DNA from: Octopus vulgaris | Lineage: Eukaryota | NCBI GenBank assembly: GCA_951406725.2 | Contig: OX597827.1 | Span: 30,938,001 to 31,002,000, forward strand | Direction of reading: 5' to 3' | DNA: 64,000 nucleotides | Shown: positions 1 through 64,000 of the stretch, piece by piece | Layout of the letters: the number at the start of each line of letters is the position of its first letter | How positions within the stretch are numbered: position 1 is the first letter of the stretch | The notes under the pieces: model-generated | Database searches by the model: none | What the model was told of the DNA's origin: nothing | Seen by the model: only the letters and a program-made list of their open reading frames with translations | Made by a program: the position numbers and the translations under genes

Positions 1-199
1 TCATATTTTATACCATCGAAATGCATTTGTATTCACATACATAGCTACGCATACGTAAACAAATATACATACGTTGCACACCGTAAACATACATCCAATG
101 AAATACATATAAATATACGTATACATCAATTCACATATACACAAGCATGCATCCATGTGAATGTACATACTCTCACATACCGTCAATAAATATATTGAT

Positions 200-3100
200 C
201 GTCTCACTCAGATCGTATATAGATAGGGTATTTGTTAAGGAACGAGATATGAATAGCGTTAGCTGTCCACAATTTTCTGTTGTGCCTTACACGGATCACA
301 AACTTGTGACGTGTGAGGTACATGTAGATAAATGCCATAGACAGGGTCTCGGGTACTGGAAAATGAACAGGTCTATTTTGACTTGTGAAGCTTTCCGTAC
401 CCGGATTAAGGAATTAGTCCAGAGGGCATTATGTGGCACCATCATTAATAATAGATGGTGGCTCGCCCTCAAAAGAGCCATCCGTTTGGAGTCCATTAGA
501 TTTAGCAAGCAGCTAAGTTTAGATAGGACTAGAATAGAGGGCGATTTAGTTAAGAACTTAGACGAGGCAATGGAATCTGGCTGTACATCCGGAGTGTTGG
601 CAGCGAGAACGGTCTTGTACCATCACCTCAACGCCAAGCATGTGGGATGTAGAGCCAGAGCTAAGTTACGTGCAGGGAAACGAGAAGGTATTAATGTTGC
701 CGGATGGGCCCGTCGTGAGGAGAGTCAGAAGGGCAAAAAGTCTTCTATTAAGTCTTTAACTGACGAGCAGGGTCGCAAGATCTATGGACAGGAGGAGATG
801 CAGAAGGTCTTTCACCAGCATTTCGCCCGGTTGTTTGGGGATGGCGGTTCGCTCGAGCGAGGGGAGGCCTTAAAGGACTTCCTAGCCGGTGGGCCTCGGC
901 TCTCGACACGTGAGGCGGAATGCTGTGAAGGATCGATCTCTCCCGCGGAGGTAAGAGAGGTTATGGCCTGTTGCGCCGGGGAAAGGTCGCCGGGGTTAGA
1001 TGGTCTGCCCTATGAGTTCTATTGTTGTATGCCGGACTTGTTCGGGGATATACTGGCGGGCGTCTATGCAAACTGGCAACAGAATGGGAGGATTCCCAGT
1101 TCTGTGAGCCGGGGAGTTGTGACGCTGGTCCAGAAAGACCCGAGCAAGGGGGATAGTATTAGTAATTATAGGCCCATAACTCTACTTAATGTAGAGTTTA
1201 AGATTTTGGCCAAGGTGTTAGCAAAAAGGTTGACGGCTGTCGTGGAGAAACTTGTGGGGAAGGCACAAACATGTGCAATCCCAGGCAGGTCGGTCCAGGA
1301 TAATCTTCACCTTCTCCGCTACACTATAGACATTAGCCGGCAAAGGAGGGGCATTGGTCCATTTAGACCAAAGTAAAGCGTTCGATAGGGTAGACCATCG
1401 GTACTTGGCGGCGGTCCTCGAGGCGGCTGGGCTGGGCCCTGGTTTTTGCGGGTGGATCTCAGCTATGTACAGCGGCATCAAGTCCACAGTCCAGATAAAC
1501 GGTTACCTAACGGAGCCGTTTTCAATCAAGCGTTCAGTTTGTCAAAGGTGTCCCTTGTCCCCGCTCCTGTATGTTTTGGCTCTTGAGCCATTGCTGCGGA
1601 AGTTGGAGAAGTTGGGAGGCAATCCTAATGAAATCGGATGCGGTAAGCCTGTTTCTGCCTATGCGGATGACGTCACCCTCATCGTGTCCAACGAAGCACA
1701 GCTACCACGTGTAGAAGGTGCTCTCCGAAGATACGAAGCGGTGGCAGGGGCAAAAGTTAACAAAGACAAGTCCACCGGTTTGCGCCTCGGCACCTGGAGG
1801 AACAAGCCGATATCGTCCAGTGTTGTTGGACACTGGACAGATGGTCCTGTTAAATTGCTCGGAGTTTGGTTTGGTTCAGACTCCCAGACGGAGAAGAATT
1901 GGAGCGAGGTAGCGAACAAGGTAGAAGCTATAGTACGGAAGTGGTCCGGAAGGCATCTTTCCTTGAAAGGGAGGGCGGAGGTGGTACAGGTGTTTATAGC
2001 CTCTGTCATCACCTACCGCCTGACCGTCGTGCCTTGCCCCGATTCGTGGTTAAGCAAGTTGGAACGACTCCTTTTCCGCTTTTTGTGGAGGGGAGGAAAG
2101 CCACTTGTGAGACGCTCCGTGTGTTGCCAGGAACCGCTAAAGGGTGGGCTGGGGATGCCTTGGCTAATGATGCGCAGGCATGCGTTGAGGCTGAGACATC
2201 TCTGGTGTCACCTGGAGAGTGATAAGGTGTGGAATCCGCTGGCAGAGGAATTCTTCCCGCGACCGGCCTCTATGGAGAGATTTAAAACCCGGTTTCATTA
2301 AAAGACGTAACCTGACTTTATGGCAGAAGGAGTGCCGACAGGCACTCTGGCTGATCCACGAGGTGGGCAAGGCCGGCAGCGGGAATACCACCTCGGTGTT
2401 CTATAGAGGGCTGGTAGAGGCAAAAAATGACGACGTCCTAGGAGGGGCTCTGGGGTTCGACGAGAATCAACTCTCCAACCTGTTTAAGAAGACTTTCAGG
2501 CCGGGGTATTTGGACAATTACCAAAAATCCTTGACCTGGCAGTGCTATAGGAATGCATTACCTGTTCGCGATAAGTTATCCAGGTACGGAATGTCAGTGC
2601 CACCGACGTGTCCAAGATGTCGGTTGGACGATGAAACCGTTCAACACGCTTTTGTACAATGTCGGGAGCTGTCAAGCTTGATAAGTTACGTTGAACACGT
2701 GTTGTCGCATCTGGGACGAGCACAGCTGTCGGCTGGATCTATGATAAAGATGATACCGCCAACTGGACTCTCAAATGAAGATAAGGCTTGTTTTTACTGT
2801 ACGGTGGCAGTATTGAAAGAGTGTGTGTGGAGAACCAGAATGGAAGGTTTAGTGACAGGGTCCTTTGTCTCTGGTCCCGGTTTGTTAAACTACTTCAGAT
2901 ATCATCTGAAGAGCAAGATGGGGTTGGAGAAGAGGAGCCTGCCACAGAAAGAATATGTGAAACGTTGGAAGGATGTGATGAGAAAGGTGGGTATTAGTAA
3001 CCCAGCTTAATCATCAAAGAAAGGAAAAATTAGTTGCTGGGCCTTATAGGCTGCCGGGTTCAAAATTCGGAACCTGCACTTCTCCCCCTTTTCATTTTAA

Positions 3101-3330
3101 CATATGTTATGTTTTCTAATGTTATTAAAAAAAAACGCACTAAAGTTCTCGTTATAAAGGCAAAAGTAAGCCAATAATTCGTTTAAAGGCAAAAGTAAGC
3201 CAAGTTTTCGTTTGTGTCATATTATAACTAAATTTTTAAGTTTCATTCGAACTCTCATAACATTCTTTGTAATTGTTTGTCTTGTTATGTCCAAATCTAT
3301 GTAAAATCGTATGATTATAATAAAGATTTT
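200..3330 (+). mobile_element. 5'-truncated, frameshifted Tx1/L1-clade non-LTR retrotransposon (end of APE endonuclease, RT, C-terminal zinc knuckle, 3' UTR)
   Basis: Three consecutive ORFs (147-1376, 1354-2301, 2219-3010) carry TDHKLV and GYWKMN (APE end), SPGLDGLPYEFY, NYRPITLLNVEFKILAK, LDQSKAFDRVDH, AYADDV, GGLGMP and CPRC..ETVQHAFVQC. AATAAA at 3319-3324. The 3' boundary is uncertain. Confidence 0.9.
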
Positions 3331-3335
3331 ACCTT

Positions 3336-3416
3336 CAGCTAGCAGGCCTTTGCTACTCTAGACTGATGATGGGCAAGACCCAGAAACATGCATGTCTCTA
3401 GATGCAGGCCTAGCTG
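3336..3416 (+). ncRNA. Type I (minimal) hammerhead ribozyme, canonical core
   Basis: Stem I tctaga 3357-3362/3397-3402; core CTGATGA 3363-3369; stem II tggg/ccca with loop caaga; GAAA 3383-3386; palindromic stem III ACATGCATGT; GTC cleavage triplet ending at 3396. Stem I extends through aggcct/aggcct and cagctag/ctagctg. Confidence 0.88.
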
Positions 3417-3729
3417 TTGGGAGTGTTTGTCTCCCCTTCGTAAATATATAAGGACACAGGAAATGTGTCACGGCCGACAGGAAGAGTCGATGCTTCCTAG
3501 GGCTAAATAGCGGTGGTGTAATTCTGTTACGGGACTGTCACGTTAAATTGACAGTATACAACCACTCTCTATATATATATTCTTTCAATTTCTGTTTCGC
3601 TTTCAATCTATCTTTCATTTTATCTCTATAAAACTAATATTTAAAAATTCTTTTCATTTGTTTATTTTCCTGTAATTTAAGCTAACGACTGAATTAGAAA
3701 TATAATCGTAATTAGTTTAGAATTATATA

Positions 3730-4310
3730 TTTCTTTCATTTCCTCACTCTCTTCTACCTCCTCTCTCCTCCCTTACATATATTCCCCACTTCCAGCTCCT
3801 TTCTCCCTTCCTTTATCTCTCTTTACGCTTACCCTTTCCCTCTCTCTTGCATATCTTACTCTTTTTCTCATCTCTCTCCCTCCCTTTCATATCCTCCTCT
3901 TCTCTCATTTCTCTTTCCTTTCCATCTCACATCTACCTCTCCTCTCGTCACCTCACCCTCTCTCTCATATACTTCTCATTCGCCCATTCTTCTCACTCCG
4001 TCTCTCCCTCTCTCTCACATCCTTCATCTTGTCTCTCCTTCACTCTGTCTCTCTATCTCTTGCTATCCTCTCCCTCCCTCTGTTTCTCTTTCTCTTCCCC
4101 TCCTCTCCTTCACTCTGCCTCTCTTTCTCTTCCCGTCTTCTCCTTCACTCTGTCTCTCCTTCTATTCCCCTCCTCTCCCCCTCCCCGCCCCTATCTCTTT
4201 AACACACCACACCCCCTTGCTTTCCTCCTATCACCCTCTCGATTTCTTTCATAGCACCTCTCTCTTTCCTTCATATCTCCCTCTCTCTTTCCCTATTTCC
4301 CCCCTCTGTG
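3730..4310. repeat. CT-rich polypyrimidine low-complexity tract
   Basis: About 580 bp that is almost entirely C/T, with (CT)n runs, directly upstream of the CR1-like LINE. Confidence 0.85.
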
Positions 4311-7300
4311 TTTCTCTGTCGCTACCTGTTTCTATGCTTCATTAGCTCTCTAGCCTCTACTCCCCCTCTGGACTTCAAAACGAAGATGACACCAAAGTGG
4401 GAAAAGAAAGAGTTAAATCTTCTGCTAAGAGCATGGATGATTGCTAGTGGCGATCCGCTGAACAACATCATCACTGCCGCACTAAAGAACAATGGATTTC
4501 ATAGAACCATTGACTAAACAAAACGAAAAAAAGGTGAATTTATCCGGTCTTACATGCCTATAAGACCACACATCAAAACATTGGATAACATAATTGAAAA
4601 TTATTGTGGCAAGGCTGATGAGGATGAAGAGGACGAAAAAGAGAAGGAACCCGGAAATCTCTGTGATCCAGGGGTTCCTCAGGAAAATGGATCACCTACC
4701 CCGGATAGGGGAGCCAAGGGAGCAGAAATCGGAAGCCCCCTTACCAGTGGTCCTACAAAGAAATGAGAAATTAGAAAAACAGAAGAAAAAAGGAAGGACC
4801 GAAAACAAAAATAAGGAGGGAAAGGGAAGAAAAGGCAAAACAACCAAAGCTGAAACCCCAACCCACCACACAAACAGCAGAGAACCCCATGGAGGATCCA
4901 ATGCCACCCAGTTCACTTCAGGAAAGAAGAAATCTGGAAGACACTGAAGAACCTGTAAATTCTACCTGCGGGGCAAAAGCTGCTGGTTCGCCCACCCGAC
5001 ACCCTGCCAGAACTTCAGGAGACTCAAGGAGAAGAGCTTTACTGAGGGAAGACAAGAAATGTCTCCCAGGAAAACTTTCAGAAAAGAAGTGTGCTCCTCA
5101 GATGTTCTCTGCAACGCAGCAGCTGAGCAAGAGTCTTTTTTATGCATGGCGCAAAGAATTGTTCGGCAACTAACTTGGCTACACCAAGCACAGAGAAGGA
5201 ACCCTGCCTACCACTATGCAAGACCACCACAGTCAACAGACACGGGATGGTCTCCCCTAATGCCTGCACAGCCGTCACCCCAATACTTTTACTAAATATT
5301 GGGGGCCTGTTGCATCAAAATAGAAACAAAATTTCTTTCCTGAGAGATCTTACTGCATGCAATCAAGCCCTATGCATAGCACTCGTGGAAACTTACCTCA
5401 GCCCTGATATAGAGGACGCAGAAGTACACATACCAAACTATGCCTTACTGTGAACAGACAGAAGGGAAAGGAGCCATGGTGGAGTTGCTGTATACATCCG
5501 AGATGACCTCACATCCCAGGTCTTAATAACATACTCAAATTCGGTATGTGACACTCCAATTGTATACATAAGACTACATAATATAGTCATATGCAATACA
5601 TATTGCCCACCGGATGCCCCAAACCACACAGGCAAGATTGCCTCACAAGAATTAAAGAAATCCTCATGAATCTGGAACACCACATGACCATATTTCTTAT
5701 GGGTTATTTCAACTTCCCCAACTTGAAATGGCCCGAAGGTTTCATACTCTCAGGAATGAATCATTGCAAGCAAGTACAGGTGGAGTCCCTGCTCAACCTC
5801 ACCAACGCCTTATTCATGGAGCAAGTTGTACTCAAACCAACTAGGGCGAATAACATTTTGGATCTCTGCTTCACGAACAATATGGACATCATTCATGATG
5901 TGAAAGTGACACCGACATTAGTTTCGGATCACAACATAATAGAGCTGTCTATGTTTGGGCCAAAAGTAACCAGAGACATACAGCCTAAAGGAAGCACCCG
6001 AAATCTCTCCAATCTGAACTTCCACAAAGCATATTGGAAATCGATCCACAAAGAGATCCTCAGAGAGGACTGGCTGGAATGTCTCTCCACACCAGACATT
6101 GACATGAAACTAGAATGTTTCATGTCTTCTGTGCAAGCAGTATGCCAGAAATATGTCCCAGAGCACAAGGCCAAAACAAATAGGTGCAAGATTCCAAGAG
6201 ACAGGAAGATCCTCATGAGACAACAGACGAAGGTTGCAAATCGTCTCAACCAACATCGCAAAAGTAGCAAAACGTCCTGCCTAAAAACAACACTGATGGA
6301 GATCGAAAAAAGGCTGCAACAATCCTATGTGAGGGAGAAAGCAGACAAAGAAGCCTGGGTTACAAAAAACATTAAATCAAACCCAAAGGCCTTCTTTCAT
6401 TACGCGAAAGAAACTGTCAGTACACTACAAGATAGGACCCCTCCTCCAAAAGGATGGCTCCCTCACAGACAGTCCAACTAAGATCAGTGAGATGCTGAAT
6501 GACCAGTTCAAAAGTGTCTTTACCACCCCATTGGAACACAGACGAGTGAACGAACCAGTGGACTTCTTTGCCGCCTCACCTATAACCAGCGAGGCGGTTA
6601 CAATAGAATGTATTGACATTAGCGAAGATGTCCTACTAGCCATAGATGAAGTGGACACAAACTCAACTGCTGGTCCAGATGGTTTCCAGCAATCGTCCTC
6701 AAAGCGTGTAAGCATGCCCTGGAAAAACCCCTCAAGATTCTCTTCCAGAGCTTTCTTGCGAATGGCAAACTGCCAAGCAAGCTGAAGGAGGGAATAATAT
6801 GCCCAATACATAAAGGGGGAAGTAGATCAGATGCCAAAAACTATAGGCCTATCTCTCTGACTTCACACATCAGCAAAGTCATGGAACGGATAGTCAGAAA
6901 GAAACTAATCGCATTCCTTGAGGAAAATAACTTGCTGAGTGATACCCAGCATGGTTTTCGACCAGGTAGGAGCTGCCTGACCCAGCTCTTACAACATTAT
7001 GACTGGGTGTTGAGGCAGTTACTCAACAAATCAAATATGGACGTAATCTACCTTGATTTTGCAAAAGCTTTTGACAAGGTTGATCATGGTATGATAAGCC
7101 ACAAACTGCATGACCTCGGCATAGCTGGAAAACTTGGAGTGTGGTTACATGACTTCCTGAAAGATAGGAGTCAGGCAGTAGTGGTTAATGGAGCCACCTC
7201 TATGAACACACAAATAGTGAGCGGTGTTCCACAAGGCACTGTCTTTGGACCACTGCTTTTTATAGTGGCCCTCTCAGATATGCCCTCAAATGCCCGGATA

Positions 7301-8283
7301 GCCACTCTGGCAAGCTATGCAGACGATACGAAAGTCTCACAGAAAATACAGAAGCCCAGCGATGTTGCACACCTGCAGCAGAAGTTGGACTCAATCTACA
7401 GATGGGCTGAGGATAATAATATGCAGTTTAATGCTGAAAATTTCCAGGCCCTGTGCTACCAGCATCCAAAACTTAATATTAAACTTACAGGATACACTGG
7501 TCCACAGGGAATTTCAATCCCAGATCCGAAGTCTGTGAAGGACCTGGGTATCGACATGAGTGATGATGCCTCTTTCCGAGTGCATATTACCAGGATGGCG
7601 ACAAAGTGCAGACGACTGGCTGGATCCTAAGAACATTCAGAACCAGAGATAAGGAAACCATGATGGTCCTCTGGTGGACATTCGTCCTCAGCCGCCTGGA
7701 TTACTGCTCACAGCTATGGTCACCCACCAGCGTGAAATTAACAGTGGACCTTGAAGCAATCCAGAGAAGATTCACAAAGAAGATTGTCTCTTTGCAACAG
7801 CTCAGCTACTGGGAAAGGTTGAAACAGCTAAGACTCTACTCCCTGGAGAGAAGACGGGAGAGGTATGCAGTAATATATGTCTGGAAGATCCTGGAAGGAA
7901 TTGTGCCAAATTTTGGCATTGTAAGCTACACCAATGCTAGAACGGGACGACACTGCATAGTGCCAAAGATCCCAGCAATGCCATCACGCTTCAGGACTAG
8001 CTTCTGCAACAGCCTGGGTTTCAAGGGCCCACAGCTTTTTAATATTCTCCCAAAGAGTCTGAGGAACCTGCACAAAGTAGATGTAGCGGTTTTTAAATCA
8101 AAGCTAGATATCTTCTTGTGGAGAGTCCCAGATGAACCTACCTCTCGGCAAGAGGTGCAAATGAGAGTAGCTATATCAAACTCCATTCTTCACCAAATGC
8201 CACATATTAGAGGAGGTTCTTCGTAATAACAATGTAGCACAAAACGGCGGTGCATCAGCATGGCCACAGCTCTGAGCTGAAAA
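4310..8283 (+). mobile_element. Near full-length but disrupted CR1-like LINE (5' ORF remnant, APE endonuclease, RT, 3' tail)
   Basis: Fragmented ORFs with LLNIGGL/IALVETYL, FNFPNLKW, PTRANNILDLCFTN, SDHNII, QHGFRPGRSCLTQLL, YLDFAKAFDKVDH, SGVPQGTVFGPLLF, YADDT, LYSLERRRERY. The tail ggcggtgcatcagcatggccacagctctgagctgaaa is followed by (TA)n. Confidence 0.88.
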
Positions 8284-8331
8284 TATATATATATATATAT
8301 ATATAAATATTCATATATATATTCATATATA

Positions 8332-8377
<46 letters not shown>

Positions 8378-8403
8378 TATATATTTATATATATATAGTA
8401 TAT

Positions 8404-8459
<56 letters not shown>

Positions 8460-8708
8460 GGTCCGTTCCATGCTGTTTGTACGTTTTCGTTTCTCGTTGA
8501 GTTCTACGTCTATTTGTGGTGTCCTGTACACACGTATATATATTTATATATGCATGTATATATACATGTAGATGTAGGTACGTACATATATGTTTGTATG
8601 TATGCATATATTTTATTTATTACACTATTGTATGACTGAGCGCCTTCGCGTCGATTCGATTCGATTGGTTTGGTTTGGTTTCGTTTCTTCTTCTTCTCTA
8701 AGCTGGTT

Positions 8709-8741
<33 letters not shown>

Positions 8742-8829
8742 TTATTTATATATATATTTATTTATATATATATATATTTATATATATATATATATATACA
8801 TTTATATATAAATATATATATATATTTAT

Positions 8830-10402
8830 ATCATCATAATCATCATCATCATCATCATTTAGCATCCGCTTTCCATGCTAGCATGGGTTGGACGGACACG
8901 AACGGATGGTGCTTTTTACGTACCACGGGCACGAGGCCATTCGGGGTGGCGCTGGCAACGGCCACATTCGGATGGTTCTTTTACGTGCCACCGGTACTGG
9001 TAACTTAGCTGCAATTTCCATTGATCAATTTCGATTCTGATTCTGATTCTCACTTGCCTCAACAGGTCTTCACAAGTAGAGTTTTGTGTCCCAAGAAGGG
9101 AAGGTATGCATAAGTGGGCTGGCTACATCCCATGTAGAAGGCCACGGGTTATGGTCTCACTTGTCCTGCCGGGTCTTCTCGCGCACAGCATACTTCCAGA
9201 GGTCTTGGTCTCTAGCCATTTCCTCAGTGAGACCTAAAGTTCGAAGGTCGTGCTTCACCAACTCGTTCCAGGTTTTCCTGGGTCTGCCTCTTCCACAGGT
9301 TCCCTCAACCGCTAGGGTGTGGTACTTTTTCACACAACTGTCTTCATCCATTCTCGCCACATGCCCGTACCAGCACAGTTGTCTCTCTTGCACACCACAT
9401 CTGATGCTTCTTAGGTCCAGCTTTTCTCTCAAGGTACGTACACTCTGTCGAGTATGAGTACTGACATTACACATCCATCGGAGCATACTGGCTTCATTTC
9501 TTGCGAGCTTACGCATATCCTCAGCAGTCACGTCCCATGTTTCACTGCCATGTAGCATGGCTGTTCGTACAGACGCGTCATACAGTCTGCCTTTTACTCT
9601 GAGCGAGAGGCCTTTTGTCACCAGCAGAGATAAGAGCTCTCTGAACTTTGCCCAAGCTATTCTTACTCTAGCAGTTACACTTTCAGCACACCTGCCCCCG
9701 CTGCTGACGGAAGCTATCAACTATTTCTAGTTTTTCTCCCTGGAAAGTGACAGAAGTTGGTCTCAGAGCATTTTCAGTGTTTATTGTTCCTGAGCATCTG
9801 CCACATACAAAAACCATCTTCATAGTTAGCCTTCCTTTGACATTGCTGCACCTCTTATGTGTCCATAGCTTACACTTGGTGCATCTTATAGAGTTTCTAC
9901 CTACACCTTTTCTACAGATCGAGCAGGGCCATCTACCTGAAGGCGTTTGTGATTTGTCTACCTTCCTACTGATTATGACTTTGGTTTTAGCTAGATTGAC
10001 TCTAAGGCCCTTCGATTCTAAACCTTGCTTCTACACCTGAAACTTCTCCTCCAGTTCTGATAGTGACTCAGCAATTAGAGCGAGGTCATCAGCATAGAGG
10101 AGCTCCCAAGGGCATCCTGTCTTGAATTCCTCCGTTATTGCCTGGAGGACTATGATAAATAGGAGGGGGCTGAGGACTGAGCCTTGGTGGACCCCTACCT
10201 CTACTCAGAATTCTTCACTGTACTCGTTGCCAACCCTCACCTTACTAGCAGCGTCCCTGTACATGGCTCGCACAGCTCTCACTAACCATTCATCTATCCC
10301 TAGTTTCCTCATTGACCACCATATGAGGGATCGGGGGACCCTGTCGAAGGCTTTCTCCATGTCAACAAAAGCCAGGTACAGGGGCTTATCTTTGGCTAGG
10401 TA
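8830..10402 (-). mobile_element. 5'-truncated RTE-clade LINE with (GAT)n tail
   Basis: Minus-strand ORFs with [41 protein letters not shown]. The 3' tail reads (cat)n ttagcatccgctttccatgctagcatgggttgg on the plus strand. Confidence 0.92.
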
Positions 10403-10516
10403 ATATATATTTATATATACATATATATATATATTTAATTGCAGCATGTAAGGTGTTTGTAAGCCTTGTAAGAAACACACAAAAGCTGTTCGATTCACTT
10501 CAACATTTAAGTTTAA

Positions 10517-10567
10517 TTTGTCAAAATATTTTCGGCGCTTTAAGACAGCGACCTGTTCACTGACAAA
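10517..10567 (-). ncRNA. Type I minimal hammerhead-like ribozyme with G3/C8 swapped core
   Basis: Minus strand reads tttgtca-GTGAACA-ggtcgc(tgtcttaaa)gcgcc-GAA-AatatT-T-tgacaaa: 7-bp stem I, stem II with one bulge, palindromic aatatt stem III and a UH triplet. The core GUGAACA differs from CUGANGA only at the paired positions 3 and 8. Confidence 0.68.
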
Positions 10568-10763
10568 AATCCGTGCTGCATATATTTATATATACATATA
10601 TATATATCTATTTATATATACATATATATATATTTATATATACATATATATATATATATATATTTATATATACATATATGTATATTTATATATACATATA
10701 TATATATATTTATATATACATATATATATATTTATATACATATATACAGATTATATATATATA

Positions 10764-12408
10764 TACAGATTGAGCAGGGCCATCTACCTGAAGGGATTTG
10801 TAGTTTTCCTGCCTTCCTACATATTAGGACTTTGGTTTTAGCTAGGTTGATTCTAAGGCCCTTCGATTCTAATCCTTGTTTCCACACTCCAGGCAATAAC
10901 GGAGGAATTCAAGACAGGATGCCCCTGGGAGCTCCTCTATGCTGATGATCTTGCTCTAATTGCTGAGTCACTATCAGAACTAGAGGCGAAGTTTCAAGTG
11001 TGGAAACAAGGATTAGAATCGAAGGGCCTTAGAATCAACCTAGCTAAAACCAAAGTCCTAATATGTAGGAAGGCAGGAAAACTACAAATCCCTTCAGGTA
11101 GATGGCCCTGCTCAATCTGTAGTAGAGGCGTAGGTAGAAACTCTATAAGATGTACCCAGTGTAAGCTATGGACACATAAGAGGTACAGTAATATCAAAGG
11201 GAGGCTATCTGGGAAGATAGTTTTTGTATGTGGCAGATGCTCAGGTGCTATAAACACTGAAAATGCTCTGAGACCAATTTCCGCCACATTCCAGGGAGAA
11301 AAACTAGAAGTAGTTGATAGCTTCTGTTACCTAGGTGACCAAGTCAGTAGCGGAGGTGGGTGTGCTAAAAGTGTAGCTGTTAGAATAAGAATAGCTTGAG
11401 CAAAGTTCAGAGAGCTCTTACCTTTGCTGGTGGCAAAGGGCTTCTCGCTCAGAGTAAAAGGTAGACTGTATGACACTTGTGTACGAACAGCCATGCTACA
11501 TGGCAGTGAAACATGGGCTGTAACTGCTGAGGACATGCATAAGTTCACAAGGAATGAAGCCAGTATGATCCGATGGATGTGTAATGTCAGTGTGCATACT
11601 CGACAGAGTGTAAGTACCTTGAGAGAAAAGTTGGACCTAAGAAGCATCAGATGTGGTGTGCAAGAGAGACAACTGTGCTGGTATGGTCATGTGGCAAGAA
11701 TGGACAAGGACAGCTGTGTGAAAAAGTGCCACACCCTAGCGGTTGAGGGAACCTGTGTAAGAGGTAGACCCAGGAAGACCTCGGATGAAGTGATGTAGCA
11801 TGACCTTCGAACTTTAGACCTCACCAAGGAAATGGCTAGTGACCGAGACCTTTGGAAATATGCCGTGCGTGAGAAGTCCTGGCAAGCCAAATGAAACCAT
11901 AATCTCATGGCCTATGCCAGAGGCGTAACCAGCCCACTTATGTGTAACCTTTTCCTTCTTTGGACACTAAAACTTTACTTGCAAAGACCTGTGGAGGCAA
12001 GTGAAATCAAATCAATCGAAATCAAATTCGATGACTGGCGTCCATGCTAGCAGGGTGCAAAGAGCACCATACGAGTGAGATCGTTGACAGAGCGGCTAAC
12101 CGGCTTCCGTGCTAGTGGCACTTAAAGGGCACCATTCGAGCGTGATTGTTACCAGCGTTGCCTTACTGGCACTTGTGCCCGTGCTAGTAGGGTGCCAAAA
12201 GCACCATCCGAACGTGATCATTGCCAGAGCAGCCAACTGGCTTCCGTGCCAGTGGCACATAAAAGGGTACCATTCGAGTGTGATCTGTAGAAAACCATGC
12301 CAAGTCAGACTGAGGCCTGGTGCAGCCTTCATGCTAGCCCATGCAAACCGCCCAACCCATGCCAGCATGGACAACGGACATTAAATGATGATGATGATGA
12401 TGATGATA
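10764..12408 (+). mobile_element. 5'-truncated RTE-clade LINE copy with an inverted 125-bp duplication at its 5' end
   Basis: Plus-strand LLYADDL, PHD-like Cys cluster, [14 protein letters not shown], with stop codons. (GAT)n tail at about 12385-12408. 10764-10888 is the reverse complement of 10997-11121. Confidence 0.9.
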
Positions 12409-12739
12409 TACATCATCATTATCATCGTTTAACGTCTGTTTTCCATGATAGCATGGGTTGGACGGACAGTCAGACCGGGGTCTGGGAAGCCAGGAGGCTG
12501 CACCAGGCTCCAGTCTGATCTGGCAGTGTTTCTACAGCTGGATGGCCTTCCTAACACCAACCACTCCGTGAGTGTAGTGGGTGCTTTTTACGTGCCAGGC
12601 GAGGCTAGCAATGGCCACAATTGGTTGGTGCTTTTTACGTGTCACCGGCACAGGTATCACAACTACAATTTCCATTTGATATGTATATACACACATCAGT
12701 TAAAACATTCACTGGTATTAAGGTATGTGTGTATATATA

Positions 12740-13949
12740 TAGGGTGTATCAGTTTTATTTTTAGGTCATTTATGTGAATGTGAATTTAGTAAAAGATGCA
12801 TGGCTTGTCAAAGAAAAACTGTATTTGAAAACAAATTGGTAGAAATAATCTTGATAATTCTTATATCAGACCTATTCAATGAATCCACCGTTAGCATCGA
12901 TGGATGCTTTGGGACGGGGTCAGAAGCATTGACATGCTTGAATCAGATATTATTCATCAATTTGGAAAGAGCCCTGGTTATAGAGGACTATGAGATTGTA
13001 TGGTATTATAGGGGTGTTGATTGACCTCTCTCTCTCTCTCTTGACTATGCCCCATATGGAATAGTCCAATGGATTGATGTCTGGTAAGCTAGGAGGCCAT
13101 GTATCTGGGAGAACACCATCAAGGAGATCAGTATGCATCCATGCTCGGGTTGATGGTGCAGAGGCTTGTTGGAAGACATAGTCTTCTGTTGCATGATCTG
13201 TCTATCTGGGGCCTTACAACTTTTCCCAACATCTCTGTGTAGACAGCAGCATTGATTCTTAAACCCTGTGATAAAATGTGAAGAGGTATGACATCATCTC
13301 AAAACCATCACAGTTGCTGGGAACATCATTCAGGTCTCTTCATAACCATCTGTTGTTCCTTTGGTTTACTTTTTCATCTTGATAAAAGTTTTTTTCATTG
13401 GAGAAAAACCAAAGAATCCTAGGCTCTTGGAGTTTTAACTTGTTTAGCAAACATTTTGCATGGATTGAAAGATTCTTTTTTTTTCACATCCAACATAAAC
13501 TGACCCCTCTGCATCACATACAACTTGTACCAGACTTCGTTATGCACAGCTCCTCTGATAGTACATTCTAGAAGCCTGAGGGCCTTTGTAATGGCTCTGT
13601 TTAACTTTCTAGGGGATTTTTCTTGATTATTTCTTGAATTTTTGGTATTGTGTTCTGATGGCATAAGAATCCTGGCATGCATTTTGAATTTAGTTGCCGA
13701 TGTTGGGTCCCTGTTAGTCGCTTCCAGCTCCTTTTGATCTTTGACAATGAAGGACCAGGCAACTTTCAGGAAGTCAGCTATTTCTGTGTCACTATGTTGC
13801 ACCTTTAAGGCAACGATTACAATGCCTTTTCATTTGCTGAGTCAACATGATGTCTGATGTTATTTATCTGAAAAGGTGAAAGAAATTAATAATTTACATA
13901 TAAGTTAGAGTTCTTGAAAGAGTTGTCCACAACACACTGATGCACTCTG
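12740..13949 (-). mobile_element. Decayed Tc1/mariner-superfamily transposon (maT/DD37D-like)
   Basis: WPPSLPDINPLDYSIWG motif (ORF 12950-13138) and an HTH-like N-terminal fragment (13419-13802). Imperfect TIRs agggtgtatcagt / actgatgcactct in a TA context. Confidence 0.75.
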
Positions 13950-14930
13950 CATAGATATAGGGGCTTCTTTCAGTTTCCATCTACCAATACTACTCGCTAT
14001 AATTTGGTTAGCCTGAGGCTATAAAAGAAGACACCCAAGGTGCTATACGGTGGGACTGAACTTGAAACCATGTGTTTGGGAAGCAAATTTCTTAACTACA
14101 CAGCTATGCCTGTAGCTATATCTTCTATTAGGAAAAGAAAAGTGGGGGATGTATCAGGTATTGTAGTTGTATGTCCCTTATAAAAAAAGATGGGATAGTC
14201 AGTTGAAATGATTTGTAATCATAGGTCTACTACTTCAGGGTTGGCCTAGGGTTAAGCAACAACAACAACAACAACAACAACCTCTTTATGGTTAAGTGTT
14301 TCAGTTTCTTGACCATAAATGACTAAATTAACAAGCTGCTGGATAACCTGCAATGGTCAGTAGCTAAGGTTTTAATTACTGAATGGCCTAATTAACTTGG
14401 CTAAGAGAATAAATTATTCAGAGATGCTATCATCCTTGTTGTCAATGCCGTCATCATTGTCATTGTGATCATCATCATTTAACATCTGTTTCCCTTGCTG
14501 GTATGGGTTGGACGATTTGACTGGAGCTGTCAAGCCAGAGGGCTTCACCAGCCTCCAACGCATGGTTTCTACGGCTGGATGCTCTTCCTAATATCAGCCA
14601 TTTTACAGTGTGTGTTGGGTGCTTTCTATGTGATGCAGGCACAGGTGCTTTTCATGTGGTACCCACACTGGCACCAGTATAGGTGCTTCCTACATGGTAC
14701 ATTTTACAAGAAAAGCAATAGTTAAGTCAGTGTGTACATATTAAAAACAGCATTAAAAACTTAATTAGAAATGATTATGTGGTATGGAAAAGACGGTTTT
14801 GGCTAATGATTAATATTGTTCACATTATTCTAATAAGTATGGCAGACAACTCTAGACATGTTTTGGTCTTATTAGACCTTCTCTGAGCAATCATAAACTT
14901 CACTGTACTTTCTGGGGTAGTACTGTAGTA

Positions 14931-16159
14931 TTGGGTCCGCCCATAAATAATGCATTTTTTTAATACTTCTTTTATTTTTCAAAATCAAGATAAACAAATT
15001 TCTTTTTTAAAATATTCTCTCCTTCATCTTCTTCAATGCTCTTCCATCTGTCTGGTTGACTTGCAAGGTCCCTTTTCCACACTTCACTTGTCTGTGACGG
15101 AAAATACTCTTCTAGTACTGTTCTGACCTCATCTACAGGATTCATATTTTTTCCTGTCCAAATTATTTTGAAGACTGCAGAATAAATGATAATCAGATGG
15201 GGCAATGTCTGGTGAATATGGTGGGTGGGAGCCTTTAGAATGTCATTCTTGCTGTATGTGGTCGAACATTATCCTGATGGAAGAACATTTTTCATCTTGA
15301 AACCAAAGATGGTTGTTTTTCTTCTAGCACTGACTTAATCTGCTCAAGCTGCTCACAGTAGATCTTTCTTGTTGTTTTGATTGGGTGGACTAAACCTTTC
15401 ATATCCCACCAAACAGATAACACCTTACATGGGCGAAGACCTTCTTTAGTCTGGTGTGGCACTGTTTCTCCTTTCCCTACCCACTATCTTCAGTGCTTGA
15501 CATTTTTATAGAGAACCCAGTTCTCATCACCAGTCACTATTCAGTCCAAAAGGTTCATTCGTGACAGCAAAGAAGAGCACACATTCACTCTCTGTGTGCA
15601 ATTAGAATCAGAAAATCTATGAGGAACCCATTGACCCAATTGGCTGACTTTTCTGATGGCACGCAAGTGTTGATGAATGGTTGAATGACCATATCCAAGC
15701 TTCTCTGCTAGTTCCTCAATAGTTTCGATGAGATTTTGTTTGACCAGGGTTTGCAGGATGTCCTTGTTGAGCTCTACAGATCTTCTAAGATGAGGCTCAT
15801 CTTCTAGGCTGTCGTTTCTAGCTCAGAATTTCTGGAACCACTGTTGACATTGGCTTATACTTATTGTCTGATTCCCATATACTGCATTAATATTCCTCGC
15901 ACTTTCTGTTGTGTTGTTGCTGTTATTGAACTCATAAAGCAAAATATGCCGAATATGCTCCTTTGTCACTTCCATTATAGCATTGAAAAAATAACTGTTA
16001 AAATTGAGCTGCACTCTTCAAAACTTGCACAAAGAATAAGATTATGGTAAAATTACTACCTGCTTTTATAGCAAGTTGATGCAGGTAGTTTATCCTGTCC
16101 CCCTCCAACTTTTAGTTCATGCAATTGAAAAAAACAGCATTATTTATGGGATGACCCAA
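14931..16159 (-). mobile_element. Decayed full-length mariner (DD34D-type) element
   Basis: TIRs ttgggtccgcccataaataatgc / gcattatttatgggatgacccaa with TA on both sides. N-terminus HIRHILLYEF..ARNINAVYG..CQQWFQKF; C-terminal remnant in ORF 14972-15205. Confidence 0.88.
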
Positions 16160-16335
16160 TACATAGGTGCAGGCATGGTTGTGTGGTAAGAAGTTTATTT
16201 CTCAACCACATGGTTCTGGGTTCAGTCCTACTTGAGAGATGCATGGCATCTTGTGCAAGTGTCTTTCACTATAACCTCAGGCCAACCAAAGCCTTGTGAG
16301 TGAATTCAGTAGACAAAAACTGAAAGAAGCCTGTC

Positions 16336-16367
<32 letters not shown>

Positions 16368-17818
16368 CTTTCCCTGCTGGTATAGGTTGGACAGTTTGAT
16401 TGAGAGCTGGCAAGCCAGAAGGCTGCCCCAGGCTCCTATCTGATTTGGCAATGTTTCTACAGCTGGATACCCTTCCTACTACTTGGTGTGTTTACATCCC
16501 AATAACTTAGCGGTTCGGCAAAAGAGACTGATAGCGTAAACACCAGGATTAAGAAAAAAAATAAGTACCAGGTTTGTTTTGTTCAACTAAAATTCTTCAA
16601 GGCTGTGCCCCAGCATGACCGCGAAGTAATGACTGAAGCAATTTTAAAAATAAATAATGATGAGAGAATCAATAAATACCTGAACAATATTGCACAAGAT
16701 CAGGCATGAAAAATTAACAAATTGTTTGAGAATAAATTATTCAGAGATGACAGAACCACAGGAAAAGAACAACTCACCTTTGTAAGCAGCAACAGCAGCA
16801 AGATATGGTGAGGTGAACGAGGGATTTGTCTACTTGTAGTACCAAATTCAAGTGCCGTCTCATTGGCACCCATGCTGGTGGCATGTAAAAAGCACCATTC
16901 AAGTGTGGCCGATGCCAGTACCGCTTGACAGGCTCCCATGCCAGTGGCAAGTAAAAAGCACCCACTAAACTCTTGGAGTGGTTGGCGTTAGGAAGGGCAT
17001 CCAGCTGTAGAAACTTTGCCAGATTGTATTGGAGTCTGGTGCAGCCTTCTGGCTCGCCAGCCCTCAGTCAAACCGTCCAACCCATGCCAGCATGGAAAGC
17101 AGATGTTAAACGACGACAATGATCATGATGAGTGTTGTCAAGTTTATCTTTCTTCAGATACACACTAAAACGTGGCAAAAGAATAGCACCTCAGCATGGT
17201 TTTTCTCAAGCCTTTTCCAAATTATTTTTAATGGTTTTGTTTGGCGGAAAGAGAGATGAGAAATGATGAGTATGTTGGGAGTGCCTGAGTGGAAGAGACA
17301 CAAGAACAGCCAATTCTGAGGAACATTGTTGTAGCAATTGGAAAGACAAAGCAGACAGCACACCTAAGAGTCAACAGTCAGAGAATGTCCATGAGCGATT
17401 TAACAGTAATAAGCTGAATGACCAGTGTCTCTGGGATGTGTGAGTGAAGTTGCAGGTTTTATAGAGTGTGTTTGTGTATAGGTGAGCTGCTAGATGCAGG
17501 AGGAAAGAGTGAGAGAAAGTTATGGCAAAAGAGTCAGCAGAAGTTCGCCATTACCTTCTGCTGGAGTCGCATGGAGCTTAGGTGTTTTGCTCATAAATAC
17601 ACACATCGCTCGGTCTGAGATTCAAAACTGTAATCCCTTGACCGCGAGTCCGCTGCTCTAATCACTAGGCCATGTGCCTCCCCTTTATAGAGTGTGGGCA
17701 ATTGCTGTGGGTGAAATATTTTCTGACCCTAATGGATGCAGATTTTATATACTCTTACATAGGAGTAGTTAAGTTGATTACATCAACCCCAGTATATAAC
17801 TGATACAAATTTTATTAA

Positions 17819-18244
17819 AAGGCGGTGAGCTGGCAGAAACGTTAGCATGCTGGGTGAAATGCTTATTGGTATTTCGTCTGCCATTACGTTCTGAGTTCAA
17901 ATTCCACCGAGGTTGACTTTGCCTTTCATCCTTTCGGGGTCGATAAATTAAGTACCAGTTATGCACTGGGGTCGATGTAATTGACTTAATCCCTGTCCCC
18001 TCTATGTTTAGCCTCTTGTGGGCAATAAAGAAATAAGAAACATTAGCATGCCGGGCGAAATGCTTAGAGGTATTTCATCTGCCACTACATTCTGAGTTCA
18101 AATTCCGCCATGGTTGACTTGTCTTTTCACCCTTTCGGGGTTGATTAAATAAGTACCAGTTACACACTGGGGTTGATATAATCGACTTAATCCGTTTGTC
18201 TGTCCTTGTTTGTCCCCTCTGTGTGTAGCCCCAGTAAAGAAATA
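17819..18244 (+). mobile_element. Tandem pair of tRNA-derived SINEs (family B, Meta/MESC-like central domain)
   Basis: Head ggcggtgagctggcagaaacgttagc, B-box gagttcaaattcc, central gcctttcatcctttcggggtcgataaattaagtacc, tail aaagaaata. The same family occurs at 39136-39368(-), 52845-52990(+), 57155-57370(-), 58897-59110(-), 59159-59375(+) and 59826-60058(-). Confidence 0.8.
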
Positions 18245-18399
18245 AGATACTTATTTTATTGACCCTGAAAAGATGATAGGCAAAGTCGACCTTAGTAGAT
18301 TTTGAATTCAGGATGGAAGGACAGACGAAATGTCACTGAGCATTTTTCCAGGCTATGCTAAGAATATGTTTTCACCATGAGATGTCCTCTGAGATAATG

Positions 18400-19200
18400 A
18401 CACTCAGCATTTGGAGTGAATTGCAGGAGCTGTAGTTGGGTGTCACTTTAGCTCAGTGGCAGTGTGGTGTGATGGTGTTTCCTTGAGTTTGTTGTTGTTG
18501 TCAATGCTAAAAGAGACAAGATTGACATTACCCTTGCTGGAAGATACTCTCTGGGTTTCTATTCATGGAATCAGTTCAGCTTTGTTGTGTAGTGTCTAGG
18601 TTGTGTGTGGAATGAAGTATGGTTGGGGAAGTTTAGGAAGGAATGAAGGGAAATAACAGTTGCATAAGCGTTGGTATTAGCAGACATTTTGTATGAAAGA
18701 AGACCCAGAGGTAACACGTAGGCCATTGATGTATGGAAGGAGGAGAGTGAGGAACAATAATTGAACCCCTAAGGGATACTAGAGTTGATTGAGAGTGGGA
18801 TGGAAAGGGTTCAAATCAATGCATGCCATAATGGCACAACCTGATACGAAGGTGGGAGATGAGTGGGATCCGTAAGCAAGAAGTTTTGAAAGAAGATTCC
18901 CATGGTAGACATAGTTGAAGGCTTTACTGATGTCTAAAGAAAGAAGCTGGCTTTAACTAAACTTCTGTGAAAAGAGAGCATATTGATGAGTAACATGGGA
19001 GAGGTGATCTGCAATGGATCTGGCTCTATGGATGCTGCACAAGTGGTCAGTAAGGAGAGAGTATAAAAGTGAGTGAGATTCAACATATTGGAGACTCTCC
19101 TTGTTAATCTCCATTACTTTAGAACAATAGCTCCTAACAATTTGTTGCACCTCCCCCATCTCTTTTAGGTAACTGTTATGCCAAATGCTCACCTGTGTGG
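18400..19200 (-). pseudogene. Heavily decayed Jockey/CR1-type reverse transcriptase fragment
   Basis: Minus-strand translation gives SLDISKAFNYVYHGNLLSKLLAYG (compare LDISKAFDRVWH..LL.KL..YG), followed by a degenerate PQGS-like segment. Confidence 0.6.
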
Positions 19201-19758
19201 TGAGCGTTTGACATTATTATTAAACTAACTCAACATGAATGATAATCTATAGATTTTACTCTAAAGATGGACTGCATAAGCTTTTAACAATGAAATGTTA
19301 AAAAATTAAAAGACAAAAGTTGCAAATTTACTTTTGGCTGTGTGGTAAGCAGCTTGTTTACCAACCACATGGTTCCAGGTTCAGGTCCCACCATGCAGCA
19401 CTTCGGGCAAGTGTCTTCTACTATAACCTCAGACTGACCAAAATCTTGTGAATGGATTTGGTAGGTGGAAACTGAAAGAAGCCCATCATATATATATATA
19501 TATATGTGTGTGTGTATGTGTTTATCCCCCCATCATCGCTTGACAACCGATGTTGGTGTGTTTACGTCACCATTACTTAGCAGTTCGGCAAAAGGGACCG
19601 ATAGAATACACACTAGGCTTACAAAGAATAAGCCCTGGGGTCGATGTGTTCAACTAAAGGTGGTGCTCCAGCATGGCCTCAGTCAAGCTAATGAATTCCC
19701 TGTGCCTGACGAGATCTCATTTTATTTTAATAACCGTTACTAGTTTTATCACGATTTA

Positions 19759-20293
19759 TTAGGTTGAGGAAAAAGTTTGTGCACCATGTTAAAATAATGA
19801 TTTTTTATGTAAAAATTTATTCAAAAACAACAATTATTCTTCAAAATAAAGACCATCATATTCCACAACCTTCTGCCAAAGATCTGCAAGCTTTTGGATT
19901 TGGTCAAAGTACCAATCCTTTGGCTTTGAATTCAAAAATTCTTGACAGGCTTCTTCAACTTCATTGAATGACTCAAATAGGTGACCTTTCATAAAGTGCT
20001 GCACTGATTGGAAGAGACCATAGTCAGATGGAACAACATCTGGACTATTGGCCAAATGCAGCAGAACTTCAACATCATCCAATACTTCTTTCTTGTTGCT
20101 GGTCTTTCTGGTGGTATGCGGCTTTCCACTGTCTTATCAAAACAAAGTGCATTTTCGACGAACAAGTCTTGTGTACATACATAGAGTGACCCTCCATTGA
20201 GTACGACATGAACTGAATGAACACACACCACAAAAATATATAAAAAATAAAGCATGATTTTAACACAGTGCACAAACTTTTTCCTCAATCTAA
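19759..20293 (-). mobile_element. Internally deleted mariner element
   Basis: About 45-bp TIRs ttaggttgaggaaaaagtttgtgcac / gtgcacaaactttttcctcaatctaa with TA on both sides. C-terminal transposase NSPDVVPSDYGLF..WQKVVEYDGLYFEE. Confidence 0.9.
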
Positions 20294-20296
20294 TAA

Positions 20297-20589
20297 TTTG
20301 TTGTTGTTTGTTCCTCTTCTCGAGCCATGCCTGGCTTATAAGGGCCGATTTCCTAGTTTCCTTGCCGTATAGGTTACCCCACCTGGACGGGATGCCGGTC
20401 CGTCGCAGGTGAGCTGCAAGATGCAGGAGGAAAGAGTGAGAGAAAGTTGTGGTGAAAGAGTCAGCAGTTCGCCATTACCTTCTGCCGGAGCTTAGGTGTT
20501 TCGTTCATAAACACACACATCACCTTGTCTGAGATTCGAACCCACAATCCCTCGACCGCTGCTATAACCACTAGACCATGTGCCTCCAC
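20297..20589 (-). mobile_element. tRNA-derived SINE (family D, V-domain-like segment, (AAC)n tail)
   Basis: Minus strand: ggaggcacatggtctagtggttatagc head, gttcgaatc B-box, cctgcgacggaccggcatcccgtccagg segment. Related copies at 17480-17681 and 58436-58723. Confidence 0.75.
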
Positions 20590-21472
20590 ATAATCTAATA
20601 ATTACTACTATAGGTAAAATTTAGTATGCTAATTACGTTACTTTAATCACCCATTAAAATTCTAATCCTCCTCTCAATATGCCCAGTTCCCCCTTTGGAG
20701 CACCACCCACATTAAGAACCTCTGCCTTAGACTATTAGAAGTGAGTGTAAAAGAGCAATAGCTGCAGGGTGAGAGCTGTTGCTTTCAACTCTGCTAACTA
20801 TTGCACTCATTTCTAATATTATTCTAAAGTACCCTGGAGAGTGCTTTCAAATGTCAGAGTATATACCTGTAATAATTGAGAAATTACAGTTTGGTAAGTA
20901 TAGGAACAAGTTCTGTGGTGCAAGGCATGGGACCATGGGGGTAGGTGGCAGAGGCAGTATGGGTCATGAAAAGAGAAGAGATCATTTTAATTGTGGTAGC
21001 TGAGCCGAACCATCCTCAAATCAGTCTATCATCTTAGAAAAGAAAAATGAGTGGTGCACTTAGATATGATGGTCCTAGATGTCCTGTTGAGGAAAAGATA
21101 GGATGGTCATGGTTGGAATCCATTAATTGGCAAAGGTCTATACCAGTGGTTCTCAACCACTTTTTGGCTTGTGAATCCCTTAGATTTCTATTTTACTCAT
21201 TTAGTCATTCAATGTATATAAAATAAAATAAAATAAAGATTGGCTTTTGAAAGTGTGATCCAACCATAGACAAGTGAGATCATATTTAGACCCTCTTCTA
21301 CCACAAAGAACTTCAACCTCCACATATCATCATCATTTTGGTATGTTTGCATGGGCTAGAAAGAATTTGTTGTAACAAAATTTTCTGTAGTTGGATGCTC
21401 TTTATGCCACCAACCCTTGCCTGCTTTCAAGCAGGGTAATATTTCTCCTGGACCAGACATGTTTGTTTAGAA

Positions 21473-22462
21473 CAGTGATTCTCAACCATGTCTTGCCTAT
21501 GGACCCCTCTCATTCCCATTTTACTCCACTGGACCCCCATGTTAAAAAACAAAACACTATTATATTTTTATAATTGTTAGAAACTGTATAAAAAAGAAAT
21601 TGTTAAAATGATTTTACTCTTTTACTTGTTTCAGTCACTTGACTGCGGCCATGCTGGAGCACCGTCTTCAGTCAAGTAAATTGACCCCCAGAACTTATTC
21701 TTTGTAAGCCGAGCACTTATTCTATCAGTCTCTTTTGCCGAACTGCTAAGTTACGGGGACATAAACACACCACCATTGGTTGTCAAGCGATGTTGGGGGG
21801 ACAAACACATATATATATATACATATATGATGAGCTTCTTTCAGTTTCCATCTACCAAATCCACTCACAAGGCTTTGGTCGGCCCAAAGCTATAGTAGAA
21901 GATACATGCCCAAGGTGCCAAACAGTGGCGCTGAACCTGGAACCATGTGGTTGGTAATCAAGCTACATACCACACAGCTACTCCTGTGCCTTTTGTGTAT
22001 TACTCTCTTTCTCTTTTACTCATTGCAGTCATTTGACTGAGGCCATGCTGGAGCACCACCTTTAGTTGAGCAAATTGACCCCAGGACTTATTTTTTGTAA
22101 GCCTAGTACTTATTCTATCGGCTTCTTTTGCTGAACCGCTAAGTTACGGGGATGTAAACACACCAGCATCCATTGTCAAGCAATATTGGGGGAGGGGGGG
22201 AAACAGAGACACACATACATACGATGGGCTTCTTTCAGTTTCCATTTACCAAATCCACTCACAAGGCTTTGGTTGGCCCAAAGCTATAGTAGAAGATACT
22301 TGCCCAAGTTGCCACGCAGTGGGACTGAACCTAGAACCATGTGGTTGGTAAGCAAGCTACTTACCACACAGCCAAGTATAACAAATTGATTGCAGATAAA
22401 TTTTTTAACAAATTCTTCTATGGATCCCTAAGGTTCATACAGATCCCAGTAAAGAACTACTA
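21473..22462. mobile_element. hAT-type MITE interrupted by two SINEs
   Basis: Left end cagtgattctcaacc, degenerate right end gtaaagaactacta, 8-bp TSD gtttagaa (21465-21472) / gtctagaa (22463-22470). The interrupted host repeat is seen intact near 53590-53670. Confidence 0.65.
21613..22375 (-). mobile_element. Two tandem CORE-type tRNA-derived SINEs (family A)
   Basis: Head tggctgtgtggtaagtagc, gttcagtccc box, CORE-like gcaccttgggcaagtgtcttctactatagc, internal (TA/TG)n, tail ggtgctccagcatggccgcagtcaa..gactgaaacaagtaaaagag. Further copies at about 16163-16650(+), 19335-19690(+), 35570-35945(-), 39745-40110(-), 41857-42240(-), 56398-56910(+) and 57496-57905(+). Confidence 0.85.
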
Positions 22463-22559
22463 GTCTAGAAGACTGGAAACATGACACCACTTGTATGACG
22501 GTGATACTTGTTTACAACAATCACATGCACATATATTTGTATAGCTATATACAAATATA

Positions 22560-22857
22560 TGGAGGTGCAATGGCCCAGTGGTTAGGGCAGCGGACTTACG
22601 GTCGTAGGATCGCGGTTTCGATTCCCAGAACAGGTGTTGTGAGTGTTTATTGAGCGAAAACACCTAAACCTTCATGAGGCTCCCACAGGGGGTGGTGGCG
22701 AACCCTGCTGTACTCTTTCACCGCAACTTTCTTCTGTTGACCTGCTTGCTTAGCCAGCGGAGTGGCATCCTTTGAAGGCTAAAACAATGCAAAGCGCATT
22801 GTGACCAGCGATGTGTATCAACATCTGATAGCCTGGTCGGTCACGTAATCACGTGAT
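22560..22857 (+). mobile_element. tRNA-derived SINE (family C)
   Basis: tRNA-like head ggaggtgcaatggcccagtggttagggcagcggac...ggtttcgattccc, ending in tcacgtaatcacgtgat. A partial copy is at 61362-61524(-). Confidence 0.75.
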
Positions 22858-23830
22858 ATACAAACATATATGTGTTAGGCATAGGAAGAATTTGTTATAT
22901 GCAAGAGAGAATACTGCACTGGTTTGGTCATGTGATATGAATGGATGCTGACAGTTCCATAAAGAAGTGGTGATCTCTCAAAGTGGATGGAACATGTGGA
23001 AGTGAGAGACCCAGGATGACATGGAATGAAGTATTGCAGATTCTCCCAGGTGAAATGACGAAGGAGATACCTGGTGCCTGGTCATATTCAAGAAGACCCG
23101 TACCCTGCAGCAGGTGTTAAGACTGACTCTTCTGGTTGTGTAAAGCACCCATGGTAGTGCCACTTGAAAGAGCCTATGTGGTGACAAATAGAAGTGCCTG
23201 TGCAATGCCACATAAAAACATTCATTAAACTCTGTAAAGTGGTTGGTATTAGGAAGGGTATCCAGCTGTAGAAACCATGCCAAAGCAGACTTGAGTCTGG
23301 TGCACCCCGCCCACAACCAACTGCCAGCTCTGGTCACACCATCTAACCCATGCCAGCATGGACAACAGACGTTAAATGATGATGATTATATATATATATA
23401 TGTGTGTGTGTGTGCGTATATATATATATATATACATACATACACACACGTATGTACATGTGTATTAGGAAGGATGATAGCATTAGTTGTGATATGGATA
23501 AGAATAAAAACAAGAGAAAATACCACTTGGTGCTAGATTATGTCCCTTTGTGTCAAGGTTGTTTCGCTTCTCCTCCTTCTAAGATCAATAAAATAATGTA
23601 CTGAGTCAAAGGTTTCAATGCCCAATTAAAAGACGCACACAAACACAACACAACAGTGCCTCAGCATGACTTCAATCCTAAATGGTTGCAACCATCAAGA
23701 GAAAGACATGAATTCTACAGTTGACCCAGCTGTGGTTGACAAACATAATACAAAACAGGTGTTACATGTTGCATAGATTAAAGATCAAAAACAATGATTT
23801 AAAATAATGCAAAATAAATTCTGAACTAAA

Positions 23831-23836
23831 TTTATT
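23831..23836 (-). terminator. Candidate polyadenylation signal of the minus-strand gene
   Basis: tttatt on plus (AATAAA on minus) at the distal end of a transposon-free AT-rich stretch 1.3 kb after the stop codon. Confidence 0.3.
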
Positions 23837-24165
23837 CAAGAGTAATTTGAATACAGTCTATCACAACAATTGTTAGTTAAAATTTTTTTTGTCCTTTAGT
23901 AAGTTTTGTCGATAAGTTTTAAAACAAAAATAAAATTTAAAAAAGAAAAAAAAATTGGTCAGTATATTATTTCTTGCCTCTTTTGGTCAAGAGGGAGGGA
24001 AAAATAAAGACTGATATACAATTTTTCTTTTTTCATTTTTTTGGGGGCAATTTAAAAAAAAAAGATCTTAGGGATTTCTGATTTCATATATATAAAAAAT
24101 TAAACAGCATTAAAAAAATAAAGAGAAAAAGGCAAGCAAAACAACCAAACTATATATGTGTGTGA

Positions 24166-24203
<38 letters not shown>

Positions 24204-24990
24204 GTATGTGTATACATATACACACATATGTATATATAAGTACATGAATATGTACTTATATGTGCATATATATATATATATATGCACATATATGTATATA
24301 CATATATGTATGTACATATATATATATACACATACATATATGTATGCATATATATATGCATGTACATAAGTATATATACATATATGTAATCTATATGTGC
24401 ATATATATACATATATACACTTGTATATGTTTATCTCAACATATATGTAAATATATATATATATACACACATATATATATATGTATATTTATATATTATA
24501 AACATCTTAATACATGTTTGTGTGGGACTATGTGTCTTGTATACTATTATATGTGTGTTTGTATGTGTGTGCGCATGCATGTAAATACATGTTCTGTATC
24601 TATATAATCGTATGCATGAATGTGCTTATATTGATGATATATTTGAATTGTAACTTCAGTATTACAGACCTGTAAGATGTTGGTGATATATATGTGAGAA
24701 AGCAAGATATGTTTAGTGTAAACATGTACATATTTTAAAAAATGGGGTCCTTACTTCATTAAAAAAAAGAATCAGCCAAAATTGTTGTATGGAAACAGAT
24801 CAAAGATAGATAAGAGAAACCCCCCCCCCTCCACCAAAAAAAAACATCTCTTCTGATTTTTTGTCATTACAACAATTTTGCTGTTTCTTCATTTTCTTAT
24901 TTCGTTGTATTTTGCTGTATGTATACATGCACACACACATACATATATATAGATAATATGCATGTTTTATATATATATATGTAAAATGCA

Positions 24991-25033
<43 letters not shown>

Positions 25034-25149
25034 TATATATATATATATAATATGCATATAATATATATAAAGGATGCTCTAAGCACAGAACTTTCTTTAG
25101 TTAATACTCATTTCCATGTCTAGTAAGAGACTGGGAAGTATCATTTTTA

Positions 25150-26280
25150 CTATAAGCCTGGCTGTAAAGTACCATATACCTGAGAAGGCTGAGAGAGAGC
25201 ATATCTCTGGGGGTGTGGTGTACTGTATTCCTGAGCCTGTGTTTTGGAGTAAGCAGTAGATTGTGGTGTGCTGTACAGCTGAGGTTGTGTCATGTTATTC
25301 AACTGCGACATTGGCGAGGTGTTGTACAGCAAAGGAGAGCTGTACAGCTGTGTTGGTGGCGTGTTGTACAGTGGTGACTGTAGCATGTTATACCGCTGTG
25401 AACACTGCATCTTGTAGACATCTGACTGTGACAAACTGCACATTTGTGTCTCCGGTGTACCAAAGACGTCAGGCTGCTGTCTGTTATACACCTGCAACGG
25501 TGGTGTGCTGCACTTTGCTGACTGAGGTGTATTGTACAGCTCTGATGGCAATGTGCTGCTCAATAAAGATTGTGATGATTTGTACATTTTTGACAGCGGT
25601 GAAGTACATTCAGCAGTTGGTGGAACACTGTATTTTGGTGACAAAGGTGAAGAACTTTTCGGTGACTGTGGACTGGTGTACTTCTTGGATAGAGATCCAC
25701 TGCTTTCTGGCAATTGTGCTGCTTTGCTTATTTGCGGTTCTTGTTTGTCATATTGTGCAAGTGGTAGGCTGTTCATCTGTGAAGGTGGAGTACTGTACAT
25801 TTTGGCAAGTGGCGAGCCATACATTTGCGACTGAGGAGTAGCATACATCTGTGCCTGAGGAGAGGCATACATTTTAGACAATGGACTACCATACATTTGC
25901 GCTTGTGCTGCACTATGCATCTGAGTCTGTGGTGTACCATACATTGATGATTGTGGTGAGCTGTACATTTGAGACGGCTGAGAGATGTACACCGATGACT
26001 GGTGTGGAGAATTGTACATGTCTAGCTGTGGTACATTGTACATCTGTGAAGGGGGTGTGCCATACATCTGCGACATGTTGTAGCGTTGTGCTGCCTGAGC
26101 CCTACTGTACATAGGTGACAAAGCACTTTTATTCATTTCAGACAGCTGTGTGTTATATTTTTGCAACACAGGTGTACAGTACATGTCTGGCTGTTTAGAA
26201 TTCAATGATTGTGGTTGTGGGCTGCTATACATTTTTGATGGTGGCGTGCTATACATCTGCAGTAATGATGTATTGCTCAT
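25150..26280 (-). CDS. Uncharacterised 376-aa low-complexity protein of about 45 degenerate octapeptide repeats M-Y-x-(S/T)-P-x-x-Q (S/Q/P/Y/M-rich, predicted disordered)
   Basis: 1131-bp uninterrupted ORF in a TE-poor island, with an in-frame TGA two codons upstream of the ATG. The 8-aa phase is largely kept although the nucleotide repeats are highly diverged. No signal peptide or TE motif is visible. Confidence 0.8.
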   Translation of the reverse strand: MSNTSLLQMYSTPPSKMYSSPQPQSLNSKQPDMYCTPVLQKYNTQLSEMNKSALSPMYSRAQAAQRYNMSQMYGTPPSQMYNVPQLDMYNSPHQSSVYISQPSQMYSSPQSSMYGTPQTQMHSAAQAQMYGSPLSKMYASPQAQMYATPQSQMYGSPLAKMYSTPPSQMNSLPLAQYDKQEPQISKAAQLPESSGSLSKKYTSPQSPKSSSPLSPKYSVPPTAECTSPLSKMYKSSQSLLSSTLPSELYNTPQSAKCSTPPLQVYNRQQPDVFGTPETQMCSLSQSDVYKMQCSQRYNMLQSPLYNTPPTQLYSSPLLYNTSPMSQLNNMTQPQLYSTPQSTAYSKTQAQEYSTPHPQRYALSQPSQVYGTLQPGL

Positions 26281-28109
26281 TTGTCAGAGATGTCTTAAAA
26301 AGTTTGTCAAAGTAGTAGCGCCTTTACAACAAAAAAAAGAGTTTGTATTTTAAATAGTATATTTACCAAAACACTTGATTTGGGCAGGCCAATAAGATAT
26401 CCAACTCTGTTAAAATATTTCAATTTCTTGCCAACACTACTTTGGGTGTCAATTACATAATTTGACCCTATTCCAGATACTGAATTTAACAGCAGGATCT
26501 ATTTTTCTTTTCTTTTTTTTTTTTCACAGAATATATTTCCTTTTTCAAATATTTCGTGTTGAATTTTCACAAAAATCGTTCCAGTTAGTTTTTTTGTTTT
26601 TCCTTTTTGATTTAGAAAGAAAATCTTTCTGATATAATTGTGAAATGATTTTTTTTCCTTTGTGTCAATTTCGTCAAGAAATATAATAAAAATTATAAAG
26701 TATATATGTACAACAAATGTATAAATTCCTTTAAAATAATTTCAATTCGCCAGCAAAATTAATTAGTGTAAATTGCATCAGAATGAACCAGATGTGATCT
26801 ATAAGCAAGATTTTTTTTCTTATTTAAAAAATTTTATAGACTCAACGTATATTATTTTAACAGATTCGATTGTTTCCCTCCATTTAAATCATTTATATAA
26901 GTTATGTTTAAGTAGTAGGAACTTAAACGAAAATAATAATGATGATGTTTCTTTATAATAAAATAATATTAATAGCAGAAGGGAAGATAAAACAACTCAG
27001 TGCTCATTAGAATTTCAATGGTAGATATATTTTTCTCTTTAAAAATGCTAACTGAAGATGAATGAAGCTAAAAATAAAGAAATGGGCTAAAAGTTAAGTG
27101 AAACCTCCAGCAGAAGATATAATATTTCACATACAAGTTCCGTTGAAGACAGATGCAACCCTACAATATCAACTGAATCTACTTTTTTCTTCTCCTCCTG
27201 CTTCACTTTCAAGAAATACAAAATGATTTTTTTTTCTTTTTTTAGAATTTTACTTGTTATATAAACATTAAAAAAAATAATGAAAAAGAAAAGAAAAGCC
27301 CAACTTTTTTCTGTTAAAGCAACGCAAACAGCTAAACTATATATTTAAAAAAAAATGTAATAACTTTCATTGTTCTGTTAGTTTCTGAAATGGTAATAAG
27401 TTGATATATATATATATATAATGTATGTGTGTATAATATATATATATATTTATCTATCTATGTTCTTTCTCTCTTTTAGCATCAAAAGAAAATATCGAAA
27501 ATTATAGAAAGCACAGATTATCAAGAGATAATTATCATAATCCTTAAAAATCTCACGATTAACAAGAACAAATTAATAATAAATAAATATTAGCACTTTT
27601 GATTCAAAATTTAGCCGAAATCTTGATGGGAAAACTAGCTTTATTTCTTCAACAAAGCGCATCCAATATTTCTAAGAATGGAGTTCTCATCATTGTTCGC
27701 AATTACATCTTACCTATTCCCTCACTCTATTGCGGTTTTGTAATTCTATCCAATATCAAAAATGTCTTATTCCTTAATTATTTATTTTTTTTCGTTTAGC
27801 TTAAAATAATTTTTCAATTCAAACGAATATTCAAAAAGAGATAGAGACAATGTGTTTTTTTTTAAGTATAAATTCTACAATGGGTAACGATGGTGGATAC
27901 CTAAGTTAATTTGTTAAGAATAAATAGTAAATAAGAATATTATATATATAAAAAAAAACAACTTAATTTAAGAATAATTCAATATTTCCTGTGCATTGTT
28001 GTCTGTCAGAAATAAATGTCATAGAGTCCTCCTCTCCTTTACTGCTCGTCTTGGGGCTTGCGAGCATTTAGGTTAATGAGAGAAAATGTGTTAAAAGTTG
28101 TTCGGAATG

Positions 28110-28132
28110 AAACCTGAAAGAGACAATAAACC
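28110..28132 (-). other. Splice acceptor for a probable long last exon of the minus-strand gene
   Basis: Minus strand ggtttattgtctctttcag|gtt; the exon would start at 28113. Confidence 0.5.
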
Positions 28133-29504
28133 AACAACTATACCATCATCATCATCATCATCAACTAATAAGAAAATATATACCAGCGAGGGAGTCTCGA
28201 CTTGCTAGATATAATAGCCAAATCTCCTTCGAATCATACTAATACTGTTTTAGTAAATGAAGGACACACTGAATAATGTAGTCCAAGATATATAATGAGA
28301 CGGGGTGGTTACTGCTGGAGCGTCTTTGGTCGATCGCAGTACGGATCGATCTGGATTGAGCTGGGAGCTTTACAAAAAATACAAAAAGTGTGGGTCAATA
28401 CAAGGCGAGAAGAGAATATAAAAAAAACCCCCACAAAAAAACAGTAAAAGAGATAAGAAAACCGGCAAACTGATTGCTTTTTTTTTTGTTATTTTTTTTC
28501 CAATACTTCTTTTGAGATAAATGTGTGTGTGTGTGCTATTGTTTTGTTTTTCTTCACAGCTTTTCGTTGTCTCCAGCTCCCAGACAAAAATCGGTAAAAT
28601 TCCCTGTCAGACGTCGTCGACAGCCAACAATAAAATTAATCCATCCGAGAGTTGTTGAAACAAGAATAAAATAAAATAAATCTTCAGCCGAGATGGCTAC
28701 GAGCGGTAAAAAAAATGCCCTCCCAAAAAGGGAACTCGACAAGAGATTCTACACAACGGCAATAACAAAAGAGTAATTAATAATAATAACTATAACTTTT
28801 GCTGCAGTTATTGTTTTAGTTGTTGCAGGAGAAACACTTTAACCCTTTCTCTCCTGTCACGTCATCATAGGATCTTTTCCCTCTATCTCTCTTCTTTTTC
28901 TTTTAAGCAACTTTTCTAACAGAACAAAGCACTGGATGGGTCTGATGTCTGGCAACTCCTTTCTTTTCACCCCTATTTTTTTTTCTTAAAAAAAAAATAA
29001 TAATCCTTGCTTTTCTTCTTATGTTAAATTTTTTGGGGAGAAGAAAATAAAAGCACCAGTAACAGTACAGAGGCTTGATCCCTTTTTAAGGCATATATAT
29101 GTGTATCAAATATATACACACAAGATAGATATAATATATAAGAGATATATAATATATGTGTGCGTGCGTGTGTGTCTAGTGAGTTGTCAGCCTATCACCG
29201 TTCACCTTCGAAGCAAATAAAACATTTCTAAATTCATGTCAACGCAAAGAGTCCTGCCAACAATTGGCTGGCTTGGCCGGCAAGGGAGATAACTGCCGAC
29301 GACTCTCATATCTCTTACTCTCTCTCTCCTCTTACTTTCTTTCTCACTCACAGTCTTACTCTCTCTCTCTCGTTTCCCTCTCACTTTCTATATTCATCTC
29401 ACATAAACTACGAAGAACAGGCACACACACACACAAACAGCACGTACATACACAAAAATAAAAACATAAACAAATAAATAATTATATACACATAAAACAA
29501 AGCT

Positions 29505-29560
29505 AGAGCGACGCGTTGATGACGTCACGCCAAAGCGGTGTCTTGTCACGTGACCGGTGT
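29505..29560. promoter_or_regulatory. CpG-rich promoter candidate with a perfect CRE and an extended E-box
   Basis: TGACGTCA at 29520-29527 and GTCACGTGAC at 29545-29554 within a small CpG cluster in CpG-poor DNA, upstream of the minus-strand gene. Confidence 0.6.
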
Positions 29561-30550
29561 TAGATGATGGCCTCTACCACTGGCTACTATTTTTTTTCCC
29601 ATTAGAAAGCAACTTCTTTCTGCTTTAAAAAAAAATATCCACGTTTATATTTTACTTTCTATTTGATCTTTACTTTTTCTATACTGTTGATATATTGAGA
29701 TTATAACGTCAAACGGAATTACCTTCTTTTTTTCCACCTGTCTGCTGTTTTAATAGTGAGTTTTCATTTGTTAATTTCTGTTTCCCTTGCCTGCAGTAAA
29801 ACGATCTTTCATAAATATACATCGTAGCAACACCCCTATCTATATATATAAATATATATGTGTGTGTATGTATGTATATGTATTTCCCCTGTGTCCTATC
29901 TATTAAGTATTATTGTTCTTTCTCGCCTTTTTTTTAAAAAAAGAAGAAAAGAAAACGAAAATTTACTCTATCCTTATATTTTAATTCTTTAAAGTGAACA
30001 AATTTTTTTAGCTTCTACTTCTACCCATGCCATTAAAACGTTCCTTGGAACGATTTCAAAATAACAAATTGACACAACTCAAATACTGAATATCGGTCTC
30101 TAAGTAAATTTACTTATATAGTAAGTGTTTATATGTATATATATATATAACATATACACAGATTTAGCATGCCTCTTACAACTACTATTGTTCCATATAG
30201 TTGTTGAATAAGTTGTAAGCCTGAAGTAAGGAGGTCAGAGCAATTTAACACACTATTTATATATTTTATATATATATATATATTATGTATGTATCCTCAG
30301 GTTGAAATATACCTAGCCAACGCCTTCTATGTTACTTGTGTCAATGGTCCCACGTCTACAGCAATATTTACAATAGCCAACACTATGGAACATATGAAAG
30401 CCTTATATAAGTTGTACTTTTCCATTTTTATTTACTGTGTTACGTTGAATTTGTCGTGTCTGTTTGAATATTGTTGTTGCTTTCATTTTCGTAGAATTTT
30501 GTAACCGGGATTTCTGTGAAAGAAGAACAAAAGCCAATATAATTTAAAGG

Positions 30551-30583
<33 letters not shown>

Positions 30584-30809
30584 CATAATATATATATATA
30601 TATATACATAATATATATATATATATATACATAATATATATGTATGTATATCAGTGTATTACTGGTACTTGTGTACTTGATTTTTTCAATCCTCAGTGGC
30701 GTGAAATTGAAAATCAATGGTAGTGGTACTCGATCTTAGTATCGTACAGTTTGTATCGATATAAATAAACCACCACCACCACCACCACTGGTTTCGTTAG
30801 CAACAATGT

Positions 30810-32090
30810 ATCCACATTTTTCCTATTTTGTATCCTGTAGTAACAAGTGAGCTGTTTCAGTTGCGATTGTGGGTTGGAAGATGTGATCCGTTTCTCCCTG
30901 CCATGACCTCAAGGTTATGGGCTCGTGTCCATAAAATGGAAAGAAGCGGGTGTAAAGGTCCGTTACCACAGACGCAAACAGAACTGAAAAATCGAAGACG
31001 CGCCAAAACATCTTTTAGCCAAACTTGTAACCCTCCGAGACCACGTGGTTCGAACACAAAACGATAGATTTGAAGAAAAAATTTGGCTTTCTTCCAAATT
31101 TCTTTACTTCTCATCAACATGTTAAATGTATTTCTGTTTTTGGTTTGAAAGTAGCTTATTACCCACCTGTTCTCGAATGAAACTCGTGTTTCTGAGGATC
31201 CAAACGAGGGAGGGAACCCATCTCTCTACAGACACTCAACCTGCTGTATAACGAATCTGGTTAAAAGGCTACAACCAACATATGAATAAGCACACACTCA
31301 CACACACACATAACGAGAGAGAGAGGTATTCAGAAAGTTTTGATCTTGACCATGAAATTATTGTATACTCGCTGTCAATATTATGTTCGACTCAAAACTT
31401 TCGGAACAAGTATATATATATATGCCATTATATAAATAGTGTTGTGTACAAATCATTGTCAGTTAATAAGCCACTTATAATATTTTGTTTCAAAATTAAA
31501 TACGGCATTGTACTATACTAGCTGGAATTGTGAATTTATTTCCGTTCACCGATCTAACGGTCATATATTTTTCAAAGCATATCCTATCGTCTTTATACGT
31601 AAGATGAAGGAAGTACAGATAAGATAATATAGTCTCAGATACGCTGTCTGAAAACGAGATTTGAGTGGGGCCCTTTTGATCGTAGGGCTGGCTAATTCGG
31701 GAGTGAGTGTACCAAGCAACATAAACTAACAAGGCAACCAGGAAGTTTGAAATCTCTCCCAAATAACACTGCACCATCGTCATACGGAAAGGAAATAGCA
31801 TATGAAATTGTGTTCCAGTCCCTCATTGCATAAGCTGGGATTGTCGCGTTTGAGTTTATCTTACATCTCACGGATGTTCTGGGATGCATAGTCAATGGTG
31901 TTTCTGTTTTCTCGCAGGGGTTTCGGGTCTTTCAAGTCTCGGCTTGCATTCCTGCGGCAGCAAACCACTGGTTTGTCCTCTTTATCCAAAGCCACGTAAA
32001 GCTGTCCCGGTCTTAACAACATACAGAACGAATGGTTTATAGAATCGTAGTCACCCAGCAGAACGCTTCTCGCAGTCTTCTTTTTCTTTT
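30810..32090 (-). pseudogene. Very old Tx1/L1-like RT remnant
   Basis: Colinear but degenerate motifs on minus: LYVALDKEDK (compare LDQxKAFD), SVRCKINS, ISFPYDD (compare AYADD), PRGLGGL (compare PxxxGGLG). Confidence 0.4.
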
Positions 32091-32418
32091 ATGAGCTGAG
32101 ACAACTTATCAGATATTTCAACTCGGTTGTACCCCCAAACAACATCTGTTTATGACTAATGGAAGTAACTGGTTTCTTGTTTAAACACAAACAAGCTATA
32201 TGTGTGTGCTTATGTATATGTATAGACACACACAAAATACATGTAGTGTGTGTATATATCCACTTATATAAAATAATATAAGTATGTGTAAATTAGTTTA
32301 TGGAAGTAACGGAGAGTTGGCTAGTGGCAGAAATATAAAACAGACAAAAGTATATCGGTTATCAAACAACATAAATGATATACATAAAAGTATATCAGAT
32401 ATCATACAACATTTATGA

Positions 32419-32703
32419 AATTATTTTCTCTCCGAGAGGAAATAAACAAATGCCTTGTGGAAATTGCAGTCAACTCCAAATGAAAAGGGGTTATAAACTC
32501 AAGAATCGGGAATTTCTGTGATATCGACATGCCATGAAGGAAAAGACAGTCTAAATTGTCTGATCTTTGAGTATGTGTTTTCTGTCACAATAAGCATCTC
32601 CAGATAACCAAGACTGTCTTTTGCGATGGTGATTCTTGTGATTATCTCCCCTTCTCATTTGGAGTTGAAAGCAGTTGTTTATTCTCTTGAAGGGAAGATA
32701 ATT
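32419..32703. repeat. 285-nt imperfect inverted repeat (rod-like hairpin element)
   Basis: Arms pair in blocks: aataaacaa/ttgtttatt, tcaactccaaatga/tcatttggagttga, caagaatc/gattcttg, aaaagacagtct/agactgtctttt. Confidence 0.8.
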
Positions 32704-33061
32704 AAATCCAGAATTTATCTTTTATTTGATCTACCTTTATTTGTGTGTGTGTGTAATGTGCACACACACCCATATATTTATGTATAAAATATATACTTGT
32801 GTGTGTATTATCTGTTTGCTTCTTTTATGTTTATTTCCCATGGTAGCATGGTTAGATTAATATATTATTGAGGCATTGCTTTACAGCCAGATGCTCCTGC
32901 AGTCACTAATTGTTACTTGTTTTCCATATATGTGATATCTTACTGTACGTATTTTTGAAGGTGCGAAGGCCCTGGATGAAGCTATTGATAGGTGGAGATG
33001 ATAGCAACATCACCTGTCATAGCTGAGCAGTTGAGTGTATGTTGAAATAAACATGTGTATA

Positions 33062-33094
<33 letters not shown>

Positions 33095-33539
33095 GCACAC
33101 ACACACATGATGTTTCCTTCTACCAAATCCACTCACAAGGCTTTTGCTAGGTTCAAGGCTGTAGTGGAAGACAATTGTCCTAAGTGCTGTACAGTGGAAC
33201 ACACTCATTATAGGTACAGGGATGGCTCTATGGTTAAGAACGTCACTTCCCAAATCCCTAAGTACATGATCTTGAGATGAGTTCCACTGTACAGCATTTT
33301 GGCTAATTGTCTTCTACTACAGCCTTGTGAGTGGATTTGGTAGAAGGAAACATATATAAGTATGTGTGCATGTGCATATATACACACACACACACAGTAT
33401 GTATTTAAAGTGTGTATAAATGTATTTTTTCATGTCATTTTGTGATGCATCAGGACATATTGTCAGTGAATGTATCTGGTCATTGCGTGTTTCAGTTTTT
33501 TCAACCATCAAATACTCCAACTTGTATCTAAATAGCATT

Positions 33540-35340
33540 GCCTTCTTCAGAGTTCACATCTGATCCACAGCCCACCATGAAGCAATTCTTGCTACCTTGG
33601 TAACCAACATGATAACCTTCCATGTACCGACCCTCAGTGATGTCCAGCATGTTGCAGGCTCTGAAGTGGGAACATATTGCAAACCCTTTGCTTCCCACCT
33701 CAATAACATCATTCCTTGCTAACCACCCGTTGTTTCAACATAATTCCACCGAATCGGTACATTTTGGTCTTCTTCCATTTCTTCTGTCAGTACAGTCCCC
33801 TCAGGTAATGGAGAGTTCTGCTTCTCAGATCAACCCCATTTTCCAGCCTTACTGATGTTTAGGTGGCACTGTTGGAAACGTTGGTTGCTTTCCGAGGGTG
33901 ATTTTCAGCTTCCAGTTTTGTACTCTTTTTCACACACATACATATGCGCATATACACTGAGATATGTATGAATATATGTACATATGATATGTATATATCT
34001 TAAATACATTATCATATACACACACATAGACATGTAAATACATGTTTATGTGTGTGTGATATAAATATAGACAACATAAATCCCTAATCATTTATATATA
34101 TATATATATATAATATGTATAACAACTTTGACAAAAGGAATAGTTTTCTTCATTAGGTGGAGATACCTTCAGTGGCTGTTCTCACTGAATAGCCATTGCA
34201 GGTCCTGATTTTAGGACCTGATCTTGGTACCAATGGTAGCACCCCTCATCCAAGGTATTTAGAAAGTTACTGCAGACATGCTCTAGAGTCCCTCTCATCA
34301 AGCACAAAGGGCAATTTCATGACTCCACTCCACCCCAAAGGAACAAATTGGATGGACTCAGTAAGATGGTGTAAACTATTAGAATCAAGAATCTTATCTG
34401 GTGGGGTCTCACTTGATAAAGCTCTCATGTTATGAGACCTTGCGTTCTACTATTTGTTCCCATCATAACCAGGTTTCCTGGTCCACTCCTCTTCAGTCAA
34501 CACCTGCACCTCATTTCAGATCAGTAACCTCCTGTTATTTGCTTGCACTTTGTCTTAGCAGGATGTTGTGCTGCTACTCCGACCAGGCCTTCTTGAAGTA
34601 TTGCTTTCATCAGCACTCTACGACTTAAAAGTGACTTTGCAGCTCTCTACTGCTGTCCACTTTCATCCTATCCTGACCTCAATACCAACCTGAGAGACTT
34701 TAGGTTGCAGGTTTGTCAGTATTGTGGCACTTGCCCAGCACAGGTCACCCTCTAAATTCCTTCAGGTTGCTAGTGGAGCATGTCAACTTTTTATTCTGTC
34801 CTGACAGAATGACGTTTCTTGGGCTTTGAGGCAGTCTCAGCCATTTCCACAGCAACATGCTGTCCTTTCTTGCAAAGCTTTCAGCTGTAGACCTCATTAT
34901 GCCAAGAATGGCAAGTGACCAAAGAATCCATTGAAAGAGGCCATGCTTAGTAAACTTAAGCCTTAACCCTTTTGCATTCGGATTATTCTGTCAAATGTAA
35001 TGCTTATTTTATTCACATTGTATTGAAGTAATGATGTATTCTCATAGTTTTGAGATTTCAGTGATGTGATTGTTTCTTTTTCAAACGGCATTGTAGGGTG
35101 TGTGAAAGCCTGGATTTGGCCAGTTTGAGCACAAAACAGAGCTTGATATGGCCGATATTAATGCTAAAGGGTTAAAGCATCCAGGTAGACCTGAAATGTT
35201 AACTGTGACTAGTCAGGCTCTGATTCTTAGTTTATTGCAGATAGATGTTGTGCTGTGAGGCTGCAGTCAAACACCTTCCCTAACTTTTAACTAGTTTCTC
35301 TTTAATGAATGGTATCTTTACACTATCAACCAAGAAACTG
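33540..35340 (-). pseudogene. Decayed HERO/R2-superfamily (restriction-like endonuclease) non-LTR element
   Basis: Minus-strand frames give, in order, EKLVKS.G..FD.SL, SGLPG, KWLRLP, IRFLILIVYTILLSPSNL..WG, GTLEH, YHWYQDQVL and IEVGSKGFA, matching the post-RT CCHC and REL region of HERO-like elements. Confidence 0.65.
34967..35171. mobile_element. piggyBac-type MITE
   Basis: ttaa|cccttttgcatt ... aatgctaaaggg|ttaa. A second copy at 40228-40738 is split by an RTE-tail SINE. Confidence 0.8.
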
Positions 35341-36828
35341 AGCTACTGTTGACACTTGTGTGTATGTGTGTGTCTTTCCTTTTGTTTGTATTTTATCTTC
35401 TCTCAAGACTACTCTCTGCTTTCCAGGCAGATTATTCAAACATTCAAAATTTTCACGACTCTATATAAGAATCAATAAATGTCATACATGAAACATTAGG
35501 CCCTTGAGTCACACTTTTTGTAAATGCATCGCATGCACATACACACACACACACACATCTTTTATCTATCTATTACTTGTTTCAGTCATTTGACTGTGGC
35601 CATGTTGGAGCACTGCCTTGAAAAGTTTTTAGTCGAACAAATTGAGCCCTGGACTTTTTTTTTTAACAAAGCCTAATACTCTTTCTGTTGGTCATTTTTG
35701 CTGAACTGCTAACTTACGGTTGGGGGGGGGGGGACATAAACACACCAACACAAGTTGTCAAGCAGTAGTGGGACACACACAGAGCAAGCTTTTTTCAGTC
35801 TTCTGTTTACCAAATCCACTCACAAGGCTTTGGTTGCCTGAGGCTATATAGTAGAAGACACTTACCCAAAGTGCCATGCAGTGGAACTGAACCTAGAACC
35901 ATGTGGATGGGAAGCAAGCTTCTAACCACATATCCACGCCTGCACTTTATATACGCACTCAAATATGTACATTTTCATGTATGTGTTTGTGTGTGTGATT
36001 AGTGACCGAGACATTTGGCAATATGCTATGCTTGAGAAGACCCATCAAGCCAAGTGAAATTGTAGTCGTGGCTGATGCTGGTGTCACATAACTGGCATCC
36101 ATGCCAGTGGCGCATAAAAAGCACCTTTTGAGCATTGGGCCTCACAGAGGCAAAGTGGCTGAGCTCCTTTTGAGTGTTGGGCCTCGTGGAGGCAATGACC
36201 AAGAACTTTGGCACTGTGTCATGCTTGAGAAGAAGACGCATCAGTTCGAGCAAAACTGCAGTCGTGGCAGATACTGGTGTTGCACAAATGGCACCCGTAC
36301 TGGTGGCACGTAAAAGCACCAATTTTACACTCGGAATGGTTGGTGTTAGGAAGGGCATCCAGCCATAGAAACCATGCCAAGTCAGACGGGTGTCTGGTGC
36401 AGCCTTCCAGCTAGCCAGCCCTGATTAAACTGTCCAACCCATGCCAGCATGGACAACGGATGTTAAATGATGATGATGACACACACACACACACACTCTA
36501 AATTATGTATATGTTTATACATATGTAATATATAATAATCTATAATATTTTTATGTATATGAATAACAAAAGAATAAGTGTTGCATAATCACTTAGGAAG
36601 TGATTATGTAATTCCTGTTCTTTTGTCATTTCATTTATCGATACTTGCTACTGACCTGATGGTTTTCAGTGAGCTACATTGAGTTCAGACAGTTGTTTAT
36701 TAGTATTGCCATGGTGAAGCAAATCAATATATATATAAAATGTAAAAAGGAGATGAATGCTCAGGATGTTGTTCATCCATTTGTATCATGAAGATCTACA
36801 TACGTTTTGACGGGTGCACTCCAAAATC

Positions 36829-36921
36829 TCATGAACCTCCTGAAGAGATTGGTGCACCATTATTTATCCTGCCGGACATTTTAGACTGCACCAGTCAAAA
36901 CATATTTAGAGGACTTCATGA
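36829..36921 (+). ncRNA. Type I hammerhead ribozyme relic (G12->A) inside a long hairpin element
   Basis: Stem I tcatgaa-cctc / gagg-ac-ttcatga; core CTGAAGA 36840-36846; 10-bp stem II gattggtgca/tgcaccagtc; AAAA instead of GAAA at 36897-36900; short stem III acatattt and A17 at 36908. Confidence 0.72.
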
Positions 36922-37118
36922 TATGAATGGATTAACATCCCGAGCGTTCATCTTCATTTTATATTTTAATATTTTCTATTAAATAAGTGTCCTGCGACAC
37001 TTAAAGCAACTTTTAGCTACACTGTAATTGTTCCCTTGGATTTCTATTAATTTAATATATATATATACAATATTCTTGTGATGCTTTTTGGAGCTTTAAT
37101 AATAATAAAGTATATATG

Positions 37119-37162
<44 letters not shown>

Positions 37163-37624
37163 TGCACATATATGTTCATATGTGTATTTGTTTAACATCT
37201 GTTTTTTCTATCATGGCACAGGTTGGGGAGAGATTTACTTGAAGTAGGATTTTATGGTTGGGTGCTCTTCCTGTTGCTCACTGTTACTCTTCTTTTAATG
37301 AGTGATTTTTTTTTTGCATCTCGCAGGTTGCTGAAAAATGTAGAGTAGTTGGTTTTGATGTTGGTAAGGAATATAAACAGTGACAAACAAGGCCATATTG
37401 TGTCAATATTTGTATGCGTATGCACCCTCATGCATTCATGCATACACATATATGATGTGCTTCTGCTCAGTTGCCACCTAAGGCTAGCGTAGAACACACT
37501 TGCCCCACATGTCGTGCAAAAGAACTGAACCTGAAACCAACTGGTTGTAAAGTGAACTTGTAAACCATGCAGCCACACCTGAGGCCATTATTTATGTATG
37601 TGTGTGTGAGAATGAAAGGCAGAC

Positions 37625-38500
37625 TATGTGATGCCTGTGTGTAAACAGCCATACTTAACGACTATGTCCACAGAGGACACGCAAAGGCTTGTAAGAAATG
37701 GAGCTAGTATGCTTTGCTGGAAGTGCAATGTTGGTGTGCATGTTTGACAGAGCATAAGTATCTTGAGAGAAAAGTTGGTCATAAGAGGTATCAGATGTAT
37801 GTATGAGAGAGACAACTATGCTGGTATGGTCATGTGATAAATATGGATGAGGACAGCTGTGTAAAAAAAGTGCCGATCTCTAACTGTGGTGGGAACCTGT
37901 GGAAGAGTAGACCCAGGAAGATATGAAACAAGGTAGTGAAGCATGATCGTTGAATGTTGGGCCTCACAGAGGCGATGATAAATGTCTGAGCCTTTTGGCG
38001 ATCTGCTGTGCTTGAGTAGACTTGTCAAGCTAATTGAAATCATAGTGATGGTCATTGGAGGTGTCATGCAAATGGCACTTGTGGAATTGTAATCGTAACC
38101 ATTGCTGGTAACATGATCTTCGAATGTTGGATGTTACGGAGGCGATGACAAGAGACTGCAACCATTTGCAATATGCTGTGCTGAGAAAACTTGTTAAGCC
38201 AAGTGAAACTAGTTGTGACTGTTGCTGGTTAACCCAAGTGAAATCGTAGTCAAGGCCATTGTTGATGTCATGTAAATGGTATCCATGAAATTGTAGTCAT
38301 GGCTGTTGCCAGTGTCATGTGCTAGTGGTACATAAAAAGCATCCATTACACTCTCGGAGTGGTTGGCGTTAGGAAGGACGACAAGCTGTAGAAACTGTGC
38401 CAAATCAGATTGGAACCTGGTTCTACTTTCTGGCTTACCAGTTCCAGTCTAACCCATGCCAGCATGGAAAGTGGATGTTAAATGACGATGATGATGATGG
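37625..38500 (+). mobile_element. Decayed RTE LINE 3' end with tail
   Basis: Nucleotide similarity to the 3' RT region of the other RTE copies (gagacaactatgctggtatggtcatgtg, gtagacccaggaaga) and a (GAT)n tail at about 38485-38498. Confidence 0.75.
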
Positions 38501-40744
38501 TGGGAAAGGATCTTCAGACTTTTGGCCTCACAGAGGAAATGACAAGGGACCGAGACTTCTGGCAGTTTGCTGTGGTTGAGAAGAGACATCAGGCTAAGTA
38601 AAAATGTGGCCATCCATACATACAGGCAAGTCCTCTACATCCCTATCTCAGCTGAGAGGATCTTGCCATGAAGGCTTGCAGGTGCTGGTACCACATAAAA
38701 CACTCATGGCGGTACCACATAAAAGCACCCATGCTGGTACCACGTAAAAAGCACCCAGTACACTCTGTGAAGTGGTTGGCATTAGGAAGAGCATCCAACC
38801 GTAGAAACCATGTTAAGGTAAGACAATTGGAACCTTGCCAGCTCTCCAGCTGACCAGCTCTTGTCAAAGCATTCAACCCATGCCAGCATGGAAAAAAAGA
38901 TGTCGATGATGATATTTAAATACTTATAGGCAAGACATTCCAGGCATGTCAAAGAGAGCCTGTACAAACAGCAATGGATGCAAAACAGTTCCCGAAAGGT
39001 CACCCCTCAAAATTATTTCCTTTGAGAAATAATTGGGCTGCAATTTCCTGACTTAGTATTTCTGAAGACATTTTGTAGTCCCACTCCTAGTTTTCCAACT
39101 ATTCCAACGCTGCACTGTTTGCAACATATCATACCTATTTCTTTATTACCCACAAGGGGCTAAACATAGAGGGGACAAACAAGGACAGACATAGGTATTA
39201 AGTCGATTACATCGACCCCAGTGCGTAACTGGTACTTAATTTATCGACCCCGAAAGGATGAAAGGCAAAGTCGACCTCAGCGGAATTTGAACTCACAACG
39301 TAACGGCAGCCGAAATACCGCTAAGCATTTTGCCCGACATGCTAACGTTTCTGCCAGCTCGCCGCCTTACCACCATCAACTTTATTATCTTCACAATGTC
39401 AAGAGACATCACATCACATGTCTGAATGGTTGAGCAGCTGTTTCAACATCCTGTAATAATTCTATAGAAGCCGTGTGAGGTGGAAGCTTCCTGGACAGAG
39501 AAGCCATGCTATGTGTTGTTTAGTAAGTAATTTCCTTCCAAGTCCATGGTCAGTTTCCCTCTAATAATTCATTCCACAATTTCATTTATATGTGAAATCA
39601 AAGGCATAAGGCATATTATGCTTTCTTTTAATCTTTTTGTTTTTGAATTTGCTATGTGCAAGGAAGTTTTGGGAAAGTGTCTGAAGTGATTTTCCAAAAC
39701 CTGTTCACATGTTTTTAAGAGAATTGGGGCTTTTATTTTTTTATCTTTTACATGTTTCAGTCATGAAACTGCAACCATGCTGGAGCACTTCCTTGAAGAA
39801 TTTTAGTTGAATCAACCCCAGTACTTTTTTTTTTAAGCCTGGTACTTTTTCTGTCCATCTCTTTTGCTAAACTGCTAAGTTACGGAGATGTAGACACATT
39901 AACACCAGTTGTTAAGTGGTGGCAGGTGACAAATACAGACACACATATATACAATGGGCTTCTTTCAGTTTCCGTCTACGAAATCCACTTACAAAGCTTT
40001 GCTTGGCCTAATGCTATAGAAGACACTTGCCCAAGGCGCCTCACACTGGGACTGATCCTGGAACTGTGTGGTTGGTAAGCAAACTTCTTACCACACAACC
40101 ACACTTGTACCTCTATGGCTGATATATTACATCTTCATTGATGATGATGAGGTTATCAATCAATGGTTGCCATTTCTTCATGTTGAGCTGTAGTGTTGAA
40201 GAACTGATCTGGTTGGTTTACTTTTAACCCTTTAGCATTTAGATTATTCTCAAAATGAAATCAAATCACAGTCAAATGGAAATTGTAGTTGTGGTCCCCG
40301 TGTTAGTGGCACGTAAAAAGCACCATCCAATTGTGGTTTATGCCAACCCCCTCTGGCCCCTGTGCCGGTGGCATGTAAAAAACACCCACTACACTCACGG
40401 AGTGGTTGGTATTAGGAAAGGCATCTAGCTGTAGAAACCTTGCCAGATCAGACTGGTGCCTGGTGCAGCTTCCTGGCTTTCCAGACCCCAGTTGAACCGT
40501 GCAACTCATGCCAGCATGGAAAACAGATGTTAAACAATGATGATGATGTAATGCTTATATATTCACATTGTTTTGAATTAATCATGCATTATCTTGTAGC
40601 TTTGAGATTTCAATTGACTGACTCTATATTTTTTAGATTAACATTGTTGGGTAGGTGTGAGAGGCTGAATCTGGCCAGTTTGAACATAAAACAAAAAGAA
40701 TAGTTTGGTTGGATCCGGCCAGTTTAAATGCTAAAGGCTTAAAT

Positions 40745-41650
40745 TGTCCATTCAAAATTTAATTTATCATTTTGGTAAGTCTGCTTTCTGTGAGCTATTT
40801 CTTTGGAATAACACCCCTATTTTGTAATGTACTGAGGGGAATTCTTTTGCTTACAAGTTTTTAGGATTGATTGTTAAATTTTCTATAGGTTTGGTTGTTT
40901 TTTTTTCTAGTCTCTTGATTTTTGGGGAGTGGCAATTTGTTTTCAATTTTTAGGAATGTCCTTTTTAAATTAGATTTTTCACTGTCCTTGAGTTTTTCAT
41001 TTAAGCAATTTCAAATCTTTGTTCTTTGTCTCATAAAACTTTTCTGTCTCTGGGAATTAAATTTTTGTATGTGTTGATCTTCCTTTCTGGGACAAGTTTA
41101 ATGCATATGGCTTGCACTATTGACATAGATTGCTCGAAATTTTTGTTATTATTTTTGCATTGAGGAGCTTTTGTGCTAGTTTGGTTTAAGCATCTCATTT
41201 TGAATCAAATTCCAGTTAGCTTTGTGGAAGTTAAAAAATAGGATAGTGATCTGGAGCTTTGTGTGGGGTGAATATCTCTAGTTTTCATTAGACCGTGCAT
41301 TCTTAGTTCTGTTATTTTATATTTTACATGACTTGAGTTTCTTATCATTTGTGAAACAGAGATCCAAAATGTTCTTGGTTGGGGGCACAGTATTACATAT
41401 CCCAAGAACAGCATTTTTGAAAGGTCAAGTAGAAATTTTGCTTGTCTTTGTTGTTGCAGTGACATACCTAAAAGAATATAGCTTTTGGGTCATTTGGCAT
41501 TGATGGAGTTGATGTCTTTCACTAGAAGCAAACTGGAGTCGGTCTAGTTTGCTGAAAAGCTCTTCTATCTTTCTGAAGCTATCCTAAGGTCCTGCCATCA
41601 TATTTTAAAGCATCTGGCGGAGAAATGCTGTGTATATGTTTATAAGTACA
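40745..41650 (-). pseudogene. Decayed CR1-like endonuclease/linker remnant
   Basis: Minus strand encodes PPTKNILDLCFTND, matching PTRANNILDLCFTNN of the element at 4310-8283. Boundaries approximate. Confidence 0.55.
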
Positions 41651-42057
41651 TAGTTGCTTTATGTGGAATTATAGTGTATCTCAAACTGTGTTTAAGTGTG
41701 ACAGCTTGATTGTGTTAAATTTTTACAAATGCACCTCATGGCAACTTCTTCATGGTTTCTTCCTTGTCATGAGGAAATTTAGTGTATAGTAATCCCTCTG
41801 CTATCGCAGTTGTTCTGTTCCCAAACCCCCCATGATAGGTGAAAATCTTTTTTTAATTCTTTTATTTGTTTGTCATTTGACTGTGGCTATGCTAGAGCAC
41901 CGCCTTTAGTCGAGCAAATCAACCCCAGGACTTATTCTTTGTAAGCCTAGTACTTATTCTATTGGCCTCTTTTGCCAAACCACTAAGTGACGGGGACGTA
42001 AACACACCAGCATCAGTTGTCAAACGATGTTGGGGAGACAAACACAGACACACAAAC

Positions 42058-42097
<40 letters not shown>

Positions 42098-42408
42098 ACG
42101 GGCTTCTTTCAGTTTTCGTCTACCAAATCCAATCACAAGGCTTTGGTCGGCCAGAGGTTATAGTAGAAGACACCTGCCCAAGGTGCCATGCAATGGGACT
42201 GAACCCGGAACTATGTACTTACCACACAGCCACTCCTGCATACTGCATATTTAAAAAAAATATTTTTATAATTTGTATATATTTTATTATAAATGCAAAA
42301 CAACAGAGAAATCGGCATAAGCTTAAATAATAAACCGCAATACGGCAAGAGAATACTGTATATACATATACACAGACACTCATATACACACACACACACA
42401 CACATATA

Positions 42409-43133
42409 TCTCTATATATAAAACTGAAATGCGTTTTTACCACTTGGATCGCTTTCAATGCCACTACATCCCGTCCGATTCGCTCCAAAATTTACAGGGA
42501 CATGTAGAATGAGGTGACGATGCCCGTGGGCTACCTTAGAAATCCCTATCTTGAAAGGTGTGGTTGCTAGGGGCCATCTTCCTCACTCACACTATTTCCT
42601 CCTTTCCCTCTCTTACTCCCCTTCATTTATAACTTTGAGAAGTCCACTCCCGTTATTTAATGTATTCCCCTCAACTCCCTTTCACTTTCCCTTTATAAGT
42701 TTGTCAGGCGGCATTCTTTGATGTATCTGCGTTCATAGAGAGAATTATCATCGCTACCAACAACACACAATCATGAGAACAAATATTATGAATCAGATAT
42801 TCATTGCGTTCATTTATATATGTGTTGTGTGTGTGTGTTCGATATATAAATATGTATATATAATAAGTGTATATATCTGTATTTATGTATATTAAACTTT
42901 TTAATACTTTTTGATAGTTATATATATTTTTAAACAAATTATAAATATAATTTAATAATTTTTATTTTAAATTTAAATAATTTAAATTTTTCAATTTTAT
43001 ATATTTTCTATATTATATTTTTATTTTTATGTTTTTGTTTTGTTTTTTTGCCTATTAGTGGTTTTATCTCTAATTTAATTTATATATATATATATAATTT
43101 GTATATATAATGCGTGCACACACACACACACAT

Positions 43134-43204
<71 letters not shown>

Positions 43205-45449
43205 GTGTGCATTATGTGGTCGGTCGGTTCAGCTGAAAATATGCACACCTATGAACCCTTTCGTTACTATATTTCTGACCAAAATACACCCCTTTTGTGT
43301 TTCAATTAATTTCTAACATAATCATAAAGTTAGTCTGGTTTCATTAAACAACTATAACTTTTTTATTTATCAATATATTAATGTGATTTTTGGAAGATAA
43401 TTTAATGAAATGTTCTCAACCAATTCTATACTATAATTTTTGTCACAAAGTGACTCTAATTGCAGGTAGATACAGGTAAATTCAACAAAATATAAAATTA
43501 TTAAAATTTTGTTCAAACATCGCTAAAGAAAATGGGTTATTAGCTAATATTCAATTGGGTATACAACAAAATTTTACGATAGAATTTGTTATTCTGGGTA
43601 ACTTTCTGATACCCATAATAATATTTATGGCAAAATAGTCTTAATTTCATTTAAGGTTGTGGGAAAGCACTAACTATCCTTTCTTTCGCTTTGTTTACAT
43701 TTAGCGTAACGGTTCGTTTCCGCCGTAATGATTTCAAATAGGCTCATTCGAAAAAGTAAAAAGAAATAGTCTAAGGCTTTACTCTCCTGGGAAAGTCTGT
43801 GGCTTGGTCCAGTTTCTTCAGAAAAATCACCGAAAGAAACAGTTTTTCAATTTTCACTCCATTCAGGTGCCAATTCATTTTCTTTATCGCAGTCAGAGCT
43901 CTCGGATTCACTGTTTTCACTTTCGGAAAATGAAACATCAGATTCATTATCAAATACCACGTGCTTTTTTTTTTCAGTCATAGAGTTAGATTTATCAAGG
44001 TCTTCAGTAGAAAATCCTTCGAATTCTGACTCGCTGCTTGATATGATGAAATTCGTATCCATTTTTTGTCAGAATTACAAAGTTTGAGAACACAATAGGA
44101 GCAAATTTTGGAAAAAAATCTCCCAAAATTCACGGAATTAAAATTACACTTCGATCGTTGTACAAAACTGTAGATGAACTGTTTACGAAGTATAATCACG
44201 TGTTTTCACGAATGTAATAAAGAGATTTGCTATGATATTCTCATTTAAATATGAATACGGGCGGGTTTGGTCACATTAACCAAAATTTTTTTTCGGGCGG
44301 CTTTGGGCGGTTTGGTAATGAAAGGGTTAAAAGTGCTGGCAAGTTTGCATGACAACTATTTTTTTCCTCAAATGAAAGGTGTGACCTCTAGGACAAAATT
44401 CCTCATCTTATAAAATGTGGCCCCAGTAGACCCGAATGAAATCGGGTTATATTAACCAAAAGGTGAAAAGGGGTATAAATGGGGCTGGAAGGGGATTAAA
44501 ATTTAAAGGAGCGAGTGTTTAGGAATTCTCTGTTACATCAAGCTAAAAAATTTGCGCCAGCCTTTTAATCTTCAATGTGTTGCCGTCCATGATGAAGAGG
44601 TTTTGAATGCTTGCCATGGTGAGTCTACTGTCGTGAGAAAGAATCACTTCAAAACTTGGTGTTTACGAATTTTCTTTTACATCAAGTTCAAAATTTTACG
44701 CCAGCCGTTAAACTGTCAATACGTTGCTGTCCGTCGTTAAGAAATGCCAGTCATGGTGACTCTACTATCCTCAGATTCTATCCCTTCAAACTTTGCTTTC
44801 CAATATTTCATTATTTTTATTCAGCTCGCAAGTTTGTCTGTCCCTTTTAAATGTTAGCGTTTTGCTGTCTGCCTTGAAGCAGACCTTTCCGTTGCCACTG
44901 CCTGATATTTATGATTGATCTTTCTAAATATTTTATTTCTCAACTTACTCAAGAGCTTTTGTTGTTTATAAATAGGAGAGAGATAGATAAAGATAGAGAG
45001 TAAGAGAAAGCGAGGGAGAGTCCGAGAGAAAAGAAAAGTAAGAGAGTGGGAAAGTGAGAGAGAAACAAAGAGGGAGAATCATCATCATCGTTTAACGTCC
45101 GTTTTCCGTCCTAGCACGGGTTGGTCAGTTTGACCGGGGTCTGGGAAGCCAGGAGGCTGCACCAGGCTCCAGTATGATCTGGCAGTGTTTCTACAGGTGG
45201 ATGACCTTCCTAACGCCAACCACTCTGTGAGTGTAGTGGGTGCTTTTTTCGTGCCGCCGGCACAGGTGCCAGGGGGCTCGCAGCGGCAATGATCGGTTGG
45301 TGCTTTTTAAGTGCCACTGGCACAGAAGCCAGTCAAGGCGGCGCTGCAATCGGCCACGTTCGGATGGTGCTTTTTACGTGCTGAAAGGAAGCAACAGAAA
45401 GTAACAACCACACTCTTACCCGCGCGTAGAGCAGGTCACCTTCAGCTAG
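42409..45449 (+). mobile_element. Non-autonomous Helitron-like element with nested insertions
   Basis: 5' A|TCTCTATATATAAAA start. Subterminal GC hairpin (acccgcgcgtagagcaggt) followed by CTAG|T at 45446-45450. No TSD. That the two ends belong to one element is inferred. Confidence 0.55.
43256..44326 (-). mobile_element. Internally deleted piggyBac element
   Basis: TIRs ccctttcgttac / gtaatgaaaggg, with TTAA on the right and tgaa on the left. Acidic N-terminal transposase remnant SSSESEFEGFSTED..SESESSD..PEWSEN. Confidence 0.75.
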
Positions 45450-47988
45450 TATATATATACATATAAACGTGCGAGCATGACGGATTTCTTTTAAGTTTCT
45501 GTTTACCAAATCCACTCACAAGGCTTTGGGGCTATAGTAGAAGACATTTGTCCAAGGTGTCACGCAGTCGATATATTGAACCCAGAACCAAGTGGTTTTG
45601 GAGCAAACTTCTTAGTACACAGCCATGCTTCCGCCTGTGTGTGTGTGTGTGTGTGCATATTACACACACACACATACATACATATGCACGCTCATATGTA
45701 TGTTAGCCATTATTGTCCCTGACTATGCCTAACTTAATAACACCACCTATCATAGTCCACTCATGTAAGGAGAATTTTGCCGAAAAGAAGGGCGTGTATG
45801 TGTATGCATCATAAGAACATGCTATAAAGGCGACACAGTGTCTTATCCTGCATATGGTACTTTAAGAAATTGCTTCTCTTTTCAACTTTGCGAGAGTTTA
45901 ACCCTGCTTCATTTTTCACAGTGTATACATACAATCCATCAAATGGATTTTTATTAAACAAGAAATAATAAATCAATCAATAAAATTAATCCGATTTTCC
46001 ACATAAATTAACGATTATTTCACATGTAACCTAAGTTTCTTCTTTCAGTTTCCTTTGATTATTCTGTTTCACTTTCGTTCAGTCCACCTTCTTTCACTTT
46101 GTTGTTCGCCATTACACATAAATAGATTCAAGGTAGCAGTCCTCAACCTTATTTTTCCGTGACGGTCTGAGTTCGTGCCAAACAATTTTCCCACGGACTT
46201 GGGGATCACGCGCATAACAAACCACAAAGTGTATATTATGTAATATATATTTATTACATCGATCATCCATCCATCCACTGCAGAAACACCCTGCAGATTG
46301 CGGTAATCAATAAAATTTGTAAATTTTTTCTTTGTGTGTGGCCCACTACCAAATGATCTACTGTTTGGTTTATAGGGATCCGTGGCTTTATAGGGGGCGT
46401 TTGTCTTTAGGAGGCGGTGAGGTAACGTAATTAACATACTAAATTCTACCTATAGTAGTAATTATATTATACATGATAAAACTAGTAATGGATGTTAAAA
46501 TAAAATGAGCTCTCGTCGGGCACAGGCAAGTCACTAACTTGCTATGTATAAAGTAAATTTACAACTTTTAAATTTTTTTATCATTTCACTGTTAAAAGCT
46601 TATACAATCCATGTTAGTTTAATCGTGTTTACCCCACTCACCATTTAGGTGGGCGCTAGGTATTACAACAATTTAAAAATTTTGTTAAGCTGGTGTTTGT
46701 TTGGTACATGGTTTTGGTTCACTTTAAACAGGAAGTTGGTATCAAAAAGATTAAAGGTATTTTGTTGCTACTTCTAGCAGTTCAATCGAATGTAGAGATT
46801 AATCATGAATGAGCAAATTGGGGCCTGTGGGGTTTTTTGAATGTCAAGCTTGACGAAAAATTACTTCGAAATTTTTTTTTTTAGTTGTAAGGTCTGTTTG
46901 ATCACTGAGTTATGTCTCATGCAGCCCACTTCTCGAAAAAAGGTTACCCAAGCAACCTTGGTACTTCTTCATTTCTAGGGGTCCCATGAAAATAAAAATG
47001 AAATGTTTTTACCTGTTTGAATATGTTTGTTTATCTTGTCCAAAGTGAAGATACAGTTACCTCCTTAACTGGGTCAATGAAAATTATTGGTTGTCGGGGG
47101 CGCTGAAAATTAAATTGATGAAGGTAGTGTTTGGTAATGCCGAGATAGCTCATGGACTGTTGTTTCTGCTAAAACATTTATGTTGCACTATATCTAACTG
47201 GTGCTGTGTTTATTTTTACCATTCACGATATAGTAATTAATCATTTAATTTTTTTTTATTGGAAGACACTAGATCCTTACTTTCATTTTTTCTAGAGAAA
47301 AAAGAAACGTTCTCGAAATAAAAACATCATTAAATTTTTGACAAGGCAAGAACTTTTACCTTCCTGGGTCCTCAGAAATATAGTAGTGTCTAAAATTTTC
47401 TGAAACCAATGTTTGATAGGGTGTTTGAAAGTAAAGAATACGTGCACCCGGTTTTGGGTTAGGGTTTTTGTTATGCCGAAAACGGGTGGTGTATGTCGTC
47501 TTTACCTCCGCCCAACAAATGTTTCAGGAGAAAAAAAAAAAGAAACAAACTTGAGGCAACCGACTCATAGAAGTCCAATTATTGCCTTCAAAGCTAACAA
47601 ACCCACAAATGTTCGAAATTTCCAATAAAATACATAGAAATTAAATGGAGTTTACAAAGACTACAGAGATGGGACAGAAAAGTTATGCAGAGAAAAGGTT
47701 AGGGGTGAAAGGCGTTAAAAAATGTAAGGGGACAAGTTACAAATGATTAAAAGCAAATAATTTACATGGAATAAATAAAAACGAAAGGAAAATTAGTCCT
47801 TCTTTCGATTTACCATTGCAACGTGAAAGCGGAAGTTTTTCGTTAGCAATCAGTATCAAAAAGTTGAAATTTTCGAAAAAGAAAGTTAAGTTATAATTTC
47901 TGTATTTTGAAATGCAGAATACCCCGAAAAATATTTCGCAAAGTAGTTAAAAACGAAAAATTTGAGATATATATATATATATATATAT

Positions 47989-50900
47989 CATCATCATCAT
48001 CATCATCATCGTTTAACGTCCGCTTTCCGCGCTAGCACGGGTTGGACGGTTTGACCGGGTCTGGGAAGCCAGGGGCCGCTCCAGGCTCCAGTCTGAATCT
48101 GGCAGAGTTTCTACGGCTGGATGCCCTTCCTAACGCCAACCACTCCGTGAGTGGATTGGGTGCTTTTTACGTGCCACCTGCACAGGGGCCGGAGGGTCCG
48201 GCATCGTCACGATCGGATTCGAGCATTTTAACGTGTCAGCGGCACGGAGGCAACGAGGTCCGGGGTACTTTGGGGATTGGGGTATTTTGGGGATCCAGGG
48301 TACTTTGGGGATCCGGGGTACTTTGGGGATCCGGGGTACTTAGAATGGGTAGGGGGGTACTTAGAATGGGTAGGGGGTACTTAGAATGGGTAGGGGGTAT
48401 GTGGAATTGCTGCAGAAAGCAGCCCGGGTCTTTGTAGTCACAGCATATCTCCAGAGATCTCGGTCCTTCGCCATTGCCTCAGTGAGGCCCAATGCTCTGA
48501 GGTCATGCTTGACCACCTCATCCCATGTCTTCCTGGGTCTACCTCTCCCCCTGATACCTTCAACTGTTTGGGAGTGGCACTTCTTCACACATCTCTCTTC
48601 ATCCATCCGCAGCACATGACCATACCATCGCAAGCGTCGCTCTTGCACACCACATCTGATGCTTCTTATATCCAGCATTTCTCTCAGGATACTTACACTC
48701 TGTTTTGCGTGCACACTGACACTACACATCCAGCGGATCATGCTAGCTTCATTTCTTTCAAGTCTACGCATGTCTTCTGCAGTCACAGCCCATGTTTCAT
48801 TACCGTGAAGCATGGCAGTTCGCACACATGCATCATATAATCTACCTTTTGCTCTGAGGGAGAGGCCTTTTGTTGCCAGTAGGGGTAGGAGCTTTCTGAA
48901 CTTTGCCCAGGCTATTCGTATTCTAGTGGTGATACTCTCTGTGCATCCACCTCCGATACTAACTTGGTCTCCCAGGTAGCGGAAACTATCAACTACTTCT
49001 AGTTTCTCTCCCTGGAGTGTGATGGAATCTGTTTTCTGAGTGTCTGTTGTGTCTATTGTCCCTGTGCATCTGCCGCACATGAAAGCTATCTTATCTGTTA
49101 ATTTCCCTTTAATGTTGCTGCACCTCTTATGTGTCCATAACTTACATTGGGTGCATCTTATGGAGTTTCTACCTGTACCTTTCCTACAGGTTGAGCAGGG
49201 CCACCTACCCGAGGGGATGTGTGTTGAGTACCTCTTGCTGCTTACTAATACTTTGGTCTTTGCTACATTTATTCTAAGGCCCTTTGATTCCAACCCTTGC
49301 TTCCATACCCGAAATTTCTCTTCTAGTTCCGGTAGTGATTCTGCTATGAGAGCTAGGTCATCGGCATAGAGGAGCTCCCAGGGGCATCCCGTTTTGAATT
49401 CCTCTGTTATTGCTTGAAGTACTATGATGAACAAAAGGGGACTGAGGGCTGAGCCCTGGTGCACACCTACTTCTACTCGGAATTCTTCACTATATTCGTT
49501 GCCAATCCTAACCTTGCTAACAGCCTCTCTGTATAGAGCCTGTACAGCCCTTATTAGCCATTCTTCAATCTCCAGTTTCCGCATCGACCACCAGATAAGG
49601 GAATGGGGAACCCTGTCAAAGGCTTTCTCCAAGTCTACAAAAGCTATGTAGAGGGGTTTATCTTTAGCTAGGTACTTCTCCTGCAGTTGTCGGACCAGGA
49701 ATATAGCATCAGTGGTGCTTCTACCTGGTACAAAGCCGAACTGCATTTCATCTAAACAAATTCTCTCCCTAATGAGATTGGTTATGACCTTCTCTGAGAC
49801 CTTCATCACCTGGTCCAACAGTTTGATACCTCTGTAGTTATTTCTATCTAGAGCATCACCCTTACCCTTGTAGCAGTTGACTATGGTACTGCTGCACCAG
49901 TCATTGGGTATGGCTCCATTGTGAACTACCTGGTTTACAATGCGGGTGACTATGGCATGGCCCACATAGCCAGCTGTTTTAAGCATCTCAGCAGTGATTC
50001 CTGATAGGCCAGGGGCTTTGCCTGGTTTCATATCCTTAATTGCCTTATCTACAAGGGAGCTGTCTATTCGGGTAGCTGGTCCCTCTACTGGGTCAACATT
50101 TGGCAGGCTCTCCTCCTCCCATTCATTCTCCTCATTTAGCAGTCTTTCATAATGGCTTCTCCAAGCCTCTTTCTTTTCACTAGTAGTAAAAGCAAAGTAA
50201 AAGCAAGTGCCCCATCATCCATGCGGACACATTTCTCTCCTATAACATCGCTATTTTCTCTGACACACTGTCTGGCAATCCGAAATACTTCAGCTCTTTG
50301 ATCCTCGCGACGCTGGACATTGGCAAACTTCTTCTTTTCTGCTACATCTTTGGCAATGTATACCTGCCGCCCAGCCTCCTTTTGGCTATCTGGTACAGTT
50401 CCCTGCTGCCCCCCTCCTTCCAGGCTTTCCAGGCCCGTCTCTTTTCACAGATGGCTTTATCTACTGCACTATTCCACCACCACGTAATTCTAGGTCTGGA
50501 AGGGATTCTTTGCACCATCCACAGACTTGGTCTGTGGCACTCAACAAGCTGTCCCGTAGGAATTCCCAGCTACCTTCTATGTCTGACGTCTGAAGCTCCT
50601 CTTCCCTCTCATCAAATTTCTTGATGAGTATGTCCCTAAATTTCTTGACCATGCGAAGGGTTCTTTAGCCTCCAAATCCTTCTTTTCTGGATTGGTTTGT
50701 TTCTTGGAGTCCTTCTGGCCTCAAGCTTAAAGTCACTGATGATTAGTCTATGCTGAGGGATACATTCTTCACCCGGGAGGGTCTTTGTATTCAAGAGCAA
50801 CCCTGCATCCCGTTGTCTGGTGAGGATGAAGTCTATTTGGCTAGCGGAGTCTCCTGACTGATAAGTTATAAGGTGGCAGACTGGCTTCTTGAAGTTAGTG

Positions 50901-51800
50901 TTGCAGATTGAAAGGTTACATGCATCACAGAATTCCAGTAGTCTAGTTCCCTCATCGTTTCTGGTGCCAATACCATATCCACCATGTACCCCAGTGAAGA
51001 TACCCGATTCCCGCCCAACATGCCCGTTAAAATCTCCACCTACAAAGATGAGGTCCTTGTTACTAGGTCTTTGAAGTAGCCTGCAGAAGGGTATCATAAA
51101 AGTTGTCCTTCTGATCATTTGGTAGTCCCGCTTGTGGGGCATAGGCTGAGATAATCATAGCTGTGCCACTCTGTAGGACCAACCTGAGCTTAAGCACTCT
51201 ATCACAAACCCTGACAACCTCTATGACCTTATCCACCCATTCCTCCGCAAGGAGAATGCCTACACCCCCTACACCTTCCGCGTTACCTTGCCAGTAGAGT
51301 TTGTATCTAAGTGCCTTGCCCGTGAGGACCCTAGCCGAAGCATCTCTCCATCTTACCTCTTGTATGCAGCATACATCAACCTGTCTTCTCTCTAGCATCT
51401 CTACAATCTCACTAGACTTGCCTGTCAATGTACCAACATTGATAGTGCCAACTCTGAAAACTGGGAAGGAGATGTGGGGGGGACAGGGGGGATTCGGCGC
51501 CTGAGAAGAGGAGGGTTGTAGTGGTGGTGATAGTTTTCGTGGTATTTTTCTTTTGATCTCTCTTCCAACCTGACCACGTCGTGGGCAGGAGCTGGTGTTA
51601 GCAGTGGACATTTGTTATCGTCTCTGAGTAACGTAATTAGGTAGAGGAAAGAAATACAGATATTCTAGAGTTGAGTTGGGGAGGTCCAGTTGAGGCGGGT
51701 AATATAGAGGGAGCAACCAGTGGGGAAGGTTGGGGTAAGGAGGGAACGATGGCAGGAAGGGTTGGTGTAGGTTCCTAAGAAATAAAAACGTAGGAAATAG
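47989..51800 (-). mobile_element. Near full-length RTE-clade LINE (APE + RT + PHD-like finger), frameshifted
   Basis: ORFs 51063-51611 (RVGTINVGTLTG, CIQEVRW, SAYAPQ), 50636-51142 (GGDFNGHVG, QIDFIL, QHRL) and 48361-50031 ([47 protein letters not shown]). (GAT)n tail at 47989-48010. Confidence 0.93.
48260..48400. repeat. G-rich minisatellite in the RTE 3' region
   Basis: About four copies of ggggtactttggggatcc followed by three copies of ggggtacttagaatgggtag. Confidence 0.85.
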
Positions 51801-51904
51801 CATGGGTTGGTGACAGGAAGAGCATCCAACCAGAGAAACTCTGCCGCTTGCAAGAATGGAAAAGTGGAAGTTCAAACGATGACGACGACGTTGATATCTT
51901 TTGT

Positions 51905-52129
51905 CTTTTACTTGTTTCAATCGTTAGACTGCGTCCAAGCTGGAGCACCGCCTTCAAGAATTTGTACTCAAATGAATCAACCCCTGTTCTTTTTTTTTTT
52001 TTTACTTTCTTGAGCCTGGGACTTATTCTATCAGTCATTTTTGCTGAACCACTAAGTTACAGAGACATAAATACACCAGCAATTGGTTGGAGAAACATAG
52101 ACACAAAGATACACACACACATATACAGC

Positions 52130-52161
<32 letters not shown>

Positions 52162-52800
52162 GCACACATACACAGACACATACATACATACATACATATA
52201 CACACTCATACAAACACACATATAGGATTAGCTCCTTTCAGTTTCTATCTATCAAATCCACTCACAAGGCTTTGGTCAGCCCGGGGGGTAAAGTAGGAGA
52301 CACTCAACCAAAGTGGTCATGAAGTGGAACTGAACCCAGAACCATGTGGTTGGGAAACAAGCTTCTTACCACACAGCCATGCCTGCGCCTATTACTCTTT
52401 TACTCTTTTACTTGTTTCAGTCATTTGACTGCGGCCATGCTGGAGCACCACCTTTAATCGAGCAACTTGACCCGGGACTTATTCTTTGTAAGCCTAGTAC
52501 TTATTCTATCGGTCTCTTTTGTCGAACCGCTAAGTGACGGGGACATAAACACACCAAACAACTAGAGGGACAAACACAGACACACAAACATATACACACA
52601 CATACACATATATATATATATATATACATATATACGATGGGCTTCTTTCAGTTTCCGTCTACCAAATCCACTCACAAGGCTTTGGTCGGCTCGAGGTTAT
52701 AGTTGAAGACACTTGCCCAAGGTGCCACGCAGTGGAGCTAGACCCGGAACCATGTGGTTGGTAAGCAAGCTACTTACCACACAGCCACTCCTGCGCCTAT
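51905..52800 (-). mobile_element. Two tandem family A CORE-type SINEs
   Basis: Two complete head-to-tail copies ending in ctgcgcctat; the 52394-52800 copy is the best preserved. Confidence 0.85.
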
Positions 52801-53686
52801 GTTAATTATTTTTTCGTCAATTGGAATATTTCCAATAAACAGGGTGGCAAGATGGCGGAACCATTAACATGCTGGATAAAATTCTTATCAGCATTTCATC
52901 TGTCTTTACAAATTCTGCCAAAGTTGCCTTTGCCTTTCATCCTCTCGGGGGGTCAATAAAACAAGTACCAGTCATGCACTGGGGTCGATGTACACAACAC
53001 CTTTCAACTTCCCAGAAGACTTTCTCAAAGCTCCTTGCATAACGCTGACTACACAAAGTCTTTCGACGTCAGTTCTGAGACAAGCAATTCTAAATGTTGC
53101 TTAATCTTTCCATTAACAGCCGCTGTTAATTCAGTTTTAATATACGAATTTACAAGTTATTACGGGAATTCAGATGACTTGGTTATTTTATTTTTAGATT
53201 TTAATTATGGTTTTTTTAAGAAGTTGTTATGCAGTGTAATAAGTCAATAATTTTTCCTTGCTAAACTTGACTTCTATTCCCAAGCACCATACTCCGGAGT
53301 TTATTGATTCCGGTTTGGTTATAAATAGCTCTGTCAATCAACTTCATTGATTTTTTTTAGGTATTTTTAAATTTATCAATAATTGTAATTAGTTATAGTG
53401 AGTCTAACATGCTGGACAGCTGACCAAAGGGCCCGGAGATCAAACGCTACAATCATCATCATCATCATTTTAATGTCCTTTTTTTTTCATGTTCACATGG
53501 CTCAAACAGAATTTGTCAAGGCAGATTTTCTACAGCAAGATGCTCTTCCCTGTTGCCAACCCTCACCCGTTTCAAGGTAAAGCAATATTTCTAGACATGT
53601 TTTTACAGAAGATTTCTAATGAAGGACACTGCTTGTATGACACTGACACTCATTTACAACTATCACACAAGACCAAGTAAGGAGAC

Positions 53687-53730
<44 letters not shown>

Positions 53731-54586
53731 GTAAACCAGTTTTAACTCTGTCTACTGAATCAACTCACAAGGTTTTGGTTTGGCCTGAGCTTAAGTGCAA
53801 GATACTCGCCATGCAGTGGGACTGAACCCAGCACCTTTCAGTTGGGAGGCAAGCTTCTTACCCACACAGCCACACCTACATATATTGTATACCTTATAAT
53901 AGCCACATGACTTTCCCTACTGTACAACAGAGCTACAACTAATTTCAATTTCTTAGTCATAGCAAGGGCTTCACAGGACCCAATTCATTTAGCTTTCATT
54001 CTTGTTTTTAAAGGAGTGAAACAACAAACCTTATCTGCTTTCATTCCAACCTACCTGACAATTCCCTTGGTCTTATAATGCAAACTAAACAGTACAAACA
54101 GTGATTTTGTATTGGTTGGCAGATATAAGCACTGATCAGCAAACAGCTTTGTTTGCTGAAATTATAAACAAGGTCAGAGGCTGGTTTAGGCTCAGAAGTT
54201 CTGGTTACTTGTGGCTGACAAGAAACATGTCAAAACACTTACATCCCAGGATACTTTGCATCAATGAGTCAAATGTGTTATGAGCACACATCTGTTGTAA
54301 AAGTGAGGTGTTCTCCTGTGACATACACAACACTGACTAGCTTATTTGTGCCTGAATCTAGCAGGATGTATTAAGAATAAATACACAAATCAGTATTGGA
54401 TTAAAACTTTCCATCAAAATTTCATGTTAATATTTAAACATCAGCTTATAAAGCTATTTTATTAACTTCCTCATTGTTTTCAAAATTAATTGAAACAACT
54501 GTAGTGTTTTTCGGTAGAAATATGGTAACAAAAGGGTTAAAGTGATCTAAATTAAAACTTTCCATCAAAATTTCTTGTTAATTTCT

Positions 54587-55182
54587 TATTTCTTTATTCT
54601 CCACAAGGGCTAAACACAGAGGCGACAAATAAGGACAGACAAATGGATTAAGTCGATTACATCGACTCCAGTGCGTAACTGGTACTTATTTAATCAGCAT
54701 CAAAAGGATGAAAGGCAAAGTCGACCTCAGCAGAATTTGAACTCAGAACGTAACAGCAGACGAAATACCTATTTCTTTACTACCCACAAGGCGGCTAAAC
54801 ATAGAGGTGACAAACAAGGACAGACAAAGGGATTAAGTCAATTACATCGACCCCAGTGAGTAACTGGTACTTAATTTATCGACCCTGAAAGGTTGGAAGG
54901 CAAAGTCGACCTCAGCAGAATTTGAACTCAGAATGTAACAGCAGACGAAATACTATTTCTTTACTGCCCACAAGGGGCTACACACAGTGGGGAAAAACAA
55001 GGACAAACGGATTAAGTCGATTATATTGACCCCAGTGCGTAACTGGTACTTATTTAATCGACCCGAAAGGATGAAAGGCAAAGTCAACCTCGACGGAATT
55101 TGAACTCAGAACGTAGCGGCAGACGAAATACCGCTAAGCATTTTCACTTGGCGTGCTAACGTTTCTGCCACCTCACCACCTT
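54587..55182 (-). mobile_element. Family B SINE with its body triplicated in tandem (about 185-bp units)
   Basis: Three units tatttcttta..cccacaag..catcgaccccagtg..gaatttgaactcagaa..gacgaaatac, with a single 5' head at 55130-55182. Confidence 0.85.
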
Positions 55183-55198
55183 CTCGTTAATTTCTGTT

Positions 55199-55787
55199 TG
55201 AACATTTAACGTGGTTTTATAGTCAGAATTTCGACTGCTATTTCGGCATGTTGGTGTCTTTTAGACACCCTCATTTTGCTAATGTATTGTCTTTTAGACA
55301 CCCTCAAATTGTTAAAAATTTTTTTACCTTTGTAGGTATTTCTTTCATGCTGGCCACTTGATAATTTTGACACTTAAATATCGATATTATCCTCATATAT
55401 AAATTTATATAATTTGTTATTATATTCACTGCGGAGCTTATTTTAACCATATCGTAATTATGCGGTGATTTGGCGGGCAATTCAAACTGGATGTGTCCAT
55501 ACGTGCATATATGTATGTACGTCGCTCGTATATGTAAGTATATCGATTTGCTTTGTGCATATATATATCTGTATTTATGTACCCTTGATATATTCAATTG
55601 ATGACGGTAAAGCTTATTTAAAGCAGAACCAGAAATCCTTGGATCTTGAATTATTCAATAATTTTTGCTTGTATGTTTTGTCCCTCCGCTTTACCTCATG
55701 GTGCGATATGAACATTTAACGTGGTTTTATAGTCAGAATTTCGACTGCTATTTCGGCATGTTGGTGTCTTTTAGACACCCTCATTTT
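55199..55787 (+). mobile_element. Retrozyme/Penelope-pLTR-like non-coding element: 510-bp unit with 79-bp direct terminal repeats and a hammerhead motif
   Basis: Identical repeats at 55199-55277 and 55709-55787; HHR fold at 55592-55651; no credible ORF. Confidence 0.65.
55592..55651 (+). ncRNA. Type I hammerhead ribozyme motif with U3 core variant
   Basis: Stem I attcaa/ttgaat; core TTGATGA 55598-55604; stem II (c)ggt..gctt/aagc..acc(a); GAAA 55632-55635; stem III atcc-tt-ggat; cleavage C at 55645. Confidence 0.68.
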
Positions 55788-55798
55788 TAATTATATAT

Positions 55799-55898
55799 NN
55801 NNNNNNNNNNNNNNNNNNNNNNNNNNNNNNNNNNNNNNNNNNNNNNNNNNNNNNNNNNNNNNNNNNNNNNNNNNNNNNNNNNNNNNNNNNNNNNNNNN
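55799..55898. other. Assembly gap (100 N)
   Basis: Run of N. Confidence 1.
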
Positions 55899-57647
55899 TT
55901 ATTAAATAAAACAGTGTCTCAAATGAACTTCAAGTTCATAACAGATTAAACTTTTAAAAAGCGTTTAGAATCTGGAGTTACTTCCCCTTGTAGTTTATCT
56001 AACTTTCGTAGATGAATTTTTTTCTTCTTTTCCTTTCATTTCATATTTGTTAAAATTTCAATTAAAACTGTAACATTCTGTATATCAAAATCACATCTAA
56101 ATAGACATGGAATCGAAAGATAAATATATTTGTAAAAATATTAGAAAAATATCCTTAAATTAATCTTTTAGTTCTTTTAAAAATTAAATTTTGATTTGAG
56201 TAAGATTTTCAATTTTTAATTCTTTCTTTCTTTTTCAACTTCTATAAAATTTTTATTTCTGAAGACATTTCTGATTTCACTGTTTGAAATTATGACAAAA
56301 TGAATAAAAATGCACAAAATAATGAAATCAAAAGCCAAATCTTGAGTTCTCCTTTCTGGGTTTATTTACTTATAATGACATTTATTTCCTCAACAAATAG
56401 GAGCAGGCGTGGCTGTGTGGTAAGAAGCTTGCTTCCCAACCACATTGTTCCATAGTACCGCATGACACATTGGGCAAATGTCTTCTACTACAGCCTTAGG
56501 CCAACCAAAGCCTTGTGGGTGGATTTGGTAGACGGAAACAGAAAGAAGACAATCATTATGTATATATATCATCATCATCATCATCATCATCGTCGTCGTC
56601 GTCGTTTAACGCCCGCTTTCCATGCTGGCATGGGTTGGACAGTTTGACTGACGACTGGCGAGCCAGAAGGCTGCACCCGGCTCCAATCTGATCTGGCAAA
56701 GTTTCTGTATGCATGTGTATGTGTGTGTCTTTGTATCTGTATTTGTCCCCCTCCACCATCGCTTGACAACTGATGTTGATGTGTTTCTGTCCATGTAACC
56801 TAGCGGTTTGATAAAAGAGTGATAGAACAAGTCCTGGGGTTGATTTCTTTGACTAAAAATCCCTTTAAGTTGGTGCTCCAGCATGGCTGAAACAAGTGAA
56901 AGAATAAAACAATAAACGGAGAGAATTGCTTGCAGAAGGACACAGTGTGTGTGTACCAGTTATTGATGGATGGAAAGAGAGTCCCCTAACCCCCAAAAGC
57001 ATGTTGTGAGTGATGGTAGCTGCTGTTGTTGTTGTTGCTGCTGGTGAATGTAAATATATTTCTTGGGTCACGTGAAGAAGTAACTAACAACACTTGCAAA
57101 CAATTATTAAAGCTCATAGAGTTTTAACTGTGTTGGTCTTCTACAAATAATAATTTCTACTCTAGGCACAAGGCCTTGAAAATTTTTTGAGGGGAAAAGG
57201 ACTAGTCAATTACATCAACCCCAGTACTTCACTGGTATTTAATTCATCGACCCCGAAAGGATAAAAGGTAAACTTGACTTCAACGGAATTTGAACTCAGA
57301 ATAAAGTGACAGGCAAAATACTACTTAGCATTTCATCCAGCATGCCAACGATTCAGCCTGCTTGCCATCTTGGTCCTCTATTAATAATAACAATAACAGC
57401 AATAGTTCCATACCAGGAGAGATGGAAAAACTGCTACACCAAAAAAAGTAACTTATGAGATGAGACATTATGTCAGTGTTTTGATCAGTCTGTCCAGGAG
57501 TGGCTGTGTGATAAGTAGCTTACTTACCAACCACATGGTTCCAGGTTCAGTCCCACTGCATGGCACCTTGGGCAAGTGTCTTCTACTATAGCCTTGGGCC
57601 AACCAAAACCTTGTGAGTGGATTTGGTAGATGGAAATTGAAAGAAGC

Positions 57648-57691
<44 letters not shown>

Positions 57692-60147
57692 ATATATATT
57701 TGTGTATCTGTATTTGTCCCCCCAACATCGCTTGACAACCAATGCTGGTGTGTTTATGTCCTCATCACTCAGCGGTTCGGCAAGAGAGACTGATAGAATA
57801 AGTACTAGGCTTACAAAGAATAAGTCCTGGGGTCGATTTGCTAGACTAAAGGCAGTGCTCCAGCATGGCCACAGTCAAATGACTGAAACAAATAAAAGAA
57901 TAAGAACCTGGAGATGTCTGTGCAAATGTCCCTGGCAAGAGTGGAGGGGTATTTTACTCAGCCACTTTCAGTACTCTGCAATCATGAGAGGCGAGATGTG
58001 TGAACGAGCTGACTGGTCTCAATGATCTGCAAGGAGTTAAGGTAGCAGAAGTGGCACTTCTATAGGGCACAGAGAGAAAATTCTAGAAAATTGAATCACA
58101 CAGTGGCTCAATGCTGACTGGCTGTTTTGCAGACCTATTGTATGAAACTGCTGTGGCTTGGTCATGATGTCTGACTGGGTATCCAGAGATTTGGTTCCAA
58201 ATCACTGCTACAAGATCTAATTAAGGCCCCAGTTTCATGTAGTGCAGTGGTTTTAAATCTGGATGGCAATGCTCTATGGAGGCTCACAATGGAGAGGCAA
58301 CTGGCAAGGGAGGAACTACGGAGGATGCTGGATGTTTAAATGGGTAAAGATTTTGAAAATAAAATATAACCCTTTCAATATAAACCCACCTGAAACCATC
58401 GTTGGTCCTATGAGACAAACCTCCTGTTTTAAAGTGTTGTTGTTTGTTTCTTCGCGAGCCTTGCCTGGCTTATAAGGACCAGTTTCCAACTTTCATTGGT
58501 GTGTAGCTTCCCCACCTGGATGGGACGCCAGTCCATCACAGGAGGAAAGAGTGAGAGAAAGTTGTGGCAAAGTGTCAGCAGAAGTTCACCATTACCTTCT
58601 GCTGGAGCTGTGTGGAGCTTAGGTGTTTTACTCATAAACACACACATCACCCGGTCAGAGATTTGAACCCATGATCCCTCGGCTGAAAGTCCGCTGCTCT
58701 AACCACTAGCCCACGTGCCTCCACTGTTTTAAAATGATTTACATTAAAACCTTCCATCAAATTTTCAAGTTAATTTATGTTCCAAATGCCAACTTAATAA
58801 TGATAATGTTATTTTATTATTTATTATATTCAAAATTTATTAAAACATAGCAGTGTATTTTAATAGAAATATGATAACAAAAGGGTTAAAATAATCTTTT
58901 CTACTCTAGGCACAAAGCCTGAAATTTTTGGGACGGGGCCAGTCAATTAGATTGACCCCAGTACTTGACTGGTACTTAATTTATCGACCCCAAATGGAGA
59001 AAGGCTAAGTCGACCTTGGCAGAATTTGAACTCAAAGCATAAAGATAGACAAAATACCGCTAAGCATTTCACCACTCATTATGCTAATGTTTCTGCCAGC
59101 TTGCTGCCTTAGCGTTAAAGTGATGTGAATTAAAACTTCCATTATTTCATGTAAATTTAAGGCAGTGAGCTGGTAGAACTGTTAGCATGCTGGGAAAAAT
59201 ACTTTGTGACATTTCGTCCATCTTTATGTTCTGAGTTCAAATTCTGCTGAGGCCGACTTTGCCCTTCCTCCTTTCAGGGTCAATAAAATAAGTACCAGTT
59301 GAATGCTGGGGTTGATGTAATCAACTCAATCTCATCCCCCCAAAATTGCTGGCCTTGTGCTAAAATCTGAAACTATTATTTTATGTTAATTTATATTCCA
59401 GCTCAATAATGGCAAAATTTTTTTACCCAATTTCTTCATTATTTTGAAAATAAATTGAAACAAAAGTAATAGAATGATAGTAATGAAAGGATTAACAGGA
59501 AGAATACTTATATTTGAAATACATCTTCAAAAAAAAGTTTATACCAAGAATGAAAATCAGTCCTTCATTTGGTTCTTGAAAATCCAACATTGAGAACTGG
59601 TCGAAAAGCAGTAATATTCTTTTGTAGTTTCTGTAAAAAATTGAGGTAGAGAGCATTAGTTTATACAAACATTTAAAAGAAGGAGCTACATGTTTCACTG
59701 AAAATAATTTGCTGTGTTTTTTTGTGTTTTTTGTAAACCAAACTGATGATTAGAAAAGAGTAACTCTGTGTATAGGAAATTTGAAGCTATTCAGTTATAA
59801 TGTATTTTATATATATATATATATATATTTCTTTACTGCCCACAAGGGGCTAAACACAGAGGAGACAAACAAGGACAGACAAAGGGATTAAGTCAATTAC
59901 ATCGACCCCAGTGCATAACTGGTACTTAATTTATCGACCCCGGAAGGATGAAAGGCAAAGTCGACCTCGGCGGAATTTGAACTCGGAACGTAACGGCAGA
60001 CGAAATACGGTAACGTATTTCACCTGGCATGCTAACGTTTCTGCCAGCTCGCCGCCTTTTATTTATATGTATATATATATATATATATATTCGTCCACCA
60101 GAGAGAGCAGCCAGAACTCAAACCGCCAAGCAGTAGTAATTCAGAAA

Positions 60148-60157
60148 TATATATATG

Positions 60158-60188
<31 letters not shown>

Positions 60189-60189
60189 G

Positions 60190-60238
<49 letters not shown>

Positions 60239-60363
60239 ATATGTATGTATATATATATGTATGTATATATATATGTATATATATATATGTATATATATGT
60301 ATGCATATGTATGCATATGTATATATATGTATATATATGTATGTATATATATATATATGTATG

Positions 60364-60396
<33 letters not shown>

Positions 60397-60493
60397 GTGT
60401 GTATATATATATATATATATGTATATGTATATATGTATATGTATATATATGTATATATGTATATGTATATATATATGTATATGTATATATATG

Positions 60494-60526
<33 letters not shown>

Positions 60527-60571
60527 ATACATATATACATATATATACATATACATATATATATATGTATG

Positions 60572-60606
<35 letters not shown>

Positions 60607-60609
60607 ATG

Positions 60610-60684
<75 letters not shown>

Positions 60685-60687
60685 ATG

Positions 60688-60758
<71 letters not shown>

Positions 60759-60792
60759 GTATATATATATATATGTATATATATATATGTAT

Positions 60793-60837
<45 letters not shown>

Positions 60838-61045
60838 TATATATATATGTATATATATATGTATGTATATATATATATGTATATATATATGTATGTATAT
60901 ATATATGTATGTATATATATATGTATATATATATATATGTATGTATATATATATGTATGTATATATATATGTATGTATATATATATGTATGTATATATAT
61001 ATATATATGTGTATATATATATATGTATGTATATATATATATATG

Positions 61046-61116
<71 letters not shown>

Positions 61117-61139
61117 ATATATGTGTATATATATATATG

Positions 61140-61199
<60 letters not shown>

Positions 61200-61230
61200 G
61201 TATGTATATATATATATATATGTGTATATA

Positions 61231-61305
<75 letters not shown>

Positions 61306-61312
61306 TTTTTTT
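60148..61312. repeat. About 1.1-kb (TA)n/(TATG)n microsatellite ending in poly-T
   Basis: Direct reading. It produces the spurious YI-repeat ORFs. Similar tracts occur at 8283-8453, 10580-10765, 24150-24500, 61526-61700 and 63682-64000. Confidence 0.98.
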
Positions 61313-61531
61313 GTACTTGTTTCAGTCATTTGACTGCGGCCATGCTGGAGCACCGCCTTTAGAGTGGTGAAAGAGTACAGCAGGGATCACCATCCCCTGC
61401 CGGAGCCTCGTGGAGCTTTTAGGTGTTTTCGCTCAATAAACACACACAACGCCCGGTCTGGGAATCGAAACCGAGATCCTACGACCGCAAGTCCGCTGCC
61501 CTAACCACTGGGCCATTGCGCCTCCTATATA

Positions 61532-61690
<159 letters not shown>

Positions 61691-61700
61691 GTATATATAT

Positions 61701-63679
61701 ATAACTACAGAGGTATCAGAGGTATCAAATAACTACAGAGGTATCAAGCTGTTGGACCAGGTGATGAAGGTTACAGAGAGGGTCATAGCCCAACTAATTA
61801 GAGAGAGAGTTAGTTTAGATGAGATGCAGTTTGGGTTTGTGCCAGGGAAAAGTACTACTGATGCTATATTCCTGGTAAGGCAGCTGCAGGAGAAATACCT
61901 AGCCAAAGATAAGCCCCTGTACCTGGCTTTTGTTGACATGGAGAAAGCCTTCGACAGGGTCCCCCGATCCCTTATCTGGTGGGCAATGAGAAAACTAGGG
62001 ATAGATGAATGGTTAGTGAGAGCTGTGCGGGCCATGTATAGGGACGCCGCTAGTAGGGTGAGGGTTGGAAATGAGTACAGTGAAGAATTCCGGGTAGAGG
62101 TAGGGGTCCACCAAGGCTCAGTACTCAGCCCCCTCCTATTTATCATAGTCCTCCAGGCAATAACGGAGGAATTCAAGACAGGATGCCCTTGGGAGCTCCT
62201 CTATGCTGATGACCTTGCTCTAATTGCTGAGTCGCTATCAGAACTGGAGGAGAAGTTTCAGGTGTGGAAACAAGGATTAGAATCGAAGGGCCTTAGAGTC
62301 AATCTAGCTAAAACCAAAGTCGTAATCAGTAGGAAGGTTGACAAATCACAAACACCTTCAGGTAGATGGCCCTGCTCGATCTGTAGAAAAGGTGTAGGTA
62401 GAAACTCTATAAGATGCACCAAGTGTAAGCTATGGACACATAAGAGATGCAGCAATGTCAAAGGAAGGCTAACTAGGAAGATGGTTTTTGTATGTGGCAG
62501 ATGCTCAGGAACAATAAACACTGAAAATGCTCTGAGACCAACTTCTGTCACTTTCCAGGGAGAAAAACTAGAAATAGTTGATAGTTTCCGTTACCTAGGT
62601 GACCAAGTCAGCAGCGGGGGCGGGTGTGCTGAAAGTGTAACTGCTAGAGTAAGAATAGCTTGGGCAAAGTTCAGAGAGCTCTTACCTCTGCTGGTGACAA
62701 AAGGCCTCTCGCACAGAGTGAAAGGCAGACTGTATGATGCGTGTGTACGAACAGCCATGCTACATGGCAGTGAAACATGGGCCGTGACTGCTGAGGATAT
62801 GCGTAAGCTCGCTAGAAATGAAGCCAGTATGCTCCGATGGATGTGTAATGTCAGTACTCACACTCGGCAGAGTGTAAGTACCTTGAGAGAAAAGCTGGAC
62901 CTAAGAAGCATCAGTTGTGGTGTGCAAGAGACGTTTGCGCTGGTATGGTCATGTGGCGAGAATGGATGAAGATAGTTGTGTGAAAAAGTGCCACGCCCTA
63001 GCGGTTGAGGGAACCTGTGGAAGAGGCAGACCCAGGAAAACCTGGGACGAGGTGGTGAAGCACGACCTTCGAACTTTAGGTCTCACTGAGGAAATGACTA
63101 GAGACCGAGACCTCTGGAAGTGTGCTGTGCGCGAGAAGACCCGGCAGGACAAGTGAGTCCACAACCCGTGGCCTTCTACATGGGATGGAGCCAGCCTACG
63201 TATGCATACCTTCCCTTCTTGGGACACAAAACTCTACTTGTGAAGACGTGTTGAGGCAAGTGAGGATCAGAATCGAAATCGATCAATGGAAATTGCGGAT
63301 GTGCTACCAGTGCCGGTGGCATGTCGAAACTCTGCTTGTGAAGACCCATTGAGGCAAGTGAGGATCAGAATCGAAATCGATCAATGGAAATCGATCAATG
63401 GAAATTGCAGATGTGTTACCAGTGCCGGTGGCATGTAAGAGAACTTTCCGTTTCGCGACCGTTGCCAGCACCGCCCCGTTTCGTGTCCGTTGCCAGCCTC
63501 GCCTGGCCCTCGTGCCGGTGGCACATAAAAAGCACCATCCGTTCGTGGCCGTTTGCCAGCTCTGTCTAGTGGTTGGCGTTAGGAAGGGCATCCAGCCGTA
63601 GAAACACTGCCAGATTTGACTGGGCCTGATGAAGCCTTCTGGCTTCACAGACCCCAGCAGAACCGTCCAACCCATGCTA

Positions 63680-63683
<4 letters not shown>
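61701..63683 (+). mobile_element. 5'-truncated young RTE-clade LINE inserted in (TA)n
   Basis: ORF 61671-62969 [15 protein letters not shown]-like finger..HGSETW, with a single frameshift into 62917-63156. The 3' UTR matches the copy at 8830-9160. Confidence 0.93.
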
Positions 63684-63722
<39 letters not shown>

Positions 63723-63723
63723 C

Positions 63724-63833
<110 letters not shown>

Positions 63834-63887
63834 GTATATATATACATATATATATATATATGTATATATATATATGTATATATATAC

Positions 63888-64000
<113 letters not shown>

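Follow-up and report, generated by a model that had tools for sequence, protein, structure and literature searches.

A hammerhead motif behind a broken Tx1-like LINE belongs to a separate, high-copy repeat in octopus

INTRODUCTION

In a 64-kb stretch of Octopus vulgaris DNA (the window, here and below, is the whole of this stretch), a type I hammerhead motif stands a few nucleotides behind the 3′ UTR of a Tx1-like LINE. The LINE is broken, and the hammerhead belongs to something else: a separate repeat that is far more abundant than the Tx1 tail. We hold this with high confidence, and the confidence extends jointly to the motif itself, to the broken state of the Tx1 copy, to the extension of other repeat copies beyond the ends seen here, and to a contig in which the repeat is joined head to tail. 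What kind of repeat it is and how a truncated copy of it came to adjoin a dead LINE are questions of graded answers: the repeat is likely to be a retrozyme or a Penelope relative, and the chances are about even that the two elements simply landed in the same TA-rich site.

THE HAMMERHEAD MOTIF

The motif occupies 3336-3416 of the forward strand. Its parts follow the type I order and its core conforms to CUGANGA, GAAA and NUH: inspection of the sequence places CUGAUGA at 3363-3369 and GAAA at 3383-3386, and a GUC triplet ends with C17 at C3396, after which cleavage is predicted. Stem I, for which about 20 bp with bulges had been noted, pairs 3336-3362 with 3397-3416 through 19 Watson-Crick pairs in four blocks (6+3+4+6). 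Stem II (3370-3382) has four pairs (3370-3373:3379-3382) closed by the loop CAAGA. Stem III runs from A3386 to U3395, with 3 bp enclosing UGCA, and this region (3386-3395, forward strand) is the perfect 10-nt palindrome that had been noted. A U on the 5′ side of loop 1 and an A on the 3′ side of loop 2 make the usual tertiary contact of hammerheads, as described in PMC2632901; judging from the letters, both are present, as U3403 and A3378. A proximal helix I of 6 bp, a helix II of 4 bp and a short palindromic helix III match the canonical metazoan hammerheads as PMC4209133 describes them, although helix III usually has 1-2 bp there and has 3 bp here. The pair 10.1-11.1 is U3370-A3382 and not the G10.1-C11.1 that the same source calls “highly conserved”, and Rfam hammerhead models do not match the motif, either at the gathering score or at E ≤ 10. 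The original reading of an “intact canonical hammerhead” thus stands for the core nucleotides, all of which are present, and needs qualification for the base of stem II and for the Rfam models.

Could such a motif arise by chance? A loose hammerhead descriptor, for which 0.01 matches are expected by chance per 64 kb, has 3336-3416 as its sole match in the window; when the window was shuffled 100 times with its dinucleotides preserved, 0 shuffles gave an equally good motif. The folding z of the segment is just -1.96 (8 of 200 shuffles fold equally well), and the hammerhead fold, at -23.8 kcal/mol, lies 3 kcal/mol above the minimum free energy predicted for the monomer, in which stem III has a pair probability of 0.01. 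Stem III is predicted at +1.7 kcal/mol as a hairpin versus -13.3 kcal/mol as a duplex of two copies; the hammerhead is therefore predicted to act best as a dimer, as hammerheads with a short palindromic stem III do according to PMC4209133. The dimer-acting motifs of amphibians have a short palindromic helix III like that of the octopus motif. By its sequence, then, 3336-3416 is a genuine type I hammerhead motif, with self-cleavage a prediction only.

A SEPARATE, HIGH-COPY REPEAT

Contigs of four public runs (X1-X4), which represent at most four studies and carry three organism labels, were aligned to 2600-3700 at 80% likeness. Depth is summed over contigs and is not a copy number, and statements about individual alignments concern those listed, namely 24 of 952 loose ends, 32 of 10,122 pieces and 40 of 215 letter differences. 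Compared with the median bin of the Tx1 3′ UTR, where the summed depth in X1 is 0.7-6 thousand, the bin of the hammerhead core is 66, 40, 27 and 8 times as deep in X1-X4, and the whole repeat 140, 162, 127 and 76 times as deep; outer stem I (3349) is still 5.4, 3.7 and 4.2 times as deep as 3295 in X1-X3. Set against the ~40-75 of single diverged contigs in X1, depth leads by rough inference to thousands of copies. A step in depth across the contigs, which solves to 3399-3400 in three runs from three bins, hints weakly at cleavage; it may also be a ramp or the boundary of a subfamily.

Copies of the repeat extend beyond both ends of the one in the window. Behind 3568, 37 contigs in X1, 37 in X2 and 3 in X4 continue with similar letters; before 3350, three X4 contigs continue for a median of 153 letters that do not resemble the Tx1 tail. 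In one X2 contig, 3568 is followed by 22 letters and then by 3356, which makes a head-to-tail unit of ~235 nt, and these joining letters resemble the loose-end consensuses behind 3568 in three runs. Contigs also contain a back-step joint from 3517 to 3472 and three opposite-strand joints inside the repeat. Because depth is in excess, copies run past both ends and one contig is joined head to tail, the hammerhead is assigned to a separate high-copy repeat. The copy in the window (3333-3568, forward strand) is single, is truncated at both ends relative to other copies and is directly followed by a short (TA)n tract (3569-3581, forward strand); no second copy of it, or of the Tx1-like element, occurs within the 64 kb. 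The three hairpins and the tatataag (3445-3452) that had been noted downstream of the motif were all found, and the TATA-like letters sit where copies of the family carry indels (3443-3444). Multiple copies also exist of the neighboring stretch 3599-3700, which has a back-step joint of 74 nt.

The family appears to have structure of its own. Positions 3509-3518 (forward strand) are the 5′ arm of a helix whose 3′ arm, complementary to them, lies behind 3568 in other copies and is absent here; it was sought behind the next LINE and not found. Consensuses from X1 differ from the window and from X2 at two positions on both arms with the pairing kept, and these paired changes, which come from consensuses of different contigs, are a hint of a conserved 3′ helix. 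By eye, the letters behind 3568 have two potential pairings, one with 3509-3518 and one as stem I of the next unit, and this alternative is a possible switch that would block the ribozyme. Loose-end consensuses suggest, again by eye, a commoner subfamily in which outer stem I differs from the 3397-3416 of the window; at least two stem I subfamilies of the repeat seem to exist.

Where else does the repeat occur? Scans for its motif gave one chance match in a phage coding region among viral contigs and none in a second scan of these, no match in metagenomes and no match in prokaryote genomes; in G001, a prokaryote genome record that returns below, nothing scored better than E 0.3. A search of 1-8000 found no tRNA, and thus there is no sign of a tRNA-headed SINE.

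RETROZYME OR PENELOPE RELATIVE?

Non-LTR retrozymes are short, non-coding repeats of high copy number that carry a type I hammerhead. The copy at 3333-3568 resembles the non-LTR retrozymes described by Cervera and de la Pena (2020; PMC7229834) in its canonical type I hammerhead, short length, lack of coding capacity and high copy number. Non-LTR retrozymes occur as head-to-tail tandem units of 150-450 bp, and PMC7229834 gives 220-240 bp for those of corals, compared with the ~235 nt of the octopus unit, a size taken from the one head-to-tail contig; that the join is seen in a single contig weighs against the retrozyme reading. Li, Clavereau and Pollet (2026; bioRxiv 10.64898/2026.07.22.740005) derive non-LTR retrozymes from Penelope pseudo-LTRs and often find them as solo monomers. 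The octopus repeat differs from metazoan retrozymes in its U10.1-A11.1 pair, in the truncation of the monomer in the window and in having two or more apparent stem I subfamilies.

Penelope-like elements (PLEs) are described as having partial tandems, inverted copies, short tails and a (TA)n bias (Craig et al., 2021; PMC8557442). With the hammerheads of their pseudo-LTRs (PMC4209133, PMC8557442), the octopus repeat shares type I topology and joints of the partial tandem and inverted kinds, and a short extension in some copies and a (TA)n flank are common to both. Unlike metazoan PLE hammerheads, which PMC4209133 describes as minimal, with a long helix II and a poorly defined loop 1, the motif at 3336-3416 is of the canonical type. 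None of the 55 window ORFs scanned matches a GIY-YIG domain, and no PLE ORF is linked to the repeat. On balance, the repeat is likely a non-LTR retrozyme or a Penelope-derived element.

If the repeat behaves as known retrozymes do, self-cleavage after C3396 would cut its multimeric transcripts into monomers, working best in dimers held together through the palindromic stem III; the monomers may then form circles and return to DNA through a Penelope-type RT. Both cleavage and circle are predicted for the octopus repeat from its likeness to retrozymes. Cleavage would then define the RNA ends of the repeat, not those of Tx1. The words “octopus” and “cephalopod” are absent from the main texts of PMC7229834 and 10.64898/2026.07.22.740005, and literature listings gave no report of a cephalopod retrozyme or of a link between Tx1 and a hammerhead; the supplements of the retrozyme papers may list cephalopods.

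THE TX1-LIKE LINE AND ITS RELATIVES

The LINE in front of the repeat is a ruin. Its ORF2 remnant (198-3010, forward strand) retains the end of the endonuclease, the RT and zf-RVT, spread over three frames by two frameshifts, near 1340 and 2290; the copy is 5′-truncated, starting somewhere in 138-204, lacks ORF1 and has a TA/CA-rich 5′ flank. The 3′ UTR (3011-3324, forward strand) contains a 29-nt tandem duplication (3155-3212) and ends in AATAAA (3319-3324). A junction of 11 nt (3325-3335, forward strand) separates AATAAA from stem I, with the match to the repeat family starting at ~3333-3336; as had been noted, the hammerhead follows in the orientation of ORF2 with no poly-A between. In X1, one other diverged Tx1 tail matches as far as 3331, after which 8 of its letters are unaligned.

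The closest named relative of the ORF2 is an element from Argonauta hians (60%). In an RT tree of 43 rows, which came from one search and included no named Tx1 or L1 references, the window element, the Argonauta element and two unnamed proteins cluster at 96/97 support, and their clade joins a sister lineage with only 85/35. An intact relative (L089) has all Tx1 domains (APE endonuclease, RT and C-terminal zinc finger) and a zf-CCHC ORF1, and the query that recovered the sister lineage also retrieved an element inserted in a U2 snRNA gene, which matched too briefly to enter the tree; given this architecture and this retrieval, “Tx1-like” is a fair label for the sequence at 198-3324. The U2-inserted element (L145:3303-7000), which lies in a U1/U2/5S cluster of a second prokaryote genome record, is presumably Keno-like. 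The APE endonuclease, RT and zf-RVT are shared with the target-specific elements Tx1L, Keno, Kibi, Koshi and Tx1-Mar, and the zinc-knuckle ORF1 of the intact relatives is as in the Tx1 clade, as both are described in PMC4494074.

The sister lineage comes from an odd source. In G001, which is a prokaryote species-representative record, contigs C3-C19 carry arrays of intact Tx1 relatives (L082-L144), 51-53% identical to the window element in RT; 63 of the 65 loci retrieved are from this record. The arrays consist of head-to-tail units of 6.4-6.9 kb, of several families, with ORF1 and a 1155-aa ORF2. With their LINEs, an LTR element and microsatellites, the array contigs are likely host contamination, that is, animal-type DNA carried in a bacterial record, and they make a useful set for Tx1 array biology. 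Another locus of this record (L159, G001:C16:1-19000) contains tandem units of ~8.2 kb, in each of which two tRNA genes accompany a retroelement-like ORF. Viral contigs yielded no Tx1 relatives; the 35 of 64 metagenome parts scanned yielded 80 distant Tx1 loci, and the hammerhead descriptor had no match in 81 loci; these relatives are too distant to weigh much.

The window holds other LINE remains. A second broken LINE (4386-8280, forward strand), with endonuclease and RT matches, lies between a CT-rich tract in front and a long (TA)n behind (8281-8460); it may have divided the TA tract that follows the repeat. In the LINE ORFs at 9686-10030, 48364-50214 and 61440-62966, a PHD-like finger stands directly behind the RT, below the Pfam cut-off in two of the three.

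DOES THE HAMMERHEAD MAKE THE TX1 3′ END?

One of two explanations first offered for the junction was that the hammerhead defines the end of the Tx1 RNA: as the 3′ module of a Tx1 subfamily, it would be cut after C3396 and so make a 3′ end that replaces poly-A. The shared orientation, the 11-nt distance from AATAAA and the missing poly-A all invite this idea, and depth is compatible with every tail of a small subfamily preceding the motif. However, the motif is part of a much larger and deeper repeat family whose other copies extend upstream into letters of their own, and a further 170 nt of repeat follow it in the window, whereas the copy of an RNA cut at 3396 would end there. The Tx1 copy retains its own AATAAA, and stem III is predicted to be unstable in a monomer. 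The relatives point the same way: in sister-lineage copies, AATAAA is followed by just a short stretch specific to each family, A8 occurs within 30 nt of AATAAA in 0 of 112 of their 3′ ends (in redundant, overlapping loci), and the loose descriptor has one match in 65 loci and none between tandem copies. The missing poly-A is thus normal for the Tx1-like group, whose members without it are also without any ribozyme. Known LINE ribozymes offer a limited parallel. Those described for R2 and L1Tc (PMC6765202) are likewise self-cleaving motifs beside a non-LTR element (cleavage being predicted in the octopus case), but they are HDV-like, stand at the 5′ end and are part of the element; here a hammerhead stands at the 3′ end and is part of another repeat. 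A ribozyme-made Tx1 end is very unlikely, and the end of the Tx1 RNA would lie at the AATAAA of the element itself. In run X4, depth drops from 79 at 3295 to 6 at 3349; this drop, seen in one contig run whose RNA status is a guess, fits Tx1 molecules that stop before the hammerhead and is not counted as evidence.

HOW DID TX1 AND THE REPEAT COME TOGETHER?

If the hammerhead is not a part of Tx1, why is the junction so tight? The second explanation first offered, that this Tx1 family targets a hammerhead-bearing repeat, keeps its premise: depth and contig extensions place the hammerhead in a repeat. In full, the Tx1 endonuclease would cut members of the long-stem subfamily immediately before stem I; that subfamily is deep enough to supply the targets, and the upstream half of the repeat would have been lost later at this locus. 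There is ample precedent for LINEs of this clade choosing other repeats: the Tx1 targets described by Kojima (2015; PMC4494074), where a family is called target-specific if >20% of its flanks are one kind of sequence, include piggyBac (Tx1D), Mariner, LTR, Harbinger, U2 and microsatellites. The hammerhead repeat is not among the targets described there, and that of the window family is only putative.

The sister lineage also bears on targeting. Its elements stand in head-to-tail arrays, with a fixed stretch behind AATAAA in each family, and in three of six comparisons a piece of 13-18 nt present at the 5′ edge is also present behind AATAAA; this piece may be a target duplication or, less favorably for targeting, a terminal repeat of the element itself. 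Moreover, two of ten array edges with host DNA (four 3′ and six 5′) abut hammerhead-like motifs, compared with one other such motif in ~183 kb of host flank and 0.13 of that quality expected per 184 kb of shuffled flanks. (The 3′ side of L141 was dropped from the 3′ edges: another Tx1 copy follows it.) Both edges belong to one array, and the association was noticed after the fact. One motif (L091, 7445-7800) is antisense with stems of 5/4/1 and the other (L108, 796-891) sense with stems of 5/0/3; the two are on different strands and unlike in sequence, stem II is unpaired in one, and the fold of the other is no more stable than that of shuffles (z +0.73). The remaining eight edges have no hammerhead-like motif, and the window clade joins this lineage only at the support given above.

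Three further details of these flanks are of interest in themselves. At L091, a partial inverted second copy of the hammerhead follows 320 nt on, as in the inverted ends of Penelope; at L108, the motif lies within the 95 nt that separate (TA)n from the array; and at L155:3373-3410, 11 kb from any array edge, a small type I hammerhead is followed directly by (TA)n.

At the octopus locus itself, targeting needs a second event. Four matches to the upstream half of the repeat occur in the window, where 4.2 are expected, and none is near the Tx1 5′ end; nor is there a target duplication at that end (801 of 2000 shuffles are as good). The diverged tail with its 8 unaligned letters after 3331 also speaks against a fixed landing point. 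That a Tx1 family of octopods inserts at a single fixed position immediately above the hammerhead of this repeat, and that a sister lineage in another animal lands beside such motifs, is accordingly a tentative proposal, well short of an even chance; the same doubt attaches to what the two together would mean, a LINE lineage parasitising ribozyme-bearing mini-elements, and to the target-specific origin of the junction in the window.

Independent landing asks for less. A copy of the repeat would have inserted at the AT-rich end of a Tx1 element, with (TA)n following: this single insertion explains both the missing upstream half and the missing target duplication, and it fits the TA/CA-rich 5′ flank of Tx1, the (TA)n after the repeat and, again, the 8 unaligned letters of the diverged tail. 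The supplement of PMC13282606 gives 191 Mb of Penelope-like elements and 56 Mb of L1-Tx1 elements for O. vulgaris, so chance neighbors are expected now and then. Against it, a random landing need not leave a gap of 11 nt behind AATAAA or have the repeat start just above stem I, both of which are seen; the motifs at two of ten sister array edges, compared with one elsewhere in the flanks, count here too; and depth shows that most repeats have no Tx1 before them, not that most Tx1 tails have no repeat behind. We regard the arrival of both elements in the same TA-rich site as an evenly balanced proposition, and side-by-side landing is at least as likely as Tx1 targeting.

A third possibility is a composite origin or a rearrangement. 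A read-through RNA, comprising the Tx1 tail and the repeat, may have been copied as a unit from the 3′ end of the repeat into a TA tract, or the junction may be a product of recombination or assembly. The outer flanks on either side are rich in TA, and the 5′-truncated Tx1 has no upstream half of the repeat in front; none of the 32 contig pieces listed (of 10,122) spans the junction, and each run contains at most 0.45 of the words found in 2900-3600. Yet the outer flanks have only a 7-nt AT-rich word in common, and an earlier event that joined the two elements is required anyway. Such a composite or artefact is improbable, somewhat less so than the ribozyme-made LINE end.

CONCLUSION

The case for a LINE with a ribozyme-made 3′ end is mostly removed. 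Retrozymes and target-specific Tx1 elements are both already known. To the former, the octopus repeat adds a likely family of thousands of copies (a rough figure, from depth) in an octopod-type genome; cephalopods do not figure in the main texts of the two retrozyme descriptions. Stem II of the repeat starts from an unusual U-A pair, and there are signs of a conserved 3′ helix. If targeting is true, the targets of Tx1 endonucleases would extend to ribozyme-bearing repeats, and the repeat would offer a simple substrate for a cleavage assay.

Follow-up and report, generated by a model that had tools for sequence, protein, structure and literature searches.

The window, a stretch of 64,000 nucleotides from the Octopus vulgaris genome (contig OX597827.1, positions 30,938,001 to 31,002,000), contains at 10437..10581 on the minus strand a solo fragment of 145 nt that corresponds to positions +3 to +147 of a Penelope-like retrotransposon, here designated family A. 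Position +1 in the family numbering is the A of AGATGC. The fragment begins approximately at the putative transcription start of the family, ends at the first of the two 3′ end sites that are common among its copies, and carries a hammerhead motif about 55 nt upstream of the position of the start codon. This position, 10465..10467 on the minus strand, was assigned from a tandem junction (L103) and from homology to the N terminus of a sister family; it is ATG in the family and AAG in the window copy, which has no start codon. TA-rich microsatellite is present on the 3′ side of the element, the target site (10403..10434), and on its 5′ side (10580..10765), as the preliminary description of the stretch had stated. 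The (TA)n array with the fragment is located between fragments of an unrelated LINE. These fragments, at 9157-10400 on the minus and at 10765-11798 on the plus strand, belong to one LINE family and oppose each other across the microsatellite. They contain reverse transcriptase (RT) and a weak match to PHD, and the right one seemingly opens with a short 5′ inversion.

The complete minimal type I hammerhead motif occupies 10517..10567 of the minus strand. In the motif parse, stem I comprises 7 bp (10567-10561 paired with 10523-10517) and is followed by the core strand GUGAACA (10554..10560), in which G3 (10560) and C8 (10555) replace C3 and G8, by one extra G (10553), and by the 5-bp stem II (10552-10548 with 10538-10534). 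One U-C mismatch in this stem is common to the window copy and 14/230 copies. GAA (10533-10531), stem III as the palindromic 6-nt AAUAUU (10530-10525), and U17 (10524) complete the motif, and hammerhead numbering places the predicted cleavage site after U17, at 10523..10524 on the minus strand and at family position +60. G3/C8 is the sole departure from the conserved core positions: the bases U4 G5 A6, A9, and G12 A13 A14 of type I in the minimal form of Penelope-like elements (PLEs) are present, as are the pair A15.1-U16.1 and a non-G at position 17, and the canonical identities C3 and G8 are replaced family-wide by G3 and C8. Stems I and II combined with a short self-complementary stem III are those of a type I hammerhead. 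This parse agrees with the preliminary description, which had folded the minus strand into a minimal hammerhead with the same core, the same length of stem I, and the same palindromic stem III.

The hammerhead motif in the window exceeds chance expectation. In 200 dinucleotide shuffles of the window, three matches with a stem I of at least 7 bp and a stem II of at least 5 bp were obtained, and one match with a stem I of at least 6 bp, a stem II of at least 4 bp, and a palindromic stem III; folding of the 56-nt motif gave z = -2.32. A 10-nt palindrome, AAAAUAUUUU, could lengthen stem III so that it invades the core; such a pairing is inactive and counts against cleavage. Rfam at gathering scores returned no match in the window, the swapped-core motif included, and also missed a canonical hammerhead at 3336-3418 on the plus strand. 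This second hammerhead is of type I, with CUGAUGA, a GUC triplet, a palindromic 10-nt stem III, and a long interrupted stem I, and is situated about 340 nt behind an RT/zf-RVT open reading frame (ORF) of a non-LTR retrotransposon. It had 1,052 first-pass candidates. In 13 of 14 other loci, the alignment is confined to the interval between about 3330, where the search query had its edge, and about 3520-3580; the remaining locus (L327) also matches the upstream ORF colinearly, at 92%.

The stretch with the swapped core had 757 first-pass candidates as a repeat, and a 20-letter core pattern of family A gave at least 6,023 exact matches (control, 0). Young copies have open ORFs, the longest with 1,025 amino acids. 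The protein of family A is encoded by a single ORF with RT and a GIY-YIG domain that scored above the Pfam cut-off and is located at residues 915-1005, so that the endonuclease (EN) is C-terminal. The linker ahead of GIY-YIG, CQSNCAVC, agrees with the CX2-5CxxC of Neptune/Nematis. In 12 of the 12 fetched ORF-bearing loci, the hammerhead-containing unit follows the ORF in the same orientation, an inverted second copy being present at many of these loci, and many family A copies adjoin an inverted, truncated partner. At the tandem junction, the order is hammerhead, ATG, and ORF, with an N terminus homologous to that of the sister family. The hammerhead motif is therefore a non-coding part of the 5′ untranslated region (UTR), at the junction of pseudo-LTR and ORF of the full element. 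A coding constraint behind the swap was consequently rejected: the apparent open frame across the unit is not the ORF of the element, the true start of which lies downstream.

Pseudo-LTR, partial tandems, inverted 5′-truncated copies, and an optional tail, the hallmarks of PLEs, are all present. By the features given in the available text of PMC8557442, family A is a C-terminal EN+ PLE of the Neptune/Nematis type, the clade being set by features and not by a tree. An identity as a Naiad, which would have explained the reported lack of hammerheads in Naiads, was discarded because GIY-YIG is C-terminal and not N-terminal. The preliminary description had overlooked that the motif belongs to the pseudo-LTR of a Penelope-like retrotransposon, as its hammerhead, and that the "unit" is an insertion fragment. 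Other PLE-like RT and GIY-YIG ORFs adjoin family A copies at L069:3837-5369 (plus strand) and L064:429-2061, which suggests shared (TA)n targets.

G3 and C8 occurred together in 93 of 100 copies listed of the 6,023 matches. Among the aligned copies, from which loci chosen for variant cores were excluded, G3 was present in 215/218 and C8 in 213/220. G3-C8 was the state of every family A subfamily sampled, G3 was also found in older, decayed ORF-bearing copies, and none of the 40 rows listed out of 47 from one sequencing run each of four organism labels had a change at position 3 or 8, a weak indication of the same state. The preliminary description had proposed fixation of G3 and C8 across the genomic copies as a check for selection. 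Both bases are nearly fixed, but this is uninformative on selection because position 7, which is unconstrained in the ribozyme, varies equally little (variants per 100 listed copies, three at position 7, three at position 3, and four at position 8) and because copies decay passively from a master. Two family A members with C3-G8 were present among nine pattern matches (control, 4). An older canonical C3-G8 subfamily within family A was rejected as their origin: the inverted partner of one of them (L127) has G3-C8, the nearest relatives have G3, and 0/15 C3 rows had G8 among 100 listed of 304 non-G3 matches. For these reasons, the two copies are best read as sporadic changes.

Related families are more informative about the origin of the swap. 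Sister family B, with 54% amino acid identity to family A, possesses C3-G8 at the same position and a C at position 9. It is very young, with open ORFs of 1,312 amino acids and hammerheads with C instead of A9 at L113:8030-8084 (minus strand) and L205:3024-3078 (plus strand), and its copies carry either C17 or U17. A protein labelled Octopus vulgaris by its source is 100% identical to family B. Family C, an older B-like family, yielded 23 distinct cores on parsing (27 rows including 4 duplicates, from 39 segments), and 21 of these read CUGAAGA. A metagenome scan for relatives produced two loci only, one of which reached a hammerhead; this relative (L190; 41%) has C3-G8 and a different palindromic stem III behind its ORF. 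Since families B and C and the metagenomic relative retain C3-G8 at the same position, the G3-C8 swap is derived in family A.

When seven representatives from families A, B, and C were compared, pairing was retained in 76 of 77 cells, and both partners had changed in 5 of the 11 pairs. One of these is the 3-8 pair, which is G-C in four and C-G in three representatives of these three families only. Three pairs of stem I entered the count, the structure was derived from the same sequences, and the metagenome row was left out because it was misaligned. The covariation comes from three related families and not from independent events. Within family A, variation at the subfamily level affected 1/42 structured versus 13/71 other non-coding positions (p = 0.016), counting six loop-II sites that represent perhaps few events, and compared with all other positions (20/158) the value was p = 0.084. 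These few related events point to selection on the hammerhead fold with the 3-8 pair, and judged by its sequences the fold "looks selected." The covariation of positions 3 and 8 across families supports the reading of the preliminary description, a minimal hammerhead of type I in which the G3-C8 pair is compensated. The claim that the compensated pair indicates selection is likewise supported, by the comparison of families and subfamilies and not by fixation among copies, the reason proposed for it.

Which RNA served as the template of the copies was deduced from their ends. The end map comprised 102 copies in 80 of 81 places, grouped from 100 listed of 3,841 matches; it covers the first part of one chromosome and younger subfamilies only, with a numbering good to about 2 nt. 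The 3′ ends formed two sharp clusters, at +146-153 in 40 copies and at +204-211 in 54, with 8 elsewhere, and most of them abut (TA)n. The 5′ ends were at +1 to +4 in 44 copies, upstream of +1 in 18, at +6 to +52 in 35, and at +58 to +63 in 5. A sharp pile-up of 5′ ends at the predicted cut was not found in this map, 5 of the 102 copies ending near the site. Among 100 listed of 327 matches, about 30 began at +57 to +61 and 42 at +62 to +73, as counted by eye with about one-quarter set aside as internal indels; the excess at +57 to +61 is at most mild and is confounded by a T run, by microhomology in stem I, and by RT pausing. Family A copies derive mainly from uncut RNA, and the end maps thereby extend to another PLE clade, at the level of the genome, the support for RT starting internally on uncut RNA. 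In two copies (G000 C2:15126200 and C4:108337189), the two strands of stem I remain but the hammerhead interior that separates them is deleted, which would be the expected product of RT jumping across the folded hairpin. At L015:1333-1641, a head-to-tail pair at 166-nt spacing is accompanied by an inverted third copy.

Of the 56 copies that stop at +1 (all loci, with a few duplicates included), 34 have a non-templated G immediately before it, the template base being C or T, and the extra G is also present in 22 of 38 such copies without an inverted junction. An extra G at the 5′ end is regarded as cap-derived, and the sequence at +1 resembles an initiator. The bases just before +1/+3 resemble a splice acceptor as well, with a branch-point-like motif, a pyrimidine tract, and AG (L103:4200-4222, plus strand), and for this reason +1 stays a putative transcription start. 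Some PLE families possess an intron in the 5′ UTR; for family A, no spliced joint was seen in contigs of one stretch that holds only 25 upstream bases.

The interpretation that we consider likely is that the window contains an end-fragment of a PLE, without start codon, with a hammerhead motif from the 5′ UTR and the family-wide G3-C8 pair, for which cleavage is predicted to be slow and to occur probably only as a dimer or bound to protein. Family A RNA would start at +1 and carry a cap. The protein of the element would nick (TA)n DNA, and reverse transcription would start internally near +149 or +209; a start in the 5′ repeat would yield solo copies of 145 to 210 nt such as the window copy, and a start in the 3′ repeat the ORF-bearing copies. 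The RNA may be able to cut after +60, slowly and via an intermolecular stem III. Because the predicted cut at +60 would strip the cap from the ORF RNA, and that at the 3′ repeat would detach the RT start sites from the ORF, transposition would use uncut RNA, and a slow ribozyme could be tolerated. The swap would have arisen once, in the master lineage of family A, as a compensated double change that was kept together with the fold. Internal RT starts at +149/+209 and a capped +1 are proposed by analogy to the PLE of Anolis, in which two internal RT start sites define a tail and insertion proceeds mainly from uncut RNA (PMC11167929). Cleavage by the Anolis hammerhead requires protein and is partly restored in a C3G/G8C double mutant (PMC11167929). 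Partial restoration of hammerhead cleavage by C3G/G8C is also described in the available text of PMC8495972, and that of PMC4209133 describes poor cleavage by minimal PLE hammerheads, and cleavage as dimers.

Alternatively, the motif may be the catalytically dead descendant of a hammerhead, kept for another job such as internal promoter, protein binding, or RT positioning, with a neutral or hitch-hiking swap. We regard this as unlikely, albeit as the strongest competing explanation. It agrees with the derivation of the copies from uncut RNA and with the Anolis data, in which insertion in vitro did not require cleavage and RNA-seq revealed no ends at the cut (PMC11167929). The motif is also positioned just 3′ of the putative start, the expected place of internal promoter elements, and family B altered a core base, too (C9). 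A promoter role at the DNA level, however, predicts neither the 3-8 swap nor the compensatory changes in stems I to III nor the re-spelled palindrome, and it was only the 3-8 partners that changed, both keeping Watson-Crick pairing, while the other core bases are unchanged.

Somewhat more doubtful again is G3-C8 as an evolved brake, a slower, protein-gated ribozyme selected as a feedback off-switch, an idea that arises because the predicted cut falls between cap and ORF and upstream of both RT start sites. The switch to U17, from the C17 of family C and older family B, would in that case avoid a G3-C17 mispair. U17 may have this effect; the mispair is mentioned as "data not shown" in the available text of PMC3884650. 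The argument is weak because U17 is common in PLE hammerheads and present in young family B.

A self-contained non-autonomous element of 141 nt, retrozyme- or MITE-like, with terminal inverted repeats and a small circular RNA, is very improbable. The prevalence of short solo copies, the complementarity of the family ends over 6 bp, and the one head-to-tail pair would fit, but both ends of the unit match landmarks of the autonomous element, and 54 of the 102 copies continue for 60 nt beyond the arm. In the terminal inverted arm, the seventh base, T in 14/186 copies and C in 170, is a C>T change at a CpG and thus decay, and folding of the full 141 nt was indistinguishable from that of shuffles (z = -0.32). 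The extra 5′ G points to linear capped templates. A non-LTR retrozyme is, in the available text of bioRxiv 10.64898/2026.07.22.740005, a head-to-tail array with at least two hammerhead units, whereas the window locus holds a solo copy with one hammerhead. The "self-closing 141-nt unit" of the preliminary description had to be abandoned on these grounds: the copy is a 145-nt insertion fragment, and the family sequence continues both ways, with about 60 nt more 3′ and about 1 kb more 5′. That the motif resembles a hammerhead by chance, or is a canonical one decayed in this copy alone, has a negligible probability and is refuted. A loose descriptor gives 0.355 matches per shuffled window and Rfam finds none, but G3 and C8 are present in nearly all aligned copies, and there is positional homology with the canonical hammerheads of three relatives.

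Family A can be compared to known systems. According to the available text of PMC4209133 (Cervera and de la Pena 2014), PLE hammerheads share with family A the position in the pseudo-LTR, an extra nucleotide between 9 and 10.1, G10.1-C11.1, a short palindromic stem III that needs dimers, mostly solo or inverted copies, and a common U17. The core differs, G3-C8 in family A versus U3-A8 as the natural covariant in that text, and the extra nucleotide is G versus H in its consensus; G3 occurs in 0/56 representative motifs of its Fig. S3, the descriptors of which could not detect one. In the available part of Perreault et al. (2011; PMC3088659), natural covariation of positions 3 and 8 is also described, but as U3-A8 only. 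PAc, the Poseidon element of Anolis (PMC11167929), has in common with family A that the "tail" is defined by two internal RT start sites close to the beginning of the ORF, that targets are AT-rich, and that uncut RNA is the template, and its engineered C3G/G8C is the natural state of family A. Family A belongs to a different PLE clade, of the Zn-linker type, its hammerhead lies wholly in the 5′ UTR whereas that of PAc overlaps the start codon, and its tail has about 60 nt compared to 30-40 in PAc. Neptune/Nematis in the available text of Craig et al. (2021; PMC8557442) and family A share the order of RT, a CX3CxxC linker, and a GIY-YIG domain that has CCHH residues; both also target microsatellites and form partial tandems as well as inverted 5′-truncated copies. 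In the RT, motifs A and B are separated, by eye, by a long insert, a feature that the same text ties mainly to Naiad/Chlamys; the two C-terminal EN+ proteins P0121 and P0122 both have it.

The available text of PMC6155905, PMC11014351, and PMC10085705 contained nothing relevant. A natural G3-C8 pair was not found in the literature searched, which contained engineered mutants only. Lunse, Weinberg, and Breaker (2017), reportedly on PLE hammerhead variants, was outside this scope and may contain it. The G3-C8 core is a genuine variant, derived and present throughout the family, of a known ribozyme, here with putative activity, in a known kind of retroelement. Neither a new ribozyme class nor a new element class is defined, and hammerheads in Penelope-like elements were already known.

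The meaning of the variant is that a successful family with young, intact-ORF copies carries what in the laboratory was a "rescue" allele, indicating that evolution keeps the 3-8 pair and not the identity of its bases. Searches with a fixed CUGANGA miss whole families with thousands of copies. The canonical sister families in the same genome are ready controls on whether the cleavage rate matters. If the swap were indeed a brake, the octopus genome would hold a natural series, G3-C8, C3-G8, and C9, for probing the purpose of hammerheads in Penelope-like elements.

Follow-up and report, generated by a model that had tools for sequence, protein, structure and literature searches.

A multi-copy hammerhead repeat in Octopus vulgaris that is probably a non-coding passenger of Penelope-like elements

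Introduction

Animal non-LTR retrozymes are non-coding units repeated head to tail, each with a type I hammerhead ribozyme that has a 6-bp helix I and a short helix III. They are low in G+C, are predicted to fold into self-paired RNAs, and occur as many monomeric or partial copies. Unit lengths of 150–450 bp (Cervera and de la Pena 2020, PMC7229834) and, in a 2026 survey, of 51–972 bp (Li, Clavereau and Pollet; 10.64898/2026.07.22.740005) have been reported. RNA circles have been demonstrated for coral, mussel and axolotl retrozymes (PMC7229834), and the 2026 preprint relates animal retrozymes to Penelope pseudo-LTRs, by trees in vertebrates (10.64898/2026.07.22.740005).

Copies of Penelope-like elements are typically truncated at the 5' end, form partial tandems and insert into (TA)n or microsatellites; partial tandems and (TA)n targets are also described for non-autonomous Chlamys elements such as MRC1 (PMC8557442). 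One Penelope protein has been found to nick AT-rich DNA and to initiate reverse transcription at an internal RNA site that lies downstream of the hammerhead; hammerhead cleavage was dispensable for insertion of the anole element in vitro (PMC11167929). In the accessible text of these sources, the mobilisation of retrozymes by Penelope-like elements, together with the question of circles versus multimers, has so far been argued from co-occurrence and trees.

For cephalopods, 235 hammerhead-1 matches have been reported in a squid genome (PMC6962438), and an octopus repeat annotation describes 31 recently active Penelope-like families, with the word 'ribozyme' not appearing in its accessible main text (PMC13282606). 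Our literature search found no paper on a cephalopod retrozyme among the records listed; the family described here, or its core, may already appear in supplements or repeat libraries. We analysed a 64,000-nt window of Octopus vulgaris DNA that contains a short hammerhead-bearing tandem near its right end. We consider it probable that this locus is a copy of a multi-copy, non-coding hammerhead repeat of about 480 nt, most likely a retrozyme carried as a non-autonomous passenger by a Penelope-like retrotransposon.

Locus architecture

The locus comprises 1.15 contiguous units that lack an open reading frame and have a G+C content of 0.33 (Table 1). As claimed in a first-pass annotation of the same DNA, the unit is bounded by identical direct repeats 510 nt apart, with 100% identity over 79 nt. 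The exact identity ends at both edges and extends neither way, and this arm pair is the longest among seven exact, non-low-complexity repeats of at least 40 nt within the window, which holds no further copies of the unit. The locus contains one hammerhead, and its right side abuts an assembly gap; no target-site duplication was visible. The locus copy ends at 55787 or at 55792, because the next five letters fit the family sequence and an AT-rich target alike. The possible extension of the right arm is based on a loose end before 55307 in one sequencing run (X1). The A/T-only letters that follow the right arm are likely the start of a (TA)n target.

Table 1. Features of the hammerhead repeat locus (window coordinates)
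Feature	Position	Strand	Remarks
Full unit	55199..55708	+	510 nt at the locus; ~480 nt in the family (majority model 479 nt)
Left arm of exact repeat	55199..55277	+	55199 is the locus copy's own 5' stop point
7-bp hairpin, the motif that was duplicated	55253..55269	+	recurs at 55763–55779
Insert private to the locus copy	55278..55306	+	29 letters, net 28; holds second small-hairpin copy
Perfect 16-nt A/T palindrome	55396..55411	+	family copies preferentially terminate (3') at its last base
Strand blocking hammerhead helix I	55488..55497	+	predicted pairing with 55587–55596
Type I hammerhead	55585..55658	+	core 55598–55604, GAAA 55632–55635, predicted cut 55645/55646
Right arm, start of second unit	55709..55787	+	may reach 55792 in the family register
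A/T-only 11 nt ending in AT repeats	55788..55798	+	precedes the gap
Assembly gap	55799..55898	.	100 N, starts 11 nt past the right arm

The insert that follows the left arm is absent after the right arm. A small internal duplication had been pointed out earlier, and it is indeed present, in three copies (at 55255, 55288 and 55765); it is private to this copy, however, and not a feature of the family. The near-zero depth of its bin (55278–55295) in the contigs of the four runs compared below (0, 0, 0 and 0.3), together with a contig of run X10 (record 8) that crosses the insert site with 29 gap letters, indicates that the duplication is private. A majority model of the family that includes the remaining majority indels is correspondingly shorter than the 510-nt monomer first proposed. 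The 10-nt filler of the insert resembles by eye the stretch directly past the ribozyme (55274–55287 compared with 55663–55676), a likeness that could reflect a template switch during copying.

Family copies in public runs

Part of the stretch was carried by 20 out of 24 listed public runs, from six coded organisms and one metagenome, each with at most 0.44 of its words. We compared contigs from four of these 20 runs, X1 and X10 (guessed to be RNA) and X2 and X3 (guessed to be DNA), from organisms A and B, by aligning them to 55170–55708 at 80% likeness; run X20 (share 0.14) and four runs at 0.00 were left out of the contig comparison. The statements on individual pieces and loose ends below cover 32 of 1111 pieces and 24 of 194 loose ends. 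Family contigs numbered 531 in X2, 536 in X3, 14 in X1 and 11 in X10, contig depth not being a copy number, and identity to the unit ranged from more than 99% to less than 90% in X2 and X3. These contig numbers and this range of identity point to a diverged multi-copy family.

The head-to-tail joint from 55708 to 55199 was found in X1 (79 letters on the short side), X10 (37 letters) and X3 (2 contigs, depth 699.7, 23 letters); it was absent among the joints listed for X2. One X1 record matches 55364–55708 and then continues into the 79-nt arm without any difference. Contigs with loose ends before 55199, 55215 and 55217 carry the 55708 side there and, together with the joint, show family sequence continuing upstream of 55199 into that side. 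Every point of the unit was bridged by some contig; in the four runs, no single contig spanned the whole unit and none carried two hammerheads in tandem. With 1.15 units at the locus and the joint recurring in independent runs, the proposed partial tandem of just over one unit, of the retrozyme or Penelope type, is well borne out.

The first-pass annotation also raised the concern that the adjacent gap had caused the duplication or that the repeat was an assembly artefact. The 79-nt repeat could in principle have arisen at a contig end or as a one-off local duplication: its arms are 100% identical, the second stops 11 nt before the 100-N gap, and the runs compared include no read set of the sequenced individual, the best match among all runs carrying 0.44 of the stretch's words. 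The recurrence of the joint in three of the four independent runs, from two organisms, makes such an origin very improbable, as do the record with 0 differences over 79 letters and a right arm that lacks the private insert following the left arm. The joint is no proof of an RNA circle, because it occurs in the DNA-type run X3 and lies away from the ribozyme site.

Preferred end and insertion pattern

Copies that are freely permuted around a circle had been anticipated. Instead, the family has a preferred shared end at 55411, behind which contigs leave the unit into (TA)n in 2 out of 14 cases in X1, 23 out of 531 in X2, 27 out of 536 in X3 and 1 out of 11 in X10. Among the loose ends listed, at least 53 contigs in the four runs stop at 55411 with a TA-repeat consensus; in X1, a single contig departs from the unit at 55401 instead. 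Across 55411, depth fell from 133,813 to 41,723 and then 21,503 in X3, from 180 to 79 and 35 in X1, and from 101 to 40 and 12 in X10; X2 showed no drop (49,438, 50,598 and 60,504), and the table of dominant contig starts and ends was empty. The end coincides with the last base of the A/T palindrome, which we predict to be the start site of reverse transcription. The right end of the locus copy itself lies about 100 nt short of 55411 and is not the preferred end.

Two X1 contigs (records 4 and 5) contain matches of 56–66 nt with unrelated sequence on both sides and would look like 5'-truncated insertions, and contigs that run through 55411 (records 1 and 6 in X1, 17–19 in X2, 24–27 in X3 and 12 in X10) would resemble tandems. 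No strand-change joint of the kind that an inverted 5' copy would give was present among the joints listed. Taken together, the family displays an internal 3' end, 5' truncation, a (TA)n target and a partial tandem, which is the insertion pattern of Penelope-like elements.

A further X1 contig (record 3), 533 nt long, has no more than the final 105 nt in common with the unit (55307–55411) and carries 417 nt of other sequence upstream; a diverged version of the small hairpin directly precedes the match. This contig is a candidate for a sister family or for the end of an autonomous partner.

Hammerhead geometry and core

The ribozyme has the type I layout, with three helices around the core and the ends in helix I, and it occupies the last quarter of the drawn unit and not, as first described, its middle. 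Helix I consists of 6 bp (55592–55597 with 55646–55651), a 3x3 internal loop and 4 distal bp. Helix III has 3 bp and a 4-nt loop, with C17 at 55645; it is near-palindromic, with a self-duplex of -8.9 kcal/mol. Helix II starts with a C55605-A55631 mismatch and continues with two paired segments, of 3 and then 4 bp, separated by a 3x3 loop, so that base pair 10.1-11.1, which should close this helix, is missing; in an alternative drawing, the mismatch becomes a G-C pair with a single extra letter on either side. In the canonical core, C3 pairs with G8. Compared with the strict consensus (C3 U4 G5 A6 N G8 A9, G12 A13 A14, A15-U16 and H17; PMC7151607), the octopus core departs at position 3 alone, with U at 55598 and all other letters present.

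The U3 hammerhead with C-A at the base of helix II can thus be drawn as the first-pass annotation proposed. A relaxed type I descriptor, written after the motif had been seen and allowing U3 and one helix II mismatch, matched in 2 out of 5000 shuffles of the 589 nt; the real window gave 2 matches, and one match occurred in 2 out of 60 window shuffles. Rfam reported nothing at gathering score within the window, and at E<=10 the eight matches included no hammerhead family, consisting of AT-repeat hairpin microRNA models and chance matches.

Both departures had been taken as signs that this particular copy might be impaired. They are, however, the majority letters of the family and not decay. U is the majority at 55598, the canonical C making up 19% (X2) and 12% (X3) of depth; at 55605 and 55631, no alternative letter reached 10% in the four runs, and the remaining core positions likewise showed no change at 10% or more in run contigs. 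The only common change inside the ribozyme lies in the helix II internal loop, at 55626 (43% and 31%). We expect such a ribozyme to be slow, and it would need a dimer or a protein.

Natural hammerheads vary at the same sites, through a position 3 change and through a mismatch at 10.1-11.1. The described position 3 variant is a compensated U3-A8 (PMC3088659; PMC4209133), in contrast to the octopus family, in which U3 is uncompensated and G8 stays. Natural variants also include a helix II that begins with a U-U mismatch (PMC3088659), as in the axolotl Amex2 retrozyme family, which shows weak monomer cleavage (PMC7229834). The octopus family combines both departures, and does so in the majority of a high-copy family; within the accessible text of the literature searched, no assay of an uncompensated U3 combined with a helix II C-A mismatch was found.

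RNA folding and a competing helix

The circular fold of the unit reached a z-score of -4.6 for the hammerhead strand, compared with -2.3 for the opposite strand, and that of the majority model -4.8; across unit folds, the scores ranged from -4.6 to -4.9, and 0 out of 40 shuffles were as low. We treat this strong self-pairing as moderate evidence, because 6 out of 40 control folds from the window had lower z-scores than the unit. Variable positions were paired in 12 out of 31 cases, compared with 64% of all positions (p 0.003; fold taken from the locus copy). At these 12 positions the pair was kept in six cases, compensated in one and broken in five; 55418 and 55445 change together, keeping their predicted pair.

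The hammerhead is not the preferred fold, either in the locus copy or in the majority model. The free fold of 81 nt differs from it (z -0.58), and the hammerhead as drawn has -8.4 kcal/mol against a minimum of -10.6. An upstream strand (Table 1) is predicted to pair with one strand of helix I, with a pair probability of 0.86–0.99 in the locus copy and at most 0.11 in the majority model. Forming the hammerhead costs 9.0 kcal/mol in the locus copy and 4.9 kcal/mol with the majority letter at 55491. The locus copy is therefore predicted to be more impaired than the family, owing to the competing helix on the helix I strand and not to U3.

These features bear on whether the repeat spreads as DNA, as a satellite-like sequence or a rolling-circle, Helitron-like passenger, with the hammerhead as an older relic. 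Such a history would suit a non-canonical core in the family majority, a hammerhead that is not the preferred fold and a palindrome at the fixed end, and 8 out of 9 predicted frog retrozyme dimers were not cleaved in vitro, as given in the accessible text of the 2026 preprint (10.64898/2026.07.22.740005). It nevertheless seems to us quite improbable: a single fixed 3' end on the hammerhead-sense strand and short stubs ending there fit target-primed reverse transcription, the hammerhead strand has the stronger fold of the two, with one co-varying pair, and the other core letters show no change at 10% or more.

Coding content

The claim that the element lacks an open reading frame holds. The longest ATG frame in the unit encodes 48 aa, and 0 out of 6 stop-to-stop frames reached a Pfam cut-off. 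A 42-aa frame after the ribozyme had 0 relatives among 1.84 billion proteins, and a 116-aa antisense frame matched no Pfam family, its best Atlas score being 0.78. The telomerase-like reverse transcriptase and GIY-YIG ORF of an autonomous Penelope-like element was absent from the unit, and 0 out of 29 tested window ORFs contained a GIY-YIG domain. The element has no tRNA head, and a promoter scan, which used a bacterial model, was at chance level. In metagenomes, nine loci with a hammerhead pattern were set aside as chance matches: they have 50–69% G+C, none of the nine aligns to the unit, and none has helix I. Viral contigs gave 0 matches to a 24-nt motif.

An autonomous Penelope-like element might have left the copies as by-products, in the form of pseudo-LTR pieces and deletion derivatives whose coding part is missing or lies in the gap, with no unit spreading independently; we consider this unlikely. 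Hammerheads do sit in Penelope pseudo-LTRs, mostly as single motifs from truncated elements (PMC4209133), X1 record 3 joins the end of the unit to other upstream sequence, and the loose ends listed are 24 of 194. Yet the 1.15 units lie contiguously in the window and contain no ORF, contigs bridge all points of the unit, three of the four runs contain the joint, and the frame after the ribozyme is without protein relatives. A non-autonomous passenger remains the reading that we prefer.

Relation to retrozymes and Penelope-like elements

The family resembles an animal non-LTR retrozyme in how it works and a Penelope element in how it inserts. As in the former, a head-to-tail unit of a few hundred bases carries one type I hammerhead with a 6-bp helix I and a short helix III, has no coding capacity, is low in G+C (33% here, under the 50% limit), is predicted to fold on itself and has left many monomeric or partial copies. 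Its length of about 480 nt falls inside the 2026 survey range and is slightly above the 2020 range. By contrast with animal retrozymes, the majority core has U3 opposite G8, a C-A at the base of helix II and a long two-part helix II, and the family has a preferred (TA)n end; a 2020 review states that repeats of this type carry no motif indicative of their partner (PMC7761336). We do not file the family as a plain retrozyme, because its core departs from the strict consensus at two places and its circles are hypothetical.

As in Penelope-like elements, the 3' end is fixed and lies downstream of the hammerhead while the 5' end varies, the target is AT-rich, a partial tandem mimics terminal repeats, helix III is near-palindromic and an extra nucleotide follows A9, the last being typical of Penelope hammerheads (PMC4209133). 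Unlike these elements, the octopus unit has no reverse transcriptase or GIY-YIG ORF; no partner element was found in the window, and no 30–40-nt tail or inverted copy was seen among the family contigs listed. Reverse transcription would start about 250 nt past the ribozyme site, compared with about 85–92 nt in the anole element (111–118 minus 26; PMC11167929).

We propose that head-to-tail copies would be transcribed and that the endonuclease of a Penelope-like partner would nick TA-rich DNA. The reverse transcriptase of the partner would then initiate at an internal position of the RNA, in most cases at the A/T palindrome that lies about 250 nt past the ribozyme site, and would copy backwards over a variable distance. 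Short runs would leave stubs of 60–105 nt, and long runs would pass both the ribozyme site and the start point, giving partial tandems; the present locus would be a 1.15-unit product whose start lay about 100 nt short of the preferred one.

From a ribozyme-cut monomer, at most about 250 nt could be copied from the main site. The locus copy crosses the predicted cut and exceeds one unit, so its template would have been either a re-ligated circle or an uncleaved multimer. The circles of coral, mussel and axolotl retrozymes speak for the former, and the dispensable cleavage of the anole element and the uncleaved frog dimers for the latter. We see these two as nearly equally probable and lean slightly towards the multimer, because the majority ribozyme has a weakened core. 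It is possible, if doubtful, that the Penelope reverse transcriptase directly copies an abundant circular RNA of about 480 nt, starting at the fixed A/T palindrome within it, and that the family has spread with a doubly altered hammerhead that the competing helix keeps slow or off, leaving the circle closed. If true, a Penelope start site would have been mapped for a retrozyme for the first time, and the family would offer a natural C3/U3 allele pair for testing whether tandem formation needs cleavage and circles.

The kind of element is already described, and the family is a useful case, not a new class. To the retrozyme–Penelope question it adds an insertion-end signature, namely one preferred end and a (TA)n target. 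With both C3 and U3 alleles present, copy number and age by allele would bear on the role of ribozyme efficiency in spread.

Neighbouring features

The window consists of animal DNA rich in repeats, among them several LINE remnants; a homologue search with one neighbouring LINE ORF gave exclusively animal-type elements. A frameshifted LINE at 102–3010 (+), with a reverse transcriptase and a C-terminal zf-RVT and presumably L1/Tx1-like by its domain order, ends just before a second, unrelated type I hammerhead at 3340–3580 (+). This second hammerhead, which is predicted to be cut at 3396/3397, has a canonical C3-G8, a perfectly palindromic helix III and a G-C helix II with a U-A pair at its base, and a short (TA)n lies about 170 nt past its site; it is likely a truncated Penelope-type element of another family.

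A LINE with a PHD-finger-like insert in the reverse transcriptase region is present in three copies (10857–11399, 48361–51614 (-) and 61440–62969) and had 2359 relatives at E<=1e-50 among 7999 candidates scored. At 25150–26283 (-), a stop-free frame of 377 codons has no Pfam match. Three head-to-tail copies of a 185-bp SINE-like unit (54587–55132) lie directly left of the retrozyme copy, and more copies are found at 57161, 58928 and 59864. Farther right, positions 60146–61290 form a TA/TG microsatellite of more than 1.1 kb, the type of target that the retrozyme family uses.
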